A stretch of DNA of 64,000 nucleotides, taken from NCBI GenBank assembly GCA_963676395.1, contig OY781066.1, positions 192,001 through 256,000 of the forward strand, in the 5' to 3' direction. The translations under genes were made by a program, and so were the position numbers. Of this stretch, positions 1 to 64,000 are shown piece by piece; the stretch's first letter is position 1, and each line of letters starts with the position of its first letter. Under the pieces are notes generated by a model. It saw only the letters and a list, made by a program, of their open reading frames with translations, made no database searches and was not told where the DNA came from. The stretch is from a bacterium. GTDB taxonomy: Bacteria > Fidelibacterota > Fidelibacteria > Fidelibacterales > Fidelibacteraceae.

Positions 1-196
1 ATCTGTATTCTATCGTGACTTTGGCAATAACCGGAAAGGTCTCCCATTCTTTTAGCATCTCAAAATCGAAACCTGCTTCCAGCATATAATCCCCGCGAGC
101 AGCTTCAAGATATTTTGCATAGGTTCCATTATTTACATGGCCAAATGAATCCAGTTCATATGATCGAACAACCAGTTTAGAATGCCATACTTTCAT
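1..196 (-). CDS. Acyl-CoA thioesterase (YbgC/FadM, 4HBT-like), partial, runs off the window start
   Basis: Manual translation MKVWHSKLVVRSYELDSFGHVNNGTYAKYLEAAR carries the hotdog thioesterase motif D-x-x-G-H-V-N-N; ATG overlaps the stop of the upstream MFS gene (ATGA). Confidence 0.85.
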   Translation of the reverse strand, partial: MKVWHSKLVVRSYELDSFGHVNNGTYAKYLEAARGDYMLEAGFDFEMLKEWETFPVIAKVTIEYR

Positions 197-1419
197 CGTG
201 CATGTTCTCCTTTTTTGAGATATAAATATAAAAAGCCAAAAAATGATATGACTCCAAATGAGGACATCGTTAACCAAAATAATTTCATATTCGGTATAAG
301 ATCCATCAATATACCTCCAATAAATGGCCCCAATGACCATCCCAAGGTTGAAATTGAGGAATAGATGCCCTGATACTTTCCATACAACTTACCTTTTGCC
401 ATATTGGAAGCAATGGTATTACCGCTGGGACCGGCGAACATTTCACCGAAGGTGATAAAAACCATGATAAACAGTAGCATACCAAAGGAATTAACCCACC
501 CCATAAGCGAATATGATACAACAAATAGGACTGAGCCTATCATTATGAGTACAAAATGATTGACTTTTTTCGTCCATTGGGTTACAAGATACTGAAAAAT
601 GATGACTAATGCTGCGTTAAAGGTATATACCCAGCCAATCTGAGAGGAAGTAAGTCCGATACTTTTATTCATGAATACCGACAATGTTGACACAAATTGC
701 CCCCAAGTCAAGAAAAGCATCAAGGTAACAGCACAAAAGAAAAAGAATAGCTTATCGCGCTTAAACGCGGCAGCCATAGCCGCGAGACCTCGCGGCCCTT
801 GTGCCGATACCTCGGCACGAGCAGGCCGTACGCTTTTCTCGGCGGTTTCTTTAATGGAAAAGATGACAAACAAACCTGATATAAGAAATGTTACAGCTGT
901 AAAATAAAACAAAGATTGATAGGAAATATCAAAAAGAAAACCGCCGATCGCGGGGCCGGTTCCCCATCCGATATTGCCGGCCATACGCATCAAGGCATAG
1001 CCGTTACTGCGCTCCTCCGGTTTTAAAATATCTGCGATCATGGCTGATGCCACAGGTTGGAAAAACGATGAGATCAAATACTGACTCAATATGATTCCCG
1101 CCAATAGCCACACATTCCAGCCTTTGCTTATAGCTATGCCGGCAATAAGAAATACAACGGCTCTTGAAAGTTGTGACCATATCATTAATCCCTTGCGACC
1201 GATAAAATCCGATGCGGCCCCGCCCACAGTTTGTGCAAGCGTACGGCCTATGGCTGCCGCAAGGAAAAAAAATGAGATATAAGTCATCGGTATATCCCTG
1301 ATAGTATTAAAATATACCGTCATAAAGGGAACCACCGCACCAAATCCCAGTGAATTGATGAGCCAACCCAACATCAAGGGATAGAGACGTTTATCAATAT
1401 TTTTAAGCGTAATTTTCAT
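193..1419 (-). CDS. Major facilitator superfamily transporter
   Basis: 408 aa, ~12 hydrophobic segments, MFS motif A-like GAASDFIGRK. Confidence 0.9.
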   Translation of the reverse strand: MKITLKNIDKRLYPLMLGWLINSLGFGAVVPFMTVYFNTIRDIPMTYISFFFLAAAIGRTLAQTVGGAASDFIGRKGLMIWSQLSRAVVFLIAGIAISKGWNVWLLAGIILSQYLISSFFQPVASAMIADILKPEERSNGYALMRMAGNIGWGTGPAIGGFLFDISYQSLFYFTAVTFLISGLFVIFSIKETAEKSVRPARAEVSAQGPRGLAAMAAAFKRDKLFFFFCAVTLMLFLTWGQFVSTLSVFMNKSIGLTSSQIGWVYTFNAALVIIFQYLVTQWTKKVNHFVLIMIGSVLFVVSYSLMGWVNSFGMLLFIMVFITFGEMFAGPSGNTIASNMAKGKLYGKYQGIYSSISTLGWSLGPFIGGILMDLIPNMKLFWLTMSSFGVISFFGFLYLYLKKGEHAR

Positions 1420-1467
1420 TCTTATATTTATATTGGACGATCGTATACATCCATTATATTATCAAAA

Positions 1468-2127
1468 TTATGAGTTCAATAGATTTTTCAAGGTCTGTGG
1501 ATTTATTTCATCGTATGATTCTATTATTAAATCGGCCTCTTGTATTACTTCTTTTGGAAAGGTGGTCGCGATGCCGATAACTTTTGCCCCTGATGCTTTT
1601 CCTGCACGAATTCCATTTAAAGAATCCTCAACAACAATACATTTTTCAATAGGAATACCTATTACCTCAGCTCCTTTTAGATAGGGTTCGGGGTGCGGTT
1701 TGGTATTCTCAACTTCCGAGGCCGTGATCATACCCGAAAAAATATAATCTACCGGTACATTATCAAATGTCCATTCCATAACATCTCGTCCAGTAGATGT
1801 CACGATCAGATCTTTAAATTCATCATTAACACAGGCGTAATAAAAATCCAAAAAACCGGGTACATATCGCATATTGGCTTTAAATTCATTGAAAAGATCA
1901 ATACGATATTCTTTTTTCACTTTCTCAACATCCATACTTGAGCCATATTTCTTATTGATATATTCAAAAACCGCCTTGACATCTTTACCTTTAAAAAAAA
2001 TCCAATCATCGTCAGATACTTTAATTCCATATTTGTCAAATTGGACCCGCATGGCTTTTTCATACAGGGGTTCCGAATCCACAACCACACCATCAAAGTC
2101 AAGTAACAATCCGTATTTCTTTTCCAT
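1468..2127 (-). CDS. HAD-family phosphatase (beta-phosphoglucomutase-like)
   Basis: Motif I DFDGVVVDSE, KPHPEPY, VEDSLNGIRAG. Confidence 0.9.
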   Translation of the reverse strand: MEKKYGLLLDFDGVVVDSEPLYEKAMRVQFDKYGIKVSDDDWIFFKGKDVKAVFEYINKKYGSSMDVEKVKKEYRIDLFNEFKANMRYVPGFLDFYYACVNDEFKDLIVTSTGRDVMEWTFDNVPVDYIFSGMITASEVENTKPHPEPYLKGAEVIGIPIEKCIVVEDSLNGIRAGKASGAKVIGIATTFPKEVIQEADLIIESYDEINPQTLKNLLNS

Positions 2128-2300
2128 TCTATCCTTCTATTTTGTATTGAAGAATATAGTTTTTTCAAAAATAAGAAGAAAGATTAAAGGAAAAAATATT
2201 AAGGAAAAGTAAAAACCCCGACCTTATTATGAACTTATATCAATATTTCCGGGGTTCAATTATTAAAAATAACCTAATTGTAGCAGTGCTGCAATTTATC

Positions 2301-2513
2301 TCATGATTTTTTCTTATACAAAATAGACATTGGCAATACAACAACATAACCAATTGTTAGAATTATGGGTGATACGTAAAGTGAAATTGCATCATATACA
2401 CCACCAACAGCCATAAATATATAGCCGACAATAATTGTAACAATAGCAGCCAAGAATATGTAAAGATTCGTTTTAGTCAAGCCAAGTGATTGAAAAAATT
2501 CGTTTGTGGTCAT
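2301..2513 (-). CDS. Small two-TM membrane protein (DUF3098-like)
   Basis: 70 aa, pattern 'NLYIF...IIVGYIFM...SPIILTIGYVVV'. Confidence 0.6.
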   Translation of the reverse strand: MTTNEFFQSLGLTKTNLYIFLAAIVTIIVGYIFMAVGGVYDAISLYVSPIILTIGYVVVLPMSILYKKKS

Positions 2514-2625
2514 GTTATATTCCTTATTTCTTTCGTGCGTAAAATACGATATTGTGGATTGTAGAGCAAGCGGAAATAATTAAATCAAGCCATAGGGAAA
2601 AGCTGCGACCGTTTCTTACTCAAAT

Positions 2626-3681
2626 TCAAAATTTCTTAACCATTTCCACCAATATATCAACAATGCCTTCTATTGGATATAATCCCTTTTTGTTCCCTTT
2701 TTCGAAAAGCAAAACCTTCCCTTCACCCGCGCCCGCAATTCCAATATCTGCTTCACGGGCTTCACCGGGACCATTTACAACACAGCCCATAACGGCTACC
2801 GTCATATCTTTATCTATGCCTTCAAGTCGCTCTTCAACATCTCGGGCTATCGTCTCAAGATCGAATACAGTTCTTCCACAAGTGGGGCAAGAGATCACCC
2901 TCACCGCATCTTTACGTAAACCCAATGCTTGCAATATGCCTTTTGCTACAGATATCTCTTTAACAGGATCTGTCGAAAGTGAAACTCTAATCGTATCACC
3001 TATGCCCTCTGCCAGTAGCGTGCCAATCCCAATCGCAGAGCGAAGTGAGCCGCTTTTTTCGGTACCCGATTCGGTAACACCTAGATGAAGAGGATAATCA
3101 TATGTTTTTGAGAACAATCGATTAGCTTCTATCATCGTCATCACATCTGATGCTTTAATGGAAACCAATAAATTATCAAAACCATGCCGTTCACATATCT
3201 TGATATGCTTCATAGCAGATTCAAGCAAAGCCTGAGGTGTGGGATGCCCATACTTCTTGAGAAGTGATTTTTCAAGCGATCCGGCATTTACGCCGATCCG
3301 AATTGGAACATTTTTTTTACTGCAGGCATCAAGAATAGTCTTAACTTTTTCTTCGGAACCGATATTTCCGGGATTAATCCGAATCTTATCCGCGCCGGCA
3401 TCTAAGGCACCTAAGGCCAGTGAATGGTCAAAATGTATATCTGCTACAAGAGGTATACTGATGCGCTTCTTTATTGCGGCAAAGGCCGAAACGGATTCTT
3501 TATTTGGTACCGCCATGCGAACGATTTCACAACCCGCTGTTTCTAGTTGCCATATTTGATCGATACAGGCCTCCACATCGGTAGAACTTGTATTGATCAT
3601 GCTTTGAATGCTCACGGAAGCATCACCACCGATGTAGATATTGCCGATTTTGATTTTTCTTGTTTGTTTACGTTTGATCAT
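2626..3681 (-). CDS. ispG: 4-hydroxy-3-methylbut-2-en-1-yl diphosphate synthase (flavodoxin)
   Basis: PLVADIHFD, RINPGNIG, IGDTIRVSL, SCPTCGR, MGCVVNGPGEA. Confidence 0.97.
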   Translation of the reverse strand: MIKRKQTRKIKIGNIYIGGDASVSIQSMINTSSTDVEACIDQIWQLETAGCEIVRMAVPNKESVSAFAAIKKRISIPLVADIHFDHSLALGALDAGADKIRINPGNIGSEEKVKTILDACSKKNVPIRIGVNAGSLEKSLLKKYGHPTPQALLESAMKHIKICERHGFDNLLVSIKASDVMTMIEANRLFSKTYDYPLHLGVTESGTEKSGSLRSAIGIGTLLAEGIGDTIRVSLSTDPVKEISVAKGILQALGLRKDAVRVISCPTCGRTVFDLETIARDVEERLEGIDKDMTVAVMGCVVNGPGEAREADIGIAGAGEGKVLLFEKGNKKGLYPIEGIVDILVEMVKKF

Positions 3682-3700
3682 GAATGAATATATGAAAAAC

Positions 3701-3741
3701 AGAAGCCAGAAGCCAGAAGTTAGAGGTCAGAACTAGAAATT
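3701..3741. repeat. Degenerate heptamer tandem repeat (AGAAGCC/AGAAGTT/AGAGGTC)
   Basis: About six units read directly between ispG and the SGNH gene. Confidence 0.6.
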
Positions 3742-3841
3742 CGGGAATCGGTTTGAAGAGCAAGAAAATGAATTGTAAAAAATTATTCACTATCGTATCT
3801 TAGAAAGCAAACAGTCCATTAAACATGAATAGGTACGAATT

Positions 3842-4570
3842 ATGACAGCACGTAAAATTTTCCTCTTTTATTTCTTTCTCATTGTGATTGTGTTAACGGG
3901 ATGCGCAACAAACCCACCAACGCTTGATAACCTCTATCCCTCCGAAGATCAGGTTATTCAGTATCACTCCAAATGGACCAAGATCACCTATCCCAAACGG
4001 ATCAAAGCATTCAAAGAAGATCCATTGCAACGCGGTGATATTGTTTTCCTGGGGAATAGTATTACACAAAACGGCGGTGACTGGAGTGCTAAGTTCGAAC
4101 GTAGCGATGTGAAAAACCGCGGGATCAGCGGCGATGTGACGGATGGCGTTCTGGCTCGGCTCGGTGAGATCTGTCACGCCAAACCCAAAGCCGTTTTCCT
4201 GATGATCGGGATCAACGATATTTACAACTGGTACAATGAATGGGGCATCCCCTCACCCGAATATGTAGGTCAAAACATTCCCAAGATCGCTGAAGCGATC
4301 CATAAAGGAAGTCCCCGAACAAAAATATATGTTCAAACGGTCCTCCCCACCGATTTCGAGCCGGTGAAAGAGGCAATCTTAACGGTCAATAAAATGATCA
4401 AGTCGCACGAATCGAAAGGCCATTATCAAGTCATCGACCTTTACGCGGCCTTTGCAGATACAAGCGGACTGATCAAGCCCGAGCTGACAAACGATGGAAC
4501 GCATTTGACTGCTGAAGGTTATCATGTGTGGACGACTCTAATAGACTCGCTAATAAACAATCAACCATAA
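3842..4570 (+). CDS. SGNH/GDSL-family hydrolase lipoprotein
   Basis: Lipobox LTGC; blocks FLGNSIT, NRGISGD, MIGIND, DGTH. Confidence 0.88.
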   Translation: MTARKIFLFYFFLIVIVLTGCATNPPTLDNLYPSEDQVIQYHSKWTKITYPKRIKAFKEDPLQRGDIVFLGNSITQNGGDWSAKFERSDVKNRGISGDVTDGVLARLGEICHAKPKAVFLMIGINDIYNWYNEWGIPSPEYVGQNIPKIAEAIHKGSPRTKIYVQTVLPTDFEPVKEAILTVNKMIKSHESKGHYQVIDLYAAFADTSGLIKPELTNDGTHLTAEGYHVWTTLIDSLINNQP

Positions 4571-4583
4571 TCAATACGAGATA

Positions 4584-5600
4584 ATGAAATTTTTATTAAA
4601 ATCACTTCCATTGCTCTTACTTTTTAGCATTCTTGCTATTGCCCAAACTTATCCAAATAATGAGGATGGTCAATATCAAGACATGCTCACGCCAGAGTAT
4701 TACAATTCAGCGCAAGCGAGTGATTTTCGACTTGAGCTTAATAAATTCGTACATTTTGCTCGGCAAATTCCCTTTCAGCATCCTTTTAAAGATTCATTGG
4801 GCTCAATACCCTCTTATAACATTAATCGAGGTTTTGGTGATATTATTGGTACAGCTGCTTTCGGTACCCACCACCCGGCATATGATTACTATCCTGCAGA
4901 AAATGCCACTAATACCTATTTATATGCGGCACATGATGGCTTAATTAGTACGGACAATGATGCAGATAGATACAGACATTATATAGCCATCACCAAAGAC
5001 GTCAGTGATTCTCTTGGACATATTATTGGCAAGATAATGACCCTTTATGGGCATGTAGATTTAGATTTTGATTTAGCAGACGGCTTAGATCTTGAGGGGC
5101 AATATGTTCAAAAGGGAGATATAATTTCCAAACACTTATATTCAGGTACAATGGGAGGTCCGCATCTGCATTTTGAGATACGTTACTATCGTCCAAACGA
5201 TACCGGCTCAGAAGACTTTTACGGTGGCCAGGTAGGCGATAAAACTGCTCCCTCATCAGGAATTTGGACGAAAGGTTATTGGAATCCCAGCGAAGGTTAC
5301 GGCTTTGCACATCCACTCAATCATTTAAACTATATAAACTCAGCAATAGCTCAAACACAATCTCATCCCTCTATCTCTATCTTCCCTAACCCAAGTAATG
5401 ATCTTCTCAACATTAAATTAGATCAAGCGATGGGCAATAAACTCGTCAGCATTTACAATTTAGCCGGACGAAAAGTTTACCAAAATAATTACAGCCAGAA
5501 CAGCGAGATACAGATTAATATCAAAAATTTAGCAAGGGGTATTTATCTTGTAAATATCTATAATAATGGACAAAAGTTTACGCATAAATTTTTTAAATAG
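4584..5600 (+). CDS. Secreted M23-family metallopeptidase with Por/T9SS-like C-terminal domain
   Basis: Signal peptide; HPAYD (HxxxD), YGH, GPHLHFEIR; C-terminal IFPNP...GIYLVNI. Confidence 0.8.
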   Translation: MKFLLKSLPLLLLFSILAIAQTYPNNEDGQYQDMLTPEYYNSAQASDFRLELNKFVHFARQIPFQHPFKDSLGSIPSYNINRGFGDIIGTAAFGTHHPAYDYYPAENATNTYLYAAHDGLISTDNDADRYRHYIAITKDVSDSLGHIIGKIMTLYGHVDLDFDLADGLDLEGQYVQKGDIISKHLYSGTMGGPHLHFEIRYYRPNDTGSEDFYGGQVGDKTAPSSGIWTKGYWNPSEGYGFAHPLNHLNYINSAIAQTQSHPSISIFPNPSNDLLNIKLDQAMGNKLVSIYNLAGRKVYQNNYSQNSEIQINIKNLARGIYLVNIYNNGQKFTHKFFK

Positions 5601-5622
5601 ATATTGCATCTTGTGACACTAA

Positions 5623-5650
5623 ACGAGTTACGAGTTATGCATTACGGTTA
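5623..5650. repeat. Short heptamer tandem repeat (ACGAGTT-like x4)
   Basis: acgagtt acgagtt atgcatt acggtta. Confidence 0.45.
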
Positions 5651-5710
5651 AGATCATGGCGACGCATTTTTAAGTTAATTGAAGAAATATATTATGATGG
5701 AATATATTTT

Positions 5711-6601
5711 ATGAAAAAACCAATATTATTATTAGAAAGCAATTTAATAAAACCATTAGAATTGGCTTTAAAAAGAATTAATGATATTAAAAATAATAAA
5801 ATTGCCAATCATGATGAAATTATATACGAAGGATTGTTTATATTAGCTGTTACCTCATTTGAAAATTCTATTCTTGATACTCTCAAAATTCTTTTTACTC
5901 ATATTCCACATAAATTAGATATTAAATCCAATAATATACCCAAGGAAATTTTATTAGATGAAAAAGCGCTAGAATATTCAATTGAAGATAAAATTAATTC
6001 ATTAGGATATAAAAATATTGATGAAATACTAGATTATTTTTATAATAAAACAGGATTAAGTAATGATCTTATCAATTCAAATACTATCAATGATATTAAA
6101 GAAATTAAGGCTACACGAAATATTCTAATTCATAATAATCTTTTTATAAATAATGTTTATAAAAATACCGCAGGTCCTCATCAAAGAAAGAGTAATAATA
6201 ACAAATTATTAATTAACAGGGAATATCTTATTCATACAATAAATACAATTGAGGATACTGTAAAAATATTTATAAAGAATCTATCTAATAAGTATAAATG
6301 TTATACGAAAATCCAAGCAACTAGAAACTTATTTAATTACTTGTTTAACACCCCATTATTGTGTTTTGATGATATTTTTATTTTCAATTACGAACAAGAT
6401 TATATAACTGGTGTAAATTCTAAAATAATAAATTCACTTAATACACTTTCATCTTCAGAAAAACTATTATTTAATTTATGGATAGCACATTTCAAGAATG
6501 ATCCTTTTGAATTCAAGGGTAGTTGGTTATATCACTTAAGTGAAAGCACAAAAAATAAATTAGATTTTTTAATTTCAAACATTGATTTGCTAAAATCTTA
6601 G
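5711..6601 (+). CDS. Putative HEPN-domain protein (candidate RNase toxin/defence effector)
   Basis: N-terminal helix 'LAVTSFE' plus R-x4-H motif 'RNILIH'; strongly AT-rich relative to neighbours. Confidence 0.6.
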   Translation: MKKPILLLESNLIKPLELALKRINDIKNNKIANHDEIIYEGLFILAVTSFENSILDTLKILFTHIPHKLDIKSNNIPKEILLDEKALEYSIEDKINSLGYKNIDEILDYFYNKTGLSNDLINSNTINDIKEIKATRNILIHNNLFINNVYKNTAGPHQRKSNNNKLLINREYLIHTINTIEDTVKIFIKNLSNKYKCYTKIQATRNLFNYLFNTPLLCFDDIFIFNYEQDYITGVNSKIINSLNTLSSSEKLLFNLWIAHFKNDPFEFKGSWLYHLSESTKNKLDFLISNIDLLKS

Positions 6602-6654
6602 AACAAAACATATTGATTAGATTATTTAATAACACTTTTATTAGTGGAGGCAAT

Positions 6655-7482
6655 ATGAGCAACAACCTCATCAAACGCATCATTCGCGGGCAATCCGTAT
6701 CGGACGGTGCCGGCGTAAAGTTGAACCGGCTGATCGCATCAGCCAAGGTTGACAATATCGATCCCTTTTTCCTGCTGGACGAGTTCCGCAGCGATGATCC
6801 TAATGATTATATCGCAGGTTTCCCCATGCATCCGCATCGCGGGATCGAGACGATCACGTATATGATCGAGGGCAGTTTTACGCACCGGGACAGCCGTGGC
6901 GGCGGCGGGGTTTTAAAATCCGGGGAGGTCCAATGGATGACCGCTGGCAAGGGCATCCTTCACGAAGAAATGCCGGCCATGGAAAGCGGCCACTTGTGGG
7001 GCTACCAGCTATGGCTGAACCTGCCAAAAAAGCTCAAATGGGTAGAACCCGCCTACCAGCATCTCGGCAAAGAGGATATTCCCGTATTTGAAAAAGACGG
7101 TCAAAGAGTCGTGATCATTTCAGGTGAATACGAAGGATTGAAAGGACCGGCCAGCAATCATGTGCCCTCAGAGTATTATGATGTGTATATTGACGAGGGA
7201 AAATCATTCCAATTGCAATTGAAAAAAGGATTTACGTCCCTGATCTATGTCCACAGCGGCAAGATCGAGATCGACGATCAAACCATCGAGGCCAAAAATA
7301 TGGTGGAATTGAATGATGATCAACCTCTTAACGTCAAAGCCCTTGATGATAAAGCCGGATTTCTTTTCCTCTCGGCCATTCCCAATAACGAGCCCTATTA
7401 CCGCGGCGGTCCCTTTGTGATGAACACTCGCGAGGAGATCATGCAGGCCTTTGATGATTATCAGAATGGGAAGTTGTTTTAG
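6655..7482 (+). CDS. Pirin-family protein
   Basis: DPFFLLDEF, GFPMHPHRGIETITY, QWMTAGKGILHEEMP, GPFVMNT; GGAGG RBS before ATG 6655. Confidence 0.95.
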   Translation: MSNNLIKRIIRGQSVSDGAGVKLNRLIASAKVDNIDPFFLLDEFRSDDPNDYIAGFPMHPHRGIETITYMIEGSFTHRDSRGGGGVLKSGEVQWMTAGKGILHEEMPAMESGHLWGYQLWLNLPKKLKWVEPAYQHLGKEDIPVFEKDGQRVVIISGEYEGLKGPASNHVPSEYYDVYIDEGKSFQLQLKKGFTSLIYVHSGKIEIDDQTIEAKNMVELNDDQPLNVKALDDKAGFLFLSAIPNNEPYYRGGPFVMNTREEIMQAFDDYQNGKLF

Positions 7483-8161
7483 ATGCCGCTCCTACGGAGC
7501 TTGATTTTAATTTTATTCTATTTCTCTACAAAGTTATCGTCCCTATGGGACTTAAGGATGTCGCTCCTATGGAGCTATTGTTGTTGATTCGTTGTTCCCT
7601 ACAAAGATATCGTCCCTATGGGACTGTAAGTTTCACTCCTATGGAGTGATTTAATTATTGGGAATACCATTTTACAGATATTCCCCTAGGGGACTTAAAA
7701 GATGTCGCTTCTACGGAGCCTGTTTGTTCATTCGTTCTTTCCTACAAAGATGTCGTCCCTACTGGACTAACGAGAGATCACCTCTAGGGAGCTTTGTTAA
7801 TTGTGTCATTTCCATTTTCCTATTCCCTCCCTCTTGGACTGTTTGTACCGCTCCTGGGGAGTCAATCCCTTAATTACAGATTGTAAATTAAATAACAATA
7901 TTAATTCATTGTAAATATTTATTAATAAGCCCCGTAGGGGCGGAATATCTGTAGATATTATTTCTTAAAATACCACCAGCGCCGTAGGTGCTGTACTAAT
8001 TATTTCTATTTTTCGTTTCCTATAAAGATGTCGCTCCTGCGGAGCTTATCGTTTTACATTATAATTGTTATTAAACATGATAATAAAGTCCCGTAGGGAC
8101 GGAATCTTTGTAGAATACAATTATAAGTAAAATTTCAGCTCCGTAGGAGCGGAATCTTTGT
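7482..8161. repeat. REP-like hairpin array left of tnpA: alternating A (GCTCCTAYGGAGC) and B (GTCCCTAYGGGAC) units, plus inverted copies near the gene
   Basis: A at 7488, 7563, 7635, 7707, 7780, 7850; B at 7539, 7612, 7681, 7755, 7827; inverted copies at 7929, 7979, 8088, 8138; forward A at 8033. Confidence 0.9.
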
Positions 8162-8623
8162 TTATTCAAACCATTCAAATAAGTATTCATCATTATATTT
8201 AATATCAAATTTGTTCAAAATCTCTAAATATTCTTCTTTAAAAGACTTCTTTTTATGATGTTCTGTTTGATTCAATATGTAATTTATAACTGAATCAATT
8301 TGTGACCTGAAATATGAAAATACCCCAAATCCATTCTGCCATTTAAATTTACCCTGAAACCAATTACTCTGATTTATCCATTTTGAAGAACTGGCTTTTA
8401 TTACACGTGCTATTTCAGATGCAGAAATATTTGGATCCAATCCAATTAACATGTGTGCATGATCGGGATTACAATAAATTGCCAGTAATTTGGAGTTCAT
8501 ATTTTTTACTATCCCCGTTATATATTTTTCTAATTCATCTCTATATTTTTCTTTTATTAGATTTTCCCACTGTTTAACGGAAAATATAATCTGAATATAA
8601 ATCTGTGAATAGGTATTTGCCAT
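8162..8623 (-). CDS. tnpA: IS200/IS605-family Y1 HUH transposase (TnpA; REP-associated/RAYT-like)
   Basis: MANTYSQIYIQIIFSVK start, HUH motif DHAH, WQNGFGVFS, catalytic Y in YILNQ; AGAAAGGAG RBS before ATG 8623. Confidence 0.92.
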   Translation of the reverse strand: MANTYSQIYIQIIFSVKQWENLIKEKYRDELEKYITGIVKNMNSKLLAIYCNPDHAHMLIGLDPNISASEIARVIKASSSKWINQSNWFQGKFKWQNGFGVFSYFRSQIDSVINYILNQTEHHKKKSFKEEYLEILNKFDIKYNDEYLFEWFE

Positions 8624-8639
8624 TTTGTTCTCCTTTCTA

Positions 8640-8985
8640 GATGTCGCTCCTATGGAGCTATTGTTATTGATTCGTTTTTTCATACAAAGATATCGTCCCC
8701 ACGGGACTATTAGTATCGCTCTATTATTATTGATTCGTCCTTATTGCAAATATTCCGTCCCTATGGGACTGTAGGTTTTACTCCTACGGAGTAATTAAAT
8801 TATTGGGGATACCATTTTACAGACATTCCGTCCATACGGGACTATTTGTGTCGCTCCTACGGAGCTACTATTGCTGATTCGTTTTTCCTGCAAAAATGTC
8901 GTCCCTACGGCACTTTCTGTATCGCTCCGACTTAACCAGTTTATTGATTTGTTTTCCCTACAAAGATATCGCTCCTACGGAGCTT
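8640..8985. repeat. REP-like hairpin array right of tnpA (its 5' side)
   Basis: A at 8646, 8780, 8853, 8971 (collapsed at ~8718, truncated at ~8924); B at 8695, 8757, 8830, 8901. Confidence 0.9.
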
Positions 8986-9071
8986 TCATTGAATATTCGT
9001 TACATGAATAGATTCTTCAGAATGACACAGATTGGTGAGTAAGCGCCCCCTCTCTGCTCATAATTCTTAAC

Positions 9072-10169
9072 TCATATATTCCTAACGTAATAATCCCCCT
9101 TCCCCCTCTGTACATATCCCTTGATCTCAAGATCAAGAAGCACTTTTATAATCTCTGCTCTCTCTAAAGTACATTTTCCATAGATCATATCAATGTGTAC
9201 ACCTTCTTTATTTAAACATTTAAGAACCGCTTCCTCTTCAACTCCCAATTTTTTTTTCTTTGCCATCTCAATAAAAAGGTCTTTTTGTCCATTTAATTGA
9301 TCTTTAATAAATGGATATTCATCCAGAATATGTTCTGCTGTTGTTGCAAGTTTTGCCCCCAAACGTATCAAACGATGACAACCATTATGCTTACCTTTGA
9401 TAATATCACCCGGAACCGCATAAACATCTCGATTTTGATCGTTTGCATTGAAAGCGGTTACCAATGCGCCACTTTTGTCACCGGCTTGAACAACCAGGAT
9501 CCCCCTACTCAATCCACTAATTATGCGATTTCTACGAACAAAATGAGCCGGCACCTGATATCGACCAAATAAAGTCTCTGTACACACAACACCTTTAGCA
9601 CAAATATCATTATATAGCTGCTTATTTTCTGCAGGATAAATAATATCAAATGAGGTACCCATAACGGCTATAGTCCGTGCATGGTGATCCAATGCCGCCT
9701 TATGCGATATTGCATCAATACCTTTTGCCATTCCACTAACAATGCAAAGATCACTTTTAGCAATACCACTGGCAATATCGTAACACATCTGTTTGCCATA
9801 ATCATCAGGATAGCGCATACCGACTATTCCAAAAGCAGGATCATCTTGATCAGAAAATTCCCCTTTATATAACAATACGATTGGAGGATTATATATCTGA
9901 GCCAATATTTCAGGATAGTTCTCTTCCCCATAGGTCAAAATTTTAACCTTTTTCTTCTCTGAACATAATAATTGCATATCAACCATTTTGCGATATTCCT
10001 TATTAACGATAGCATTTGCCTGATATTCTGAGATCTCACTGACTTGCAATAAGGATTGCTTATCCTGATCAAGCACAGCCTCAGGAGAACCAAAATGATT
10101 TATCAAGGAAAAGTATGTCCGTGGACCTATATCATCAACGCAGGCTATGGATAGTGTAGAAATATTCAT
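9072..10169 (-). CDS. dprA: DNA-processing protein DprA/Smf
   Basis: YPEILAQIYNPPIVL, IVSGMAKGIDAISH, FVRRNRIISGLS, SGALVTA, VYAVPG, C-terminal winged helix. Confidence 0.95.
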   Translation of the reverse strand: MNISTLSIACVDDIGPRTYFSLINHFGSPEAVLDQDKQSLLQVSEISEYQANAIVNKEYRKMVDMQLLCSEKKKVKILTYGEENYPEILAQIYNPPIVLLYKGEFSDQDDPAFGIVGMRYPDDYGKQMCYDIASGIAKSDLCIVSGMAKGIDAISHKAALDHHARTIAVMGTSFDIIYPAENKQLYNDICAKGVVCTETLFGRYQVPAHFVRRNRIISGLSRGILVVQAGDKSGALVTAFNANDQNRDVYAVPGDIIKGKHNGCHRLIRLGAKLATTAEHILDEYPFIKDQLNGQKDLFIEMAKKKKLGVEEEAVLKCLNKEGVHIDMIYGKCTLERAEIIKVLLDLEIKGYVQRGKGDYYVRNI

Positions 10170-10324
10170 ATGAGCCTCAATTATCAATAAACATTGGCTT
10201 AACCTTGCTTATTGAGCTTTATATCTATGTCTTTGGGTGAGAATTTTTCCGCCCCCCTCACCATTGACATAAAAATTTAACTATCATCATATATTTTCAC
10301 AAATCAATATTTTTATCTTCACAA

Positions 10325-10346
10325 AAATGTGATGTGCATCACATTT
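10325..10346. promoter_or_regulatory. CRP/FNR-family-like operator palindrome upstream of dprA
   Basis: AAATGTGATGTGCATCACATTT = TGTGA-N6-TCACA with matching AAA/TTT flanks. Confidence 0.55.
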
Positions 10347-10357
10347 TAAATCATATA

Positions 10358-10382
10358 AAAAAAGCCACGAAATTCGTGGCTC
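10358..10382 (-). terminator. Intrinsic terminator after obgE
   Basis: AGCCACGAA-a-TTCGTGGCT hairpin next to an A-run (T-tail on minus strand). Confidence 0.7.
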
Positions 10383-10403
10383 ATTACTGCTAAATAAATA
10401 TTT

Positions 10404-11375
10404 CTATTCTACGTATTCCCCAAGCTTAAACAAAAGCTTGTCAATATTGATACGAGCAACGGATGAAATATGCAGCACATCAACATCTACCTCAAAATCA
10501 TCTTTATATTCAGTTTGATCTACTGAATCCATTTTTGTAACACATAAAAATCTGGGTTTATACGCCAATTCTTTGTTAAAAGAGGTCAACTCTTTCAAGA
10601 GAGTCTCATATGTGGTTTTAATATCTTCTTCATTTACATCTACCATAAATAGAAGCACCTGCGTTCTTTCGATATGACGTAAAAATTGATCTCCGAGCCC
10701 CTTACCAAGATGAGCACCTTCTATTAAACCTGGAATATCCGCCATAACAAAAGATTTAAAATCTCCGTATTTAACAATACCGAGATTTGGCACCAAAGTT
10801 GTAAAGGGATAATCTGCGATCTTCGGCTTTGCAGCCGAAATCGTCGATAGTAATGTACTTTTCCCTGCATTCGGAAATCCGACCAAGCCAACATCTGCTA
10901 AAATTTTAAGTTCAAGTTCCACGTTAATACTTTCACCGGGCAATCCAGGTTTTGAATATCTAGGGATCTTATTAATAGAATTGGCAAAATGCTGATTTCC
11001 CCAGCCTCCGCTACCACCTTTAGCGGCAATAAATTGTTCGCCATCTTCCACAAGATCTGCGATAATCTCATCACGCTCGAGATCTTTTACCAACGTACCT
11101 ACAGGAACTTTGATAATAATATCTTTTCCTTTTTTTCCGGAGCGATTGTTTCCCTCTCCGGGACTTCCGTTGTCCGCCTTATATTTTCTATGATAGCGAA
11201 TATCCTGAAGTGTGTGTAATTGCGAAGTGGCCAGAAGAATCACGGATCCGCCGTCACCGCCATCACCACCATCGGGACCACCCTTTGGCATGAATTTTTC
11301 ACGATGAAAACTAACACAACCGTTACCTCCGTTACCGGCGATGATCTCAATTTGTGCAAGATCTACAAATTTCAT
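10404..11375 (-). CDS. obgE: GTPase ObgE/CgtA
   Basis: Gly-rich N-terminus GGPDGGDGGDGG, GFPNAGKST, DYPFTTL, DIPGLIEGA. Confidence 0.97.
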   Translation of the reverse strand: MKFVDLAQIEIIAGNGGNGCVSFHREKFMPKGGPDGGDGGDGGSVILLATSQLHTLQDIRYHRKYKADNGSPGEGNNRSGKKGKDIIIKVPVGTLVKDLERDEIIADLVEDGEQFIAAKGGSGGWGNQHFANSINKIPRYSKPGLPGESINVELELKILADVGLVGFPNAGKSTLLSTISAAKPKIADYPFTTLVPNLGIVKYGDFKSFVMADIPGLIEGAHLGKGLGDQFLRHIERTQVLLFMVDVNEEDIKTTYETLLKELTSFNKELAYKPRFLCVTKMDSVDQTEYKDDFEVDVDVLHISSVARINIDKLLFKLGEYVE

Positions 11376-11466
11376 GCCTTTTCCTTTTTTTACTTTTCCA
11401 GTCTTAATAAAATCAGGGTTGAAAGCTCAAGTTTAAGCTCTCAACCCCTCGTTAATCTTAATCTAA

Positions 11467-12450
11467 TTACTTAACCTGCAAAGCGGCTACTGCTGTCAAA
11501 TTAACAACATCTTCCGCGGAACAACCACGAGACAGATCATGAATAGGTTTATTCATACCTTGTAGAATGGGGCCGACCGCTTCGTAACCGGCAAAACGCT
11601 GAACCAGCTTATAGCCAATATTACCGGCATTTAGGTCCGGAAATATTAAAACATTTGCTTTTCCGGCTACTTCCGAACCCGGAGCTTTTTTCATACCGAC
11701 TTTTTCAACGATCGCGGCATCTGCCTGCATTTCACCATCAATCTTTAAACCGGGTGCAGTTTTATGTGCAATTTGATAAGCTTTTTGAACTTTTTCTACC
11801 AACTCGTGCCTTGCGGACCCCATAGTAGAAAATGATAATAATGCCACATGAGGTTCTTCGTTAAAAATAGCTTTATGTGTTTCAGCGGTACCCAATGCAA
11901 TTTCAGCTAACTGTTCAGCCGTAGGATCGGGATTTACAGCACAATCAGCAAACGACAAAGGAGGGCGATCGTCCGGAGAGAACATTAACATATCTGATGA
12001 CATAGTTGATACGCCTGGAGCGGTTTTAACGATTTGCAGTCCCGCTCTTAAAACATGAGCGGTGGGGTTTAGAGCACCTGAGATACATATATCAGCACGA
12101 TCCATTCTTAACATCATAGCAGCAAAAAATGTAGGATCTGCCATGATATCGCGTGCACGTTCGGGAGTCATGCCCTTTTTCTTGCGAAGCTCCACATATT
12201 CAGTAACATAAGCTTCAAAATCCGGATCTTGTTCCGGATCCACCTGATCAACACCATCCAAATATACACCGGCTTCACTGGCGGCAGATAATAGTTCTTC
12301 TTCTGTTCCGAGGATCGTAACTCGGGCGATATTTTCTTTCGCGATCTCTGCAGCCGCAGCTGCAATGCGCGGGTCTTTTCCTTCGGGAAGCACAACATGA
12401 ACATCAGTCTCTTTGATGGCACGGGCTCTCAGGCGTTCAAGAGGGGTCAT
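11467..12450 (-). CDS. pta: Phosphate acetyltransferase
   Basis: VVLPEG, FADCAVNPDP, ALLSFST, DGEMQADAA, FPDLNAGNIGYK, DLSRGCS. Confidence 0.95.
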   Translation of the reverse strand: MTPLERLRARAIKETDVHVVLPEGKDPRIAAAAAEIAKENIARVTILGTEEELLSAASEAGVYLDGVDQVDPEQDPDFEAYVTEYVELRKKKGMTPERARDIMADPTFFAAMMLRMDRADICISGALNPTAHVLRAGLQIVKTAPGVSTMSSDMLMFSPDDRPPLSFADCAVNPDPTAEQLAEIALGTAETHKAIFNEEPHVALLSFSTMGSARHELVEKVQKAYQIAHKTAPGLKIDGEMQADAAIVEKVGMKKAPGSEVAGKANVLIFPDLNAGNIGYKLVQRFAGYEAVGPILQGMNKPIHDLSRGCSAEDVVNLTAVAALQVK

Positions 12451-12941
12451 TCTTTCTCCTTAATCTCAAATTTATTTATTAATTTTTCCTTCACATGCTC
12501 AGGTACAAAGCAGGATACATCTCCACCAAAAGTAGCGATCTCCTTGATCATGGAAGAACTTAAGTATGTATATTTTTCTTTAGGCATAAGAAAAACAGAT
12601 TCAACATCTTTGCCGATCTTTCTATTTAACAATGCCATTTGAAATTCATATTCGAAATCCGAAACCGCTCGTAAGCCTCTGATAAGTGCAGTCGCACCTT
12701 GTTGTTGGCAGTATTCGACAATAAGACCCGAAAACAGATCAACTTCAACGTTGGGGATCTTTTTTACTGCCTTAGCGATCATATCTTTTCTTTCCTCCAT
12801 TGTAAACAATGGAGATTTACCTGTATTCATAGCAACGGCAACAATAACTTTATCAAATAGTTTTGCCGCTCTTTTAATAATATCAAGATGACCATTCGTA
12901 ATGGGATCGAACGTACCGGGATAGATCGCAATTTGACTCAT
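12447..12941 (-). CDS. coaD: Pantetheine-phosphate adenylyltransferase
   Basis: YPGTFDPITNGH, RGLRAVSDFEYE, SSSMIKE; GGAGG RBS before ATG 12941. Confidence 0.97.
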   Translation of the reverse strand: MSQIAIYPGTFDPITNGHLDIIKRAAKLFDKVIVAVAMNTGKSPLFTMEERKDMIAKAVKKIPNVEVDLFSGLIVEYCQQQGATALIRGLRAVSDFEYEFQMALLNRKIGKDVESVFLMPKEKYTYLSSSMIKEIATFGGDVSCFVPEHVKEKLINKFEIKEKE

Positions 12942-13112
12942 ACTTCCTCCGTGCTCAAAACTTGCAAAGTTACAATTTTTTTCAGCGCAGAACAACATAA
13001 TATCATCACTGAATAGCCTAGGGTTTAAGCCCAAGGTTACTAAATGTATTTTTATGGCAAATATATTATTTTAGCATTTTGATTCGCGACTTATATATAA
13101 TAAATTTCTGAG

Positions 13113-15605
13113 ATGCTTAGAACTATAAAAAAATCGATCATTATTTCACTGGCGATATTTATCTTTATCGCTCTCGTCGGTGTAGCGGGGATCTACTATT
13201 TTTCCCAAGATCTACCAAGTCTTGAAGAGCTAGAACAATTCGAACCCGATATTGTCTCAACAGTTTATTCTTCCGATGGTAGAATTCTAACGGAATTCGG
13301 GATAAAAAACAGAACCCTGGTTCCACTTGATTCTATACCCGATTATGTTAAAGATGCAATTCTTTCTACAGAAGATAAGAAGTTCTACGATCATTGGGGT
13401 ATGGATATGCGCCGTTTTTTCCAAGCTGTATACCTCAATATTGCCAATGGTTTCGGCTCTCAAGGTGCTTCTACTCTGACCCAGCAGTTAGCAAGAACCT
13501 TGCACCTGAATCGTCAGGAAACCATCACTCGTAAAATTCAGGAATTGATCGTAGCTATTCTCATTGAGCGATCTTATTCAAAGACCGAAATCCTTGAAAT
13601 GTACTTGAATTCCTGTTTTTGGGGCCATGGCTGCTATGGTATCCAAGCTGCAACAGATTATTATTTCCAAAAAGAAGTGGCAGACCTGACTCTGGACGAA
13701 TCCGCCATGCTCATTGGAATACTACCTGCACCAACTCCCTGGTCACCAAGATTCCACCATGATAAAGCTATTTGGCGTAGAAATCTTGTTTTAAGGAATA
13801 TGGTTCGGAACAAGAAGATCAATCAACAGCAATTCATGGATGCACTATCATCCGAGACACCTGTTGAATATATTGAAAACAGTTCTATCGCTCCCTATTT
13901 TACCGAATATGTGCGTTTAGAAGTTGCAAAATATTGCCGTAAACAAGGCATAGATTATTATCGTGATGGTTTACAGATCTTTACAACCTTAAATTATGAC
14001 ATGCAAACGATCGCTAGAGATGCTATTGCTATTCGTCTGGCTGAACAACAAAAGATCTTAGACAATAGCCTTTTAAGTAGTCCTGATTTCTTAATGAAAA
14101 TATACAGTCAGTATTATCCAAACCAAGCTCTGCCTTTAAGTTTTTTCTCGAATTATACGATCATTGCGATTAAACCCAGGAACGATATACCTCATCAGAC
14201 TGACAGTCCAATTGCTTTTAATCAGTACGATCTTAATATTGATTCCACTTCAAGTCAAGATTCTCTTTTCGTTAAGGAATTCACCAATGAATTCGGTAAA
14301 GATTCATTGTCATTGTTTGAATCAATGATCGATCTTTTACCTGATAACGAAAAAGAAAAACTTGTTAAGAATACTTGGGATCCATTCACATATGACACAC
14401 TATATCGTGATACAACCCTATATTCATATTTCTTGAATGATTCACTTCAAAGAGATTCATTGACCTTTGATCAAGACACATGGTTTACCATTGTTGTTGA
14501 TTCCACCTCTCTGGTAATGGACTCTTTATTATCTGCTTTGCCATTAAAACCGAAAACCGTTCAGGCTTCTTTATTCTCTATGGATCCGGGAACGGGAGCT
14601 ATTCGTGCTATGATAGGTGGCCGTAACTTTGAAGAATCAAAGTTTAATCGTGCTGTACAAGCTCAAAGGCAACCCGGTTCAACCTTTAAGCCTTTTGTTT
14701 ATACATCAGTAATTGATAATGGTTATTCACCCTCAACACAATTATTAAATCAACCACCAGCAATCCCTCAAGCCGATGGAAATCTTTGGATTCCAAAAAA
14801 TTTCGACAACAGTACAGGCGGATTGATGACACTTAGAAACGGTTTAATGAACTCTGTCAACTTGATCGCTGCAAATGCCATTACTCAGTTAACTACACCT
14901 GAGGTTGTTATATCCTATGCGAAAAAGATGGGTATTACATCTGAATTACCTGCCTACCCTTCTCTGGCTTTAGGGTCAGGTGAAGTATTACTGAATGATA
15001 TGGTTTCAGCCTATTCGGTTTTTGCCAATAAAGGCATCTGGAATTTACCATATGCAATTGAGCGCATTCTTGATAGAAACGGTCGGGAGATCTACCGTTC
15101 ACCTCGTGAAACACGTGAAATCCTTTCACCTGAGACAACCTATTTAATGGTCGACATGCTTAAATCGGTTGTTAAAAAAGGCACAGGTAAAGCTATTGCC
15201 AGAGATTATAACTTCAGAATTCCCATTGGTGGAAAAACAGGTACGACCAATGATTATACTGATGCATGGTTTGTGGGTTTTACACCCATGCTTGCAACCG
15301 GTGTTTGGGTAGGTGTTGATGATTCTCGGATTCCTTTAGGGAAAAAACAATCCGGTGGGAAAGCCGCATTACCGATATGGGCACATTTCATGAAAAACGC
15401 GTATCAAAAATTAGATATTCCCGTTTTGGATTTTGATCAACCTCCCACGGTAAGAAAATTCAAGATCTGTAAAGAAACCAAACTTATTCCAACACCTTTT
15501 TGCCCAGTAGAATACGAGTTATTCAATGTTCGTTATGCTCCCAAAGAAGAATGCCAAGTCCACGGATATGGCGTTTTCCAAGAAGAAGAAAGCGCAGATT
15601 TTTAA
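13113..15605 (+). CDS. Class A penicillin-binding protein (PBP1A family)
   Basis: TG motifs EDKKFYDHWG and GASTLTQQL; TP motifs STFK, SVN, KTGT. Confidence 0.93.
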   Translation: MLRTIKKSIIISLAIFIFIALVGVAGIYYFSQDLPSLEELEQFEPDIVSTVYSSDGRILTEFGIKNRTLVPLDSIPDYVKDAILSTEDKKFYDHWGMDMRRFFQAVYLNIANGFGSQGASTLTQQLARTLHLNRQETITRKIQELIVAILIERSYSKTEILEMYLNSCFWGHGCYGIQAATDYYFQKEVADLTLDESAMLIGILPAPTPWSPRFHHDKAIWRRNLVLRNMVRNKKINQQQFMDALSSETPVEYIENSSIAPYFTEYVRLEVAKYCRKQGIDYYRDGLQIFTTLNYDMQTIARDAIAIRLAEQQKILDNSLLSSPDFLMKIYSQYYPNQALPLSFFSNYTIIAIKPRNDIPHQTDSPIAFNQYDLNIDSTSSQDSLFVKEFTNEFGKDSLSLFESMIDLLPDNEKEKLVKNTWDPFTYDTLYRDTTLYSYFLNDSLQRDSLTFDQDTWFTIVVDSTSLVMDSLLSALPLKPKTVQASLFSMDPGTGAIRAMIGGRNFEESKFNRAVQAQRQPGSTFKPFVYTSVIDNGYSPSTQLLNQPPAIPQADGNLWIPKNFDNSTGGLMTLRNGLMNSVNLIAANAITQLTTPEVVISYAKKMGITSELPAYPSLALGSGEVLLNDMVSAYSVFANKGIWNLPYAIERILDRNGREIYRSPRETREILSPETTYLMVDMLKSVVKKGTGKAIARDYNFRIPIGGKTGTTNDYTDAWFVGFTPMLATGVWVGVDDSRIPLGKKQSGGKAALPIWAHFMKNAYQKLDIPVLDFDQPPTVRKFKICKETKLIPTPFCPVEYELFNVRYAPKEECQVHGYGVFQEEESADF

Positions 15606-15694
15606 CCTCGCTCCACTCTCACATAAAAAAGGAAAAAGTTAAAAGCTAAAAGAAGATTAAATATCTTATATCCAGCAATTAACCATGAAAATAA

Positions 15695-15895
15695 ATGACG
15701 ACTATATCAGGTACTATTCGTAAAAACATCCATATTGGTTTAGAGGTTGAAATTGTTCAAAAACATCATCAAAGAACAGGGGACTTAACCTGGGGCATCG
15801 TAAAGCGAATCTTAACGAACTCAACTTCACACCCTCATGGCATTAAAGTCCAGCTTATGGATGGTAAAATTGGTCGAGTGAAAAACATTCTTTAA
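15695..15895 (+). CDS. YwbE-family protein (DUF2196)
   Basis: QRTGDLTWGIVKRILT...HPHGIKVQLMDGKIGRV. Confidence 0.85.
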   Translation: MTTISGTIRKNIHIGLEVEIVQKHHQRTGDLTWGIVKRILTNSTSHPHGIKVQLMDGKIGRVKNIL

Positions 15896-15919
15896 TACTT
15901 TTCCCACAGGAGCTTAAAA

Positions 15920-16381
15920 ATGAAAATTTGGGTTGATGCCGATGCTTGTCCCAACGCTGTCAAGCAAGTCATTTACAAAGTTGCCCTACGTCGTAAGATC
16001 CATGTTACACTCGTTGCAAATCAATTTATGCGCATACCAAAATCCGATCTCTTTAATTTCATTCAAGTAGGACATGGTTTTAACGAAGCAGATGAAAAAA
16101 TTGTTGAGCTGATCGATAAAAATGATCTCGTTATTACGGCAGACATTCCCTTTGCTTCGGATGTCATTAAAAAAGAGGCTATTGCTTTAAATCCTCGAGG
16201 AGAACTATATACCGAAGATAATATTCAAGCTCGTTTAAGCATGCGAGACTTTATGGAGACCCTTCGCATGGGGGGAATGATTAACGGCGGTCCTGCGCCT
16301 TTAGATAAGCATAATATTCAAGATTTCACCAATGCATTGGATAAATATCTTACTCAAGCTGAGAAAAACAAACAAATATAA
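15920..16381 (+). CDS. YaiI/YqxD-family protein (DUF188)
   Basis: IWVDADACP, DLVITADIP, NPRGELYT. Confidence 0.9.
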   Translation: MKIWVDADACPNAVKQVIYKVALRRKIHVTLVANQFMRIPKSDLFNFIQVGHGFNEADEKIVELIDKNDLVITADIPFASDVIKKEAIALNPRGELYTEDNIQARLSMRDFMETLRMGGMINGGPAPLDKHNIQDFTNALDKYLTQAEKNKQI

Positions 16382-16490
16382 AATACCCGATCACCTAATT
16401 TTAATCGGCAGTATGATAAAATCACGTTTCTCTGGAATAGACATGCCTATTCCAGACAGGTTAAAAGCACAAATAAATCTTATAATATCA

Positions 16491-16520
16491 AAAAAAGCCT
16501 CGGATTCTACTCCAAGGCTT
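16491..16520 (-). terminator. Probable terminator after glyQS
   Basis: AAAAAAGCCTCGGA...TCCAAGGCTT hairpin with A-run. Confidence 0.55.
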
Positions 16521-16593
16521 GATCTATATAACGGATAATCAAGCATTCGACAAATTACATCTACCTTTGGGTATCTGCACTAGCCGAAAGGTC

Positions 16594-17913
16594 TTATTCG
16601 TTTACTTTCTGAATAATCTTTGCTACGATCTCATCCATAGGAACACGTTCCTGAACAAGTGAATCGCGATAACGGAGTGTAACGCAATTATCTTCAAGAG
16701 ATTCATGGTCTACGGTAACACAGAAAGGTGTTCCGATCTCATCCTGACGGCGATAACGTTTACCAATAGAGCCACCATCATCATATACGCTGGCAACATG
16801 CTTGCGTAGCTTATCATATAGGTCGCGAGCAACTTCAGGCATACCGGCTTTTTTGAACAATGGAAATACCGCTACTTTAAATGGCGCTACTTTGGGTGAA
16901 AAGCGCATTACAATGCGATCATTCTCTTCATCTTCCCAGTAAGCATCTGTCATAATCATCAAAACGGTACGGTCAACACCGGCAGAGGTCTCGATCACAG
17001 AAGGTACGATTTTTGCACCGCGGTTTTCCTGATCAACATAGTGTATCTTTTTCTTCGAATGTTCTATATGTTGATCCAAATCATATGTTCCACGATCTGC
17101 AATCCCTTCGATCTCTGAAAAACCATACGGAAACTCATATTCAACGTCATAACAAGCCGAAGAATAGTGAGCCAACTCATCGTCACCATGAGGGCGTAAT
17201 TGGAGCTTCTCGGGCGTAATACCAAGTGATTTAAACCAATTTAAGCGCTCTTGTGACCAATATTCCAACCATTTATCCGCTTCTTCGGGACGAATAAAGA
17301 ATTCCATTTCCATTTGTTCAAATTCACGTGTACGGAAAATAAAGTTACCTGTGGTAATTTCGTTACGGAAAGCTTTACCCAACTGCCCGATACCAAAAGG
17401 TAATTTCACGCGGTTTGTCGCCACAACATTGTTAAAATTCACAAAAATACCTTGTGCGGTTTCGGGGCGTAGATATACATCCATCGCACCTTCATCGGTA
17501 GAACCGAGTTTAGTTTTAAACATCAGGTTAAACTGTTTGGGTTCTGCTAACTCACCTCCACATGAAGGGCATTCTGTTGTATCTTCGGGCAAGTGATCCA
17601 CGCGGTAACGTTTTTTACATTTTTTGCATTCGGTCATGGGATCATGAAAGTTCACAACATGACCTGAAGCTTCCCAGACTTTAGGATGCATTAAAATAGC
17701 ACAATCCATTCCCAAAACATTATCTCGGGAAGTGATCATTTCCTGCCACCATAAATTTTTAACATTTCTTTTTAACTCAACGCCCATAGGGCCGTAATCA
17801 TATACGGCATTAATACCATCATAGATCTCTGAACTCTGAAACAGAAATCCACGGCGGCGTGACAAGGCAACCAATTTTTCCATCAAGGGATAAGACATGG
17901 GTTTTTGGGACAT
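16594..17913 (-). CDS. glyQS: Glycine--tRNA ligase (alpha2 type)
   Basis: YDYGPMG, YLRPETAQGIF, FRTREFEQME, GSIGKRYRRQDEIGTPF. Confidence 0.96.
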   Translation of the reverse strand: MSQKPMSYPLMEKLVALSRRRGFLFQSSEIYDGINAVYDYGPMGVELKRNVKNLWWQEMITSRDNVLGMDCAILMHPKVWEASGHVVNFHDPMTECKKCKKRYRVDHLPEDTTECPSCGGELAEPKQFNLMFKTKLGSTDEGAMDVYLRPETAQGIFVNFNNVVATNRVKLPFGIGQLGKAFRNEITTGNFIFRTREFEQMEMEFFIRPEEADKWLEYWSQERLNWFKSLGITPEKLQLRPHGDDELAHYSSACYDVEYEFPYGFSEIEGIADRGTYDLDQHIEHSKKKIHYVDQENRGAKIVPSVIETSAGVDRTVLMIMTDAYWEDEENDRIVMRFSPKVAPFKVAVFPLFKKAGMPEVARDLYDKLRKHVASVYDDGGSIGKRYRRQDEIGTPFCVTVDHESLEDNCVTLRYRDSLVQERVPMDEIVAKIIQKVNE

Positions 17914-17956
17914 ATTTAACTCTTTCGCATTTTATTTAATTTTTATTTCAATTGCC

Positions 17957-17981
17957 GGGAACGGTCGCGACCATTCCTTAC
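17957..17981 (-). repeat. REP-like palindrome, GTAAGGAA family
   Basis: Minus strand reads GTAAGGAATGGTCGCGACCGTTCCC. Confidence 0.6.
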
Positions 17982-17991
17982 ACTGATTAAA

Positions 17992-20271
17992 TTATTTCTT
18001 CTTTTTTTTCTTTTTCTTACCTTCTTCAACGATCTTCATACAAGCTTCGGGAGTAAGTTCTTTCGGTTCAGTGCCTTTGGGAATCTTGTAGTTCTTTTTC
18101 TCAAAAGCAATATAGGGACCATAACGACCATTAAGCACCTGAATACCTTCTTTTTCGAAGTTGTGAATGGTTTTATTTTTATCTTTCTCACGCTTAGCTT
18201 CTATAATCTCGATAGCGCGATCGGGACCGACCTCTGCAGGATTATCGGCTTTGGGAATGGAATAGAATTTGGCTTTATGTTTTACATACGGACCAAAGCG
18301 ACCAAACGCCACCGTCATCGGCTCATCTTCATAATTACCGATGGTTTTAGGGAATGACAATAGATCCAAAGCTTGTGCTAATGTCAATGTATCCAAACGC
18401 TGATCTTCCAACAATGAGGCAAAGCGAGGTTTCTCTTCATCCTGAGACTCACCTACTTGTACCATAGCTCCAAAGCGACCGATCTTTACGTAAATATTCT
18501 TACCGCTTTCGGGATCAACCCCCAAAAGTCTTTCACCTTTGAATGTCTCACTCTTGGCTTTGGTTTCTTCTACCTTCGTATGGAACGGTCTATAGAATTC
18601 ACCGATCATTTCGTGCCATTCACGTTTACCGTCAGCGATCTCATCGAAATCGGCTTCAATATTTGCTGTAAAGTTATAATCTAAAATATCATCAAAGAAC
18701 TTGATCAGGAATTTATTTACCACACGACCGATATCTGTAGGAAATAGCTTGGAACGCACCGCATTCGCTTTTTCCTGTTTGGTCTCCTTATCGACTTGAT
18801 CGTCTTTAAGCGTATAAAAAATATAATCGCGTTCAATACCGTCTTTATTGGCTTTTTCAACATAACCACGTTTTTGAATGGTCGAAATGGTCGGAGCATA
18901 AGTTGAAGGGCGACCAATACCTAATTCTTCCATTTTCTTTACCAACATTGGTTCGGAATAGCGTGAAGGTGGTTGAGTAAACTTTTGGGTCGCATTCATT
19001 TCTTTCATGCCCATTTCCATGCCGGTTTCCATAGGTGGCAAAATCTTGGTTTCATCATCACCGGTTTTGTATACGGCAAGGAAACCCGGAAATGTCACAA
19101 CTTCACCCTTTGCTTCAAATAACTCTTTATTTTTGTCATTGGCTACTTTTACGGTGGTTTTTTCAATGTCTGCAGAAGACATCTGTGACGCCATAGTACG
19201 TTGCCAGATCAACTTATATAAACTTTTCTGATTCTTGTTGTCCCCTGCTTCCATCTTATTCATGTTAGTGGGTCTGATCGCCTCATGCGCTTCCTGAGCA
19301 CCTTTGGCTTTGGTCTTGAATTTTCTTACCTGTGAATACTCTTCGCTAAACAAGTCAAGTACTTGCTCTTTGATCATTGCTAAAGCCACATTTGAAAGAT
19401 TTAAAGAATCCGTACGCATATATGTAATGTGACCGGCTTCATAAAGCTTTTGGGCTAAAACCATGGTTTGTGTTACGGAATATCGCAATTTACGACCGGC
19501 TTCCTGCTGAAGAGTTGATGTAGTAAAAGGTGCCGGCGGATTTTTCTTGGCTTGCTTTTTCTCAATATCGGAAATATGATAAGCTGCACCAATGCAAGAA
19601 TTCAAAAACTTTTCTACATCATCTTCGGATTTAAATCGCTTGCCAACTTCGCCAAGCACTTCGGTACCGTCGGGTAAAACAAATATTGCAGTAACTTTAA
19701 ATGATGTTTCAGTTTCAAATGCTTCAATTTCTTCTTCGCGTTCCACAATCAGTCGAACGGCCACAGATTGCACTCGTCCCGCTGAAAGCGAAGGCTTAAT
19801 CTTTCGCCAAAGCAAAGGAGACAGCTCAAAACCTACCAATCTGTCAAGGACACGCCGTGCCTGCTGAGCATTTACCAACTCAAGATTGATCTTTTGAGGA
19901 TTCTGCACCGCTTCGCGAACAGCATTCTTGGTAATCTCATTAAAGGAAACACGATTAACTTCGGATTCATCTAATCCCAACAATTGAGCGGCATGCCATG
20001 CGATTGCCTCTCCTTCCCTATCAGGGTCAGTCGCAATATAAACATTGTCAGCAGCCTTAACTGCTTTCTTGAGATCAGCGATCACGGCTTTCTTATCGGC
20101 AAGGGCGGCATACTTTGGCTCAAAATTATTTTCGGTATCAATGCCTAATTCTTTTTTGGGAAGATCACGGATATGGCCGACGGTGGCAAGAATATTAAAA
20201 TCGTCACCAAGATACTTTTTAATGGTTTTTGCTTTTGAAGGGGACTCGACAATGATACAATTTTGAGGCAT
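17992..20271 (-). CDS. topA: DNA topoisomerase I
   Basis: IIVESPSKAKTI, ATDPDREGEAI, SAGRVQS, ITYMRTD, GIGRPSTY; C-terminal GRFGPY repeats and poly-Lys tail; start placed at MPQN. Confidence 0.97.
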   Translation of the reverse strand: MPQNCIIVESPSKAKTIKKYLGDDFNILATVGHIRDLPKKELGIDTENNFEPKYAALADKKAVIADLKKAVKAADNVYIATDPDREGEAIAWHAAQLLGLDESEVNRVSFNEITKNAVREAVQNPQKINLELVNAQQARRVLDRLVGFELSPLLWRKIKPSLSAGRVQSVAVRLIVEREEEIEAFETETSFKVTAIFVLPDGTEVLGEVGKRFKSEDDVEKFLNSCIGAAYHISDIEKKQAKKNPPAPFTTSTLQQEAGRKLRYSVTQTMVLAQKLYEAGHITYMRTDSLNLSNVALAMIKEQVLDLFSEEYSQVRKFKTKAKGAQEAHEAIRPTNMNKMEAGDNKNQKSLYKLIWQRTMASQMSSADIEKTTVKVANDKNKELFEAKGEVVTFPGFLAVYKTGDDETKILPPMETGMEMGMKEMNATQKFTQPPSRYSEPMLVKKMEELGIGRPSTYAPTISTIQKRGYVEKANKDGIERDYIFYTLKDDQVDKETKQEKANAVRSKLFPTDIGRVVNKFLIKFFDDILDYNFTANIEADFDEIADGKREWHEMIGEFYRPFHTKVEETKAKSETFKGERLLGVDPESGKNIYVKIGRFGAMVQVGESQDEEKPRFASLLEDQRLDTLTLAQALDLLSFPKTIGNYEDEPMTVAFGRFGPYVKHKAKFYSIPKADNPAEVGPDRAIEIIEAKREKDKNKTIHNFEKEGIQVLNGRYGPYIAFEKKNYKIPKGTEPKELTPEACMKIVEEGKKKKKKKK

Positions 20272-20420
20272 TATATTCCTTTCCAAAAATTTTTGCAAAT
20301 ATATGTATAAATTGCTTGAAAAACAAAGAGGGAAAAAAAAGTGTGATTTCAAACACAATATTTTTTTTATGTTTGAACTTATGTTTTATCGGAATGTACT
20401 ATAAAAATGCCTTTCATATT

Positions 20421-20468
20421 AAAAAAAGAACGGAAGCTAATTTATATGTTCAGACTTCCGTTCTCTTT
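20421..20468 (-). terminator. Intrinsic terminator closing the btuB operon
   Basis: AAAAAAAGAACGGAAG...CTTCCGTTCTCTTT hairpin. Confidence 0.7.
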
Positions 20469-20502
20469 AACACTTTTACACTTTAAGGTAAAGCGTTATC
20501 TA

Positions 20503-23500
20503 CTACTTCTGTAAAGTTATCTTTCTAACGCTAACTTCTCCGGCAGCTTCCATTCGTACAAAGTAAATACCCGATGAATATGTACCGGCATTCCATATAA
20601 TCTCGTGATGTCCTGCCGAAACACTACTATTCAGCAAGGTGGCAATTTTGCGTCCTGCAATATTGTAAACCGAGATCTTTACTTGTGTCGCAGTGGACAT
20701 TGTAAAGGGTATCCTTGTTACAGGATTAAAGGGGTTTGGATATGCAGGTTGCAATTCAGTTGTTTCGGGAATAATCACATCGGCAATTGCATCATCATTT
20801 TCAGGAGTCAACCATGCCAATATTGATCCCGGACAAGCGCCATTTACAGGGAATACGCCCAATTCATTGCCCAGTGAATCCACAATTGCCAATTGGTCGG
20901 GAGCTGCGTAATCGCTTAATCCCATGAACACAATATTGTTAAACGATGCCGCACTATAGATACCCGTATAGTGTCCTAAGGTAGCTGTAGAATCCAACGA
21001 TAGATCCTGATTTAAACGGTATGTCGTAGAACCAAGAACGCGATACACATCATCATTTACAACAAAAAGATCAATTGCCGAATTATCCATACCATGTTCT
21101 TTGATCGTAACTACTGAAGTTGAAAGTTCAATAGATGAAGTTGCCGTGTAGGTATTCCAACTTTCATCATAGTACTGAGATGTTACATAAAGAACACCAT
21201 CTTTCAACAAGATATCTCCGGGATTTGATGCAACGGTATAATTGCTTGAACTTCCATCACTTAGATCAAAATCATAAACCTTTGTACCTGCGCTGTAATC
21301 GCTTAACATATTCTGTGATACATAAAGGTGATTGTTATCCCAAATAAGATCTTCGGGTAAACCGTCCACACTTAGCGTATCTTCGATCACTTCATTTTCA
21401 AGATCGTAAACAAGAACTCCGGGAGTGTTCCAGCAACTGATGTAAGCATTATCGGATTCATCAAAATCAATATATCTCGGTCCTGCATTCGGTAAACTGA
21501 TCTCATGATCATAAACCGGTGCTCCATCACTGATATCAAATACCTTGATCATATTGCTTCCATTTACAACAACATAAAGCTCATTATTGTTAATGTTCAT
21601 AGATTGACCGGTATCGCCCAGAGGATTAACCGAGTTAGCTACAAAACCGACTGAATCGCTATTAAAACTAAACAAACCGGCATCTGACGCGCCGAAATTA
21701 CCTTCCATTAAAACAGCAAGATTTACATTATCGAACAATTCGGGACTAATAACCGTAATGGCACTTTGAACTTCTACTGTATCGCTTCCGTAAGTTCCTT
21801 CGGCAATAAGCGTAACATCGTATTGACCGGTGGAAGTATAGGTCCAAGTGAAATTCTCAGCTGTTGTATCAATAACGCCGTCACTATTTAGATCCCAATG
21901 ATATGCTACAAGAGTTTCAGCACCATTAATTATGGATTGTCCGGTAAATTCAGCTGTAAAAGGAGCCTTGCCATAGTTTTGAGCAATTTCCATGCTAGCC
22001 TCTAATGTAGCTATATATGCTACACCTACGCCATCAAGATCAAATCCCGATGAAGCAAATGCTGTGGGCCAAGGATCGTTAACTTTATGTCCCTGAGAAT
22101 CATAGGTACAATAACCATCTTCAATACATCCGACCGCATCCACGATCCGGACGTGAGTAATGGCATTAATATCTAAGTTGTCTGCGTCACTCAACTCATC
22201 CAAATCAAAGGGCGTCCCATATTTAGTTTTATATTTTCCCGCCAAATTATGAATATACCTACAATCCACCGAGCCAAAACCTCCCACTTGAGAATCTGTA
22301 GGTGTTAAACTAACGGCAGGGAAGCGAACAAAATGTTCACCGTCCGAACTGACCTCTACAAAAGCCAATTCCAAAAAAGTATGACTAAAACTATTTTCAA
22401 ATACTGCAAAGTCGGGACCTTCACCATTGTATAGAGGCGATGCAAAGGTCAAGGTAGCTGTTCCGCCGTCACCCAAACTTACTACGCCGGAATTTGAAGT
22501 TACCGCACCTGTTGCAACATTATCCGACCCATAAGATGCCTTGGCGCCTTCTGGATTTTTAATGCTAACAGGACCGCGTTCAATATTAATACCTGCAGCC
22601 CATGCAATAAATGCGCTACTGTCATACGCCATCGCGCTTGTACCTTCGCTTCCTACAGGACCGGCAAATAGCGATTCAACAACCGTTACCCGATCGTACT
22701 CGGTTAATGTATCAACCAAAGTTTGTCCTTGCGCAATCAGGGTGATATCGTAAACACCTTCTTGCGTATAAGTATATGTCACACTCTCACCCATTGTGTC
22801 GATCACACCGTCTTCATTAAAATCCCATGCATAGCTTGCAACACTTTCTTCACCTGTACAAACGGCTGAAGCAGTGCAAGAAACAGTCAAAGGAATTTCA
22901 CCCGTCGTATTATTTGCAGTCATAGTTGCTTCAAGACTATTCACAACGATCTTGGTAAAACCATATACATAATAATCATATACGATCAAAGCGCCGCCTT
23001 GGGTTACATCGCCATCACATGCGATACCTGCAAACCAATTCCCATAAGTTCCACATCCGGTTGCAAGTCGAACTGAATTATCGGCATCACCGACCGTCCC
23101 ATTCCACATATCTACGGCAGAACCGTTTGAATAATCATTGTATGCATAAATAATATTTCCCGCATCATCAACATCCGTATCAGCGCCACCGGCTGATAAT
23201 GCACTTAGAATTTCGGCATCGGCGCTTGTTAAAAATCCACTTGAATATACAGAATCAATATTATCTGCTGACCAACGGAAAAGTTTTTCATTACTACCAG
23301 AATACGACGCACACACAACGGCACCGCTAGTATCAATTCCAAAACCGCAACCATAGCCACCCACTTCGATGATCTTCACCAAAGAAGCCGTACCGGTGGT
23401 ATCTATCATGTAAATCGTATGTGGATCACTGAAACTTGCAGCTGCGGACACATAAATATTATCATTATAGAACTCAATATCCATAACACCGGGAACTGAC

Positions 23501-23907
23501 ATTACTTCGGTCCATTCTTTGGTATCAATATCAACTGTAAATATGCGGTCATCTGCATTACCTGTACTTGTAAAACCTACCCATACCCTGTTCTCTACGG
23601 GATCTTTGGCTACAAAACTGCAAAAAATAGAAAGCTCGTTGGCCTGGCATGAATCATAATAGGCAACGGGATAACCTAATGTATTTTCCAGGCCATTGAG
23701 CTCAGAATATATATTCGCATACGATACGCCATCGGCACCTGAACCGTTCGCATAATAAATGCCATCCGTGTAATTCACATTGTTAAAAGCATAGTCAGTC
23801 AATACATCAACGGCCGAATAACCGTCTCCGGGAGTGATAGATTCCGTTGCAAACAACAAGCCAATGCTTGCAATCATCAGGAAACAACACTTAACAATTT
23901 TCTTCAT
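20503..23907 (-). CDS. Large secreted multidomain protein: N-terminal beta-rich domain, PKD, BtuH-like domain, PKD, YncE/BtuG-like beta-propeller, Por/T9SS-like CTD
   Basis: Signal peptide; two PKD motifs (WDFNEDG..YTY..GVYDITL; WDLNSDG..GQYDVTL); 'VSLGDGG...DFAVFEN...ELAFVEVSSDG...GFDLDGV' domain; 'EGNF...LGDTGQSM...LYVVVNGSN...PRYI' propeller; AYPNPFNP CTD. Confidence 0.75.
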   Translation of the reverse strand: MKKIVKCCFLMIASIGLLFATESITPGDGYSAVDVLTDYAFNNVNYTDGIYYANGSGADGVSYANIYSELNGLENTLGYPVAYYDSCQANELSIFCSFVAKDPVENRVWVGFTSTGNADDRIFTVDIDTKEWTEVMSVPGVMDIEFYNDNIYVSAAASFSDPHTIYMIDTTGTASLVKIIEVGGYGCGFGIDTSGAVVCASYSGSNEKLFRWSADNIDSVYSSGFLTSADAEILSALSAGGADTDVDDAGNIIYAYNDYSNGSAVDMWNGTVGDADNSVRLATGCGTYGNWFAGIACDGDVTQGGALIVYDYYVYGFTKIVVNSLEATMTANNTTGEIPLTVSCTASAVCTGEESVASYAWDFNEDGVIDTMGESVTYTYTQEGVYDITLIAQGQTLVDTLTEYDRVTVVESLFAGPVGSEGTSAMAYDSSAFIAWAAGINIERGPVSIKNPEGAKASYGSDNVATGAVTSNSGVVSLGDGGTATLTFASPLYNGEGPDFAVFENSFSHTFLELAFVEVSSDGEHFVRFPAVSLTPTDSQVGGFGSVDCRYIHNLAGKYKTKYGTPFDLDELSDADNLDINAITHVRIVDAVGCIEDGYCTYDSQGHKVNDPWPTAFASSGFDLDGVGVAYIATLEASMEIAQNYGKAPFTAEFTGQSIINGAETLVAYHWDLNSDGVIDTTAENFTWTYTSTGQYDVTLIAEGTYGSDTVEVQSAITVISPELFDNVNLAVLMEGNFGASDAGLFSFNSDSVGFVANSVNPLGDTGQSMNINNNELYVVVNGSNMIKVFDISDGAPVYDHEISLPNAGPRYIDFDESDNAYISCWNTPGVLVYDLENEVIEDTLSVDGLPEDLIWDNNHLYVSQNMLSDYSAGTKVYDFDLSDGSSSNYTVASNPGDILLKDGVLYVTSQYYDESWNTYTATSSIELSTSVVTIKEHGMDNSAIDLFVVNDDVYRVLGSTTYRLNQDLSLDSTATLGHYTGIYSAASFNNIVFMGLSDYAAPDQLAIVDSLGNELGVFPVNGACPGSILAWLTPENDDAIADVIIPETTELQPAYPNPFNPVTRIPFTMSTATQVKISVYNIAGRKIATLLNSSVSAGHHEIIWNAGTYSSGIYFVRMEAAGEVSVRKITLQK

Positions 23908-23926
23908 ACAAACTCCTTATTTATAA

Positions 23927-25234
23927 TTACTTTAATAACACTATTTTTTTATTAAATACTGTGTTTTCAACAGCAACATTCACTAAATATACACCCGATG
24001 GCACATCATAGGCATTCCATGAGTATTCCTGCCAATCACTAGTATTTACAGCTATATAACTTTCATGAACACATTTACCTTCAAGTGAAAACACTGAGAT
24101 TCTCGCTATATTTGCTTCGGATAAACGAAAGGGAATACTTACCTGATGATTAAATGGATTTGGATAAGGTGCAGCTAGTTCAAAAGCATCTGCGATCACA
24201 TCATCCACAGCAGATACGGTATCTACAATATTGTAAAAAGCGTAATCTCCGGGAGAGGCACCCACGCTGAATTGACCAAGAAAATCACCCTGAGCATTGT
24301 AACGATACACATAATCCGGAGCAATATAATCATCGGTTAAGCCAAGATAGAAAGTCCCGCTATTCTTTGCCAGACTATAAATAAATAGCGTACTATCCAC
24401 TTGGATAATAGGATCATTTGACGGTTCAAGTGTCGTGGTATCTATGGTGTAAATACCGTTTTGAATGGCATAATAAAGCGTATCATCTTCCAAGATCAAA
24501 TCGCTGCCATTGTATCCTGTTGTCTGCTCCAGATCATTGATCAACACGTCGCCGCTCTGCAGATCGATCTTAGAGAGAGCGATCAAGGCATTCCAATCTT
24601 CATCATATCTTGTACTTCCAACATAAATCACTGAATCGTGATAAACCAAATGTTCCGGACCCGCAGCAACAGTGAATGTTCTGCGAACCGTAGCATCATC
24701 TCGAATATCTATTTCCAATACTTTATTGTTTTTATCATAACTTGTTTTCTCTTCAATCAAACTGACATATAAACTGTCCCCCACTACAAGCAAATCCTCG
24801 GGTTTCCCGTCAGTGTAAATCGTATCAATGGGCATATCATTGTTACGATCCAAAACAAGAATTCCGGGCAACAACCAACAGGAAATATATGCCGCATTAT
24901 CGGTGAATGCGATATAGCGCGGACTCGCATTGGTCAGCAAAATCGTTCGCTCACGACTTTCACCTTCATGCGAAAGGTCCAAAACCTCAATATTATTCGA
25001 ATTATTGCAAACCACATAAAGCTGATCATCATCGATCGTTAGGGATTGTCCCGTATCACCCAAAATACCTCCGGGAAAGCCAACTAGCGACATAGCTGAC
25101 TCACTATAGGACCATAAAGATGCATTTGTAGTCATGTAATTGCCTTCACACAGGACATAAGGTCGTGTTGCTGCAAACAAAGGCATAAAAAAAAGTAATA
25201 AAACTAATGCAAAACGATAGCGAACGGATAACAT
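23927..25234 (-). CDS. Secreted YncE/BtuG-like beta-propeller protein with Por/T9SS-like CTD
   Basis: LCEGNY, LGDTGQSL, LYVVCNNSNNIEV, SPRYIAF, PYPNPFN; AAGGAG RBS before ATG 25234; paralogous to the C-terminal part of 20503-23907. Confidence 0.75.
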   Translation of the reverse strand: MLSVRYRFALVLLLFFMPLFAATRPYVLCEGNYMTTNASLWSYSESAMSLVGFPGGILGDTGQSLTIDDDQLYVVCNNSNNIEVLDLSHEGESRERTILLTNASPRYIAFTDNAAYISCWLLPGILVLDRNNDMPIDTIYTDGKPEDLLVVGDSLYVSLIEEKTSYDKNNKVLEIDIRDDATVRRTFTVAAGPEHLVYHDSVIYVGSTRYDEDWNALIALSKIDLQSGDVLINDLEQTTGYNGSDLILEDDTLYYAIQNGIYTIDTTTLEPSNDPIIQVDSTLFIYSLAKNSGTFYLGLTDDYIAPDYVYRYNAQGDFLGQFSVGASPGDYAFYNIVDTVSAVDDVIADAFELAAPYPNPFNHQVSIPFRLSEANIARISVFSLEGKCVHESYIAVNTSDWQEYSWNAYDVPSGVYLVNVAVENTVFNKKIVLLK

Positions 25235-25248
25235 AGAACTCCTTATCA

Positions 25249-27315
25249 TTACCACTCAAAACTCAAAGTAAATCTCCAGGTTCTTCCCGGCTCAGGATAA
25301 CCCTGGATTGTTTCATAATTCAGATCTGTAATATTGTCAACAGCCAAAACAGGGATCACATCCATGCGTCCCAGCGAAATTCGATAAGCCAAACTTGAAT
25401 TCAATAAAATCGTCGCCGGCAGTTCCGTATCTTCGGGATAACCGTACATTACGATCTTCTTGCCCGTATAAACCGTTTGAAACAAGAAACTGAAGAACCC
25501 GGGGTTCCAGTTGAATACATAAGATCCGCTTCGCTCGGGTACGTAACGCAATGCCTTGCCGTAATTTGAACCTTCGCTCAGGTTAGCGCTGTGTGTTTCA
25601 TTCCACATAAGTTTACCTGAGACATGCCATTGGTCAATAGTGTAATTCAGAGCAAGCTTAAAACCGTTTTGGCGCGCTTCTTGAATGTTCTTGGGTGTCC
25701 AGTACGATGCTTGCGGCATCCAAACGATCAGGTTTTTACTTCGTTTATCATACACACCCCAATCCAGACTGAAAATCTCACTAATGGGCGTGGTTGCAAA
25801 CAAGCTATATGAATATGTCTCTTCCGGCAGAAGATCAGGATTTCCGCCCGGCACCCAATAAAGATCATTGAAAGTGGGATAACGAAATAATTTGGCCGCA
25901 TGTAAGCTCAACTTAGATAAAAATCGAGCTTTAAATGGAAATCTCAGAGATATTTCCCCCGTAGGAATTGGCGAATAAGATGTAATATAATCCAAATGAG
26001 TAGATGCGCTTACGTGTAACCAAGGCAAGACTTCATACTGGCCGGACACAGAAGCCAATATGGTGTTACGAACATATAAGGTATCGCTGTTATTGAGCGT
26101 TTCGTATTTATCTTCAAGAATAAAATTCAATTCGCCCCGATCAAAACTGTAAATATCTTCAAACAATGCATCGTAACTTCTATTTCTGAAGGCCGATTCT
26201 ATAAAAAGGTAGGGATTGTTGTATTCATCAAAAGCATCTCGGAATAACACTTGAGTGTGCCATGTATTGCGGTCACCCGAATGTCCAAATTTACCCGTTA
26301 AAATCCGATAATGATCATTTCGTCTACTCAATATATCTTGCGTACTCCATGTCAAACCCGCCACACCCCTATCTTGATGAGATTCAAGATAATAGGCCCG
26401 ATACCATGTATTATTCTTTAGTATCCCGGACAAACGAGCCGAGACATAATACTGTGCAAAATCGTTGTTTTGTCGGGTATGGACCAAGGTATCAAGAAAA
26501 GTGGTATAGCTGTAATCGCCTTCATCCTGACGATATCCACCCAAAAGATCCAAATTCCAACTTTTACCAATGATAGACATCATGCCATAACTTGAAAGGT
26601 GGCCGAAACTACCCGCACTAAAACTCAAGGCATTAGCTCCCGACCAGGGATCAAAGGCCAAAACGCCATCAATGGCACCGCTGCCATATCGCGCAATATT
26701 TACAGGGATCAAGGAAACACCCGCAATCAGCGGTGAAGGAATTTGGGAAATATCCATTTGTCCGTTTTGCGCGGACGTCAAATCAAAACCCGAGATCAAA
26801 ATTTTTGTATGCGAAGAAGGTCCGCCATCCAAACTTGCGGTGCTTATACCTGCCGGTCCACCGTAAGATTTAATACTTAATCCGGGCAAATGTCTCATTA
26901 ACTGAGAATTATCAACATTCCCCATTTCAAGTGTTTTAAGTGCTGTAGCCTGAATATCTTGTGATAGTTTGTCGTCTTTAAATCCAATCTTCAAAACTTC
27001 ATTCATAGCAATAACGGATAATGGCATACTTATATGCAACCAAGTAATCGAATCGGATAAAACTATATTTACGGGATCGTATGCAATGTGAGAAAATAAA
27101 AGTGTGTCACCGGCTGTTGATTTTTCCAGCTTAAAATATCCGCTGTAATCCGAAAGTACGACTTTCCCGGAATTTAGATTTTTTACATACACATCTCGTA
27201 AAGCAAGTCCCTGCTCTGATATAATACTTCCCTGCCAAGAATTCGCACGCAAAACAGAGACTAAGGCAAGAAATAAAAAAATGTACTTAGATTTTAGTAG
27301 TGAATATTTTCTCAC
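25249..27315 (-). CDS. btuB: TonB-dependent receptor, probable cobalamin transporter
   Basis: Plug-like 'PGLSIKSYGG...SAQNGQMDIS', 'RYPTFNDLYWVPGGNPDLLPE', C-terminal 'YPEPGR...FEW'; directly downstream of a cobalamin riboswitch; GTG start. Confidence 0.85.
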   Translation of the reverse strand: MRKYSLLKSKYIFLFLALVSVLRANSWQGSIISEQGLALRDVYVKNLNSGKVVLSDYSGYFKLEKSTAGDTLLFSHIAYDPVNIVLSDSITWLHISMPLSVIAMNEVLKIGFKDDKLSQDIQATALKTLEMGNVDNSQLMRHLPGLSIKSYGGPAGISTASLDGGPSSHTKILISGFDLTSAQNGQMDISQIPSPLIAGVSLIPVNIARYGSGAIDGVLAFDPWSGANALSFSAGSFGHLSSYGMMSIIGKSWNLDLLGGYRQDEGDYSYTTFLDTLVHTRQNNDFAQYYVSARLSGILKNNTWYRAYYLESHQDRGVAGLTWSTQDILSRRNDHYRILTGKFGHSGDRNTWHTQVLFRDAFDEYNNPYLFIESAFRNRSYDALFEDIYSFDRGELNFILEDKYETLNNSDTLYVRNTILASVSGQYEVLPWLHVSASTHLDYITSYSPIPTGEISLRFPFKARFLSKLSLHAAKLFRYPTFNDLYWVPGGNPDLLPEETYSYSLFATTPISEIFSLDWGVYDKRSKNLIVWMPQASYWTPKNIQEARQNGFKLALNYTIDQWHVSGKLMWNETHSANLSEGSNYGKALRYVPERSGSYVFNWNPGFFSFLFQTVYTGKKIVMYGYPEDTELPATILLNSSLAYRISLGRMDVIPVLAVDNITDLNYETIQGYPEPGRTWRFTLSFEW

Positions 27316-27429
27316 AGAATATCAGAACCGCTTCTAAAAATCGCTAAAACGGTAAAAATATTTTCCCCGGAGATATAACCTTGGAAGAAAAATGACATTC
27401 GTGTACCTTTATCGCGAAGGTTGAACAAA

Positions 27430-27580
27430 CTATGGATATTCCGGCTTAGGGTCTTCCTCTCTCAACGCCTTCCCCTCTTTATTCGAGAGTGGCCTTTGTT
27501 AAGATCGTCACCATCACGGCAGCGCGACTGCGCCTGATTTTCACAGGACTTCCCCACCTTTCAATGAGAAATTATACGGA
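27430..27580 (-). promoter_or_regulatory. Cobalamin riboswitch
   Basis: Minus strand: GGGAAGTCCTGTGAAAATCAGGCGCAGTCGCGCTGCCGTGA...GCCACT...GGGAAGGC...AAGCCGGAATATCC, i.e. the conserved core and B12 box, upstream of the TonB receptor. Confidence 0.9.
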
Positions 27581-27856
27581 CAAAATTCTAAGCATGCAAA
27601 TGATAATTCAAAAGACTTCATATCTCACATGTAAACACAAAGATGCTTACTACTGAAAAATAAACGAAAAGCATAGTTACAATAATAGTCAATACCATTG
27701 TATTAATTTGTACCAATTACCACTAGCTTTGATTCGTTTCGATCTCGGAGTCCCTGTATACCTTTGTGGCATATTTACCCTTGTAGTTTTGTGTGAGATA
27801 TCTTTGATCTAATCTATTGCTGTTGCATTTTAATTATTTTATCCCCAAATTCCCAC

Positions 27857-28846
27857 ATGGCAGGTAGGGAAGCTAAAAACACTTTTACTAAACAGCATGT
27901 CCCGACAGATCTCAAAGATGTCTTTATGACAGCTGTAAAACAAGCATTAAAAGTATCGTGGATGCTGTTAAAAGTATACATACCCATTTCTTTTTTAACT
28001 GCTTTCCTTGATCAAGTAGGTTTTTTAAACCTGATCGAACCATATTTTGAACCCTTAATGAAGTTAGTCGGTTTGCCCGGTCACGCAGCTTTGGTTTTTG
28101 TTGCTGCCTGGGTTAATAACTTATTCGCTGCCATCGCAGCAGCATCGGTAATGGATCTAAGCTTCAGGCAGTTGACGATTATAGCGATTATGACCGGCTT
28201 TGCTCATAACCTTATTCTTGAAACAACGGTATTGGTAAAACTTAAAATGGGTCGCATAGGTATAGCTTTTACTCGTATTGTATTCTCTTTCATCATGGGT
28301 ATGCTACTTAATCTTATTATGCCGGAGGTCATTCACGGTGTAGTCATGAATCCCTTTACGACACCGGCAGAATTTTCCTGGCTGAATCATATATTAAAAG
28401 TTCTCACGACTGCGGGACAGATCATTGCTCTCATGTTTTTCGTCATGTTGGTCTATGAATATCTGCTCTATTGGAATAAAAGTCATATCATTAAAAAGAG
28501 ACTCAGTTTCATTCCCAAATTTTTTGGAATGTCCATAAACGCTTTGGGAGCCTGGTTGGTAGGTTTCTTTATCGGTATCGCATATGGTGCGGGAATTCTC
28601 TTTAAAATGAATGAAGATCATAAACTTACACACAAAGATATTTGCCTTTTAACAATTTCAATGTGCATTGTTCATGCGCTCATTGAAGATACCATCTTCT
28701 ATGTGGTGGTCGGTGCCAATGCATGGTGGATAATCGGGACTCGACTTATTGCCTGGATCATCATATTAAAGTTGATGTCCATCGGAAACGTTTATAAAAA
28801 ATTTATTTGGCTTGGTTTGCCTAAAGAAGTAACAAGTAAAGGATGA
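27857..28846 (+). CDS. Membrane protein with nucleoside-recognition (Gate) domains
   Basis: Two hydrophobic halves with 'PLMKLVGLPG', 'HNLILE', 'GIAYGAG', 'HALIEDT'. Confidence 0.7.
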   Translation: MAGREAKNTFTKQHVPTDLKDVFMTAVKQALKVSWMLLKVYIPISFLTAFLDQVGFLNLIEPYFEPLMKLVGLPGHAALVFVAAWVNNLFAAIAAASVMDLSFRQLTIIAIMTGFAHNLILETTVLVKLKMGRIGIAFTRIVFSFIMGMLLNLIMPEVIHGVVMNPFTTPAEFSWLNHILKVLTTAGQIIALMFFVMLVYEYLLYWNKSHIIKKRLSFIPKFFGMSINALGAWLVGFFIGIAYGAGILFKMNEDHKLTHKDICLLTISMCIVHALIEDTIFYVVVGANAWWIIGTRLIAWIIILKLMSIGNVYKKFIWLGLPKEVTSKG

Positions 28847-28936
28847 CTGATTACTTGCGACGAAAAGTGAGAGCCATAAAGCAAAATCCCTCACACGAAA
28901 ACCAAGTAATCACAAACAACATATATAATGCATAAA

Positions 28937-28961
28937 GTAAGGAAGGAGCGACCTTTCCTTA
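28937..28961 (+). repeat. REP-like palindrome, GTAAGGAA family
   Basis: GTAAGGAAGGAGCGACCTTTCCTTA. Confidence 0.5.
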
Positions 28962-29001
28962 AAACAATATTCACATTGTACACATACACAGGAGAACACA
29001 C

Positions 29002-30285
29002 ATGAACGAACGAAATTTTAAAGTTTATGCTTACCGTTGGGTGGTATTGGTAGCCTACATGCTGGCATGTTTGGTTGTTAATATCCAATGGTTATCGCAT
29101 GCACCTATTGCACGTGCAGCAGAAAGTTTTTATGCCGGGCAATTCAACCCGAATTCCATTTTTAATGTAGATTTTTTGGCCATGTCCTATATGCTTGTTT
29201 ATTTATTGTTCAGCATCCCGGCATCTTATGTCATTGATACCTGGGGTATCAAAAAAGGTATTGGCATTGGTGCTGTTATCTGTGCCGTATCAGCATTGGG
29301 TAAAGGTATCTTTGCCGATAATTTCAGTCTGCAGATCGTATTTCAGTTGGGACTAGCCATCTCGCAGCCCTTCATATTGAATGCACTTACCGCATTGACT
29401 GCCAGATGGTTTCCGCTTGAAGAACGTGGAACTGCAGCAGGATTGGGAACACTTGCGCAATATTTAGGCATTATTATTGCAATGATCGTCACACCTTTAT
29501 TGGTGGTCACTAATCCTAATATGCCAAACTACGGTGAAGGCATACAGTCCATGCTCATGACCTATGGTATTATCACCGCCGCAGCCTGTCTAGCGGCCGT
29601 TCTCCTTATTAAGGAGCAACCGCCTACCCCTCCGGGAGAAGAGGCTTATGAGCGCCATAAATTCACCGATGGCTTTAAATTCATTTTTAAACAAAAAGAT
29701 TTTCTCATTACCCTTGGTATTTTCTTTATTGGACTGGGAATCTTTAACGCAGTCTCATCTATGACCGACTCTATTGCGGAATACTTGAATGTTAAAGACT
29801 CTGATGGTCTTATCGGTGGCATCATGCTTATCGGTGGTGTGATCGGTGCGGTTGTATTGCCCATTTTATCGGATAAATTTCAAAAACGTAAATTATTCTT
29901 GAATATTTGCCTTATTGGCATGGTACCAGCCTTAGCAGGAATAGCCTTTGCGGGTGCGATCACCAACACACCCGAAACAGCCTATACTATTGCCTTGATC
30001 TCATCGTTTATGTTGGGATTCTTTGTGATGAGTGCCGGACCCATCGGTTTTCAATACGGTGCAGAGGTCTCCTACCCCGCTCCCGAATCAACGTCTCAGG
30101 GATTATTAATGCTTTCCGGTCAGATAACCGGTTTGGTATTCGTTGCTGCTATGAGTATACGCTCAAATATTTATCTTCCTCTTTTTATGAAGTTCTTTGT
30201 AGTCATTGGTGCGGCTGCATTGATTTCTTCGTTTTTCTTAAAAGAATCGAAACCGCTGGAAGAATTAAAAGCCTCGGGAAAATAA
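29002..30285 (+). CDS. MFS transporter (FLVCR/SLC49-like)
   Basis: FKVYAYRWVVL start, ARWFPLEERGTA, AEVSYPAPESTSQG; ~12 TM segments. Confidence 0.85.
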   Translation: MNERNFKVYAYRWVVLVAYMLACLVVNIQWLSHAPIARAAESFYAGQFNPNSIFNVDFLAMSYMLVYLLFSIPASYVIDTWGIKKGIGIGAVICAVSALGKGIFADNFSLQIVFQLGLAISQPFILNALTALTARWFPLEERGTAAGLGTLAQYLGIIIAMIVTPLLVVTNPNMPNYGEGIQSMLMTYGIITAAACLAAVLLIKEQPPTPPGEEAYERHKFTDGFKFIFKQKDFLITLGIFFIGLGIFNAVSSMTDSIAEYLNVKDSDGLIGGIMLIGGVIGAVVLPILSDKFQKRKLFLNICLIGMVPALAGIAFAGAITNTPETAYTIALISSFMLGFFVMSAGPIGFQYGAEVSYPAPESTSQGLLMLSGQITGLVFVAAMSIRSNIYLPLFMKFFVVIGAAALISSFFLKESKPLEELKASGK

Positions 30286-30310
30286 ATATTGAGCTAAGGA
30301 AAATGCAATT

Positions 30311-30368
30311 GTAAGGAACGGTCCAACCTACCTTTAGCTTCGGCAGGTATCGTTAGACCGTTTCTTAT
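30311..30368 (+). repeat. REP-like palindrome with an internal insertion
   Basis: GTAAGGAACGGTC-[32 nt incl. ACCTACC...GGCAGGT]-GACCGTTTCTTAT. Confidence 0.55.
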
Positions 30369-30442
30369 TTATGGGGGTCAATAAAAAAGGGCGGACACAC
30401 TGATCCACCCTCGCAATTTTATTATAATTGATGTCTAATATA

Positions 30443-31738
30443 TTACGGTTTTAATCTGACCATCGTTCTTGGCCAGGGAATGCACTCGCGGATATGGTGA
30501 GTACCGCAGATCCAACCGACCGTTCTTTCGAGTCCGAGTCCAAAACCTGAGTGAGGTACAGAGCCATAACGGCGGACATCAAGGAACCATTCGAAATCTT
30601 CTTTGGGAAGGTTTTCTTTTTCGATGCGATCCAATAAGACTTCAATGCTTTCTTCACGCTGTGAACCGCCGATGATCTCACCGTGGCCTTCGGGGGCAAT
30701 CATATCAACACCAAGTGCGTATTTTTCATCTTCGGCATCGCGTTTCATATAAAATGCTTTTGTTTCTGCAGGCCATTTCCAAATCATGACCGGTGTGTTA
30801 TAATCTTCGGCAATGGCGGTTTCATGCGGAGCACCCAAATCATCACCCCATTCAATCTCCAGTCCTTTTTTCTTTAAAGTCTCAAGAGCTTCATCGTAAG
30901 TGATTCTTGGGAAGGGTCGTTTTACCGCTTCAAGTTTTTCTATATCTCTGCCGAGGATCTCAAGTTCGCGGCGACAGTTTTTAACTGCACGCTGTACAAG
31001 ATATTCTACAAATTCTTCAGCAAGATCCATATCATCATGAATATCAAAGAAGGCCATTTCCGGTTCGATCATCCAAAATTCGGTCAAGTGACGACGGGTT
31101 TTGGATTTTTCGGCACGAAAACAAGGACCAAAACAATAAGTTCTATTTAAAGCCATAATGGCGGCTTCGGAATAAAGCTGTCCCGATTGAGTCAAATACG
31201 CTTTTTTATCAAAATATTCCGTTTCAAAGAGAGTTGTTGAACCTTCAGCCGCATTGGGTGTAAACATAGGAGAATCAACCAATGTAAAATCACGTTCATC
31301 ATAAAAATCGCGACAAGCTTTTTCAACTTCGGCACGGATCTTCATAATGGCATAAGGCTGGCGAGATCGTAACCATAGATGACGATTATCCAGCAAGAAA
31401 TCTACACCATGATCTTTTAAAGCAATGGGATATTCTTCGGCAATATGAATGACTTCCATATCTTTTACCAGTATTTCGTAACCGGCTTCCTGTTTGGGGG
31501 CTTCCTGTACAATGCCTGTCACAGAGAGTGAAGATTCCTGAGTTAGGACATTTTTTAAATCAAAAACCTCTTCACTAACTTCATTCTTTAAAATAACACA
31601 TTGGATGAACTCGGTTCCATCACGGAATACCAAGAACCAGATCTTGCCGCTTTTGCGGATGTTGTAGGCCCATCCTTTGAGGGTAACTTCCTCACCAACA
31701 TACTTGGAAATATGCTTCGCCAAGATATATTCAGCCAT
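30443..31738 (-). CDS. asnS: Asparagine--tRNA ligase
   Basis: YLTQSGQLY, FRAEKSKTRRHLTEFWMIEPE, EIIGGSQRE, PHSGFGLGLER. Confidence 0.95.
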   Translation of the reverse strand: MAEYILAKHISKYVGEEVTLKGWAYNIRKSGKIWFLVFRDGTEFIQCVILKNEVSEEVFDLKNVLTQESSLSVTGIVQEAPKQEAGYEILVKDMEVIHIAEEYPIALKDHGVDFLLDNRHLWLRSRQPYAIMKIRAEVEKACRDFYDERDFTLVDSPMFTPNAAEGSTTLFETEYFDKKAYLTQSGQLYSEAAIMALNRTYCFGPCFRAEKSKTRRHLTEFWMIEPEMAFFDIHDDMDLAEEFVEYLVQRAVKNCRRELEILGRDIEKLEAVKRPFPRITYDEALETLKKKGLEIEWGDDLGAPHETAIAEDYNTPVMIWKWPAETKAFYMKRDAEDEKYALGVDMIAPEGHGEIIGGSQREESIEVLLDRIEKENLPKEDFEWFLDVRRYGSVPHSGFGLGLERTVGWICGTHHIRECIPWPRTMVRLKP

Positions 31739-31852
31739 TTATAGCTCCTATTAGTTTAAAATTCCACAAATTCAGGCATAAAATTAAGATTTTTACTTGC
31801 ACTATCAAATAAAAAACTCATAACTTTGTGCCTAATCAACTGAGGAGAAAAT

Positions 31853-34393
31853 ATGTCGCGTTTCCGTAGTATTACGGTACAAAATGAAGTACCCGATGAA
31901 TTAAAAGAATTCAAGGACTTTTCCTATAACCTTTGGTGGAGTTGGCATCCCAAAGCATTAAAATTATTCCGCCAATTGGCAGGTGATCTTTGGTATGAAG
32001 TAGATCACAATCCATTAACACTGCTTAAGAATATATCACAAGATGATCTGAACAAAAAAGGGAATGATCCTAAGTTTTTAGAGCTTTTCCATGAAGTATT
32101 AGATGATTTCAATCATTATATGACTCGTAAAGACACGTGGTACGAAAAAAACTATAAAGACAAGAAAGACTTTAAAGTCGCTTACTTTTCGGCCGAATTC
32201 GGTGTTCACGAATCAGTTCCAGTATATTCGGGTGGCTTAGGTATTCTTGCCGGTGACCATTGTAAATCGGCCTCTGACCTTGGTATTCCCCTGATCGGTG
32301 TTGGTATGATGTATAAACAAGGTTACTTCATTCAGCGTATTGATGGTGAAGGTAAGCAACAAAACATCTACCCCACTTACGATTTTGAAGATATCCCCGT
32401 AACCCTTGTTTTGGGTAAAGATGGCGAACCTGTCAAAGTTTCTGTCATGTTCCCCGGGCGTAAGATCTATGCACAGGTCTGGAAAATGCAGGCAGGTCGT
32501 ACTTCAATCTATCTATTGGATACAGATATTCAGGAGAACCTACCTGAAGATCGTATTGTAACTTCACAGCTTTATGGCGGTGACCAAAACATGCGTATCA
32601 CTCAGGAAATCCTGTTGGGTATCGGTGGTGTCCGTGCCTTACGCGCCATGGATATTGAACCTAGTATCTATCATATGAACGAAGGTCACTCAGCTTTTCT
32701 TGGTATAGAATTGATACGAGAATATATCGCAAAAGGTTATAACGTCAACTTGGCTAAAGAACTTGTATCATCAAAATCGATCTTTACCACACATACGCCG
32801 GTTCCTGCCGGAAATGATGCTTTTAATGAAACCATGATGAAAGAATATTTCGAATCTCAGCTTGATCCCTATGGTATCACTTGGGACGAATTCTTTGCTA
32901 TGGGTAAAGATACGACTACCGGCTTGTTCAGCATGACCATTCTTGCCTTAAACTGTGCTAAAAGCTCAAATGGTGTTTCAGAGCTACACGGTGAAGTTTC
33001 AAGACATATCTGGAATGAAGTTTGGAAAGATGTTCCTTCGTACGAAGTCCCCATTACGCACATCACCAACGGTGTTCATACCGAAACATGGATGGCAAAA
33101 AACTTTAATGAACTATACAATGAATACCTTACAAATGACTGGATAAATCAACTGGACGATCCTAAAACCTGGAAACGCGTTGATAATATCCCAGGCAAGA
33201 AACTGTGGGAAACACACTTAGAACGTAAAGTACGCTTGGCTGAGATCGTTCGCAATCGCATTCGTGCCCGAAACGAACGTAATGGAGTTCCAAATCATAT
33301 TACGGACAGAATTTGTGAAAACATTAATGCAAATGCACTGTTCATTGGCTTTGCTCGTCGTTTTGCCACTTACAAACGTGCAACGTTGATCTTCCATGAT
33401 GAAGAAAGATTAAAACGCATCCTAAATAACAGTGATCGTCCTGTGGTTCTTTTCTATGCCGGTAAGGCACATCCTGCTGACAGACCCGGTCAGGAATTGA
33501 TCCGTCAGATCTACGAGCTTTCCATGCGCGATGAATTTCTTGGAAAAGTCATCTTATTGGAGAACTACAATATGTCCCTCGCTCGCTATCTGGTATCCGG
33601 TGTAGACATTTGGTTGAACAACCCTCGACGTCCCCGAGAAGCTTCGGGAACATCGGGTGAGAAAGTTCCAATTAACGGTGGTATTAACTTCTCCGTACTT
33701 GACGGTTGGTGGCGTGAAAGCTACAATGGAAAAAATGGCTGGTCTATCGGCGAAGAAAAAGAATACGATAATTTGGACATACAGGATCGTGAAGATGCTA
33801 TCAGCATGTACTACACACTTGAAAACTCCATTGTCCCCGAATATTATGAAATCGGTGACGAAGGTTACTCCAAACAATGGGTCAAGCGCATGCGTGATTC
33901 AATTAAATCAGTCGCCCCCACTTTTTCAACAGCAAGAATGGTAAAGGATTACGTGAATAATCTATACCTTCCTGCACATGACTATTCAGCCGACCTGAAC
34001 GCAGACAAGGAAAAAGGTGCTAAAGCACTGGCAGAATGGAAAGAAAGAATAAGCAAGGCATGGCATAAGATCTGGGTGACGGAGATCAACCCTGTGGGTG
34101 ATTTTACCAACGATTTGAACATTACTCTGAATGCCGATATTGACCTAGATGGCTTAAAACCTGAAGATGTTGTTGCCGAAGCACTACTCGTTCGAGAAGG
34201 ATTCGAAGATAAAGAACCCGTTGCGGTCAAAGAGCTGAAGATCATAGAACAGACTTCCAAACGTCACATTTACTCTGGAGAACTTCAGATACCCAAAGGT
34301 GGTAAATATAAATACGGTATCCGGGTCCGTCCCACTCACCCTTTGCTTAAAACAAAGTTCGAGCCGAGATTGATCCGATGGATGGAAATTTAA
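31853..34393 (+). CDS. glgP: Alpha-glucan (glycogen/starch) phosphorylase
   Basis: YSGGLGILAGD, HMNEGH, FARRFATYKR, EASGTSGEK. Confidence 0.95.
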   Translation: MSRFRSITVQNEVPDELKEFKDFSYNLWWSWHPKALKLFRQLAGDLWYEVDHNPLTLLKNISQDDLNKKGNDPKFLELFHEVLDDFNHYMTRKDTWYEKNYKDKKDFKVAYFSAEFGVHESVPVYSGGLGILAGDHCKSASDLGIPLIGVGMMYKQGYFIQRIDGEGKQQNIYPTYDFEDIPVTLVLGKDGEPVKVSVMFPGRKIYAQVWKMQAGRTSIYLLDTDIQENLPEDRIVTSQLYGGDQNMRITQEILLGIGGVRALRAMDIEPSIYHMNEGHSAFLGIELIREYIAKGYNVNLAKELVSSKSIFTTHTPVPAGNDAFNETMMKEYFESQLDPYGITWDEFFAMGKDTTTGLFSMTILALNCAKSSNGVSELHGEVSRHIWNEVWKDVPSYEVPITHITNGVHTETWMAKNFNELYNEYLTNDWINQLDDPKTWKRVDNIPGKKLWETHLERKVRLAEIVRNRIRARNERNGVPNHITDRICENINANALFIGFARRFATYKRATLIFHDEERLKRILNNSDRPVVLFYAGKAHPADRPGQELIRQIYELSMRDEFLGKVILLENYNMSLARYLVSGVDIWLNNPRRPREASGTSGEKVPINGGINFSVLDGWWRESYNGKNGWSIGEEKEYDNLDIQDREDAISMYYTLENSIVPEYYEIGDEGYSKQWVKRMRDSIKSVAPTFSTARMVKDYVNNLYLPAHDYSADLNADKEKGAKALAEWKERISKAWHKIWVTEINPVGDFTNDLNITLNADIDLDGLKPEDVVAEALLVREGFEDKEPVAVKELKIIEQTSKRHIYSGELQIPKGGKYKYGIRVRPTHPLLKTKFEPRLIRWMEI

Positions 34394-34449
34394 GCCTTAA
34401 TACATAAATCGAAAGACGGGATGATCCGTTAATCGTACCATATAATAAT

Positions 34450-34480
34450 AAAAACCCCGGAGTCATTGTCCGGGGTTTTT
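34450..34480 (+). terminator. Intrinsic terminator after glgP
   Basis: AAAAACCCCGG...CCGGGGTTTTT. Confidence 0.8.
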
Positions 34481-34837
34481 AATTTTTTAGATGCAAATCG
34501 CAAGAAGTCGGAAACAATAATACCCGGGGCTGAAATTTTCAGCCTTTTCTTTTAAGCGTTAATTATCGTTGTATCCAAATCTCAAATAATCTAACGTTAA
34601 GGAGCAACAAATTTGGGAATATTTTGAGATATCCATTTTTTGTTGGAGATATATCCCAAATATAAGCAAATTTTCCAACATTCGATTCTAAGGATCTATC
34701 AATAATCAATCTTGAGCTTACGTGATTATTATTCATAACTTTCGTTTTTTACGACGTTAGCCATGAATTCATTTTTCATTTTCAAATCATATTAATTGTT
34801 ATTAAACTACATGCGTCTTAAAAATACAGGAGGAATT

Positions 34838-35743
34838 ATGAGACGTTATAATGGTACGCCCATTAAAACAATTAGCGCAATTAATCGTTTCTTTCCATTT
34901 GTGATGCCGACCCGTAATGGTTCTGCCGTATATTTGGAATTAAATATTGAGATGGAAAATGCGTTGGCATACCTCGAAAAAGTCAACAAAGACCGTCCTA
35001 AAGATGATAAGATCAAGTTATTCGATGTACTTCTAGCCGCTATCCACAGAACTTATCTGGATAGACCGCGTATGAATCGTTTCATTATTGGGAAAAAATA
35101 CTATCAGCGCAATGAACATATCTATTTCTTTGTTTCAAAAAGAGAATTGACTGATGCAGGTGAAGAAAGAACCATTGGTTTAAAGCTTGACTCAAAAGAT
35201 GGATTATTTGAAGTCCATAAAAAAGCGCGCGGTGATATTAAAGAATCAAAGACAAGCGATGCCGACAAAAGTGATGAAAAAGCTGTAGAATTTTTGATGA
35301 AACTTCCAAAGGGAATCGTAAAATTCTTTGCAAAATTGGTCTATCAGTTTTTAGATAATCGCAATATGATGCCAAAAGATCTTGCCGCAACCGATAGCAT
35401 GCACGGATCAGCTTATATTGCAAATTTAGGTTCTTTTGGGGTTCAAGATCCACCTTTTCACCATCTCTATGATTACGGTGATATCTCTTGTTTCTTCGTT
35501 TTGGGTGCATTAAGAAAAGATGCCGTTGTCGATCAGGAAACCGGTGAAATCAGTGTTATAACACGCATTCCTTTAAAGATCACCATTGATGAACGTGTTG
35601 CAGACGGTGTTTACTTTAACAATACCTTTCACGTCATGAACGATTACCTGCAAGATCCTTCAAAATTGGAAACGATCCCTGAAGATCAAAAAGATGCTTA
35701 TCCGCATGTTAAATATATGAGAGATGGTAAGCGAAAGAAGTAA
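34838..35743 (+). CDS. Stand-alone 2-oxoacid dehydrogenase E2 catalytic-domain-like (CAT-fold) protein
   Basis: RPRMNRFI, IANLGSFG, ITIDERVADG; no lipoyl domain; AGGAGG RBS before ATG 34838. Confidence 0.75.
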   Translation: MRRYNGTPIKTISAINRFFPFVMPTRNGSAVYLELNIEMENALAYLEKVNKDRPKDDKIKLFDVLLAAIHRTYLDRPRMNRFIIGKKYYQRNEHIYFFVSKRELTDAGEERTIGLKLDSKDGLFEVHKKARGDIKESKTSDADKSDEKAVEFLMKLPKGIVKFFAKLVYQFLDNRNMMPKDLAATDSMHGSAYIANLGSFGVQDPPFHHLYDYGDISCFFVLGALRKDAVVDQETGEISVITRIPLKITIDERVADGVYFNNTFHVMNDYLQDPSKLETIPEDQKDAYPHVKYMRDGKRKK

Positions 35744-35780
35744 ATATAGTAACTCATCACCGGTAACCGGTAATATTAAT

Positions 35781-35811
35781 AGCTCTGAAGTAAAATTCGG
35801 AGCTTTTTTTT
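35781..35811 (+). terminator. Intrinsic terminator
   Basis: AGCTCTGAA...TTCGGAGC followed by a T-run. Confidence 0.7.
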
Positions 35812-35813
35812 AT

Positions 35814-35900
35814 AGTAAATAGTGAACAGTGAACAGTGAACAGTGAGTAGTAAACAGTAAACAGTGAGTAGTAAACGGTGAACAGTGAGTAGTGAGCAGT
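35814..35900. repeat. Heptamer tandem repeat (AGTGAAC/AGTAAAC/AGTGAGT) x12
   Basis: Twelve consecutive 7-nt units read directly. Confidence 0.85.
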
Positions 35901-35995
35901 CGTGAAAAGTATATTGTTTACCGTTTATTATATTCGTTGTAAGCGGTAAACTTAACTCAACCTCAGCTCTATCTCACCGTCGCCACTTTTGCCTT

Positions 35996-37621
35996 TTACC
36001 TTCGGCCTTGCGAACTCCGCGAACTCTTAGTTCCACTTTTTGCATGGGTGATTAGCGGCTTTTCCCCTCGCCGTTGTGATTTAAAGGCTTTAATCAAAGG
36101 TTCAGCATATTCAAAGGGGACGGTAATGAACGAAAAATTATCCATAACCTGAATATCAGTAATATCTCTTGATTTTATTCTAACAGCCGACATGATCATT
36201 TTAAGAAGACGATCTATACGTAAATTATCTTTTTTACCCATGGCAACAAATAGACGAACTTTTCCGCTGGAATCCAAATCCAAATTCTTCTCAGCAAATT
36301 CTTTTACCTTTCCATAAGTATCCGGATCAAGCTCTTCGCTAAAGGCATAACTAAGTACCGAGGCCAAAATCTTTGAAGGCTTTCCCGCTTCAAGAAGTTT
36401 TTTTGCCCAAGTATAATATTCGGAATCAACATCTGAATCAAGAACAGTATTTATATCTTCAGATAATTTTTGTCTTTTATTGGCTATGATATCGTCTACC
36501 GAAGGAACATTAGAGCGTTTGATCTTTGTTTTGGCAACCTTCTGAATATACATGAGTTTTTTATATTCACTGGGGGTAATAAAAGTAATTGCAGTTCCCT
36601 CTTTTCCGGCTCGTCCCGTCCTTCCAATACGGTGAACATAGGCTTCCGGATCATGAGGCAATGCATAATTGATAACATGTGAAAGATCATTTACATCAAT
36701 ACCGCGTGCAGCAACATCGGTAGCGACCAGGATATTTATGCTACGCTTTTTAAATCTACCTAATGTTCTTTCACGTTGTGCCTGTGAGATATCACCGTGG
36801 ATAGCTTCGGCATCATACCCTCGACCCAATAATTTACTTACAAGATCATCAGCATCCATTTTTGTCCTACAGAAAACCAAACCGTAAAAATTACTGACAT
36901 AATCAATTATTCGACAAAGAGCATCGAATTTATCAGAATTTTTAACCTCAAAATAGATTTGCTCAGTAAGGTCGGTAGTTACATTTTCCGCTTTAGCTTT
37001 TAGTAATTCATATCCACCCATGTATTTCTTGGCAAGATCACGAATTCTTACAGGCATAGTAGCAGAAAACATTAATGTTTTCTTATCCTTATTTGTATGC
37101 TTCATGATCTCTTCCATATCTTCTAAAAAGCCCATATTCAACATTTCATCGGCTTCATCAAGAACAAGATGATCAATAAATTTTAAATTAAGTGTTTTTC
37201 TATTTAAGTGATCGATCACACGTCCGGGAGTACCAACAACAATATGAACACCTTTTTTTAAGCGTCTTAATTGCTGATCAATGGACTGTCCGCCATAGAT
37301 TGGCATGGTTCTTATCTGTTTTTCACCACGCAAAGAATGAATTTCCTCGGATACTTGAATGGCTAATTCCCTTGTCGGTGTAAGAATAAGTGCTTGTACA
37401 CTTTCTCTATCCGGGTCAATCAATTCCAAAATCGGCAGGCCGAATGCAGCAGTTTTTCCGGTACCGGTCTGTGCTTGCGCAATGATATTTTTTTTATTTT
37501 GCAACATAACAGGTATCGTTAAGGTTTGAATACCTGACGGTTCTTCAAATCCCTTTTTACTGATCGCGTTCAAACTGCTCTCGGAAAGACCGAGCTCTTC
37601 AAATCTTTTCTTTTCTTCCAT
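35996..37621 (-). CDS. DEAD-box RNA helicase (DeaD/CshA-like) with C-terminal DbpA-type RNA-binding domain
   Basis: AQTGTGKT, PTRELA, DEAD, SAT, HRIGRTGR. Confidence 0.95.
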   Translation of the reverse strand: MEEKKRFEELGLSESSLNAISKKGFEEPSGIQTLTIPVMLQNKKNIIAQAQTGTGKTAAFGLPILELIDPDRESVQALILTPTRELAIQVSEEIHSLRGEKQIRTMPIYGGQSIDQQLRRLKKGVHIVVGTPGRVIDHLNRKTLNLKFIDHLVLDEADEMLNMGFLEDMEEIMKHTNKDKKTLMFSATMPVRIRDLAKKYMGGYELLKAKAENVTTDLTEQIYFEVKNSDKFDALCRIIDYVSNFYGLVFCRTKMDADDLVSKLLGRGYDAEAIHGDISQAQRERTLGRFKKRSINILVATDVAARGIDVNDLSHVINYALPHDPEAYVHRIGRTGRAGKEGTAITFITPSEYKKLMYIQKVAKTKIKRSNVPSVDDIIANKRQKLSEDINTVLDSDVDSEYYTWAKKLLEAGKPSKILASVLSYAFSEELDPDTYGKVKEFAEKNLDLDSSGKVRLFVAMGKKDNLRIDRLLKMIMSAVRIKSRDITDIQVMDNFSFITVPFEYAEPLIKAFKSQRRGEKPLITHAKSGTKSSRSSQGRR

Positions 37622-37776
37622 GGTATCACTTTCGATTAATTATGCTCACTTTGGGGTGAGCGTCCGTAGTATACACTCTAAAACATCGAAATGGTAATAA
37701 AAAATAGATTTTCTTTGCGGATACAAAACGGACGGACACCCTGGTCCGCCCAAATATTTCATTTACTAATCTTGAA

Positions 37777-40700
37777 TTAGCGATCTATGCCATACTGTTC
37801 TATCACTTCATGATAAGGTAACACCGTTACACCGCTTTCATAAAGATAATCAATGATCTCCTGAAAATCTGAAATATTGTATTCAATATCATCAATAGCT
37901 GTCTCAACCAATTTATGGAAATTCAGGATCAACCACTCATTATTCGCTATGGCATCATCAATCTGTGCTTTTAACAATTCTGTAGAATTTCTATAACCTA
38001 TTGTTCGACTGTTCACATTACCCGACACAATATGTTCCAAAGGTTGATTGAAACCATCTATTGTTCTGGCAGTCGAAAAATATCTAAGTACGATGTCTTG
38101 AATTCTTGTATTGTAACTCCCATTAGGATAAGCAAAATGATTTTTTCCGGTATAATCCCGGGTTTTTAACCATGAACTAACTTGTGATATTTTAGTTTCG
38201 ACTTCATTTAGATCAAGGTATCTTAAATTTATATTAAGATGTCCACTTATTCCCCAGCCCAGCTCATCTAACGAATCTACTTGATTTTCAGTCAAAAATC
38301 CGGGAGTACCAATTTCATCCGGCATTACAAATGCCGTTCCGCTCAAACCATACTGCTCCATGTACAGAGCCCCTTCTGTATAGGTTTCATCGAAACCATC
38401 ATCAAAACTAACAGTCACAAGACCTTCACTAAGGCGTGTTCTATACAACTCTATCTCATCAATATATACTTCAGTATTTTCAGTTGATGTTGTACGAATA
38501 ATTATTTCTCTAACTGTTGACCAATCAGGTGAATTACCGATAGCTTCGAATGCTGATCTTGGAAGTACGATATTATACCATTCACCATCATTAGGACTGG
38601 CAAAATAATTCCTGAAATTAAATATATAGGCGTCTGTGAGTTCTTCATTGGTATAAAACCGTAAATCAAACCGACTTAACACATCCCAATCTTCCACTCT
38701 GAATCTTATTCTAATGACCTTGTTTGAAAAATCAGTGGGGTTTATAGTGAGTCTGGCAGCGGAAGCTTCACTGTTTACAACAATCTTTGCCGAAGAAGAT
38801 CCAGAAACATATACATCATTGTCCTGAGTATAACCTGTTTCAATAAAAGGTCTCCATCCTTCCGCAATAGTCATATCATAGACACTGTTCTTTTCTTTAT
38901 AGTCTACCTTATAGTTATCTCTATTGATCTCCATATCAGGGATATTATTTGTAACATAGGCATTCTTGGGAGTAGATCTAATCAAGAATACTGTATCGTC
39001 AAAATCTTGATCACATGAAGCGTATTTTCGACTAACATCCTCAAAACCCATAATTAGAATATCTCTTTCATCATCTTTTAGCAGCACAGTATGCTGACGA
39101 ATGGAAGCATCCATTTCCGGGTTTAAATTAAAATGTGTATAATGAGAATATAATCCTTGAGTTACCTCTCCGTCTTTCCAGCCATTTGATACCAAGAAAA
39201 AGCCAACTCCGGTACCGGTTTCAAAATCCCCCAGATAAACCGTATGCCCTGCCTCAAGTGAGCCACCACTTCCGGTTTGAGATGTATTTGGAAAAATGAT
39301 GGTCATGTCATCAATATCGTCTACGCTCGTCGGAGGATTAAATGGATCAAATGTATAATATCCAAGACTGTTTTTAAACCCGGCACTTTCATAGATATAT
39401 GTTATATACAAACTTGCATCCTGATCAATAATCAGGTTTGTTTCAACATTATTAAAAAATTCAGGACTGTGATCCGGTGCCGATTTTATCCAAGGCAAAG
39501 CTTTATGAATATCCTGTAATAAGGAATCATCAATACTGTCTTTTTCGGCTTCCAAATAACTTGGCAAACCGTTTTCATCCCAATCACCTAAAGTTAAATA
39601 ATCCCCTTCTTCAGGCATGTAACGCTGAACCTCAAGTATTTTTAAACCACCAAAACCCGATGCAACAAAAATGACATCATCTTTTCCTTCCACGAAATTC
39701 GTAGAAGAATTAAAGTCCATTGAGCCATAGATCTCTATAGGATAATCGTCAACCTTTTTGCCTACCCAAACGCCCGAGGCACCATTGGCTATCAGCACAA
39801 GTTCATCATTAATGGATACACCATTTGTCACATAATCTATATCATCGGTACCCGCTGGTGTTTCAGGACGATCAATTTCATCAACAACAATACCACTTGA
39901 AAGATCAATAACTTTCAAACCATGTTCATTCAAGGCCACATAAGCATAGTTCCCATCTATAGCCACAGCCCCCTTTGATTCGGGTATGGCCGGAGTATAA
40001 TTCATTTCCCATAAACGTTGGAATGTATTAAGATCACGGCTTACAATACTGCTGGATGTGCCACAGCTAAGTTCAACCAACTTATCATCTTTTATGGCAA
40101 TTGCCTGATGATCCCCGGACGCAGAAATAATGGTATCAATACTCAAATCAATAGGATCTAAGCAATAAATAAAACCATTAGATCCGCTACAAGCATATAC
40201 CATATCAGTACTGACATCTACGTCGGTAGTCACATATGAATCCAAATCAATTTGCATTGTATTATCACTTAGTAAGCCATTATTCAATATCATTTTTTCA
40301 AGAATAGCGGGACTTTTCAAATGATCGTTTATGTAAGGGTTCTGGGCTTCCGCCAAATACAGTGCACCATCCTTGTATGATAATGATGAAACATCCGTAT
40401 CAGTTAAGATGGCCTGAGAGACCAAAGTTGGATGATGGATGTCCGAGATATCAAAGACTTCTATCCCTCCAAGGTATTCTTCGCCTTCTCGATTATAGCT
40501 GACATAAGCATAATCATTTTCAATACAAATATGCGAAGCCCTTAATGTTTTTCCTTCATAAACAGGGGCGGCAACTTCGGCTCGTAAAACCAAAACAAAC
40601 GATGAACTATCTTCATCTGAAGATTTGTTCAAGGTTACATTTCCAACCCCATTCATTGGTATTTGCTCATCTTTAATTTCTATTCTCAGGCCTAATTCCG

Positions 40701-40815
40701 ATGAATTATTATTAAGAATGATACGCTCATCATTCTTAGCAAAATTAAACCAATCACAAGAATTAAATATAAACAACAATGTTATGATCATGGATATTCT
40801 GAGTGTGGTCTTCAT
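37777..40815 (-). CDS. Lipoprotein: LVIVD-like propeller + DUF4114-like domain + beta-sandwich + polysaccharide deacetylase domain
   Basis: Lipobox FNSC; 'ESAGFKNSLGYY', 'GFEDVSR...DQDFDD'; deacetylase motifs 'VSFDDG', 'ISGH', 'FAYPNG', 'LNFH'. Confidence 0.75.
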   Translation of the reverse strand: MKTTLRISMIITLLFIFNSCDWFNFAKNDERIILNNNSSELGLRIEIKDEQIPMNGVGNVTLNKSSDEDSSSFVLVLRAEVAAPVYEGKTLRASHICIENDYAYVSYNREGEEYLGGIEVFDISDIHHPTLVSQAILTDTDVSSLSYKDGALYLAEAQNPYINDHLKSPAILEKMILNNGLLSDNTMQIDLDSYVTTDVDVSTDMVYACSGSNGFIYCLDPIDLSIDTIISASGDHQAIAIKDDKLVELSCGTSSSIVSRDLNTFQRLWEMNYTPAIPESKGAVAIDGNYAYVALNEHGLKVIDLSSGIVVDEIDRPETPAGTDDIDYVTNGVSINDELVLIANGASGVWVGKKVDDYPIEIYGSMDFNSSTNFVEGKDDVIFVASGFGGLKILEVQRYMPEEGDYLTLGDWDENGLPSYLEAEKDSIDDSLLQDIHKALPWIKSAPDHSPEFFNNVETNLIIDQDASLYITYIYESAGFKNSLGYYTFDPFNPPTSVDDIDDMTIIFPNTSQTGSGGSLEAGHTVYLGDFETGTGVGFFLVSNGWKDGEVTQGLYSHYTHFNLNPEMDASIRQHTVLLKDDERDILIMGFEDVSRKYASCDQDFDDTVFLIRSTPKNAYVTNNIPDMEINRDNYKVDYKEKNSVYDMTIAEGWRPFIETGYTQDNDVYVSGSSSAKIVVNSEASAARLTINPTDFSNKVIRIRFRVEDWDVLSRFDLRFYTNEELTDAYIFNFRNYFASPNDGEWYNIVLPRSAFEAIGNSPDWSTVREIIIRTTSTENTEVYIDEIELYRTRLSEGLVTVSFDDGFDETYTEGALYMEQYGLSGTAFVMPDEIGTPGFLTENQVDSLDELGWGISGHLNINLRYLDLNEVETKISQVSSWLKTRDYTGKNHFAYPNGSYNTRIQDIVLRYFSTARTIDGFNQPLEHIVSGNVNSRTIGYRNSTELLKAQIDDAIANNEWLILNFHKLVETAIDDIEYNISDFQEIIDYLYESGVTVLPYHEVIEQYGIDR

Positions 40816-41027
40816 TCTCTCTCCTCAAATAACCTAATTCATTCACTCTCAATGAATTATAATATTATATATAATATTTTCAAAGTGTTTTTTAATCACA
40901 AAAGCACTATTGCAAACCACTAAACTTAGTGTAAGTTTGATCATTATCTAAATAGCAGTCGTAATCATTAAACGAAAAAGATATGTTTTATCTTATATCA
41001 TAATAAAACTACACTATTTGTATGATC

Positions 41028-42911
41028 TTACTTTACAATAGGCATATTATCAATATGATATGCATTTTCGGGAATTGATTTTACGGTAAAGACCGCATCA
41101 TTAAAATCTTCATCACAGCTGCTTGATTCACGATCAGTATCTTCGAAAGCAAGAATCAATTGTGTTCTTGTTGAATCATTAAGCAGAACATTATGCTGAA
41201 GCAGCTGAGGATCAGCATCTGTATTAAAAGCATAATTCGAATAATGCGTATATATACCATCCGTCATAGTTCCATAATGCCAGCCTTTGGAAACCAGAAA
41301 AAACCCAACAGCAGTACCGGCGGGAAATTTACCCAAGTGTACCGTATGCCCGGAAAGCAATGAACCACCACTACCCTGTTGTGAGACATTTGGAAAGATA
41401 ATAGTCATGTCAGTTAGGTCTTCCGATGAAGTGGGGGGATTTGCTGGATCAAAAGTATAAAAACCAAGACTATTGGTCCAACCGGCACCTTCCATAATAA
41501 AGGTTACATACAGATCAGCTTCTTCGGTCATTTCTACATTTGTGGTTGTACTATCGAAATATTCAGGATGATCATTTGGTGCACTACTGTATTCCGGAAG
41601 TGCCTCGTCAACGTCATTCAGGAAACTTGTATCAACCGTATCAATTTCAGGCTCAAGATAATCCGGTAAACCGTTACTATCCCAATCACCCAAATTTAAA
41701 TAATCACCTTCTTCAGGATTATAGCGTTGTACTTCAAGGATCTTAAAACCGCCAAAACCGGTAGCCACAAAAATCACATCATTTTCTGCTTCAACAAAGT
41801 TTGTAGATGATTGAAATTCCATACTGCCATAAATATCAATTGCTTCACCATCGTATTTTTTACCTACCCAAACACCCGAGGCACCGTTTGCAATTAATAT
41901 GAGTTCTTCATTTATACTCACTGAATTGGTAACATAATCAATATCATCGCCACCGGGAACAGTTACGGGACGATCCATTTGATCAACCACCATTCCGGTG
42001 GTAATATCAATGACCTTTAATCCTTCGTCATTCATTGCAATATATGCATAATCGCCATCAAGTGTAATTTCTGATTTAGATTCAGGAATAGTTAAACCAC
42101 CTACTGAATATGTATTCAAAAAACCACCACTTGCCTGATCAAATATATTTAAGACAAATGGAGAACCCGATAGTAGGGCAACTTGTTCATCATTAATGGA
42201 GATAGAGCGAGCATCAGCTGCCAAATATGATGTATCAATAACAAGTGAATCCGGATCTATAACAAATAAACTACCTGTTGAGCCGGTTGTTACATAAAGT
42301 TTTTCATCACCAATCTTAACATCGGTTGCAACATATGAGCTTAGATCAAGCTTGCTTGTATTATTTGATAATAAACCACCATCTAAAATCATTTTTTCAA
42401 GCACAGCCGGTGTTGTTAAGGATGGATTTAGGTATGTACTAACGGCTTCTGCCAAATATAGCACACCATCTTTGTGATCCACTGAAGAGACATCGGTATC
42501 AACAATGATCGCCTGTGAGATTAACTGAGGATTACGCACATCACTGACATCAAAGACGTCTATACCACCAAGATATTCCTCACCTTCACGGTTGTATGTA
42601 ACATATGCTTTATCATTATCAATGGTAACATGAGTTGCACGCAAAGTTTTACCATTGTACACAGGTGCATCAACTTCAGCTCTTAACACCAATACAAAAT
42701 CAGAACTATCAACGACGTTAACTTTTTCAAATGTACGACCATTGACTCCATTCAGACCCATAATTTCATCTTTGATCTCAACACGAGCGGATAATTCACC
42801 GGGATTATTGTTGATCAAGATACGTGCATCATCCTGGCGGTTATTGAACCAATCACAAGATCCGGCCAAAACAGCAAGAATAATAAGCATTAAAGGTAGT
42901 TTTGTCTTCAT
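41028..42911 (-). CDS. Lipoprotein: LVIVD-like propeller + DUF4114-like domain (paralog of the adjacent gene)
   Basis: Lipobox AGSC; 'EGAGWTNSLGFY', 'AFEDTDR...DEDFND'; collinear with residues ~1-625 of 37777-40815. Confidence 0.75.
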   Translation of the reverse strand: MKTKLPLMLIILAVLAGSCDWFNNRQDDARILINNNPGELSARVEIKDEIMGLNGVNGRTFEKVNVVDSSDFVLVLRAEVDAPVYNGKTLRATHVTIDNDKAYVTYNREGEEYLGGIDVFDVSDVRNPQLISQAIIVDTDVSSVDHKDGVLYLAEAVSTYLNPSLTTPAVLEKMILDGGLLSNNTSKLDLSSYVATDVKIGDEKLYVTTGSTGSLFVIDPDSLVIDTSYLAADARSISINDEQVALLSGSPFVLNIFDQASGGFLNTYSVGGLTIPESKSEITLDGDYAYIAMNDEGLKVIDITTGMVVDQMDRPVTVPGGDDIDYVTNSVSINEELILIANGASGVWVGKKYDGEAIDIYGSMEFQSSTNFVEAENDVIFVATGFGGFKILEVQRYNPEEGDYLNLGDWDSNGLPDYLEPEIDTVDTSFLNDVDEALPEYSSAPNDHPEYFDSTTTNVEMTEEADLYVTFIMEGAGWTNSLGFYTFDPANPPTSSEDLTDMTIIFPNVSQQGSGGSLLSGHTVHLGKFPAGTAVGFFLVSKGWHYGTMTDGIYTHYSNYAFNTDADPQLLQHNVLLNDSTRTQLILAFEDTDRESSSCDEDFNDAVFTVKSIPENAYHIDNMPIVK

Positions 42912-43392
42912 TTCTCTCTCCTAAATTTTGTCTTCATTCATGAAGTTCATTTCATCGAACCTCACCTATACGACAAATTATAGCAAATATTCAACCGAAA
43001 TAAAAGAAAATTATCGAAATTAGGCATATATTAAATAATAATTAACTGTCAACAGGTCAATGATATATACCATATATACTTTCGATAATCAGACCCATTA
43101 TATTGATTTTTTCACTAAAAAGGTAATGCGATATTTTCATTAATAATGATAGTTGTATCTGCATCACTGCTCATTGCAGCAACATAGCCCAACGCTCAAT
43201 ACTTCCTGTGTTTGTAAACGTTTCCCCATTACATATTAAAGGAGCATCATCCCTTACGCTTATGCTGATGCCCGATAATTAAATAATATTAAGCATATAG
43301 GTGGACAAATTTTGTACCCTTGTGCAGTAATCATTAATCTATATATTTTAGTTAATTGTTTAATTTTCAATTGAAATGTAATGTGTTAATTG

Positions 43393-44403
43393 TCAATTAT
43401 TAAGCTCCTCAATTATCTCTTTCCTGATTTCCGAACCTTCGGGTGTCGGATACAACATCCCCACATGAAAAAGCCCTTCATATTCATGATATTTAAAGTC
43501 AATACCTAAATCGTTTGCCATATTGTTAAGTTTTCTACAATCGGCAACTAAAAGATCATGAGTCCCTACATACAAGGATATCGATGCCAAGCCCTCAAGA
43601 TCTCCATATATGGGAGATACCAGGTAGTGCTTCCTATCCACAGGTCCGGCATATTCATAACCGGCTTGTCTAATTGAAGAGATATTAAGAATAGGGTCAT
43701 CTTTATCGACTTCGATAATATCCGGATTATCAAGCGTTACATCAACACATGGTGATAAAAGGATCAATTGCTCCGGCTGCGGAAGTTTTTCAATTTTAAT
43801 TAATTGAGCCAAAGCCAAAGTCATGCCTCCCCCGGCAGAATCACCGATAATGCTAATGTCTTTTGGATCATGATCCCTTAATAAATCCTTATAGATCCTA
43901 AGTAGCAAATCAAACACATGTGTAACATTGTATTCGGGAGCCAAAGGATAGTCCGGTGCAACAACCTTTGCATGAAGTTGATCAATAATATGGCCTATAA
44001 AATACCAGTGCGCAGAAACAAAATTATATTTATATGCGCCACCATGGAGGTATAAAATAACCTTATTATTCATATCTTTGACAGGCTCCAAGGTCCAAAC
44101 ATTATGTCCCCACCTGTCATCAACATCAATATCATATCGCAAGTACAAACCGGTCAAAGGTCTAGCGGGAAATTTACGCGTCCTTTGATTAATATAATCA
44201 GACAACCGGTTTCCCTCTTTTACATTGGCCGAGCGCATACTATTCTCTAAAAATCTAGCCACCCAGCTTTGTCCCATAGTATCACTCATATCTTCCTCCT
44301 CAAAAATCAGCCAATTAATATCACGACATTGAAGATCACTTGGACTGATGATCAAAACCATTATAATAAAAACAAATGCTTTCTTTAATGTTCGAGTTAT
44401 CAT
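43393..44403 (-). CDS. Alpha/beta hydrolase (HSL-like esterase)
   Basis: HGGAY oxyanion motif, DYPLAP, GDSAGG nucleophile. Confidence 0.9.
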   Translation of the reverse strand: MITRTLKKAFVFIIMVLIISPSDLQCRDINWLIFEEEDMSDTMGQSWVARFLENSMRSANVKEGNRLSDYINQRTRKFPARPLTGLYLRYDIDVDDRWGHNVWTLEPVKDMNNKVILYLHGGAYKYNFVSAHWYFIGHIIDQLHAKVVAPDYPLAPEYNVTHVFDLLLRIYKDLLRDHDPKDISIIGDSAGGGMTLALAQLIKIEKLPQPEQLILLSPCVDVTLDNPDIIEVDKDDPILNISSIRQAGYEYAGPVDRKHYLVSPIYGDLEGLASISLYVGTHDLLVADCRKLNNMANDLGIDFKYHEYEGLFHVGMLYPTPEGSEIRKEIIEELNN

Positions 44404-44408
44404 ATCAC

Positions 44409-45287
44409 CTATTTTCTCAAGGCTTCAATGATTATATCTCTGCAAAGTTTCCCTTCTTCCGTGGGATACAACATCCCACAGTGAAGCATTTTATCAATTT
44501 TTACATAATTTATTTTTTTCTCTATAGAATGCAAAAGCTCAGGAAGTTTCGATGCATCGGGGAATAAAATATCGTGAGTTCCGGCATACATACTAATCGG
44601 TGCCAGAGTTTCCATCTTCCCGAAAAGTGGTGATAAACGTGGATCTTTCAAATCAAGTCCACCTGCGTAAGCCGCAGCGGAATCTTTTAGTCCCTGAATA
44701 TTCAAGATGGGATCAAGTTTGTCAACTTTCTTGATCTCAGGATTCTCCATACTTAAGTCAAGCCAGGGTGATAAAAGCACCAGTTCGGCGGGTTGTTCTT
44801 CTTCAGTCAGTTGCTGACACAATGCCAAAGCCAGACCCGCTCCGGCAGAATCACCCATAACAATAAGATCCTCTCTATTAATACCCTTGATCACATCACG
44901 ATATAATTTAAGCATCATGGGAAGCAATTCACTTGCTGTAGTATCAGGTGCCAGCGGATAATCGGGAGCTAAAATATGACAAGCGGTTTTTTTGTATAAT
45001 TCACTTAAAAAATACCAATGCCCCATCGAAAATCCAGATACATATGCACCACCATGCAGGTATAATATATGTTTTCCTGTCGCTTTAGCATTCGGTAAAA
45101 CCGATATTAATTTAATTGAGGCGGTATCCCGATAAGTAATAGTCGCATTAATAAAAAAATATGAAGGCGGCACTGAAACATTTTTCATTTTTCGAAAGCC
45201 TTCATAAGTGTTACGCTCTTTGAAACGAATCATATAAAAGACCCTATCGAGCAGACGGTCCGAGAAGCTTTTTTTCTTATTATTCAT
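44409..45287 (-). CDS. Alpha/beta hydrolase (HSL-like esterase), tandem paralog
   Basis: HGGAY, DYPLAP, GDSAGA, SPWLD. Confidence 0.9.
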   Translation of the reverse strand: MNNKKKSFSDRLLDRVFYMIRFKERNTYEGFRKMKNVSVPPSYFFINATITYRDTASIKLISVLPNAKATGKHILYLHGGAYVSGFSMGHWYFLSELYKKTACHILAPDYPLAPDTTASELLPMMLKLYRDVIKGINREDLIVMGDSAGAGLALALCQQLTEEEQPAELVLLSPWLDLSMENPEIKKVDKLDPILNIQGLKDSAAAYAGGLDLKDPRLSPLFGKMETLAPISMYAGTHDILFPDASKLPELLHSIEKKINYVKIDKMLHCGMLYPTEEGKLCRDIIIEALRK

Positions 45288-45672
45288 TCACAGAATATAA
45301 GAAATATTTCGAGTGAGAAAAATGATTTTCCGTTTTTAGCCATCCTGTTTGATTCTATTGGAATTTGAAGATGACTCTGACAATAACAAGAAAAATCAAT
45401 ACCCTCATTTTTTATATCATTTAAAACACGGCAAAAGGTATTTTTCAATTCGGAATTCATCAAAAAGGATGTAATCCTATTAACAAATTTGTCAAGTGGA
45501 AGGATATGTTGCATAAAGTGGATATAAAAATTAACCTATATCTCATCGAATTTCGATTGTTCACTCATTCGATTATTTTTGTCGCCTCCAATTTAAAAAA
45601 AATTAACAATGATTGTCTTTACATTCCCTCCTAAACTTTATACATTTCACCCTTAATATTAACGGAGTTCAT

Positions 45673-47622
45673 ATGCTAAACAGAAAAACACTTTTAATGA
45701 CACTTGTCACGCTGACTTTAAGCCTTAACCTCTATGCCGGTGGCTGGGAATATAATTCAAATATGTTTAATCCCAGCGGTGTACCCTCTTTAACCTTCTC
45801 TCAACCAAGATTTGCCGATATGGATGCCGATGGTGATTTGGATATGATCCTTGGATCTGGAGTCGGAGGACCATTATTCCTTAGTAATATTGGCAGTAAA
45901 ACTTCACCTAAATTTGTCCTTTCGGATAATATTTTCTCATCAATCAGTGAATTGGATGCCGAAGTTTCCGTTGCATATGATATTGATGCTGATGGTGACC
46001 TGGATATTATATGTGGTGGTTATACGGGATTAAATCTTTACCGTAACATTGGTAATGCTATCAACGCTTCCTTTGTAAAAGTCGACGATTTTTTTAATGA
46101 TATCAATGAAGGAGGTAATCCGGTCCCCGATATGGGTGATATTGACAACGATGGTGATCTTGATCTAATTGTTGGTAAAAGTGAAAGCGGTGAAATCCGT
46201 ATTTTTACTAACAGTGGATCGGATACGTCGGCAATTTTTCTTTCCAGTAATGCTTTAACACTGGATGATGTAGGATTGTATGCTTACCCGGTATTTACCG
46301 ATTTAGATAATGACGGTGATCTTGATATCGTCAGCGGAAAAGACGGATATGGTATTGTTTATTATAGAAACACCGGTACAGCGTCTGCCCCGGTATGGTC
46401 CGGATACGGTGGTCTTTTTCCTAGCATCGGCACTACAACATATTTTAACTCACCCGCAATGGTTGATATTAACAATGACGGTAAAATAGACCTGATCTAT
46501 GGAAACCATGACGGACCTTTAAAATATTTTAAAAACACCGGATCAAGCACCTCACCCAAATGGAGCGAAAATACAAGTTTATTTGGTGGCACTATTGATA
46601 TTGGCGCCGCAAGCACTCCCTTTTTCGTAGACAAAGATCGCGATGGTGACCTGGACATGATCACCGGTACACAAGCGGGTGATATTAAACTTTATAGAAA
46701 CGATGGCAATGCCAATACACCGGCGTTTACCTATTCTACCACCTACACACCATTAAAACATTCCATATACTCATCGGTATCATTCGCAGAAGCCAATGGC
46801 AATACCTCTTACGAAGCTCTGGTTGGCGATCTAAGCGGAAATATTTATTACCATACCGGATCTGGTTACAATTTTACTACAACATCAATGAATATTGGAA
46901 ACCACGGTGCTTGGTCTGCACCTCGATTTATTGACATGGATCATGATGGTGATATGGATATTGTTGTTGGAGATGAAGATGGGTACATATCGTACTACGA
47001 AAATACCGGATCAAGCACACAACCCTTATGGTCAATTATATTTGATTATTTCGATAGTTTGAAAGTTGGTGACAATGTCGTTCCAGCTTTTGCTGATCTT
47101 GATTTTGATGGGGATTATGATCTCTTGGCCGGATGTGGCTCTTATAAATTAAAGTATTTTGAAAATCAAGATGGCAATTGGGTTGAAGACACCACCATGG
47201 TGCAAGGACTTGTGGCCAAACAGAATGCTGCACCCGCCTTTGCGGACCTGGACGGTGATGGAGACCAGGATCTTATTATTGGGAATTACGACGGATATTT
47301 TGATTATTACGAAAATACTCGTGAAGTGGTTGCGATCAAAGAAACGGACATGCTCCCAAATTCTTATGAACTAGGTACATACCCCAATCCATTTAATCCA
47401 ACGACAACGATCAATTTTCAACTGGCAGTTGATAACGAGATCAATCTATCTATTTTCGATCTAAACGGAAAAATGATAGAAAAACTCTACAGTGGTTACA
47501 AACATGCCGGTATACATAACATCAAATGGAATGCCTCCAACTATAGTTCAGGTATTTATATTTGTCGTTTGATGGTTAATGGTAGAGTGGCTGAAAGTAA
47601 AAAGCTAACACTTCTAAAATAA
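45673..47622 (+). CDS. Secreted FG-GAP/VCBS-repeat protein with Por/T9SS-like CTD
   Basis: About ten DxDxDGDLD repeats; YPNPFNP CTD; GGAG RBS before ATG 45673. Confidence 0.85.
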   Translation: MLNRKTLLMTLVTLTLSLNLYAGGWEYNSNMFNPSGVPSLTFSQPRFADMDADGDLDMILGSGVGGPLFLSNIGSKTSPKFVLSDNIFSSISELDAEVSVAYDIDADGDLDIICGGYTGLNLYRNIGNAINASFVKVDDFFNDINEGGNPVPDMGDIDNDGDLDLIVGKSESGEIRIFTNSGSDTSAIFLSSNALTLDDVGLYAYPVFTDLDNDGDLDIVSGKDGYGIVYYRNTGTASAPVWSGYGGLFPSIGTTTYFNSPAMVDINNDGKIDLIYGNHDGPLKYFKNTGSSTSPKWSENTSLFGGTIDIGAASTPFFVDKDRDGDLDMITGTQAGDIKLYRNDGNANTPAFTYSTTYTPLKHSIYSSVSFAEANGNTSYEALVGDLSGNIYYHTGSGYNFTTTSMNIGNHGAWSAPRFIDMDHDGDMDIVVGDEDGYISYYENTGSSTQPLWSIIFDYFDSLKVGDNVVPAFADLDFDGDYDLLAGCGSYKLKYFENQDGNWVEDTTMVQGLVAKQNAAPAFADLDGDGDQDLIIGNYDGYFDYYENTREVVAIKETDMLPNSYELGTYPNPFNPTTTINFQLAVDNEINLSIFDLNGKMIEKLYSGYKHAGIHNIKWNASNYSSGIYICRLMVNGRVAESKKLTLLK

Positions 47623-47640
47623 TTTAATCTTAAAATGATC

Positions 47641-47668
47641 GTAAGGAACAGACATGTCTGTTCCTTAC
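47641..47668. repeat. Perfect 28-bp palindrome, GTAAGGAA family (may double as a terminator)
   Basis: GTAAGGAACAGACATGTCTGTTCCTTAC. Confidence 0.65.
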
Positions 47669-47762
47669 TGTTTTATCCGGTATTTTTTTTAAAGTCAAAT
47701 TATTTATTTGACTTTTCATGCTTATTATATATATTGTACATATACATTTTAAGGTTTACTAC

Positions 47763-48140
47763 ATGCACATTTTAATTAAAAACACAAACGGGGAGCCAAT
47801 CTATCAACAGATAGTGACCCAGATCAAAAGTCTAATCATATCCGGAGCACTAAGCGAAGGTTCTGCCCTACCCTCTATGCGCAATCTTGCAAAAGAGCTA
47901 AGAATCTCGGTGATTACCACCAAGCGAGCATACGAGGAACTGGAGCGAGATGGTTTTATTGAAAGCTTTACAGGGAAAGGCTCCTTTGTTGCCGCAAAAA
48001 ATACCGAATTGATTCGCGAAGAACAATACCGCATCATTGAGGAATTTTTGCAACAAGCCATTTCATCAGCAAAACTGGGTGGTATTGACCTAAATGAACT
48101 AGAAAATATGTTAAAGCTACTTTACGAGGAGTCAGAATGA
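47763..48140 (+). CDS. GntR-family regulator (YtrA subfamily)
   Basis: PIYQQIV, LPSMRNLAKELRISVITTKRAYEELE, GKGSFV. Confidence 0.92.
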   Translation: MHILIKNTNGEPIYQQIVTQIKSLIISGALSEGSALPSMRNLAKELRISVITTKRAYEELERDGFIESFTGKGSFVAAKNTELIREEQYRIIEEFLQQAISSAKLGGIDLNELENMLKLLYEESE

Positions 48141-48988
48141 ACGAATATATTTTAGAAATTAAAGATCTAAATAAAAAATATGATGGTTTTGCAATAAAAG
48201 ATCTAAACCTGCAATTACCTTATGGCTGTATTATGGGATTCATCGGTGAAAATGGCGCCGGAAAGTCCACAACGATCAAACTTATTCTAAATCTAATAAA
48301 CAGTGACAGTGGAGAAATTACACTATTTGGTGAGCAGAATTTCCCACTTTCAAAAAAGCTGAAAGAAAATATCGGTGTTGTACTGGATGAAAATAGCTTT
48401 CCTCAGGATTTAAGTGTAAATACCATTCACAAGATAATGAAAAATAGCTTTAAGAACTGGAATGAAATTAAATTCAACAACTATTTAAAGCGCTTTACCC
48501 TTCCTTTGGATAAAAAAATAAAAGATCTGTCTCGTGGTATGAAAATGAAACTGTCACTGGCTATTGCCTTATCACACCAAGCAAAACTGCTTATCCTTGA
48601 TGAAGCTACATCGGGACTGGACCCTATCATTCGTGATGAGATTCTGGACCTATTCATGGAATTCATTCAAGATGAGTCACATTCGATTCTTGTTTCATCT
48701 CACATTATGTCGGATCTGGAAAAAATCTCTGACTATATCGCATTTATTCATAGCGGTGAAATGGTATTTTGTGAAGAAAAAGACAAACTAATAGAAAAAT
48801 ATGGCTTATTAAAATGCTCACATGAAGAATTCGAGACCATTGATAAAGCTTATGTAATTGGACAAAGAAAACACAGCTTTGGTGTAGAAGCTTTAATCAA
48901 AAAAAACATGATAAAGGGCAATTTTCAAATAGAAGCGGCAGGAATAGAGGATATCATGTTATATAATGTTAAGGAGATAAACTCATGA
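48137..48988 (+). CDS. ABC transporter ATP-binding protein (YtrB-like)
   Basis: GENGAGKST, LSRGMKMK, LILDEATSGLDP, SSH. Confidence 0.92.
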   Translation: MNEYILEIKDLNKKYDGFAIKDLNLQLPYGCIMGFIGENGAGKSTTIKLILNLINSDSGEITLFGEQNFPLSKKLKENIGVVLDENSFPQDLSVNTIHKIMKNSFKNWNEIKFNNYLKRFTLPLDKKIKDLSRGMKMKLSLAIALSHQAKLLILDEATSGLDPIIRDEILDLFMEFIQDESHSILVSSHIMSDLEKISDYIAFIHSGEMVFCEEKDKLIEKYGLLKCSHEEFETIDKAYVIGQRKHSFGVEALIKKNMIKGNFQIEAAGIEDIMLYNVKEINS

Positions 48989-49581
48989 GAGGTTTAATTA
49001 TAAAAGATCTTGCAAATATGTTAACACAAAAACGTTTACTCCTGATCATTGGCGTATTGATCCTAAGTGGTTTGCTTATTCCGGGAATGAATGCCGATTT
49101 TGCTCTAGGGTTGATCTCAACCATTTCAATTATAGTCTTATTGACCCTTTTCTCATTAGACGAGCTGAGCAATTGGAATAAGTATGCACTGACGATGGGA
49201 TTATCAAGAAAAGATCTGGTTTTAAGCAAATACATAATAGCAATCATATTCTTGGGAGTTACATTTTTGCTTGCAGTAATTCTTGGGATAATTGTAGGGC
49301 AAAGAAGTCCCGGTGAAATAATTACCGTTGCCGGCTTGATCGCATCATCCACAGCTGTAATTATTTCTTTCCTTTTGCCCCCTATTTTTTACATTGGCGT
49401 TCAAAAAAGCAAATTATTCATCATGATACCTATTATGATCATGGCTTTACTAGGTAAATATATTCCGGATATCTCACATGTCCTGGCATACTTAAAATAT
49501 TTACCTCTGCTAGCCGTAGCCTTGCTTTTAATCTCAATACAAGTGTCATTGATGTTGATCGCTAAAAAGGAATTTAACTAG
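48985..49581 (+). CDS. ABC-2 type permease
   Basis: MRGLIIKD start, 'WNKYALTMGLSRKDLVLSKY', six hydrophobic segments, coupled to the ATPase. Confidence 0.85.
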   Translation: MRGLIIKDLANMLTQKRLLLIIGVLILSGLLIPGMNADFALGLISTISIIVLLTLFSLDELSNWNKYALTMGLSRKDLVLSKYIIAIIFLGVTFLLAVILGIIVGQRSPGEIITVAGLIASSTAVIISFLLPPIFYIGVQKSKLFIMIPIMIMALLGKYIPDISHVLAYLKYLPLLAVALLLISIQVSLMLIAKKEFN

Positions 49582-49662
49582 CAATAAATTAACGCAAATG
49601 TATGAATGACTCTTTAGTCACTCAATAAAGGAAAAGGCAGCCTCATAGGTCTGCCTTATTTT

Positions 49663-49980
49663 TTATTTCTTTTTCTTTCCGGCAGGTAGAACTCGTTCAC
49701 TCTGCCTCAAGAGTTCACAGAATTTTCGGGAATCCTCAAGTTCATCCGTAAGCAAATAAAAGTCTTTTGAGCCTTCATAAGCAGGTGCCAATTTGGGTTC
49801 ACCTAAAAGCTTTAAAGCCGCTTCATTGGGCTTAAGAAAAAACTGGTTATCGCAGACCAAACCCATGACTTTATCTTTGTAATATAAAGTTGCACCTCCA
49901 AACATATTTCGAGTGCGTACCCCATCCAGGTCAGATGCTTGGTCGAGGATGTAGTCAAGAAAATGTGGATCGTTTGGCAT
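49663..49980 (-). CDS. TfoX N-terminal-domain protein
   Basis: 'FLDYILDQ...RNMFGG...GLVCDNQFFLKP'; start placed at MPND. Confidence 0.8.
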   Translation of the reverse strand: MPNDPHFLDYILDQASDLDGVRTRNMFGGATLYYKDKVMGLVCDNQFFLKPNEAALKLLGEPKLAPAYEGSKDFYLLTDELEDSRKFCELLRQSERVLPAGKKKK

Positions 49981-50058
49981 AATGTTAGCTTTCTTTCTTA
50001 AAAGGTAAGGAACGGTCCAGTGCTTCGCCTGACGCGGTACGTCCATACCCTATTCTTA

Positions 50059-50595
50059 TTATTTATCGCTTTTCAACTTACTGTATACTTTCAGGTCAGT
50101 GTAGCTATTCTCTGTCAGTAATTCTCCATCTCTCTCAATTCCTTCAAATTGGAATCCCAATCTTTCAGGTATTTTAATACTGGCTGTATTCTCAACAGCA
50201 CATTTAATCTGAATGCGGTTCATCGCCAGTTCCTCAAAGGCAAAATGACACAATTTTGCTACGGATCTTGACACAATACCTTGCCCCTGATAGTTTTTGG
50301 ATATCCAGTAGCCGATTTCTGTTTTTCGATTTAGTCTATCTGTATCTTTAAAACCGATTAAACCAATAAATTGATCTTGTTTTCGAATTGTAAATACATA
50401 TTCAAATTTGTCATCGACGGCAGAAACAATAGAGTCTACAAAACTTTTCGTGTCAGATACTTTTTTAGTAAACTCTACGAAAGGCAGCCATTTCCCCAGA
50501 TACTCCCTTTGACCATCAATTATATTGAAAATATCTATCGAGTCTGTAGCTTTTAATTGCCTTAACTCAAGTTCTACGTCAACTTTTAATATCAT
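50059..50595 (-). CDS. GNAT acetyltransferase (RimJ/RimL family)
   Basis: REYLGKWLPFV, EIGYWI, YQGQGI, NTASIKIPERLGFQFEG. Confidence 0.9.
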   Translation of the reverse strand: MILKVDVELELRQLKATDSIDIFNIIDGQREYLGKWLPFVEFTKKVSDTKSFVDSIVSAVDDKFEYVFTIRKQDQFIGLIGFKDTDRLNRKTEIGYWISKNYQGQGIVSRSVAKLCHFAFEELAMNRIQIKCAVENTASIKIPERLGFQFEGIERDGELLTENSYTDLKVYSKLKSDK

Positions 50596-50612
50596 AAGCT
50601 AACTTATAGATT

Positions 50613-51116
50613 TTAATTATTTGTTATTAATTTAATAGCTTCCGAGAGCAACATGGGTTTATATACCGTTAATTGATCTATAAGCCAATATCCTTCTGTT
50701 TTCCTATAGAATCTTTCCCGCATTGAAACACCGGAAAGTATATAGTGCGAAATAGTCTCATGAGAACCATCCGGATGAAAATTATGTGAATAACATTCTA
50801 TATGTTCCTTCTCAGCATGTGCATAGCCCACAGCAAAGGTATTGTCATCAATCAAAGCTAAAGATGCCACTTCTTTTTTTCTATCATCCCAATAATAAGT
50901 TGTGACCATCCTAAAATCCAATTCGGGTACTGTTTTAACCTGATACACACGTGATGAATCCGGAGCATATTCCCAGTAGATCATGTGTACAAGGCTTGAA
51001 TCCCCCGAATCACTATAATGCCCTTCCCATATTTGTCCCATATAAGGCTCAAAGATCTCGAGTGGGTTTGCAAGGAGGAGGGTGGTGAATGCAATAAATA
51101 AAATTATTCTTTTCAT
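50613..51116 (-). CDS. Hypothetical exported protein
   Basis: Signal-peptide-like MKRIILFIAFTTLLLA; no family recognised. Confidence 0.55.
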   Translation of the reverse strand: MKRIILFIAFTTLLLANPLEIFEPYMGQIWEGHYSDSGDSSLVHMIYWEYAPDSSRVYQVKTVPELDFRMVTTYYWDDRKKEVASLALIDDNTFAVGYAHAEKEHIECYSHNFHPDGSHETISHYILSGVSMRERFYRKTEGYWLIDQLTVYKPMLLSEAIKLITNN

Positions 51117-51259
51117 AAGATTTTCAATCATCTCTTTTGTTTGCTTTGTTATAGATATCAAATACAATATCTTTCTTTATTATAATTGCATTTTTATTCA
51201 GGACAAAATCTTTTTAGAAATTCTACAGATGCTTATCCATGTAATCTGAGAATAGATAA

Positions 51260-51844
51260 TTAAAGCTTAATCTCAATCACCGGCTGTTCCGAATTTAAAT
51301 CCAAATCCCATTGATACTGCATGGTCTTTTTATCCAATTTGACCTTCTTATCGGCATTGTTGTCTGTCACTTTCATTTTCTTGGGAATCGTAATATTAAG
51401 TTTGCCTTTGAGCTTAATGCCAAGTTCTTCCATGCTTTTGCGACCTTCATCTTCGATCTTGACTCCGGAAATAGTCAGCAAATTGTCATCATATTCAAAG
51501 GCATAAAATTTGAGATCCTTATCCAAGAAATAATGATCGCTACCTCGTTCCACATCATTTTCATAGCTGACAGAGAGCTTCCCTTTACCGAGATTCTTAA
51601 TACTGGAGTAACCTTCATCTTTACTAAGTTCAACGACGATCTCATCGACCTCATCTCTTGTGTCATCATCATATTCACCTTTTGACATAGCTTCCAATGC
51701 CGGTGCATAATTGAGTTCGCCTTTGTATTCGTAATCTACACTACCAATTTTATTGACCGTAATATTCATTTCGTAATTGTCCGGGATAAGGCAAGATGTT
51801 AACAGCAAAACTGTTAGTACAAGTAAAATGATTGATTTTTTCAT
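51260..51844 (-). CDS. Hypothetical lipoprotein (LppM-like beta-rich)
   Basis: Lipobox LTSC; paralogous to the N-terminus of 52934-55303. Confidence 0.65.
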   Translation of the reverse strand: MKKSIILLVLTVLLLTSCLIPDNYEMNITVNKIGSVDYEYKGELNYAPALEAMSKGEYDDDTRDEVDEIVVELSKDEGYSSIKNLGKGKLSVSYENDVERGSDHYFLDKDLKFYAFEYDDNLLTISGVKIEDEGRKSMEELGIKLKGKLNITIPKKMKVTDNNADKKVKLDKKTMQYQWDLDLNSEQPVIEIKL

Positions 51845-52009
51845 TTTCGATCCCTTTAAGTTAAATTAAAATTCCGTCGTTTAAAATAGCTCCTTCACTT
51901 CGCAGCGTTCAGGATGACATAATAAGAGCATTATACTACTTACTTACTACTTACTACTCACTTCCCTCTATCATCTCTGTTCAGAGTCATGCCGAAACAG
52001 GATTACCGA

Positions 52010-52816
52010 TCACTCATTACTGATATGTACATCCATTTGAGGAAAAGGAATATTTAAACCGGCTTTATTAAAAGCTTCGTAGACTTTTTCGTTCATATCG
52101 AAATGTACATCCCAATAATCTTGTGTTTTTACCCAGGCACGTACTACAAAATTAACCGAAGAATCAGCTAACTTTGAGAGTGCAACAAATGAAGGAGGAT
52201 CGTTTAAAATACGTTCATCATTATTACATAGCTCAAGCAAAACCGCTTTAGCCTTTTTAACATCATCACCATAGGCAATACCAAAGGTCCAATCTACTCG
52301 TCGTGTATCTTCTTTGGAATAATTGATCATAGAACCTGTGGATAAACCTCCATTGGGAATATACACGACTTTATTATCGGGAGTAGTTAATAGAGTATTA
52401 AATATATGGATCTCATTAACAATTCCCGTATAACCTTGCGCTTCGATAAAATCACCGGGTTTAAAAGGTTTGAGAATCAATAAGATTACACCCCCGGCAA
52501 AATTCTGTAAAGTTCCCGATAATGCCATACCAACAGCCAAACCGGCAGAAGCCAGTAAAGCGGAAAAAGAGATCATCTCGATGCCAAAGATCGGCATAAC
52601 CGAAAGAAACAAAAGAATATTTAACAAGAAACTTACGACACCCTTTATAAAAGGGATCAAAGCATTGTCAAGTTTACTTTTACCAAGTACCCTGGTAAGG
52701 TTTTTTTTAATAACACGAATGACGATAAATCCTACGATCAGTAGTGCAATACCACCCGCTACTCTGGGAGCATACTCGATCACAAGATCCAATAATTTCT
52801 GCAAGGCATCTTCCAT
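52010..52816 (-). CDS. mscS: Small-conductance mechanosensitive channel
   Basis: AGLAVGMALSGTLQNFAGG, KPFKPGDFI, IPN, IPFPQMDVH. Confidence 0.93.
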   Translation of the reverse strand: MEDALQKLLDLVIEYAPRVAGGIALLIVGFIVIRVIKKNLTRVLGKSKLDNALIPFIKGVVSFLLNILLFLSVMPIFGIEMISFSALLASAGLAVGMALSGTLQNFAGGVILLILKPFKPGDFIEAQGYTGIVNEIHIFNTLLTTPDNKVVYIPNGGLSTGSMINYSKEDTRRVDWTFGIAYGDDVKKAKAVLLELCNNDERILNDPPSFVALSKLADSSVNFVVRAWVKTQDYWDVHFDMNEKVYEAFNKAGLNIPFPQMDVHISNE

Positions 52817-52933
52817 CTTGATTTCCTTTGTATGTTGATAAAACAACGTTTCAATTTAAATGATTACAGCTTTATAAAGCCAGCTAAATTAATAATTTTC
52901 TTTTTAGTCTATCTTTGACAAAAACAATAACAG

Positions 52934-55303
52934 CTAGTCTGTTTCTGTTATTCTAAGTGAATTAATATTGATCAATCTACTAGGATCGACAGAGTAATAA
53001 TACCAATAATTTGTTACAGTATCGTAAATTAAATTCCAGTTGTAATTAGAGTTAAAACTGACATCCTCTCCGGATATTGTTTTTACATCAATAGTATAAC
53101 CATCTTCTAAACTTAAGTTCAATTTCGATCCTTTGGGTGCAAACTCAAACTTATCATAGTAAACATTATTATAATCCTCAGGATCTAACCCCAGATCTGT
53201 GTAGGCATAATGACCCCAAGTCCTACCATAATATCCATTTTCGTTATAAAATTCAGTAATTATCTTATCAAAGAATGTCACCATACTCAATAAATCTGTA
53301 CCATGCTCATCATTGACAGCAATATCAATCCGCTTATCCGATGGTCCCGTTAAAAAACCTGTTCCTCTGTAAGAACCGGCCCTTATACCAACTTCAACTT
53401 CTCCGGGTTCATATTGATATTTTAATGTCAAACTGTATTCTTCGAAGTCATCTTTCTTTTTAACTTTTTCATTAAAAACCGCACCATAAACACCTGAGTG
53501 CTTATGATCCTCAACTTTTTCAAACCCTTCTCCATTAATAACTTCATGTTGTTGATCCAAGCCTAATACCCATTCAGTAAGATCATTTTTAGCTGATCCG
53601 ATACTGGAAACCTTATAATACCATGTTGAAGATCCATCACTGTTATTTTCATATCTTAGATAATCAAATACATATCCATCAATTTCGGTATCACCACCTA
53701 TTTCAATCACATCGTCAGCACCGTTACCCTCACCGTAAACTATTTCCCATAAGTCTTCGGATATATTCGGCTCAACCTTTCCCGTAGGTGAAGTCGTGTG
53801 ACTTTTTATACAAATATAGCCGGATTTTTCGTATATCACAAAATCACCCACAAAGTATGTTTTATAATTACTATTCCATTCTTCGGGCTCCAATGGAATT
53901 TCGGATGGGCCTTTAATTTTACCTTCTTTTACTTCATCTCCGGCATTTATATATGAAAATTCTACTTCACCCGGTTCGTATTGCTCATTTAAAACAAAAT
54001 AAAAATCTTCATAATCATCATTCTTATTGATCGTTTCATAAAAAACCGCACCATACAGACCGATATGCTGATCAGTATACATTCCGCGATATCCCACACC
54101 CCCGGAATTAACCTTTAAGCGTGGACCTAAATTTAGAACAAAACCGGAAAAGTGATGAGCCGAAGCGTTTGTGCTTCTAACAGAATAATTCCATGTGGAA
54201 GTACCATCGGGATTATTTTGGTGTCCTTGATAAATAAAACGAAATCCATCTATCAAAACTGAATTCTCATTGTCAGCATAGGCATCATCATTATTATTGC
54301 CGGGAGCCTTTCCTGTAGGACCATTGATAACAGTTTTCCCGTGCTTCCCCCCGGCAGTTAACGATACCGGCAATAATCCAACTTCATAATTACCCTCTAA
54401 GGTAAAGTAATATGGTTTTAAAACATCACCTTCATCATACCATTCATAAAATGATATCCCATAAATATTACTATTTTTATCTATTCCCGGCCAACCGCTA
54501 TAGTCCTCACATGCATTTAATACATAATGGTCTTTATCTAATGCTAAAACCCAATGATCCAATCCGGGAGTTGCTTCATCGCTCACTTTAATAGTATAAT
54601 TCCAAGTCGATGTCCCATCACCGTTGTCTTTATTTCCAATATAATTGATTTGATAACCCTCTATTTGTACAGAGTTATCTGATTCAACAAAATCATTCGA
54701 GTTACCATTTGAATTATTAAGCTCAATCTTAATATTCGGAATTGGCGTATCTAAGTCTAATTTCCAATTATAATTTGTTGAATTATTTTTCTTTTCTTTT
54801 GACTTGGAATTATGATGACGAACCTTAATGCCATTTTGACATTTTACTTTAAAATTGCCTTTCATATTAATATCAACACTCTTTAATTCAGACTTAACCT
54901 CTGAACTTAACTCTATTCCTTCTATCCTAAGTTCATCAAAGGTACTTGATATTTTAAAAAAGCTTAAATCTTCTGAAATAAAATAAAAATCATCTCCAAA
55001 ATCATTTACAACTCTATAATCTATGTTGAATCTACCTTCACCAAGATAGTCTACAGATTTCATTCCCTCAGTATTTTGAAATTCTTGTATAATTTGACTT
55101 ACTTGTTCATCTTTATATTCATCATACTCACCTCGCACCATAGCATCTACAGCAGGTGCAAATAGGACATCCCCTTTATAAACGACAGCATAAGTATCAT
55201 TACTTTTTACTGTAATTGTAAGCCTATAATCATCGGGAATAAGACATGCGGTATTGGATATACTTGAAAGAAATATACCAAATGCCATTAAAAATGAATT
55301 CAT
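52934..55303 (-). CDS. Multidomain exported protein: lipoprotein-like domain, three ~120-aa repeats, CBM5/12-like module
   Basis: Repeats 'I[DE]G[YF]...N.DG[TS]STW.Y...YG..F...Y..GEV...GP'; 'EWNSNYKTYFVGDFVIYEKSGYICIKSHT...LWE'. Confidence 0.7.
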   Translation of the reverse strand: MNSFLMAFGIFLSSISNTACLIPDDYRLTITVKSNDTYAVVYKGDVLFAPAVDAMVRGEYDEYKDEQVSQIIQEFQNTEGMKSVDYLGEGRFNIDYRVVNDFGDDFYFISEDLSFFKISSTFDELRIEGIELSSEVKSELKSVDINMKGNFKVKCQNGIKVRHHNSKSKEKKNNSTNYNWKLDLDTPIPNIKIELNNSNGNSNDFVESDNSVQIEGYQINYIGNKDNGDGTSTWNYTIKVSDEATPGLDHWVLALDKDHYVLNACEDYSGWPGIDKNSNIYGISFYEWYDEGDVLKPYYFTLEGNYEVGLLPVSLTAGGKHGKTVINGPTGKAPGNNNDDAYADNENSVLIDGFRFIYQGHQNNPDGTSTWNYSVRSTNASAHHFSGFVLNLGPRLKVNSGGVGYRGMYTDQHIGLYGAVFYETINKNDDYEDFYFVLNEQYEPGEVEFSYINAGDEVKEGKIKGPSEIPLEPEEWNSNYKTYFVGDFVIYEKSGYICIKSHTTSPTGKVEPNISEDLWEIVYGEGNGADDVIEIGGDTEIDGYVFDYLRYENNSDGSSTWYYKVSSIGSAKNDLTEWVLGLDQQHEVINGEGFEKVEDHKHSGVYGAVFNEKVKKKDDFEEYSLTLKYQYEPGEVEVGIRAGSYRGTGFLTGPSDKRIDIAVNDEHGTDLLSMVTFFDKIITEFYNENGYYGRTWGHYAYTDLGLDPEDYNNVYYDKFEFAPKGSKLNLSLEDGYTIDVKTISGEDVSFNSNYNWNLIYDTVTNYWYYYSVDPSRLININSLRITETD

Positions 55304-55314
55304 ATTACTCTCTC

Positions 55315-55689
55315 CTATGAATTATATCTGTCTTCAAATTGATCAAGAATATAGGCATCTATAATAAATCCGACACCAACACCTATAGCATAAGCAAGAA
55401 TATCCAAAGGTCTATATGTCTCACCCAGGAAACTATAACCTTGATACTGAAGGATCTCTATCACAAATCCTAAGATCACAAATAATATCACAGCTATCAC
55501 CCTACAGCGGGCAACAACCCAAAAACGCCGTGTGATCAACTGAAATATCAAATATGCATTGGCAAAAAACAACATCTCAAACATATGATTTGCAAAAAAT
55601 CCATCACCAACCGGTTGAAAGTAAATATAAAGCAGAGCTGTCACAACAGCAATTACAACAATAACCGCAACAGACACTTTAGATTTCAT
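55315..55689 (-). CDS. Small membrane protein (VanZ/DUF2809-like)
   Basis: Four hydrophobic segments, 'IEILQ...LGETYRPLDILAYAIG'. Confidence 0.55.
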   Translation of the reverse strand: MKSKVSVAVIVVIAVVTALLYIYFQPVGDGFFANHMFEMLFFANAYLIFQLITRRFWVVARCRVIAVILFVILGFVIEILQYQGYSFLGETYRPLDILAYAIGVGVGFIIDAYILDQFEDRYNS

Positions 55690-55807
55690 AATTTCCCTCA
55701 TTCTTTATCATTACTGCTTAATATAAGGTTTTGAAGCTTATTTTCAAAAAAAAGAAAAAAGGCATAAAGTATAGAGCGTTTAATATTAAGAGTTTAGAGC
55801 TTCATTA

Positions 55808-56398
55808 CTATTTGCGCTTTTCTCTCTGATGATAGGTAAAATCCACTGCAACTCTATCAATAAATCTTCTTCTGTGCTTCTTTTCTTTTTTCAGCTTTAA
55901 TTCTTTTGTTTTAGACTCTTTAATTTTTTTTGTGATCTTTTTTTTCTCAAACTCTATATTGGGACTCCCTTCGGGATCCTTACTTGCGGGATACTTATAA
56001 GGATTTACCCCTGTATAACCATCATCAGCTTCAGGACCAAATTCATTACCTTTCACATCTCCTGGAGACAACATGATTAACAACATCCATATTTGTCCTA
56101 CTATCGGAATAAGTAAAATAAATAATGCCGACCAATCCTTACCGACATCGTGTAGACGTCTCACAATAATAGCCAGAGAAGGAATGGCAATAAAAACAGA
56201 ATAAAAATTATAAAAAGCACCATATTTAATATCGGAAAATATATAATATTCTTTACCTGTCGTACCAAAAATATTATCAAGCATAATCGCTAGCCAAAAG
56301 AAAATAACATTAAACAAAACAAACATCCAAAATGCTTTTCGACCACATCTACCTTTAAAATTAAAATATTGTTTAAGTGCATCAAGATAGTATGTCAT
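55808..56398 (-). CDS. DUF805 (YhaH-like) membrane protein
   Basis: YFNFKGR, FWMFVLFN, VRRLHDVGK, GNEFGP; GAGGT RBS before ATG 56398. Confidence 0.9.
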   Translation of the reverse strand: MTYYLDALKQYFNFKGRCGRKAFWMFVLFNVIFFWLAIMLDNIFGTTGKEYYIFSDIKYGAFYNFYSVFIAIPSLAIIVRRLHDVGKDWSALFILLIPIVGQIWMLLIMLSPGDVKGNEFGPEADDGYTGVNPYKYPASKDPEGSPNIEFEKKKITKKIKESKTKELKLKKEKKHRRRFIDRVAVDFTYHQREKRK

Positions 56399-56630
56399 GT
56401 TGTACCTCGTAATTTTTCTTGGTTTATATATAGACAATTGATTTTATGGGGAATATCTTTTTAAACCAAGAAATAAATAAGCATATAAAGTAGATCAATA
56501 GCCTTTAATACTTAATAAGACTATTGCAATAATTCTTCTTACGACTAACTGCTGGATTCAAAATAAAAGTCCCGCAAACAAAAGTTCACGGGACAGGAGA
56601 GACTAAAACTCGTTTTAGTCAGTTTTTAAA

Positions 56631-56960
56631 TTAACATTTTCCTTTGCACTTATGTTCTTGCTTGCGAACCGCTTCATTATTGCAATTACTTCCATTTTGT
56701 TTCTCTGACTTGTGCTTACGAACTTTTTCACCTGAGCAGTTGCTTTCAGATGCACTTTGTTGAAGTTGTTTACACTCTTTTTTGTTTGTTCTAAGCTCAG
56801 CTTTTTCTTCGGAACATGAACCGCAATGATCTTTGCTGGTATTGTTGATCACTCCACAGTGATCCAATGACCTTGCAGAATGCTCTTCTCCCGCACTTAA
56901 AGGCAAAGCAAAAACAAGCAAAATAACAGTAAGTATTGTAAAGTTAATGATTGATTTCAT
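56631..56960 (-). CDS. Small exported Cys/His/Lys-rich protein
   Basis: Signal peptide, DHCG twice, eight Cys; AGGAGA RBS. Confidence 0.6.
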   Translation of the reverse strand: MKSIINFTILTVILLVFALPLSAGEEHSARSLDHCGVINNTSKDHCGSCSEEKAELRTNKKECKQLQQSASESNCSGEKVRKHKSEKQNGSNCNNEAVRKQEHKCKGKC

Positions 56961-57175
56961 AATGTCTCCTTCCATTTTGACCCATTCTTACTGCAAAGTA
57001 TAGTCAAAGTTCCATTTTTTATTTAATAATTATGATATACTAATGTTTGAATATCTACAAAATACCTATCTAAAATCTCAGGTACTAACCCAATACTATT
57101 AACTTTTAATTCTTCTTTCTGAGCCACAAAATGATTATCTTATTTGATGTTAATTTATACTAATCAGGAGACAAA

Positions 57176-58534
57176 ATGTTAATTGAATCTATTTCGGGTA
57201 TACGTGCGACTATCGGAGACAGTATGACCCCCAAAGAAGTAATTGAATACGCCTCAGCCTATGGTAAATGGGTAAAAAAAGGGACTGTAGTTATTGGTCG
57301 TGATTCCAGAGTTTCTGGTCGCGTGATCTCCATGATCTTTGCCAGCACGCTTCAGTGGTTAGGGTTAGATGTGATCGACATCGGCATCGTTCCCACACCC
57401 ACGGTTCAGCTTCTTACCGAAAAATTCAATGCTCAGGGTGGAATTGCCATTACCGCCTCACACAATCCTTTCCCTTGGAATGGAATAAAATTTATAGATA
57501 AAACCGGTTTATTCCTTGATGCCGATCAAGTGAAAGCTGTTCTTAATAATAAAAAAGAGGCAGATTTTAAATTTCAGGCATCCGGAGATTTTGGTAAATA
57601 TGAAAAAAACCGTGATGCCATTGACATGCACGTTAAAAATGTTTTAAACATTCCCTACCTGGATGTTGATAAGATTCGTGAACGCAAGTTCAAAGTTGTA
57701 ATTGATGCTGTTAACGGTGGTGGTTCTATAGCATTGCCTGCTATGTTGCGTGCCTTGGGATGTGATGTGATCGAAGTCAATTGCGAGCCTGACGGTTATT
57801 TTCCTCATACTCCCGAACCCCTTCCCGAAAACCTTGTTGACTTACTTGATGCTGTTAAAAGAAATAAAGCAGATCTCGGTTTAGCGGTAGATCCCGATGC
57901 CGATCGCTTGGCCGTTGCCGATGAACTTGGGAATTATCTTTCGGAAGAATATACGTTGGTTATGGCGGCTGAAACGGTTCTGTCTCAATCCAAGCTTAAT
58001 AATCCCAAAGTCGTGACCAATCTTTCCACAACCTTAGCCGTTACAAATATTGCCGAAAAATACGGTGCTAAATGTTTACGTACCGCAATTGGTGAAATCA
58101 ATGTTGCTAAAAAAATGAAAGAAGTCAATGCGCTCATCGGTGGCGAGGGCAATGGTGGAATTATTTCCCCCTGCTCACATTTGGGTCGTGATTCATTGGT
58201 CGGCGCAGCTATGGTACTCAATTTCCTTGCAAGCGACGAGAAACCGCTAAGCGAAAAGTATGCAGACTTCCCTCAGTATAAAATGAGCAAACAAAAAATC
58301 GAGATCGGACAAAATGATCCGGAAATAATACTTGAAGAATTAAAAAAGAAATTCTCAAATGAAAATTGTAATACCGTAGATGGTCTGCAAATTAAATGGT
58401 CGGACCGTTGGGTACATATGCGAAAATCTAATACCGAACCCATCCTTCGTGTTTACTCCGAAGCTCCTTCAGCAAAAGAGGCAAATGAGCTGGCAGAACG
58501 TTTTATGGATGAGATCAGAAAATTAATGAGGTAA
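57176..58534 (+). CDS. glmM: Phosphoglucosamine mutase / phosphohexomutase
   Basis: SISGIRA, ITASHNP, DPDADR, GGEGNGG, RKSNTEP. Confidence 0.8.
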   Translation: MLIESISGIRATIGDSMTPKEVIEYASAYGKWVKKGTVVIGRDSRVSGRVISMIFASTLQWLGLDVIDIGIVPTPTVQLLTEKFNAQGGIAITASHNPFPWNGIKFIDKTGLFLDADQVKAVLNNKKEADFKFQASGDFGKYEKNRDAIDMHVKNVLNIPYLDVDKIRERKFKVVIDAVNGGGSIALPAMLRALGCDVIEVNCEPDGYFPHTPEPLPENLVDLLDAVKRNKADLGLAVDPDADRLAVADELGNYLSEEYTLVMAAETVLSQSKLNNPKVVTNLSTTLAVTNIAEKYGAKCLRTAIGEINVAKKMKEVNALIGGEGNGGIISPCSHLGRDSLVGAAMVLNFLASDEKPLSEKYADFPQYKMSKQKIEIGQNDPEIILEELKKKFSNENCNTVDGLQIKWSDRWVHMRKSNTEPILRVYSEAPSAKEANELAERFMDEIRKLMR

Positions 58535-58537
58535 AAT

Positions 58538-59200
58538 ATGAAATTATCAAAATATATTGACCATACACTACTAAAGCCGCAGGCAAATGAAGCGGACCTG
58601 AAAAAACTTTGTAAAGAAGCGATTGATAACGATTTTGCAGCTGTTTGCGTAAATCCTGCAAATGTTGCCTTTTGCGCTCAAGAATTAGCCGGATCAAAAG
58701 TTAAATTGGCATCCGTTGTGGGTTTCCCTTTAGGTGCCTCTATCCCATCGATCAAATCAGCCGAAACTCTTATGGCGGTTGAAGACGGAGCAAATGAAAT
58801 TGATATGGTCATTAATATCGCGGCCTTAAAAGACAAAAAATATGAGCTGGTCGAAGCCGACATTAAAGCTGTTGTTGATTCTGCCGAAGGAAATACGGTA
58901 AAAGTTATTATCGAAACTTGCCTTTTAACTGATGAAGAAAAAATAAAAGCCTGCGAATTATCAAGATCTGCGGGTGCGCACTTTGTTAAGACGTCCACAG
59001 GTTTTAGTACAGGTGGAGCCACAAAAGAAGACGTAGCTTTAATGTATGCAACCGTAGGCAAAGACCTGAAAGTCAAGGCCTCCGGCGGAGTAAGATCTTA
59101 CGAAGATGCCATAGAAATGATAGAAGCCGGAGCAAGTCGTATAGGCACCTCTTCGGGTGTTGCGATTCTTCAGGGAAAAAAAGTTAATACAGATTATTGA
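58538..59200 (+). CDS. deoC: Deoxyribose-phosphate aldolase
   Basis: [36 protein letters not shown]. Confidence 0.97.
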
Positions 59201-59252
59201 TTTCCTATTGGATTTTGAAACTTCTTTCACTATATTCGCCAGTCAATTGAAT

Positions 59253-59335
59253 GCAGCCGTGGCGGAATTGGCAGACGCACCAGATTTAGGATCTGGCGCC
59301 CTCAGGGTGTGGGAGTTCGAGTCTCCCCGGCTGTA
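59253..59335 (+). tRNA. tRNA-Leu (anticodon TAG), CCA not encoded
   Basis: Acceptor GCAGCCG/CGGCTGT; D-loop GGAATTGGCAGAC; anticodon arm CCAGA-TTTAGGA-TCTGG; long variable arm; T-loop GTTCGAGTC. Confidence 0.95.
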
Positions 59336-59352
59336 CAAAGAAATAAGAATCG

Positions 59353-60078
59353 ATGAACATGAGATTTAAGATATCCATTAAGCGCTTTCTAGCACTATTT
59401 GTAACATTATTGCTTTTTCTGGCAATGCAATCTTGCAATGCTAAAAAAACTATCGATTTTAACAACGATGAGGAATACATCCCCTCTCGTCCCGTTTATG
59501 TACCCAATGTTAAACGTTTATTGACCGCTATAGAAGAAGTAAAAACTGTTACGGGCAATACCGAAGTTGATACATTGATCTTGATTGACGGTTATGATAA
59601 TAAATTATTTTTAGTATCCGCTCTTCCTTCGATCAGAATTCTAAAAGAATATACCATGTCGGCATCAAAATATGGATATGGACCCGAAAGAGGTTCAAAT
59701 AAAACGCCTTGGGGCGTTCATAAGATCGATAGCAAATACGGTGACGGAGCTCCTGCGGGCATGTGTTTTTATGATCGTCGTCCAACGGGTGAAATAGCAA
59801 CCATATATACTGACACGACAAATGTAGATAAAGATCCCGTAACGTCCAGGATCATCTGGCTAAAAGGACTTGAAGAAATTAATCGCACCTCCTATTGGCG
59901 ATTTGTCTATATTCATGGGACACATGAAGAAGGCTTATTGGGCACACCTCAATCTCATGGTTGTATTCGTTTGAGCAATCATGATGTTATTGAATTATTC
60001 GACTTGGTTCATGAAGGAACATATGTAAATATCATTCGTCCCCTTGAAGATAATTCAACCACAAACCCACAACACTAA
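59353..60078 (+). CDS. L,D-transpeptidase (YkuD family) lipoprotein
   Basis: TPWG, YIHGT, SHGCIRL; lipobox-like MQSC. Confidence 0.88.
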   Translation: MNMRFKISIKRFLALFVTLLLFLAMQSCNAKKTIDFNNDEEYIPSRPVYVPNVKRLLTAIEEVKTVTGNTEVDTLILIDGYDNKLFLVSALPSIRILKEYTMSASKYGYGPERGSNKTPWGVHKIDSKYGDGAPAGMCFYDRRPTGEIATIYTDTTNVDKDPVTSRIIWLKGLEEINRTSYWRFVYIHGTHEEGLLGTPQSHGCIRLSNHDVIELFDLVHEGTYVNIIRPLEDNSTTNPQH

Positions 60079-60109
60079 ACATCTAGACTCTTCACCCTAA
60101 TTTATTCAT

Positions 60110-60631
60110 ATGAAAATAATAAAAACCAATATCCCGGAAGTAATACACATCCTACCCGATGTATATTCGGACGATCGCGGTTCCTTTATGGAAATATATC
60201 AACTGGAGCGATACAAAAACACCGGTATCAATGTCAATTTTGTTCAGGATAATGTTGTATTCTCAAGAAAACATGTTTTTAGAGGCCTGCATTATCAACG
60301 CCCACCCTACGAACAAGCTAAGCTCATTACCGTTATCAGCGGTAAGATTATTGATATAGCCATCGATATCAGACAGGATTCCCCCACTTATATGGAACAC
60401 ATTCGGGTTACATTAAATAAAAATGAGCAGATTTTCATACCCACCGGTTTCGCACATGCATATTATGTACTTTCCGATGATGCTGTGATTTCATATAAGG
60501 TCTCGGCTCCCTATGCACCTGATCATCAAACCGGAATTCGCTGGGATGATCCAAAGTTAAATCTAAAAGATATTATCCAAGACCCCATTTTGTCCGATCA
60601 GGATAAAAATCTACCATTATTAATCAAATAA
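60110..60631 (+). CDS. rfbC: dTDP-4-dehydrorhamnose 3,5-epimerase
   Basis: DDRGSFME, FVQDN, RGLHYQ, DIRQDSPT, GFAH, GIRWDDP. Confidence 0.93.
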   Translation: MKIIKTNIPEVIHILPDVYSDDRGSFMEIYQLERYKNTGINVNFVQDNVVFSRKHVFRGLHYQRPPYEQAKLITVISGKIIDIAIDIRQDSPTYMEHIRVTLNKNEQIFIPTGFAHAYYVLSDDAVISYKVSAPYAPDHQTGIRWDDPKLNLKDIIQDPILSDQDKNLPLLIK

Positions 60632-60639
60632 GGACCTCT

Positions 60640-61737
60640 ATGAGTCCTAAACCTCTATCAATTTACATCCATATTCCATTTTGTTCACAAAAATGTCATT
60701 ACTGTGATTTTTATTCTATTTCATCTCTAAATAATGTCAATTCTTATATTGACGCGGTCTGCTCTTCTATCAAGAATGCTTTAGTCTCAGGAAAATCGAA
60801 CTATTTGGTAAAAACAATCTATTTTGGGGGTGGCACACCGAATTACATAGCTCTCGGAAAGTTACAAACTATATTAAAAACCATATACGATCACTATCAG
60901 ATAGCTGATGATGTCGAGATCACCGTAGAGATCAACCCTGAATTCTCACAAAACAAAAAAGATATACAAAAACTCAAAAAGATCGGTGTTAATCGACTTT
61001 CAATAGGCGTTCAATCACTGCAAGATAAAGAATTACACATTCTCGGACGCATTCACCATTCGGGAACCGCAGTAAATTGTATAAAAAATGCCAAAAGTAT
61101 ATTTGACAATCTATCTCTAGATCTAATCTACGCTATCACCGGTCAACGTCTTGAATCGCTTAATAAAACCTTAGACCAATTTCTAGACCTGAAGCCGCAG
61201 CACATTTCTTGTTATAATCTTACTCGGGAAGAAGGTACAAAACTTGCAACTATGTTTGATAAAGGTGAATTAGAAGCGGCAAGTGAGGATCTTGAGATCA
61301 AATTCTTTAAACATATTCATGAACGTTTAACTATGGACGGATATGAGCATTATGAGATTTCCAATTATGCAAAACCGGGGTTCAGAAGTCGGCACAACTC
61401 CAACTATTGGACGAATAATGATTATCTGGGTATAGGTCCTTCGGCGCATTCCCGCATTGGAAATAAACGCTATGCTTTCCATGCCGACCTGAATGAATTT
61501 ATCAGCCGCCCCTACCCTTTTCATGTTGAGGACGATGTTACAGAGGCTGATATGCTTATCACGCGACTACGTTGCTCTGAGGGGCTGGATATCAACAGTA
61601 TTTCAACCGGATTACGTAATAAGTTGCTCGATTATACCAAAAAGCATCCCGAATGGTTAATACTTGAAAATCATTGTATAAAATGCACCCTGGAAGGATG
61701 GCTAATACTGGATAGTATTTTGGTGGATCTTCTGTGA
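60640..61737 (+). CDS. hemW: Radical SAM heme chaperone HemW (HemN-like)
   Basis: YIHIPFCSQKCHYCDF, FGGGTP, RLSIGVQS, YEISNY, HNSNYW. Confidence 0.9.
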   Translation: MSPKPLSIYIHIPFCSQKCHYCDFYSISSLNNVNSYIDAVCSSIKNALVSGKSNYLVKTIYFGGGTPNYIALGKLQTILKTIYDHYQIADDVEITVEINPEFSQNKKDIQKLKKIGVNRLSIGVQSLQDKELHILGRIHHSGTAVNCIKNAKSIFDNLSLDLIYAITGQRLESLNKTLDQFLDLKPQHISCYNLTREEGTKLATMFDKGELEAASEDLEIKFFKHIHERLTMDGYEHYEISNYAKPGFRSRHNSNYWTNNDYLGIGPSAHSRIGNKRYAFHADLNEFISRPYPFHVEDDVTEADMLITRLRCSEGLDINSISTGLRNKLLDYTKKHPEWLILENHCIKCTLEGWLILDSILVDLL

Positions 61738-61941
61738 TCTGCCTTGTGCGCCGAAGTTTTAGTGTAGGTGCATGGCCGGCAATCGATGATTGGCGAATAA
61801 ATCATTACTCTTAATTCTTTAATCCAAATCAACATTTCTTATTAGTTACTCAATATTCTGACTTAATAAAAAAGGGTGGACTCTCAAGACCACCCTTAAA
61901 ATTTATTGTCAATCGACGTATCGATTCATCAACTTTCAAGT

Positions 61942-62925
61942 TTATACTTTCAACTCATCCACATAATCGAAAACTGCCGCCGTATCTCCGGTATGCCAAA
62001 AAACAATAGTTTCGTCTTTCCATTCACCGTTTTGGATCTTATCGATCATGGCGCCCATGGCACGTCCGGTATATACCGGACCAACAAAAAGCCCTTCACT
62101 TTGAACGAGGGTTTTAATCGCAGTTCGCTCATTATCACCCACAACGGCATATCCATCACCGAGATAATCATATTCCAAGTCAAAATCTTCTTCTGTCAGT
62201 TGAATATCTAAGCCCAATAGCTTTGCCGCTTTATTGGCAAGTTCTGCCAATTCAGGTGGAAAGGCTCCTTTTCCGGTTTTAACGCGATCAATACTAATAC
62301 CACTAATCTTGCCCTTATAGCCGGCAATTTTGGCACCCAATACCATACCCGCAAGAGTACCGCCACTGGAAGATGCCACGACTATCCTATCGCAATCTAT
62401 GTTCATCAGCTCGAACTGTCTTACAATTTCGGGCATGGCCATCGTATAACCTACAGTTCCCAATGCATTGGAACCACCTACGGGGATTACATAAGGGTGC
62501 TTCCCGGCTTTTCGAAGTTCTTCGGCAAGTTCATGCATTTGGGAATCACGTTCAGGACGATCAACATAATGCACGCTGGCTCCTGCCAACAAATCAAGCA
62601 GTAAATTGCCGTTCTTCCTTTCCGGTTCTTTACCCGAAAGAACCACATGGCAATCCAAATTCAATTTTGCGGCTGCCGCAACAGTTTGGATACAATGATT
62701 AGACTGCAGTCCACCGGCCGTGATCACCGTATCACAATCGCGTTTCATGGCTTCAGCCATAAGGTATTCCAACTTACGGGATTTATTCCCACCGGCCGCA
62801 AGACCGGTGAGATCATCTCGTTTTATATACAATTTTCCATTATAACCCAATGTTTTCGCCAGATTATTCATAGCATGTAAAGGTGTTGGCAATTGGGCCA
62901 AAGTGATCTTTGGTAAATATTTCAC
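61942..62925 (-). CDS. D-cysteine desulfhydrase / ACC deaminase family PLP enzyme
   Basis: KRDDLTG, GGNKSRKLEY, QSNH, SSGGTLAG, PVYTG, FWHTG; GTG start abutting the upstream stop. Confidence 0.9.
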   Translation of the reverse strand: MKYLPKITLAQLPTPLHAMNNLAKTLGYNGKLYIKRDDLTGLAAGGNKSRKLEYLMAEAMKRDCDTVITAGGLQSNHCIQTVAAAAKLNLDCHVVLSGKEPERKNGNLLLDLLAGASVHYVDRPERDSQMHELAEELRKAGKHPYVIPVGGSNALGTVGYTMAMPEIVRQFELMNIDCDRIVVASSSGGTLAGMVLGAKIAGYKGKISGISIDRVKTGKGAFPPELAELANKAAKLLGLDIQLTEEDFDLEYDYLGDGYAVVGDNERTAIKTLVQSEGLFVGPVYTGRAMGAMIDKIQNGEWKDETIVFWHTGDTAAVFDYVDELKV

Positions 62926-64000
62926 TTATTCCTCAATGAGTTCATATTTCATATCAATGCCTTTTTCTTGGGCAGAAATTCCTTCTTTCATCCAACGAGG
63001 CATAGGCTTATCCATGAGGTAATGATCAAAGAATTGTTTCATACGTATCGAAAGATCCATACGATTACCCCATTGGGTACGTCCCATATTATGATTGGTT
63101 TTATTATAAACCAACATCCAGGCAGGTTTTTGTAAACGACGCATTGCGACCATCATTTCAATTCCCTGTGTCCATGGAACAGCCCCATCTTCATCATTGT
63201 GCATCATAAGCAGAGGTGTTTTGATCTGATCAGCAAAAAATACCGGTGAGTTTTCATAATAAAGATCAAATGAATCCCAAATGGTACCACCGATACGGCT
63301 TTGACCATCTTCGTACTGCATCATTCGGCTCATACCTGTATACCAACGAATACCACCAAATGCCGAAGTCATATTTGATACGGGGGCTCCTGCCATTGCA
63401 GCTGCAAAACGATCTGTTTGTGTAACAAAGTAAGCCGTTTGATAACCACCCCAACTTTGTCCTTGTATACCTATCTTTTTCCCATTAATGAAATCATACT
63501 TTTCAAGAAGCATATCCACACCAGTCATCACGCAATCAAGTCCTGAACGACCGGGGTGACCGGTTTTATATACAATATCCGGAATGAACAAAATATAACC
63601 GTTACTCGGATAGAAAGATTTATTAATTGTTGAATAACTTGGTGTGGGACTAAAGTATTGATGTAAATAATCTGAATATTTCTCGTAGTAATAGATCACC
63701 ATGGGATGCTTTTTACTCTTATCAAGATCATCGGGAATATAAAGCATACCTTGCAGTTCTACACCGTCGGAATTCTTCCATTCAACCAATTCAACCGAAG
63801 CCCAGCGAAATTGTGACTGCTGAGGGTTCAAAGCTGAAAGCTGCTCGATCTTTTCGAAATTTAAATCAGAGATATAAACATCCGGATATTCACGATAAGT
63901 TCCTCTTCGCCAGATACCTACATTGGCTTCTTTAGCCTTTTTGACAGGATCATATTTATTATCGGTATAAAGTAATTTCTCAGGAACCGCACCTTTATAA
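62926..64000 (-). CDS. S9-family (prolyl oligopeptidase-like) peptidase, 5' part outside the window
   Basis: GQSWGGY nucleophile, HNDEDGAVP, NH; frame stays open to the window end. Confidence 0.9.
   Translation of the reverse strand, partial: YKGAVPEKLLYTDNKYDPVKKAKEANVGIWRRGTYREYPDVYISDLNFEKIEQLSALNPQQSQFRWASVELVEWKNSDGVELQGMLYIPDDLDKSKKHPMVIYYYEKYSDYLHQYFSPTPSYSTINKSFYPSNGYILFIPDIVYKTGHPGRSGLDCVMTGVDMLLEKYDFINGKKIGIQGQSWGGYQTAYFVTQTDRFAAAMAGAPVSNMTSAFGGIRWYTGMSRMMQYEDGQSRIGGTIWDSFDLYYENSPVFFADQIKTPLLMMHNDEDGAVPWTQGIEMMVAMRRLQKPAWMLVYNKTNHNMGRTQWGNRMDLSIRMKQFFDHYLMDKPMPRWMKEGISAQEKGIDMKYELIEE

What the first reader, a model, noticed from the sequence alone, without database searches (positions are those of the whole stretch)
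7482..8985. Y1 HUH transposase embedded in periodic dual-hairpin arrays (candidate undescribed array-nuclease system)
Seen: both flanks of an intact-looking tnpA (HAH, YILNQ) are filled by ~25 13-bp hairpins of two classes, A (GCTCCTAYGGAGC) and B (GTCCCTAYGGGAC). They largely alternate A - long linker (~33-38 nt) - B - short variable linker (~10-12 nt). A-to-A spacings on the left are 75, 72, 72, 73 and 70 bp. On the minus strand the intact hairpins read ..CCGTAGG.. and B is followed by a second GTAG (..ATCTTTGTAG). Known: IS200/IS605 TnpA and RAYTs bind ssDNA hairpins and use short GTAG-type guide sequences, but a simple IS200 has one hairpin per end. Inference: this is a domesticated REPtron-like system in which the nuclease builds or acts on a head-to-tail two-repeat array. 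The repeat/spacer layout also raises the possibility of a processed non-coding transcript.
Basis: partly seen in the sequence, partly recalled or inferred. Interest (0 to 1): 0.82.

Follow-up and report, generated by a model that had tools for sequence, protein, structure and literature searches.

The report
Tamed transposase amid its hairpin repeats
A single-copy gene for a small enzyme predicted to cut single-stranded DNA sits inside a stack of about 26 short DNA hairpins that are copies of one 70-base repeat, which this enzyme likely spreads; such gene-plus-repeat pairs are known, but this enzyme subgroup was reported to have no repeats.

Summary
In detail: 26 hairpin positions surround an intact 153-aa Y1 HUH gene (8162-8623, minus strand), with A-to-A spacings 75/72/72/73/70. 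The protein has the signature of TnpA-Y1 subclass 1.2 (IS200-side, not RAYT), which Quentin 2018 lists as having no REPs. Yet 94 of 109 homolog loci carry such hairpins. The unit is a ~70-nt module: hairpin, 13-nt tail ending in TAG, ~24-nt unstructured linker, hairpin. In same-genus genomes it is mostly a dispersed single intergenic repeat (up to 35 matches). The 'spacers' are paralogous copies, so this is not CRISPR-like. The A/B alternation is local: 72 of 97 homolog pairs have one stem type. The site beside dprA is shared by several species, a ~95%-identical relative has a shorter array, and the gene is under purifying selection. Best reading: a REPtron-like domesticated nuclease with a locally amplified REP/BIME-type repeat. 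Cutting, cut site and active strand are inferred, not shown. This scan has already reported this family on other genomes many times, with the same link to Rfam Acido-Lenti-1, which I confirmed on one homolog locus. Added here: the form without a middle hairpin, the fixed TAG, and genus and strain dynamics.

The parts
8162..8623 (-). tnpA, Y1 HUH nuclease of 153 aa with the TnpA-Y1 subclass 1.2 signature (H55-A56-H57, W95-Q96, Y115-x3-Q119-x2-H122-H123, C-terminal tail of about 30 aa)
   Evidence: PF01797, 79 bits; NF033573 IS200 63.3 bits, cut-off 55; NF047646 RAYT 27.2 bits, cut-off 80; subclass motifs
7482..7863 (-). left head-to-tail array: 6 A and 5 B hairpins, period 70-75 nt, decaying towards 7863; read on the minus strand each module is B hairpin, 13-nt tail ending GTAG, linker, A hairpin
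7928..7995 (+). inverted module (GCCCC hairpin 7929, tail ending GTAG, linker, imperfect hairpin 7979); absent from the relative in run X2
8020..8046 (-). lone A hairpin (8033) with a full tail ending ATAG
8087..8161 (+). inverted B-A module pointing at the 3' end of tnpA; the stop codon lies 11 nt from the A stem
8634..8984 (-). right head-to-tail array, 10 hairpin positions (two are remnants); its innermost A hairpin (8646) and tail lie directly upstream of the ribosome-binding site and ATG; colinear with the left array at 76% over 292 columns
6655..7482 (+). flanking pirin gene (context, convergent with tnpA); not found with this query in 18 same-genus genomes
9072..10169 (-). flanking dprA (context); its 3' flank holds the module in 5 of 15 other same-genus genomes with a dprA match

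Best explanation
This is a single-copy IS200-side Y1 HUH nuclease gene (subclass 1.2 signature) bracketed by inward-pointing copies of a ~70-nt two-hairpin DNA repeat that has piled up head-to-tail on both sides, and the enzyme likely binds these hairpins in single-stranded DNA and cuts and rejoins next to them, as RAYT enzymes do with REPs. Shown: the module anatomy (5-bp stem with 3-nt loop, 13-nt tail ending in TAG, 21-28-nt unstructured linker, second hairpin); its recurrence beside homologs; its gene-less dispersed copies in relatives; array-length change between close relatives; purifying selection on the gene. Inferred: HUH/Tyr115 cleavage with a phosphotyrosine intermediate on transiently single-stranded DNA; cut and join points at the AG/CT dinucleotides at the hairpin foot and the tail end; seeding of new modules beside existing ones by the enzyme, followed by block duplication and loss through ordinary recombination or slippage. 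Which strand is recognised is open: loops of the C(GNA)G type favour the purine-loop strand, while all conserved bases outside the stems lie 5' of the hairpin only on the other strand.
For: Family link: 408 hairpins in 114,020 nt within 500 nt of 126 genes (this one included) against 28 in 183,959 nt more than 1 kb away; 94 of 109 loci with 200 nt on both sides have at least one, 56 of 109 on both sides. Fixed grammar: spacing peak 48-53 nt; TAG at tail positions 11-13 in 66 of 97 perfect pairs from 52 loci, at most 4 at any other of 28 offsets. Modules point at the gene (upstream 131 vs 65, downstream 134 vs 86). Stem class clusters on the protein tree: 26 changes vs 39.9 shuffled, 0 of 200 (quick tree, 75 of 122 proteins). 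REP-like dispersal: B-plus-tail pattern in 11 of 33 family genomes, up to 35 matches, reversed control 0; 71 of 88 distinct B hits are followed by A after 21-26 nt, 58 at 23-24 nt. Domestication: one intact copy in the genome, two broken paralogs at 34-35% identity; the dprA flank holds a frameshifted ortholog (62%) in G002 and a 5' remnant in G017; 13 of 18 listed substitutions against the X2 relative are synonymous, neutral expectation 0.18; 1 of 72,556 plasmid records and 0 of 50,697 phage records match. Junctions: 15 of 18 hairpin pairs 23-27 nt apart join at TA|G (4 loci); the 5' boundary of dispersed modules is sharp at the A of AGTCCC. Array dynamics: about 7 hairpins between pirin and tnpA in the X2 contig against 16 here.
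Against: No biochemical or RNA data. No empty-versus-filled site at nucleotide resolution was found, so mobility of the module is inferred from dispersal only. In this genome the module has barely spread (7 of 8 pattern matches at the locus), while the genome with most copies (G002) has only a frameshifted cognate gene in its assembly, and G011 and G015 (78-79% complete) gave no close ortholog. This copy has two non-consensus residues (A56 in the HuH motif, F105 at a nearly invariant Ser) where the X2 relative has T and S, so it may be weakened. The short junctions here are mostly 10 nt, not the 12 nt expected of a precise TA|G join. GCCCC stems do not cluster on the tree (301 of 500 shuffles as low). 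15 of 109 homolog loci have no perfect hairpin within 500 nt. The X2 evidence is one contig of depth 2 across repeats.
Confidence: 0.7

Rival explanations
1. The enzyme only explains the ancestry of the hairpins; the arrays here grew passively by slippage and recombination between existing modules, and neither array nor repeat has a present function.
For: Linkers are paralogous and the left and right arrays are colinear at 76% over about four units, with the order alpha-beta-alpha on both sides; arrays decay at their ends; the X2 relative lacks a 162-nt stretch that lies between two direct repeats; two non-consensus residues in this copy. This is compatible with the best explanation for the later growth of the array.
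Against: Purifying selection on the gene; linker length and the TAG position are kept while linker sequence drifts, which points to a constraint; inverted modules and dispersed single copies are not explained by slippage.
Confidence: 0.15
2. It is an ordinary IS200/IS605-type insertion sequence with redundant, amplified end hairpins, and the gene-less modules are its MITE-like derivatives.
For: The protein passes the NCBIfam IS200 cut-off and fails the RAYT one; nearest solved structures are ISDra2 and IS608 TnpA; hairpin, tail, TAG, linker, hairpin resembles the geometry of a right-end/left-end junction (resemblance recalled, not tested); presence at dprA is patchy.
Against: No near-identical second copy in the genome; same site in species whose DprA proteins are 67-71% identical; the modules nearest the gene are inverted, which does not fit two ends on one strand; no tnpB-sized ORF beside the gene; almost absent from plasmid and phage collections, though these are biased to other phyla.
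Confidence: 0.1
3. The array is transcribed and processed into ~70-nt RNAs (CRISPR-like repeat/spacer layout) that guide or regulate the nuclease.
For: Regular 70-75-nt period; stems also fold as RNA (-7.2 kcal/mol); Rfam lists a related module as a small RNA (RF01687).
Against: Six of ten long linkers are copies of one sequence and two of another (z up to 6.8), not unique spacers; the unit is mostly single in relatives; array length differs between close relatives; no Rfam match in 7300-9200 beyond one chance-level hit at E 0.7; promoter-like sites at chance level (7 vs 7.2).
Confidence: 0.05

Closest known systems
TnpA-Y1 subclass 1.2 (Quentin et al. 2018, PMC6006769; I read parts 1-6 of 10 of the text, parts 1, 6, 7 of 7 of Table S1, and searched both supplements)
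   Same: Motifs DH-x-H, WQ, Y-x3-Q-x2-HH, length about 150 aa, short C-terminal tail, low copy number with divergent paralogs.
   Different: [quoted passage not shown] Six core motifs were not found in its supplements. HuH middle residue is Ala here, I/V in the paper's consensus.
REPtrons with REP/BIME/REPIN repeats and RAYT (TnpA-REP, class 2) (passages of PMC8266576 and PMC3733652)
   Same: Single nuclease gene flanked by inverted short palindromes; gene-less intergenic copies; heterodimers and tandem clusters of REPs are described; Marinomonas REPtrons also have 5-bp stems and copies concentrated near the gene; cleavage at CT is the RAYT rule.
   Different: Protein is class 1 (Y-x3-Q), not class 2 (Y-x3-NP); no GT[AG]G at the 5' foot of the hairpin: the TAG lies 11-13 nt 3' of the first hairpin and about 24 nt 5' of the second; the pair is a direct, not an inverted, doublet.
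IS200/IS605 insertion sequences (IS608, ISDra2)
   Same: Fold and catalytic layout (Foldseek E 2.7e-7 and 3.7e-7); subterminal-type hairpins.
   Different: Many hairpins per side, inverted about the gene; one intact copy; conserved site across species; no tnpB.
IS200 'Group 3' of Bertels et al. 2017 (PMC5581495; passages and a supplement search)
   Same: Described as an IS200 group with no duplicates, none on plasmids, and abundant flanking 16-mers, that is RAYT-like behaviour.
   Different: Its members and repeats could not be seen, so identity with subclass 1.2 is untested; if it is the same group, the repeat association was hinted at in 2017 without describing the repeat.
Rfam Acido-Lenti-1 (RF01687; Weinberg et al. 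2010, PMC2864571; supplement rows only)
   Same: Three matches above the gathering score flank homolog locus L006 (1 of 20 loci scanned); the model's 3' hairpin with CTA about 10 nt before it equals the B hairpin and its tail read on the pyrimidine-loop strand.
   Different: The model's larger 5' hairpin is missing here: linkers do not fold, and this locus has no match. Catalogued as RNA, without a transposase link in what I saw.

Membership tests
TnpA-Y1 subclass 1.2 | Y-x3-Q-x2-HH motif | tested here: met
   YILNQTEHH; Y, Q, H, H invariant in 41 aligned sequences
TnpA-Y1 subclass 1.2 | DH[IV]H and WQ motifs | tested here: met
   DHAH (Ala for I/V; T/V/I in relatives) and WQ
TnpA-Y1 subclass 1.2 | About 148 aa with a ~30-aa C-terminal tail | tested here: met
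   153 aa; Pfam core ends about 34 residues before the end
TnpA-Y1 subclass 1.2 | Low copy number, divergent paralogs | tested here: met
   One intact copy, two broken at 34-35%
TnpA-Y1 subclass 1.2 | Placement by the authors' clustering or tree | not tested
   My tree held no reference IS200, RAYT or published 1.2 sequences
TnpA-Y1 subclass 1.2 | Reported absence of REP-like repeats | tested here: not met
   I read this as a gap in the description (their search required a GT[AG]G foot), not as exclusion from the subclass
RAYT / TnpA-REP (class 2) | Y-x3-NP motif and RAYT profile | tested here: not met
   Y-x3-Q; NF047646 27.2 bits against cut-off 80
REP / REPtron | GT[AG]G tetranucleotide at the 5' foot of the palindrome | tested here: not met
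   Only A at -1 (65 of 97) plus the first stem base; TAG is at +11 to +13
REP / REPtron | Gene flanked by inverted palindromic repeats | tested here: met
   Modules at 8087-8161 (+) and 8634 onward (-) point at the gene
REP / REPtron | Gene-less copies dispersed in intergenic space | tested here: met
   Up to 35 matches in G002, between ordinary ORFs; only one further small cluster in this genome
REP / REPtron | Nuclease cleaves and rejoins the cognate repeat | not testable with these tools
   Needs an in vitro assay
IS200/IS605 insertion sequence | Class 1 TnpA profile and fold | tested here: met
IS200/IS605 insertion sequence | One left and one right end hairpin on the same strand; near-identical copies at several sites | tested here: not met
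   26 hairpins, inverted about the gene; single copy; shared site across species
CRISPR-like array | Unique, unrelated spacers | tested here: not met
   Linkers fall into paralog groups
Rfam Acido-Lenti-1 | Score at or above the gathering threshold (37 bits) | tested here: not met
   No match at E up to 1 in 7300-9200; met at homolog locus L006

The most novel reading that the evidence does not exclude
Subclass 1.2 is an independently domesticated, IS200-side REPtron whose substrate is a fixed-geometry double hairpin (hairpin, 13 nt ending TAG, ~24 nt, hairpin) that mimics a transposon end-to-end junction. A TnpA dimer would bind both hairpins, cut at AG/CT and build head-to-tail multimers, and same-direction modules would serve as recombination sites that swap cargo genes at hotspots such as the dprA-ispG interval (pirin here, an AbiEii pair between two modules in G017). 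That would be the missing intermediate between IS200 elements and REPtrons and would re-assign Acido-Lenti-1 from RNA to single-stranded DNA.
Probability: 0.15. Interest if true: 0.75.

Novelty: new variant of a known kind. Interest (0 to 1): 0.45.

Why it matters
It corrects a published description (subclass 1.2 'no REP') and gives a widespread enzyme family (2,404 proteins at E 1e-30 among 2,492 candidates; matches in 100 of 201 genomes of the host phylum) a defined candidate substrate of about 70 nt with a predicted cut dinucleotide. That makes two open questions testable with one purified protein and a few oligonucleotides: how IS200 transposases became domesticated REP nucleases, and whether the orphan Acido-Lenti-1 motif is DNA. 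The locus itself is a rich example, not a new kind of system, and the scan has reported the family before.

Tried and rejected
Rfam scan of the locus: only WsnRNA46 at E 0.7, 20.5 bits against 65.3, taken as chance. Expression: no RNA holder listed; no statement on transcription is possible. Runs X3 and X4 laid nothing; X1 is near-identical and may be the source of this DNA, so it is not independent. Other X2 joints with sides under 30 nt were set aside as other organisms' hairpins. Middle hairpin of the three-hairpin form: absent here (linker energies -2.7 to 0 kcal/mol; -3.3 to 0 in 71 genus modules; 1 of 59 homolog loci at or below -4, and that one is a monomer array); that scan selects 46-56-nt pairs, so it misses three-hairpin loci such as L006, L010, L012. 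Folding energies did not separate the strands or DNA from RNA. Gene-cassette idea: in the 60-odd genus regions mapped, same-direction modules 300-600 nt apart mostly had no ORF of 90 aa or more between them; only G017 C131 shows cargo between two modules, and no module was found between the cargo genes of this window, so it stays in the novel case only. I tried by eye to fit a guide/cut-site pairing rule recalled from IS608 on either strand and found no consistent fit. The 18 terminator-like sites are the hairpins themselves and add nothing. Bertels' IS200 Group 3 members were not visible in the supplement. The careful tree did not finish; the quick tree was used. Output for G012 was cut from view and G006 had 8 nt of flank, so both are counted as uninformative. 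Literature searches for a prior description: (six 13-nt motifs, 0 papers); a bioRxiv 2026 noncoding survey (10.64898/2026.10.21.760802, passages) has no TnpA, HUH or IS200 in its main text, and its supplements could not be seen. Subscription papers and ISfinder are outside these searches.
Full report
Observation. An open frame of 153 aa runs from 8623 to 8162 on the minus strand. Around it lie 26 hairpin positions, two of them remnants. The left array has A hairpins at 7488, 7563, 7635, 7707, 7780 and 7850 (spacings 75, 72, 72, 73, 70) with B hairpins between them. Thirteen perfect GC-rich hairpins (5-bp stem, 3-nt loop) occur in the two flanks against a mean of 0.06 in 1000 Markov simulations, and no other 2-kb bin of the 2.34-Mb genome has more than 2. 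Of 27 genome-wide matches to the A, B or C motif with at most one mismatch, 17 lie here.

The protein. It matches Pfam Y1_Tnp (79 bits), passes the NCBIfam IS200 model (63.3 against 55) and fails the RAYT model (27.2 against 80). The AlphaFold model (mean pLDDT 90) is closest by E-value to ISDra2 and IS608 TnpA (2.7e-7, 3.7e-7) and also matches E. coli TnpA-REP (1.3e-4). Its motifs DHAH, WQ and YILNQTEHH and its short tail are those given for subclass 1.2 by Quentin et al. 2018 (PMC6006769), who list that subclass with no REP. The assignment rests on motifs and profiles; my tree held no published references. The genome has two further, broken members at 34-35% identity.

The repeat unit. Read on the strand with purine-rich loops, the unit is: A, hairpin B, a 13-nt tail ending GTAG, a linker, A, hairpin A, a few conserved bases. 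In same-genus genomes 71 of 88 distinct B hits are followed by A after 21-26 nt (58 at 23-24 nt); the linker sequence varies and does not fold, and similarity stops sharply 5' of the A of AGTCCC (that A is part of the search pattern, but in the unbiased set it is 65 of 97). The B-plus-tail pattern occurs in 11 of 33 genomes of the family, all in this genus, with 35 matches in G002 and none for the reversed control. Most copies are single modules between ordinary ORFs; some form inverted doublets. So the ~70-nt module, not the array, is the basic element.

The family. I collected 126 loci of homologs, this one included (left out: one partial hit and five duplicates). Hairpins of the same build are 24 times denser within 500 nt of the gene than beyond 1 kb (408 in 114,020 nt against 28 in 183,959 nt); 94 of 109 loci with enough flank have at least one. 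Their spacing peaks at 48-53 nt. In 97 perfect same-direction pairs from 52 other loci, TAG stands at tail positions 11-13 in 66, and at no other offset in more than 4. Loops are GNA or its complement in 227 of 416 hairpins; GNA mini-hairpins are unusually stable in DNA (PMC13037366, start of abstract only). Modules tend to point at the gene from both sides. Stem type clusters on the protein tree overall (26 changes against 39.9; 0 of 200 shuffles), clearly for ACCCC, weakly for GCTCC, not for GCCCC (quick tree, 75 of 122 proteins; kin share labels, so this is not proof of co-evolution). Short three-unit B-A arrays do occur beside dprA in G002 and G011.

History of the site. Of 15 other same-genus genomes with a dprA match, 5 have the module just downstream (G002, G011, G015, G017, and G031 at a contig end; DprA 67-75% identical), 8 have none (49-66%; in six, ispG follows directly, judged by eye) and 2 are uninformative. 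G002 has a frameshifted ortholog of the gene there (62%), and G017 a 5' remnant behind an AbiEii/DUF6088 pair that lies between two modules. One contig of run X2 (2,771 nt, depth 2, 26 differences over 574 nt around the gene) has the same pirin-array-tnpA order but about 7 hairpins where the window has 16: it joins 7533 to a two-unit piece, then to 7864-7923, then to 8086. It is a single low-depth contig across repeats. Of 18 listed substitutions in the gene, 13 are synonymous where 18% would be expected (simple binomial P 7e-7, transition bias ignored). Two of the five others show that the window's copy has left the consensus (A56, F105). Homologs are nearly absent from plasmid and phage collections, which are biased to other phyla.

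How the array grew. The long linkers are not unique spacers: L2, L4, R1, R2, R4 and R5 are one group and L3 and R3 another (z up to 6.8), and the left and right arrays align colinearly at 76% over about four units. This points to duplication of single units and of a block. In four other loci, 15 of 18 pairs of hairpins 23-27 nt apart join exactly where the TAG of the tail overlaps the AG at the foot of the next hairpin, which suggests AG/CT as the cut-and-join dinucleotide; RAYT enzymes cut at CT (PMC8266576, passages). The short junctions here all end at that AG but are mostly 2 nt shorter, so the rule is not exact.

Mechanism. Shown: anatomy, family association, dispersal, strain variation, selection. 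Inferred from the known chemistry of Y1 HUH enzymes: hairpin binding on single-stranded DNA, Tyr115 attack, strand transfer. Open: the strand used, the cut position, whether both hairpins are bound at once, and any benefit to the host. I put 0.70 on a REPtron-like domesticated nuclease with a locally amplified repeat, 0.15 on purely passive arrays, 0.10 on a true IS and 0.05 on a processed RNA.

Known and new. The locus works like a REPtron but fails two defining RAYT/REP tests (Y-x3-NP; GT[AG]G at the 5' foot). Heterodimeric and tandem REP clusters, and REPs concentrated near their gene, are in print. Bertels et al. 2017 noted an IS200 group with RAYT-like behaviour and abundant flanking 16-mers, which may be this subclass; I could not check. 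A lead from an earlier scan note led me to Rfam: Acido-Lenti-1 flanks homolog locus L006 three times above threshold (1 of 20 loci) and shares the B hairpin and CTA, but this locus lacks its larger hairpin and has no match. I found no paper that describes these repeats with subclass 1.2. The scan itself has reported the family on other genomes at least ten times; those notes are leads, not support. Verdict: real, a new variant of a known kind, interest 0.45.

Noticed in passing
L162:900-2050 (G000:C1:1669400-1670550, outside the window): A second, broken subclass 1.2 tnpA (34% identity) is preceded by five units at an exact 72-nt period of a different repeat (GACTCC-GYAA-GGAGTC tetraloop hairpin) and bracketed by ACCCC-stem hairpins; the same period with a different hairpin type in the same genome.
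   Followed up: partly
L162:5150-6100 (G000:C1:1673653-1674591): The only other A/B cluster in this genome: two lone A hairpins around a short ORF and one B-A module with a beta-like linker, about 3.4 kb from the broken tnpA.
   Followed up: partly
L163:900-2000 (G000:C1:1827900-1829000): A third, broken subclass 1.2 tnpA flanked on both sides by near-identical direct repeats of about 100 nt with other hairpins.
   Followed up: no
window 3682-9071: The dprA-ispG interval is a variable region: here GDSL hydrolase, M23 peptidase with a type IX secretion tail, a 22%-GC ORF without Pfam match (5711-6601), pirin and the array; other genes in G004, G011, G015, G017; no insert in six more distant genomes.
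   Followed up: partly
L158:200-2553 (G017:C131): An AbiEii/DUF6088 gene pair lies between two same-direction modules downstream of dprA, followed by the first 15 codons of a tnpA remnant; a near-identical module-plus-remnant stands behind another gene in G013 (L223).
   Followed up: partly
window 8138-8164 and homolog loci: The tnpA stop codon often lies inside the tail of the first downstream hairpin: 3-7 nt from the stem in 18 of 48 loci with such a hairpin within 40 nt, 6 nt in 10; 11 nt here.
   Followed up: partly
L170, L181, L190, L195-L198, L201-L218 (G002, G015): Dispersed modules are often flanked by other short repeated sequences shared between copies, so they sit in mosaic repeat clusters of several families.
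   Followed up: no
L097, L099, L044: Arrays of a single hairpin plus tail with a 25-26-nt period beside homologous genes, the minimal form of the repeat.
   Followed up: partly
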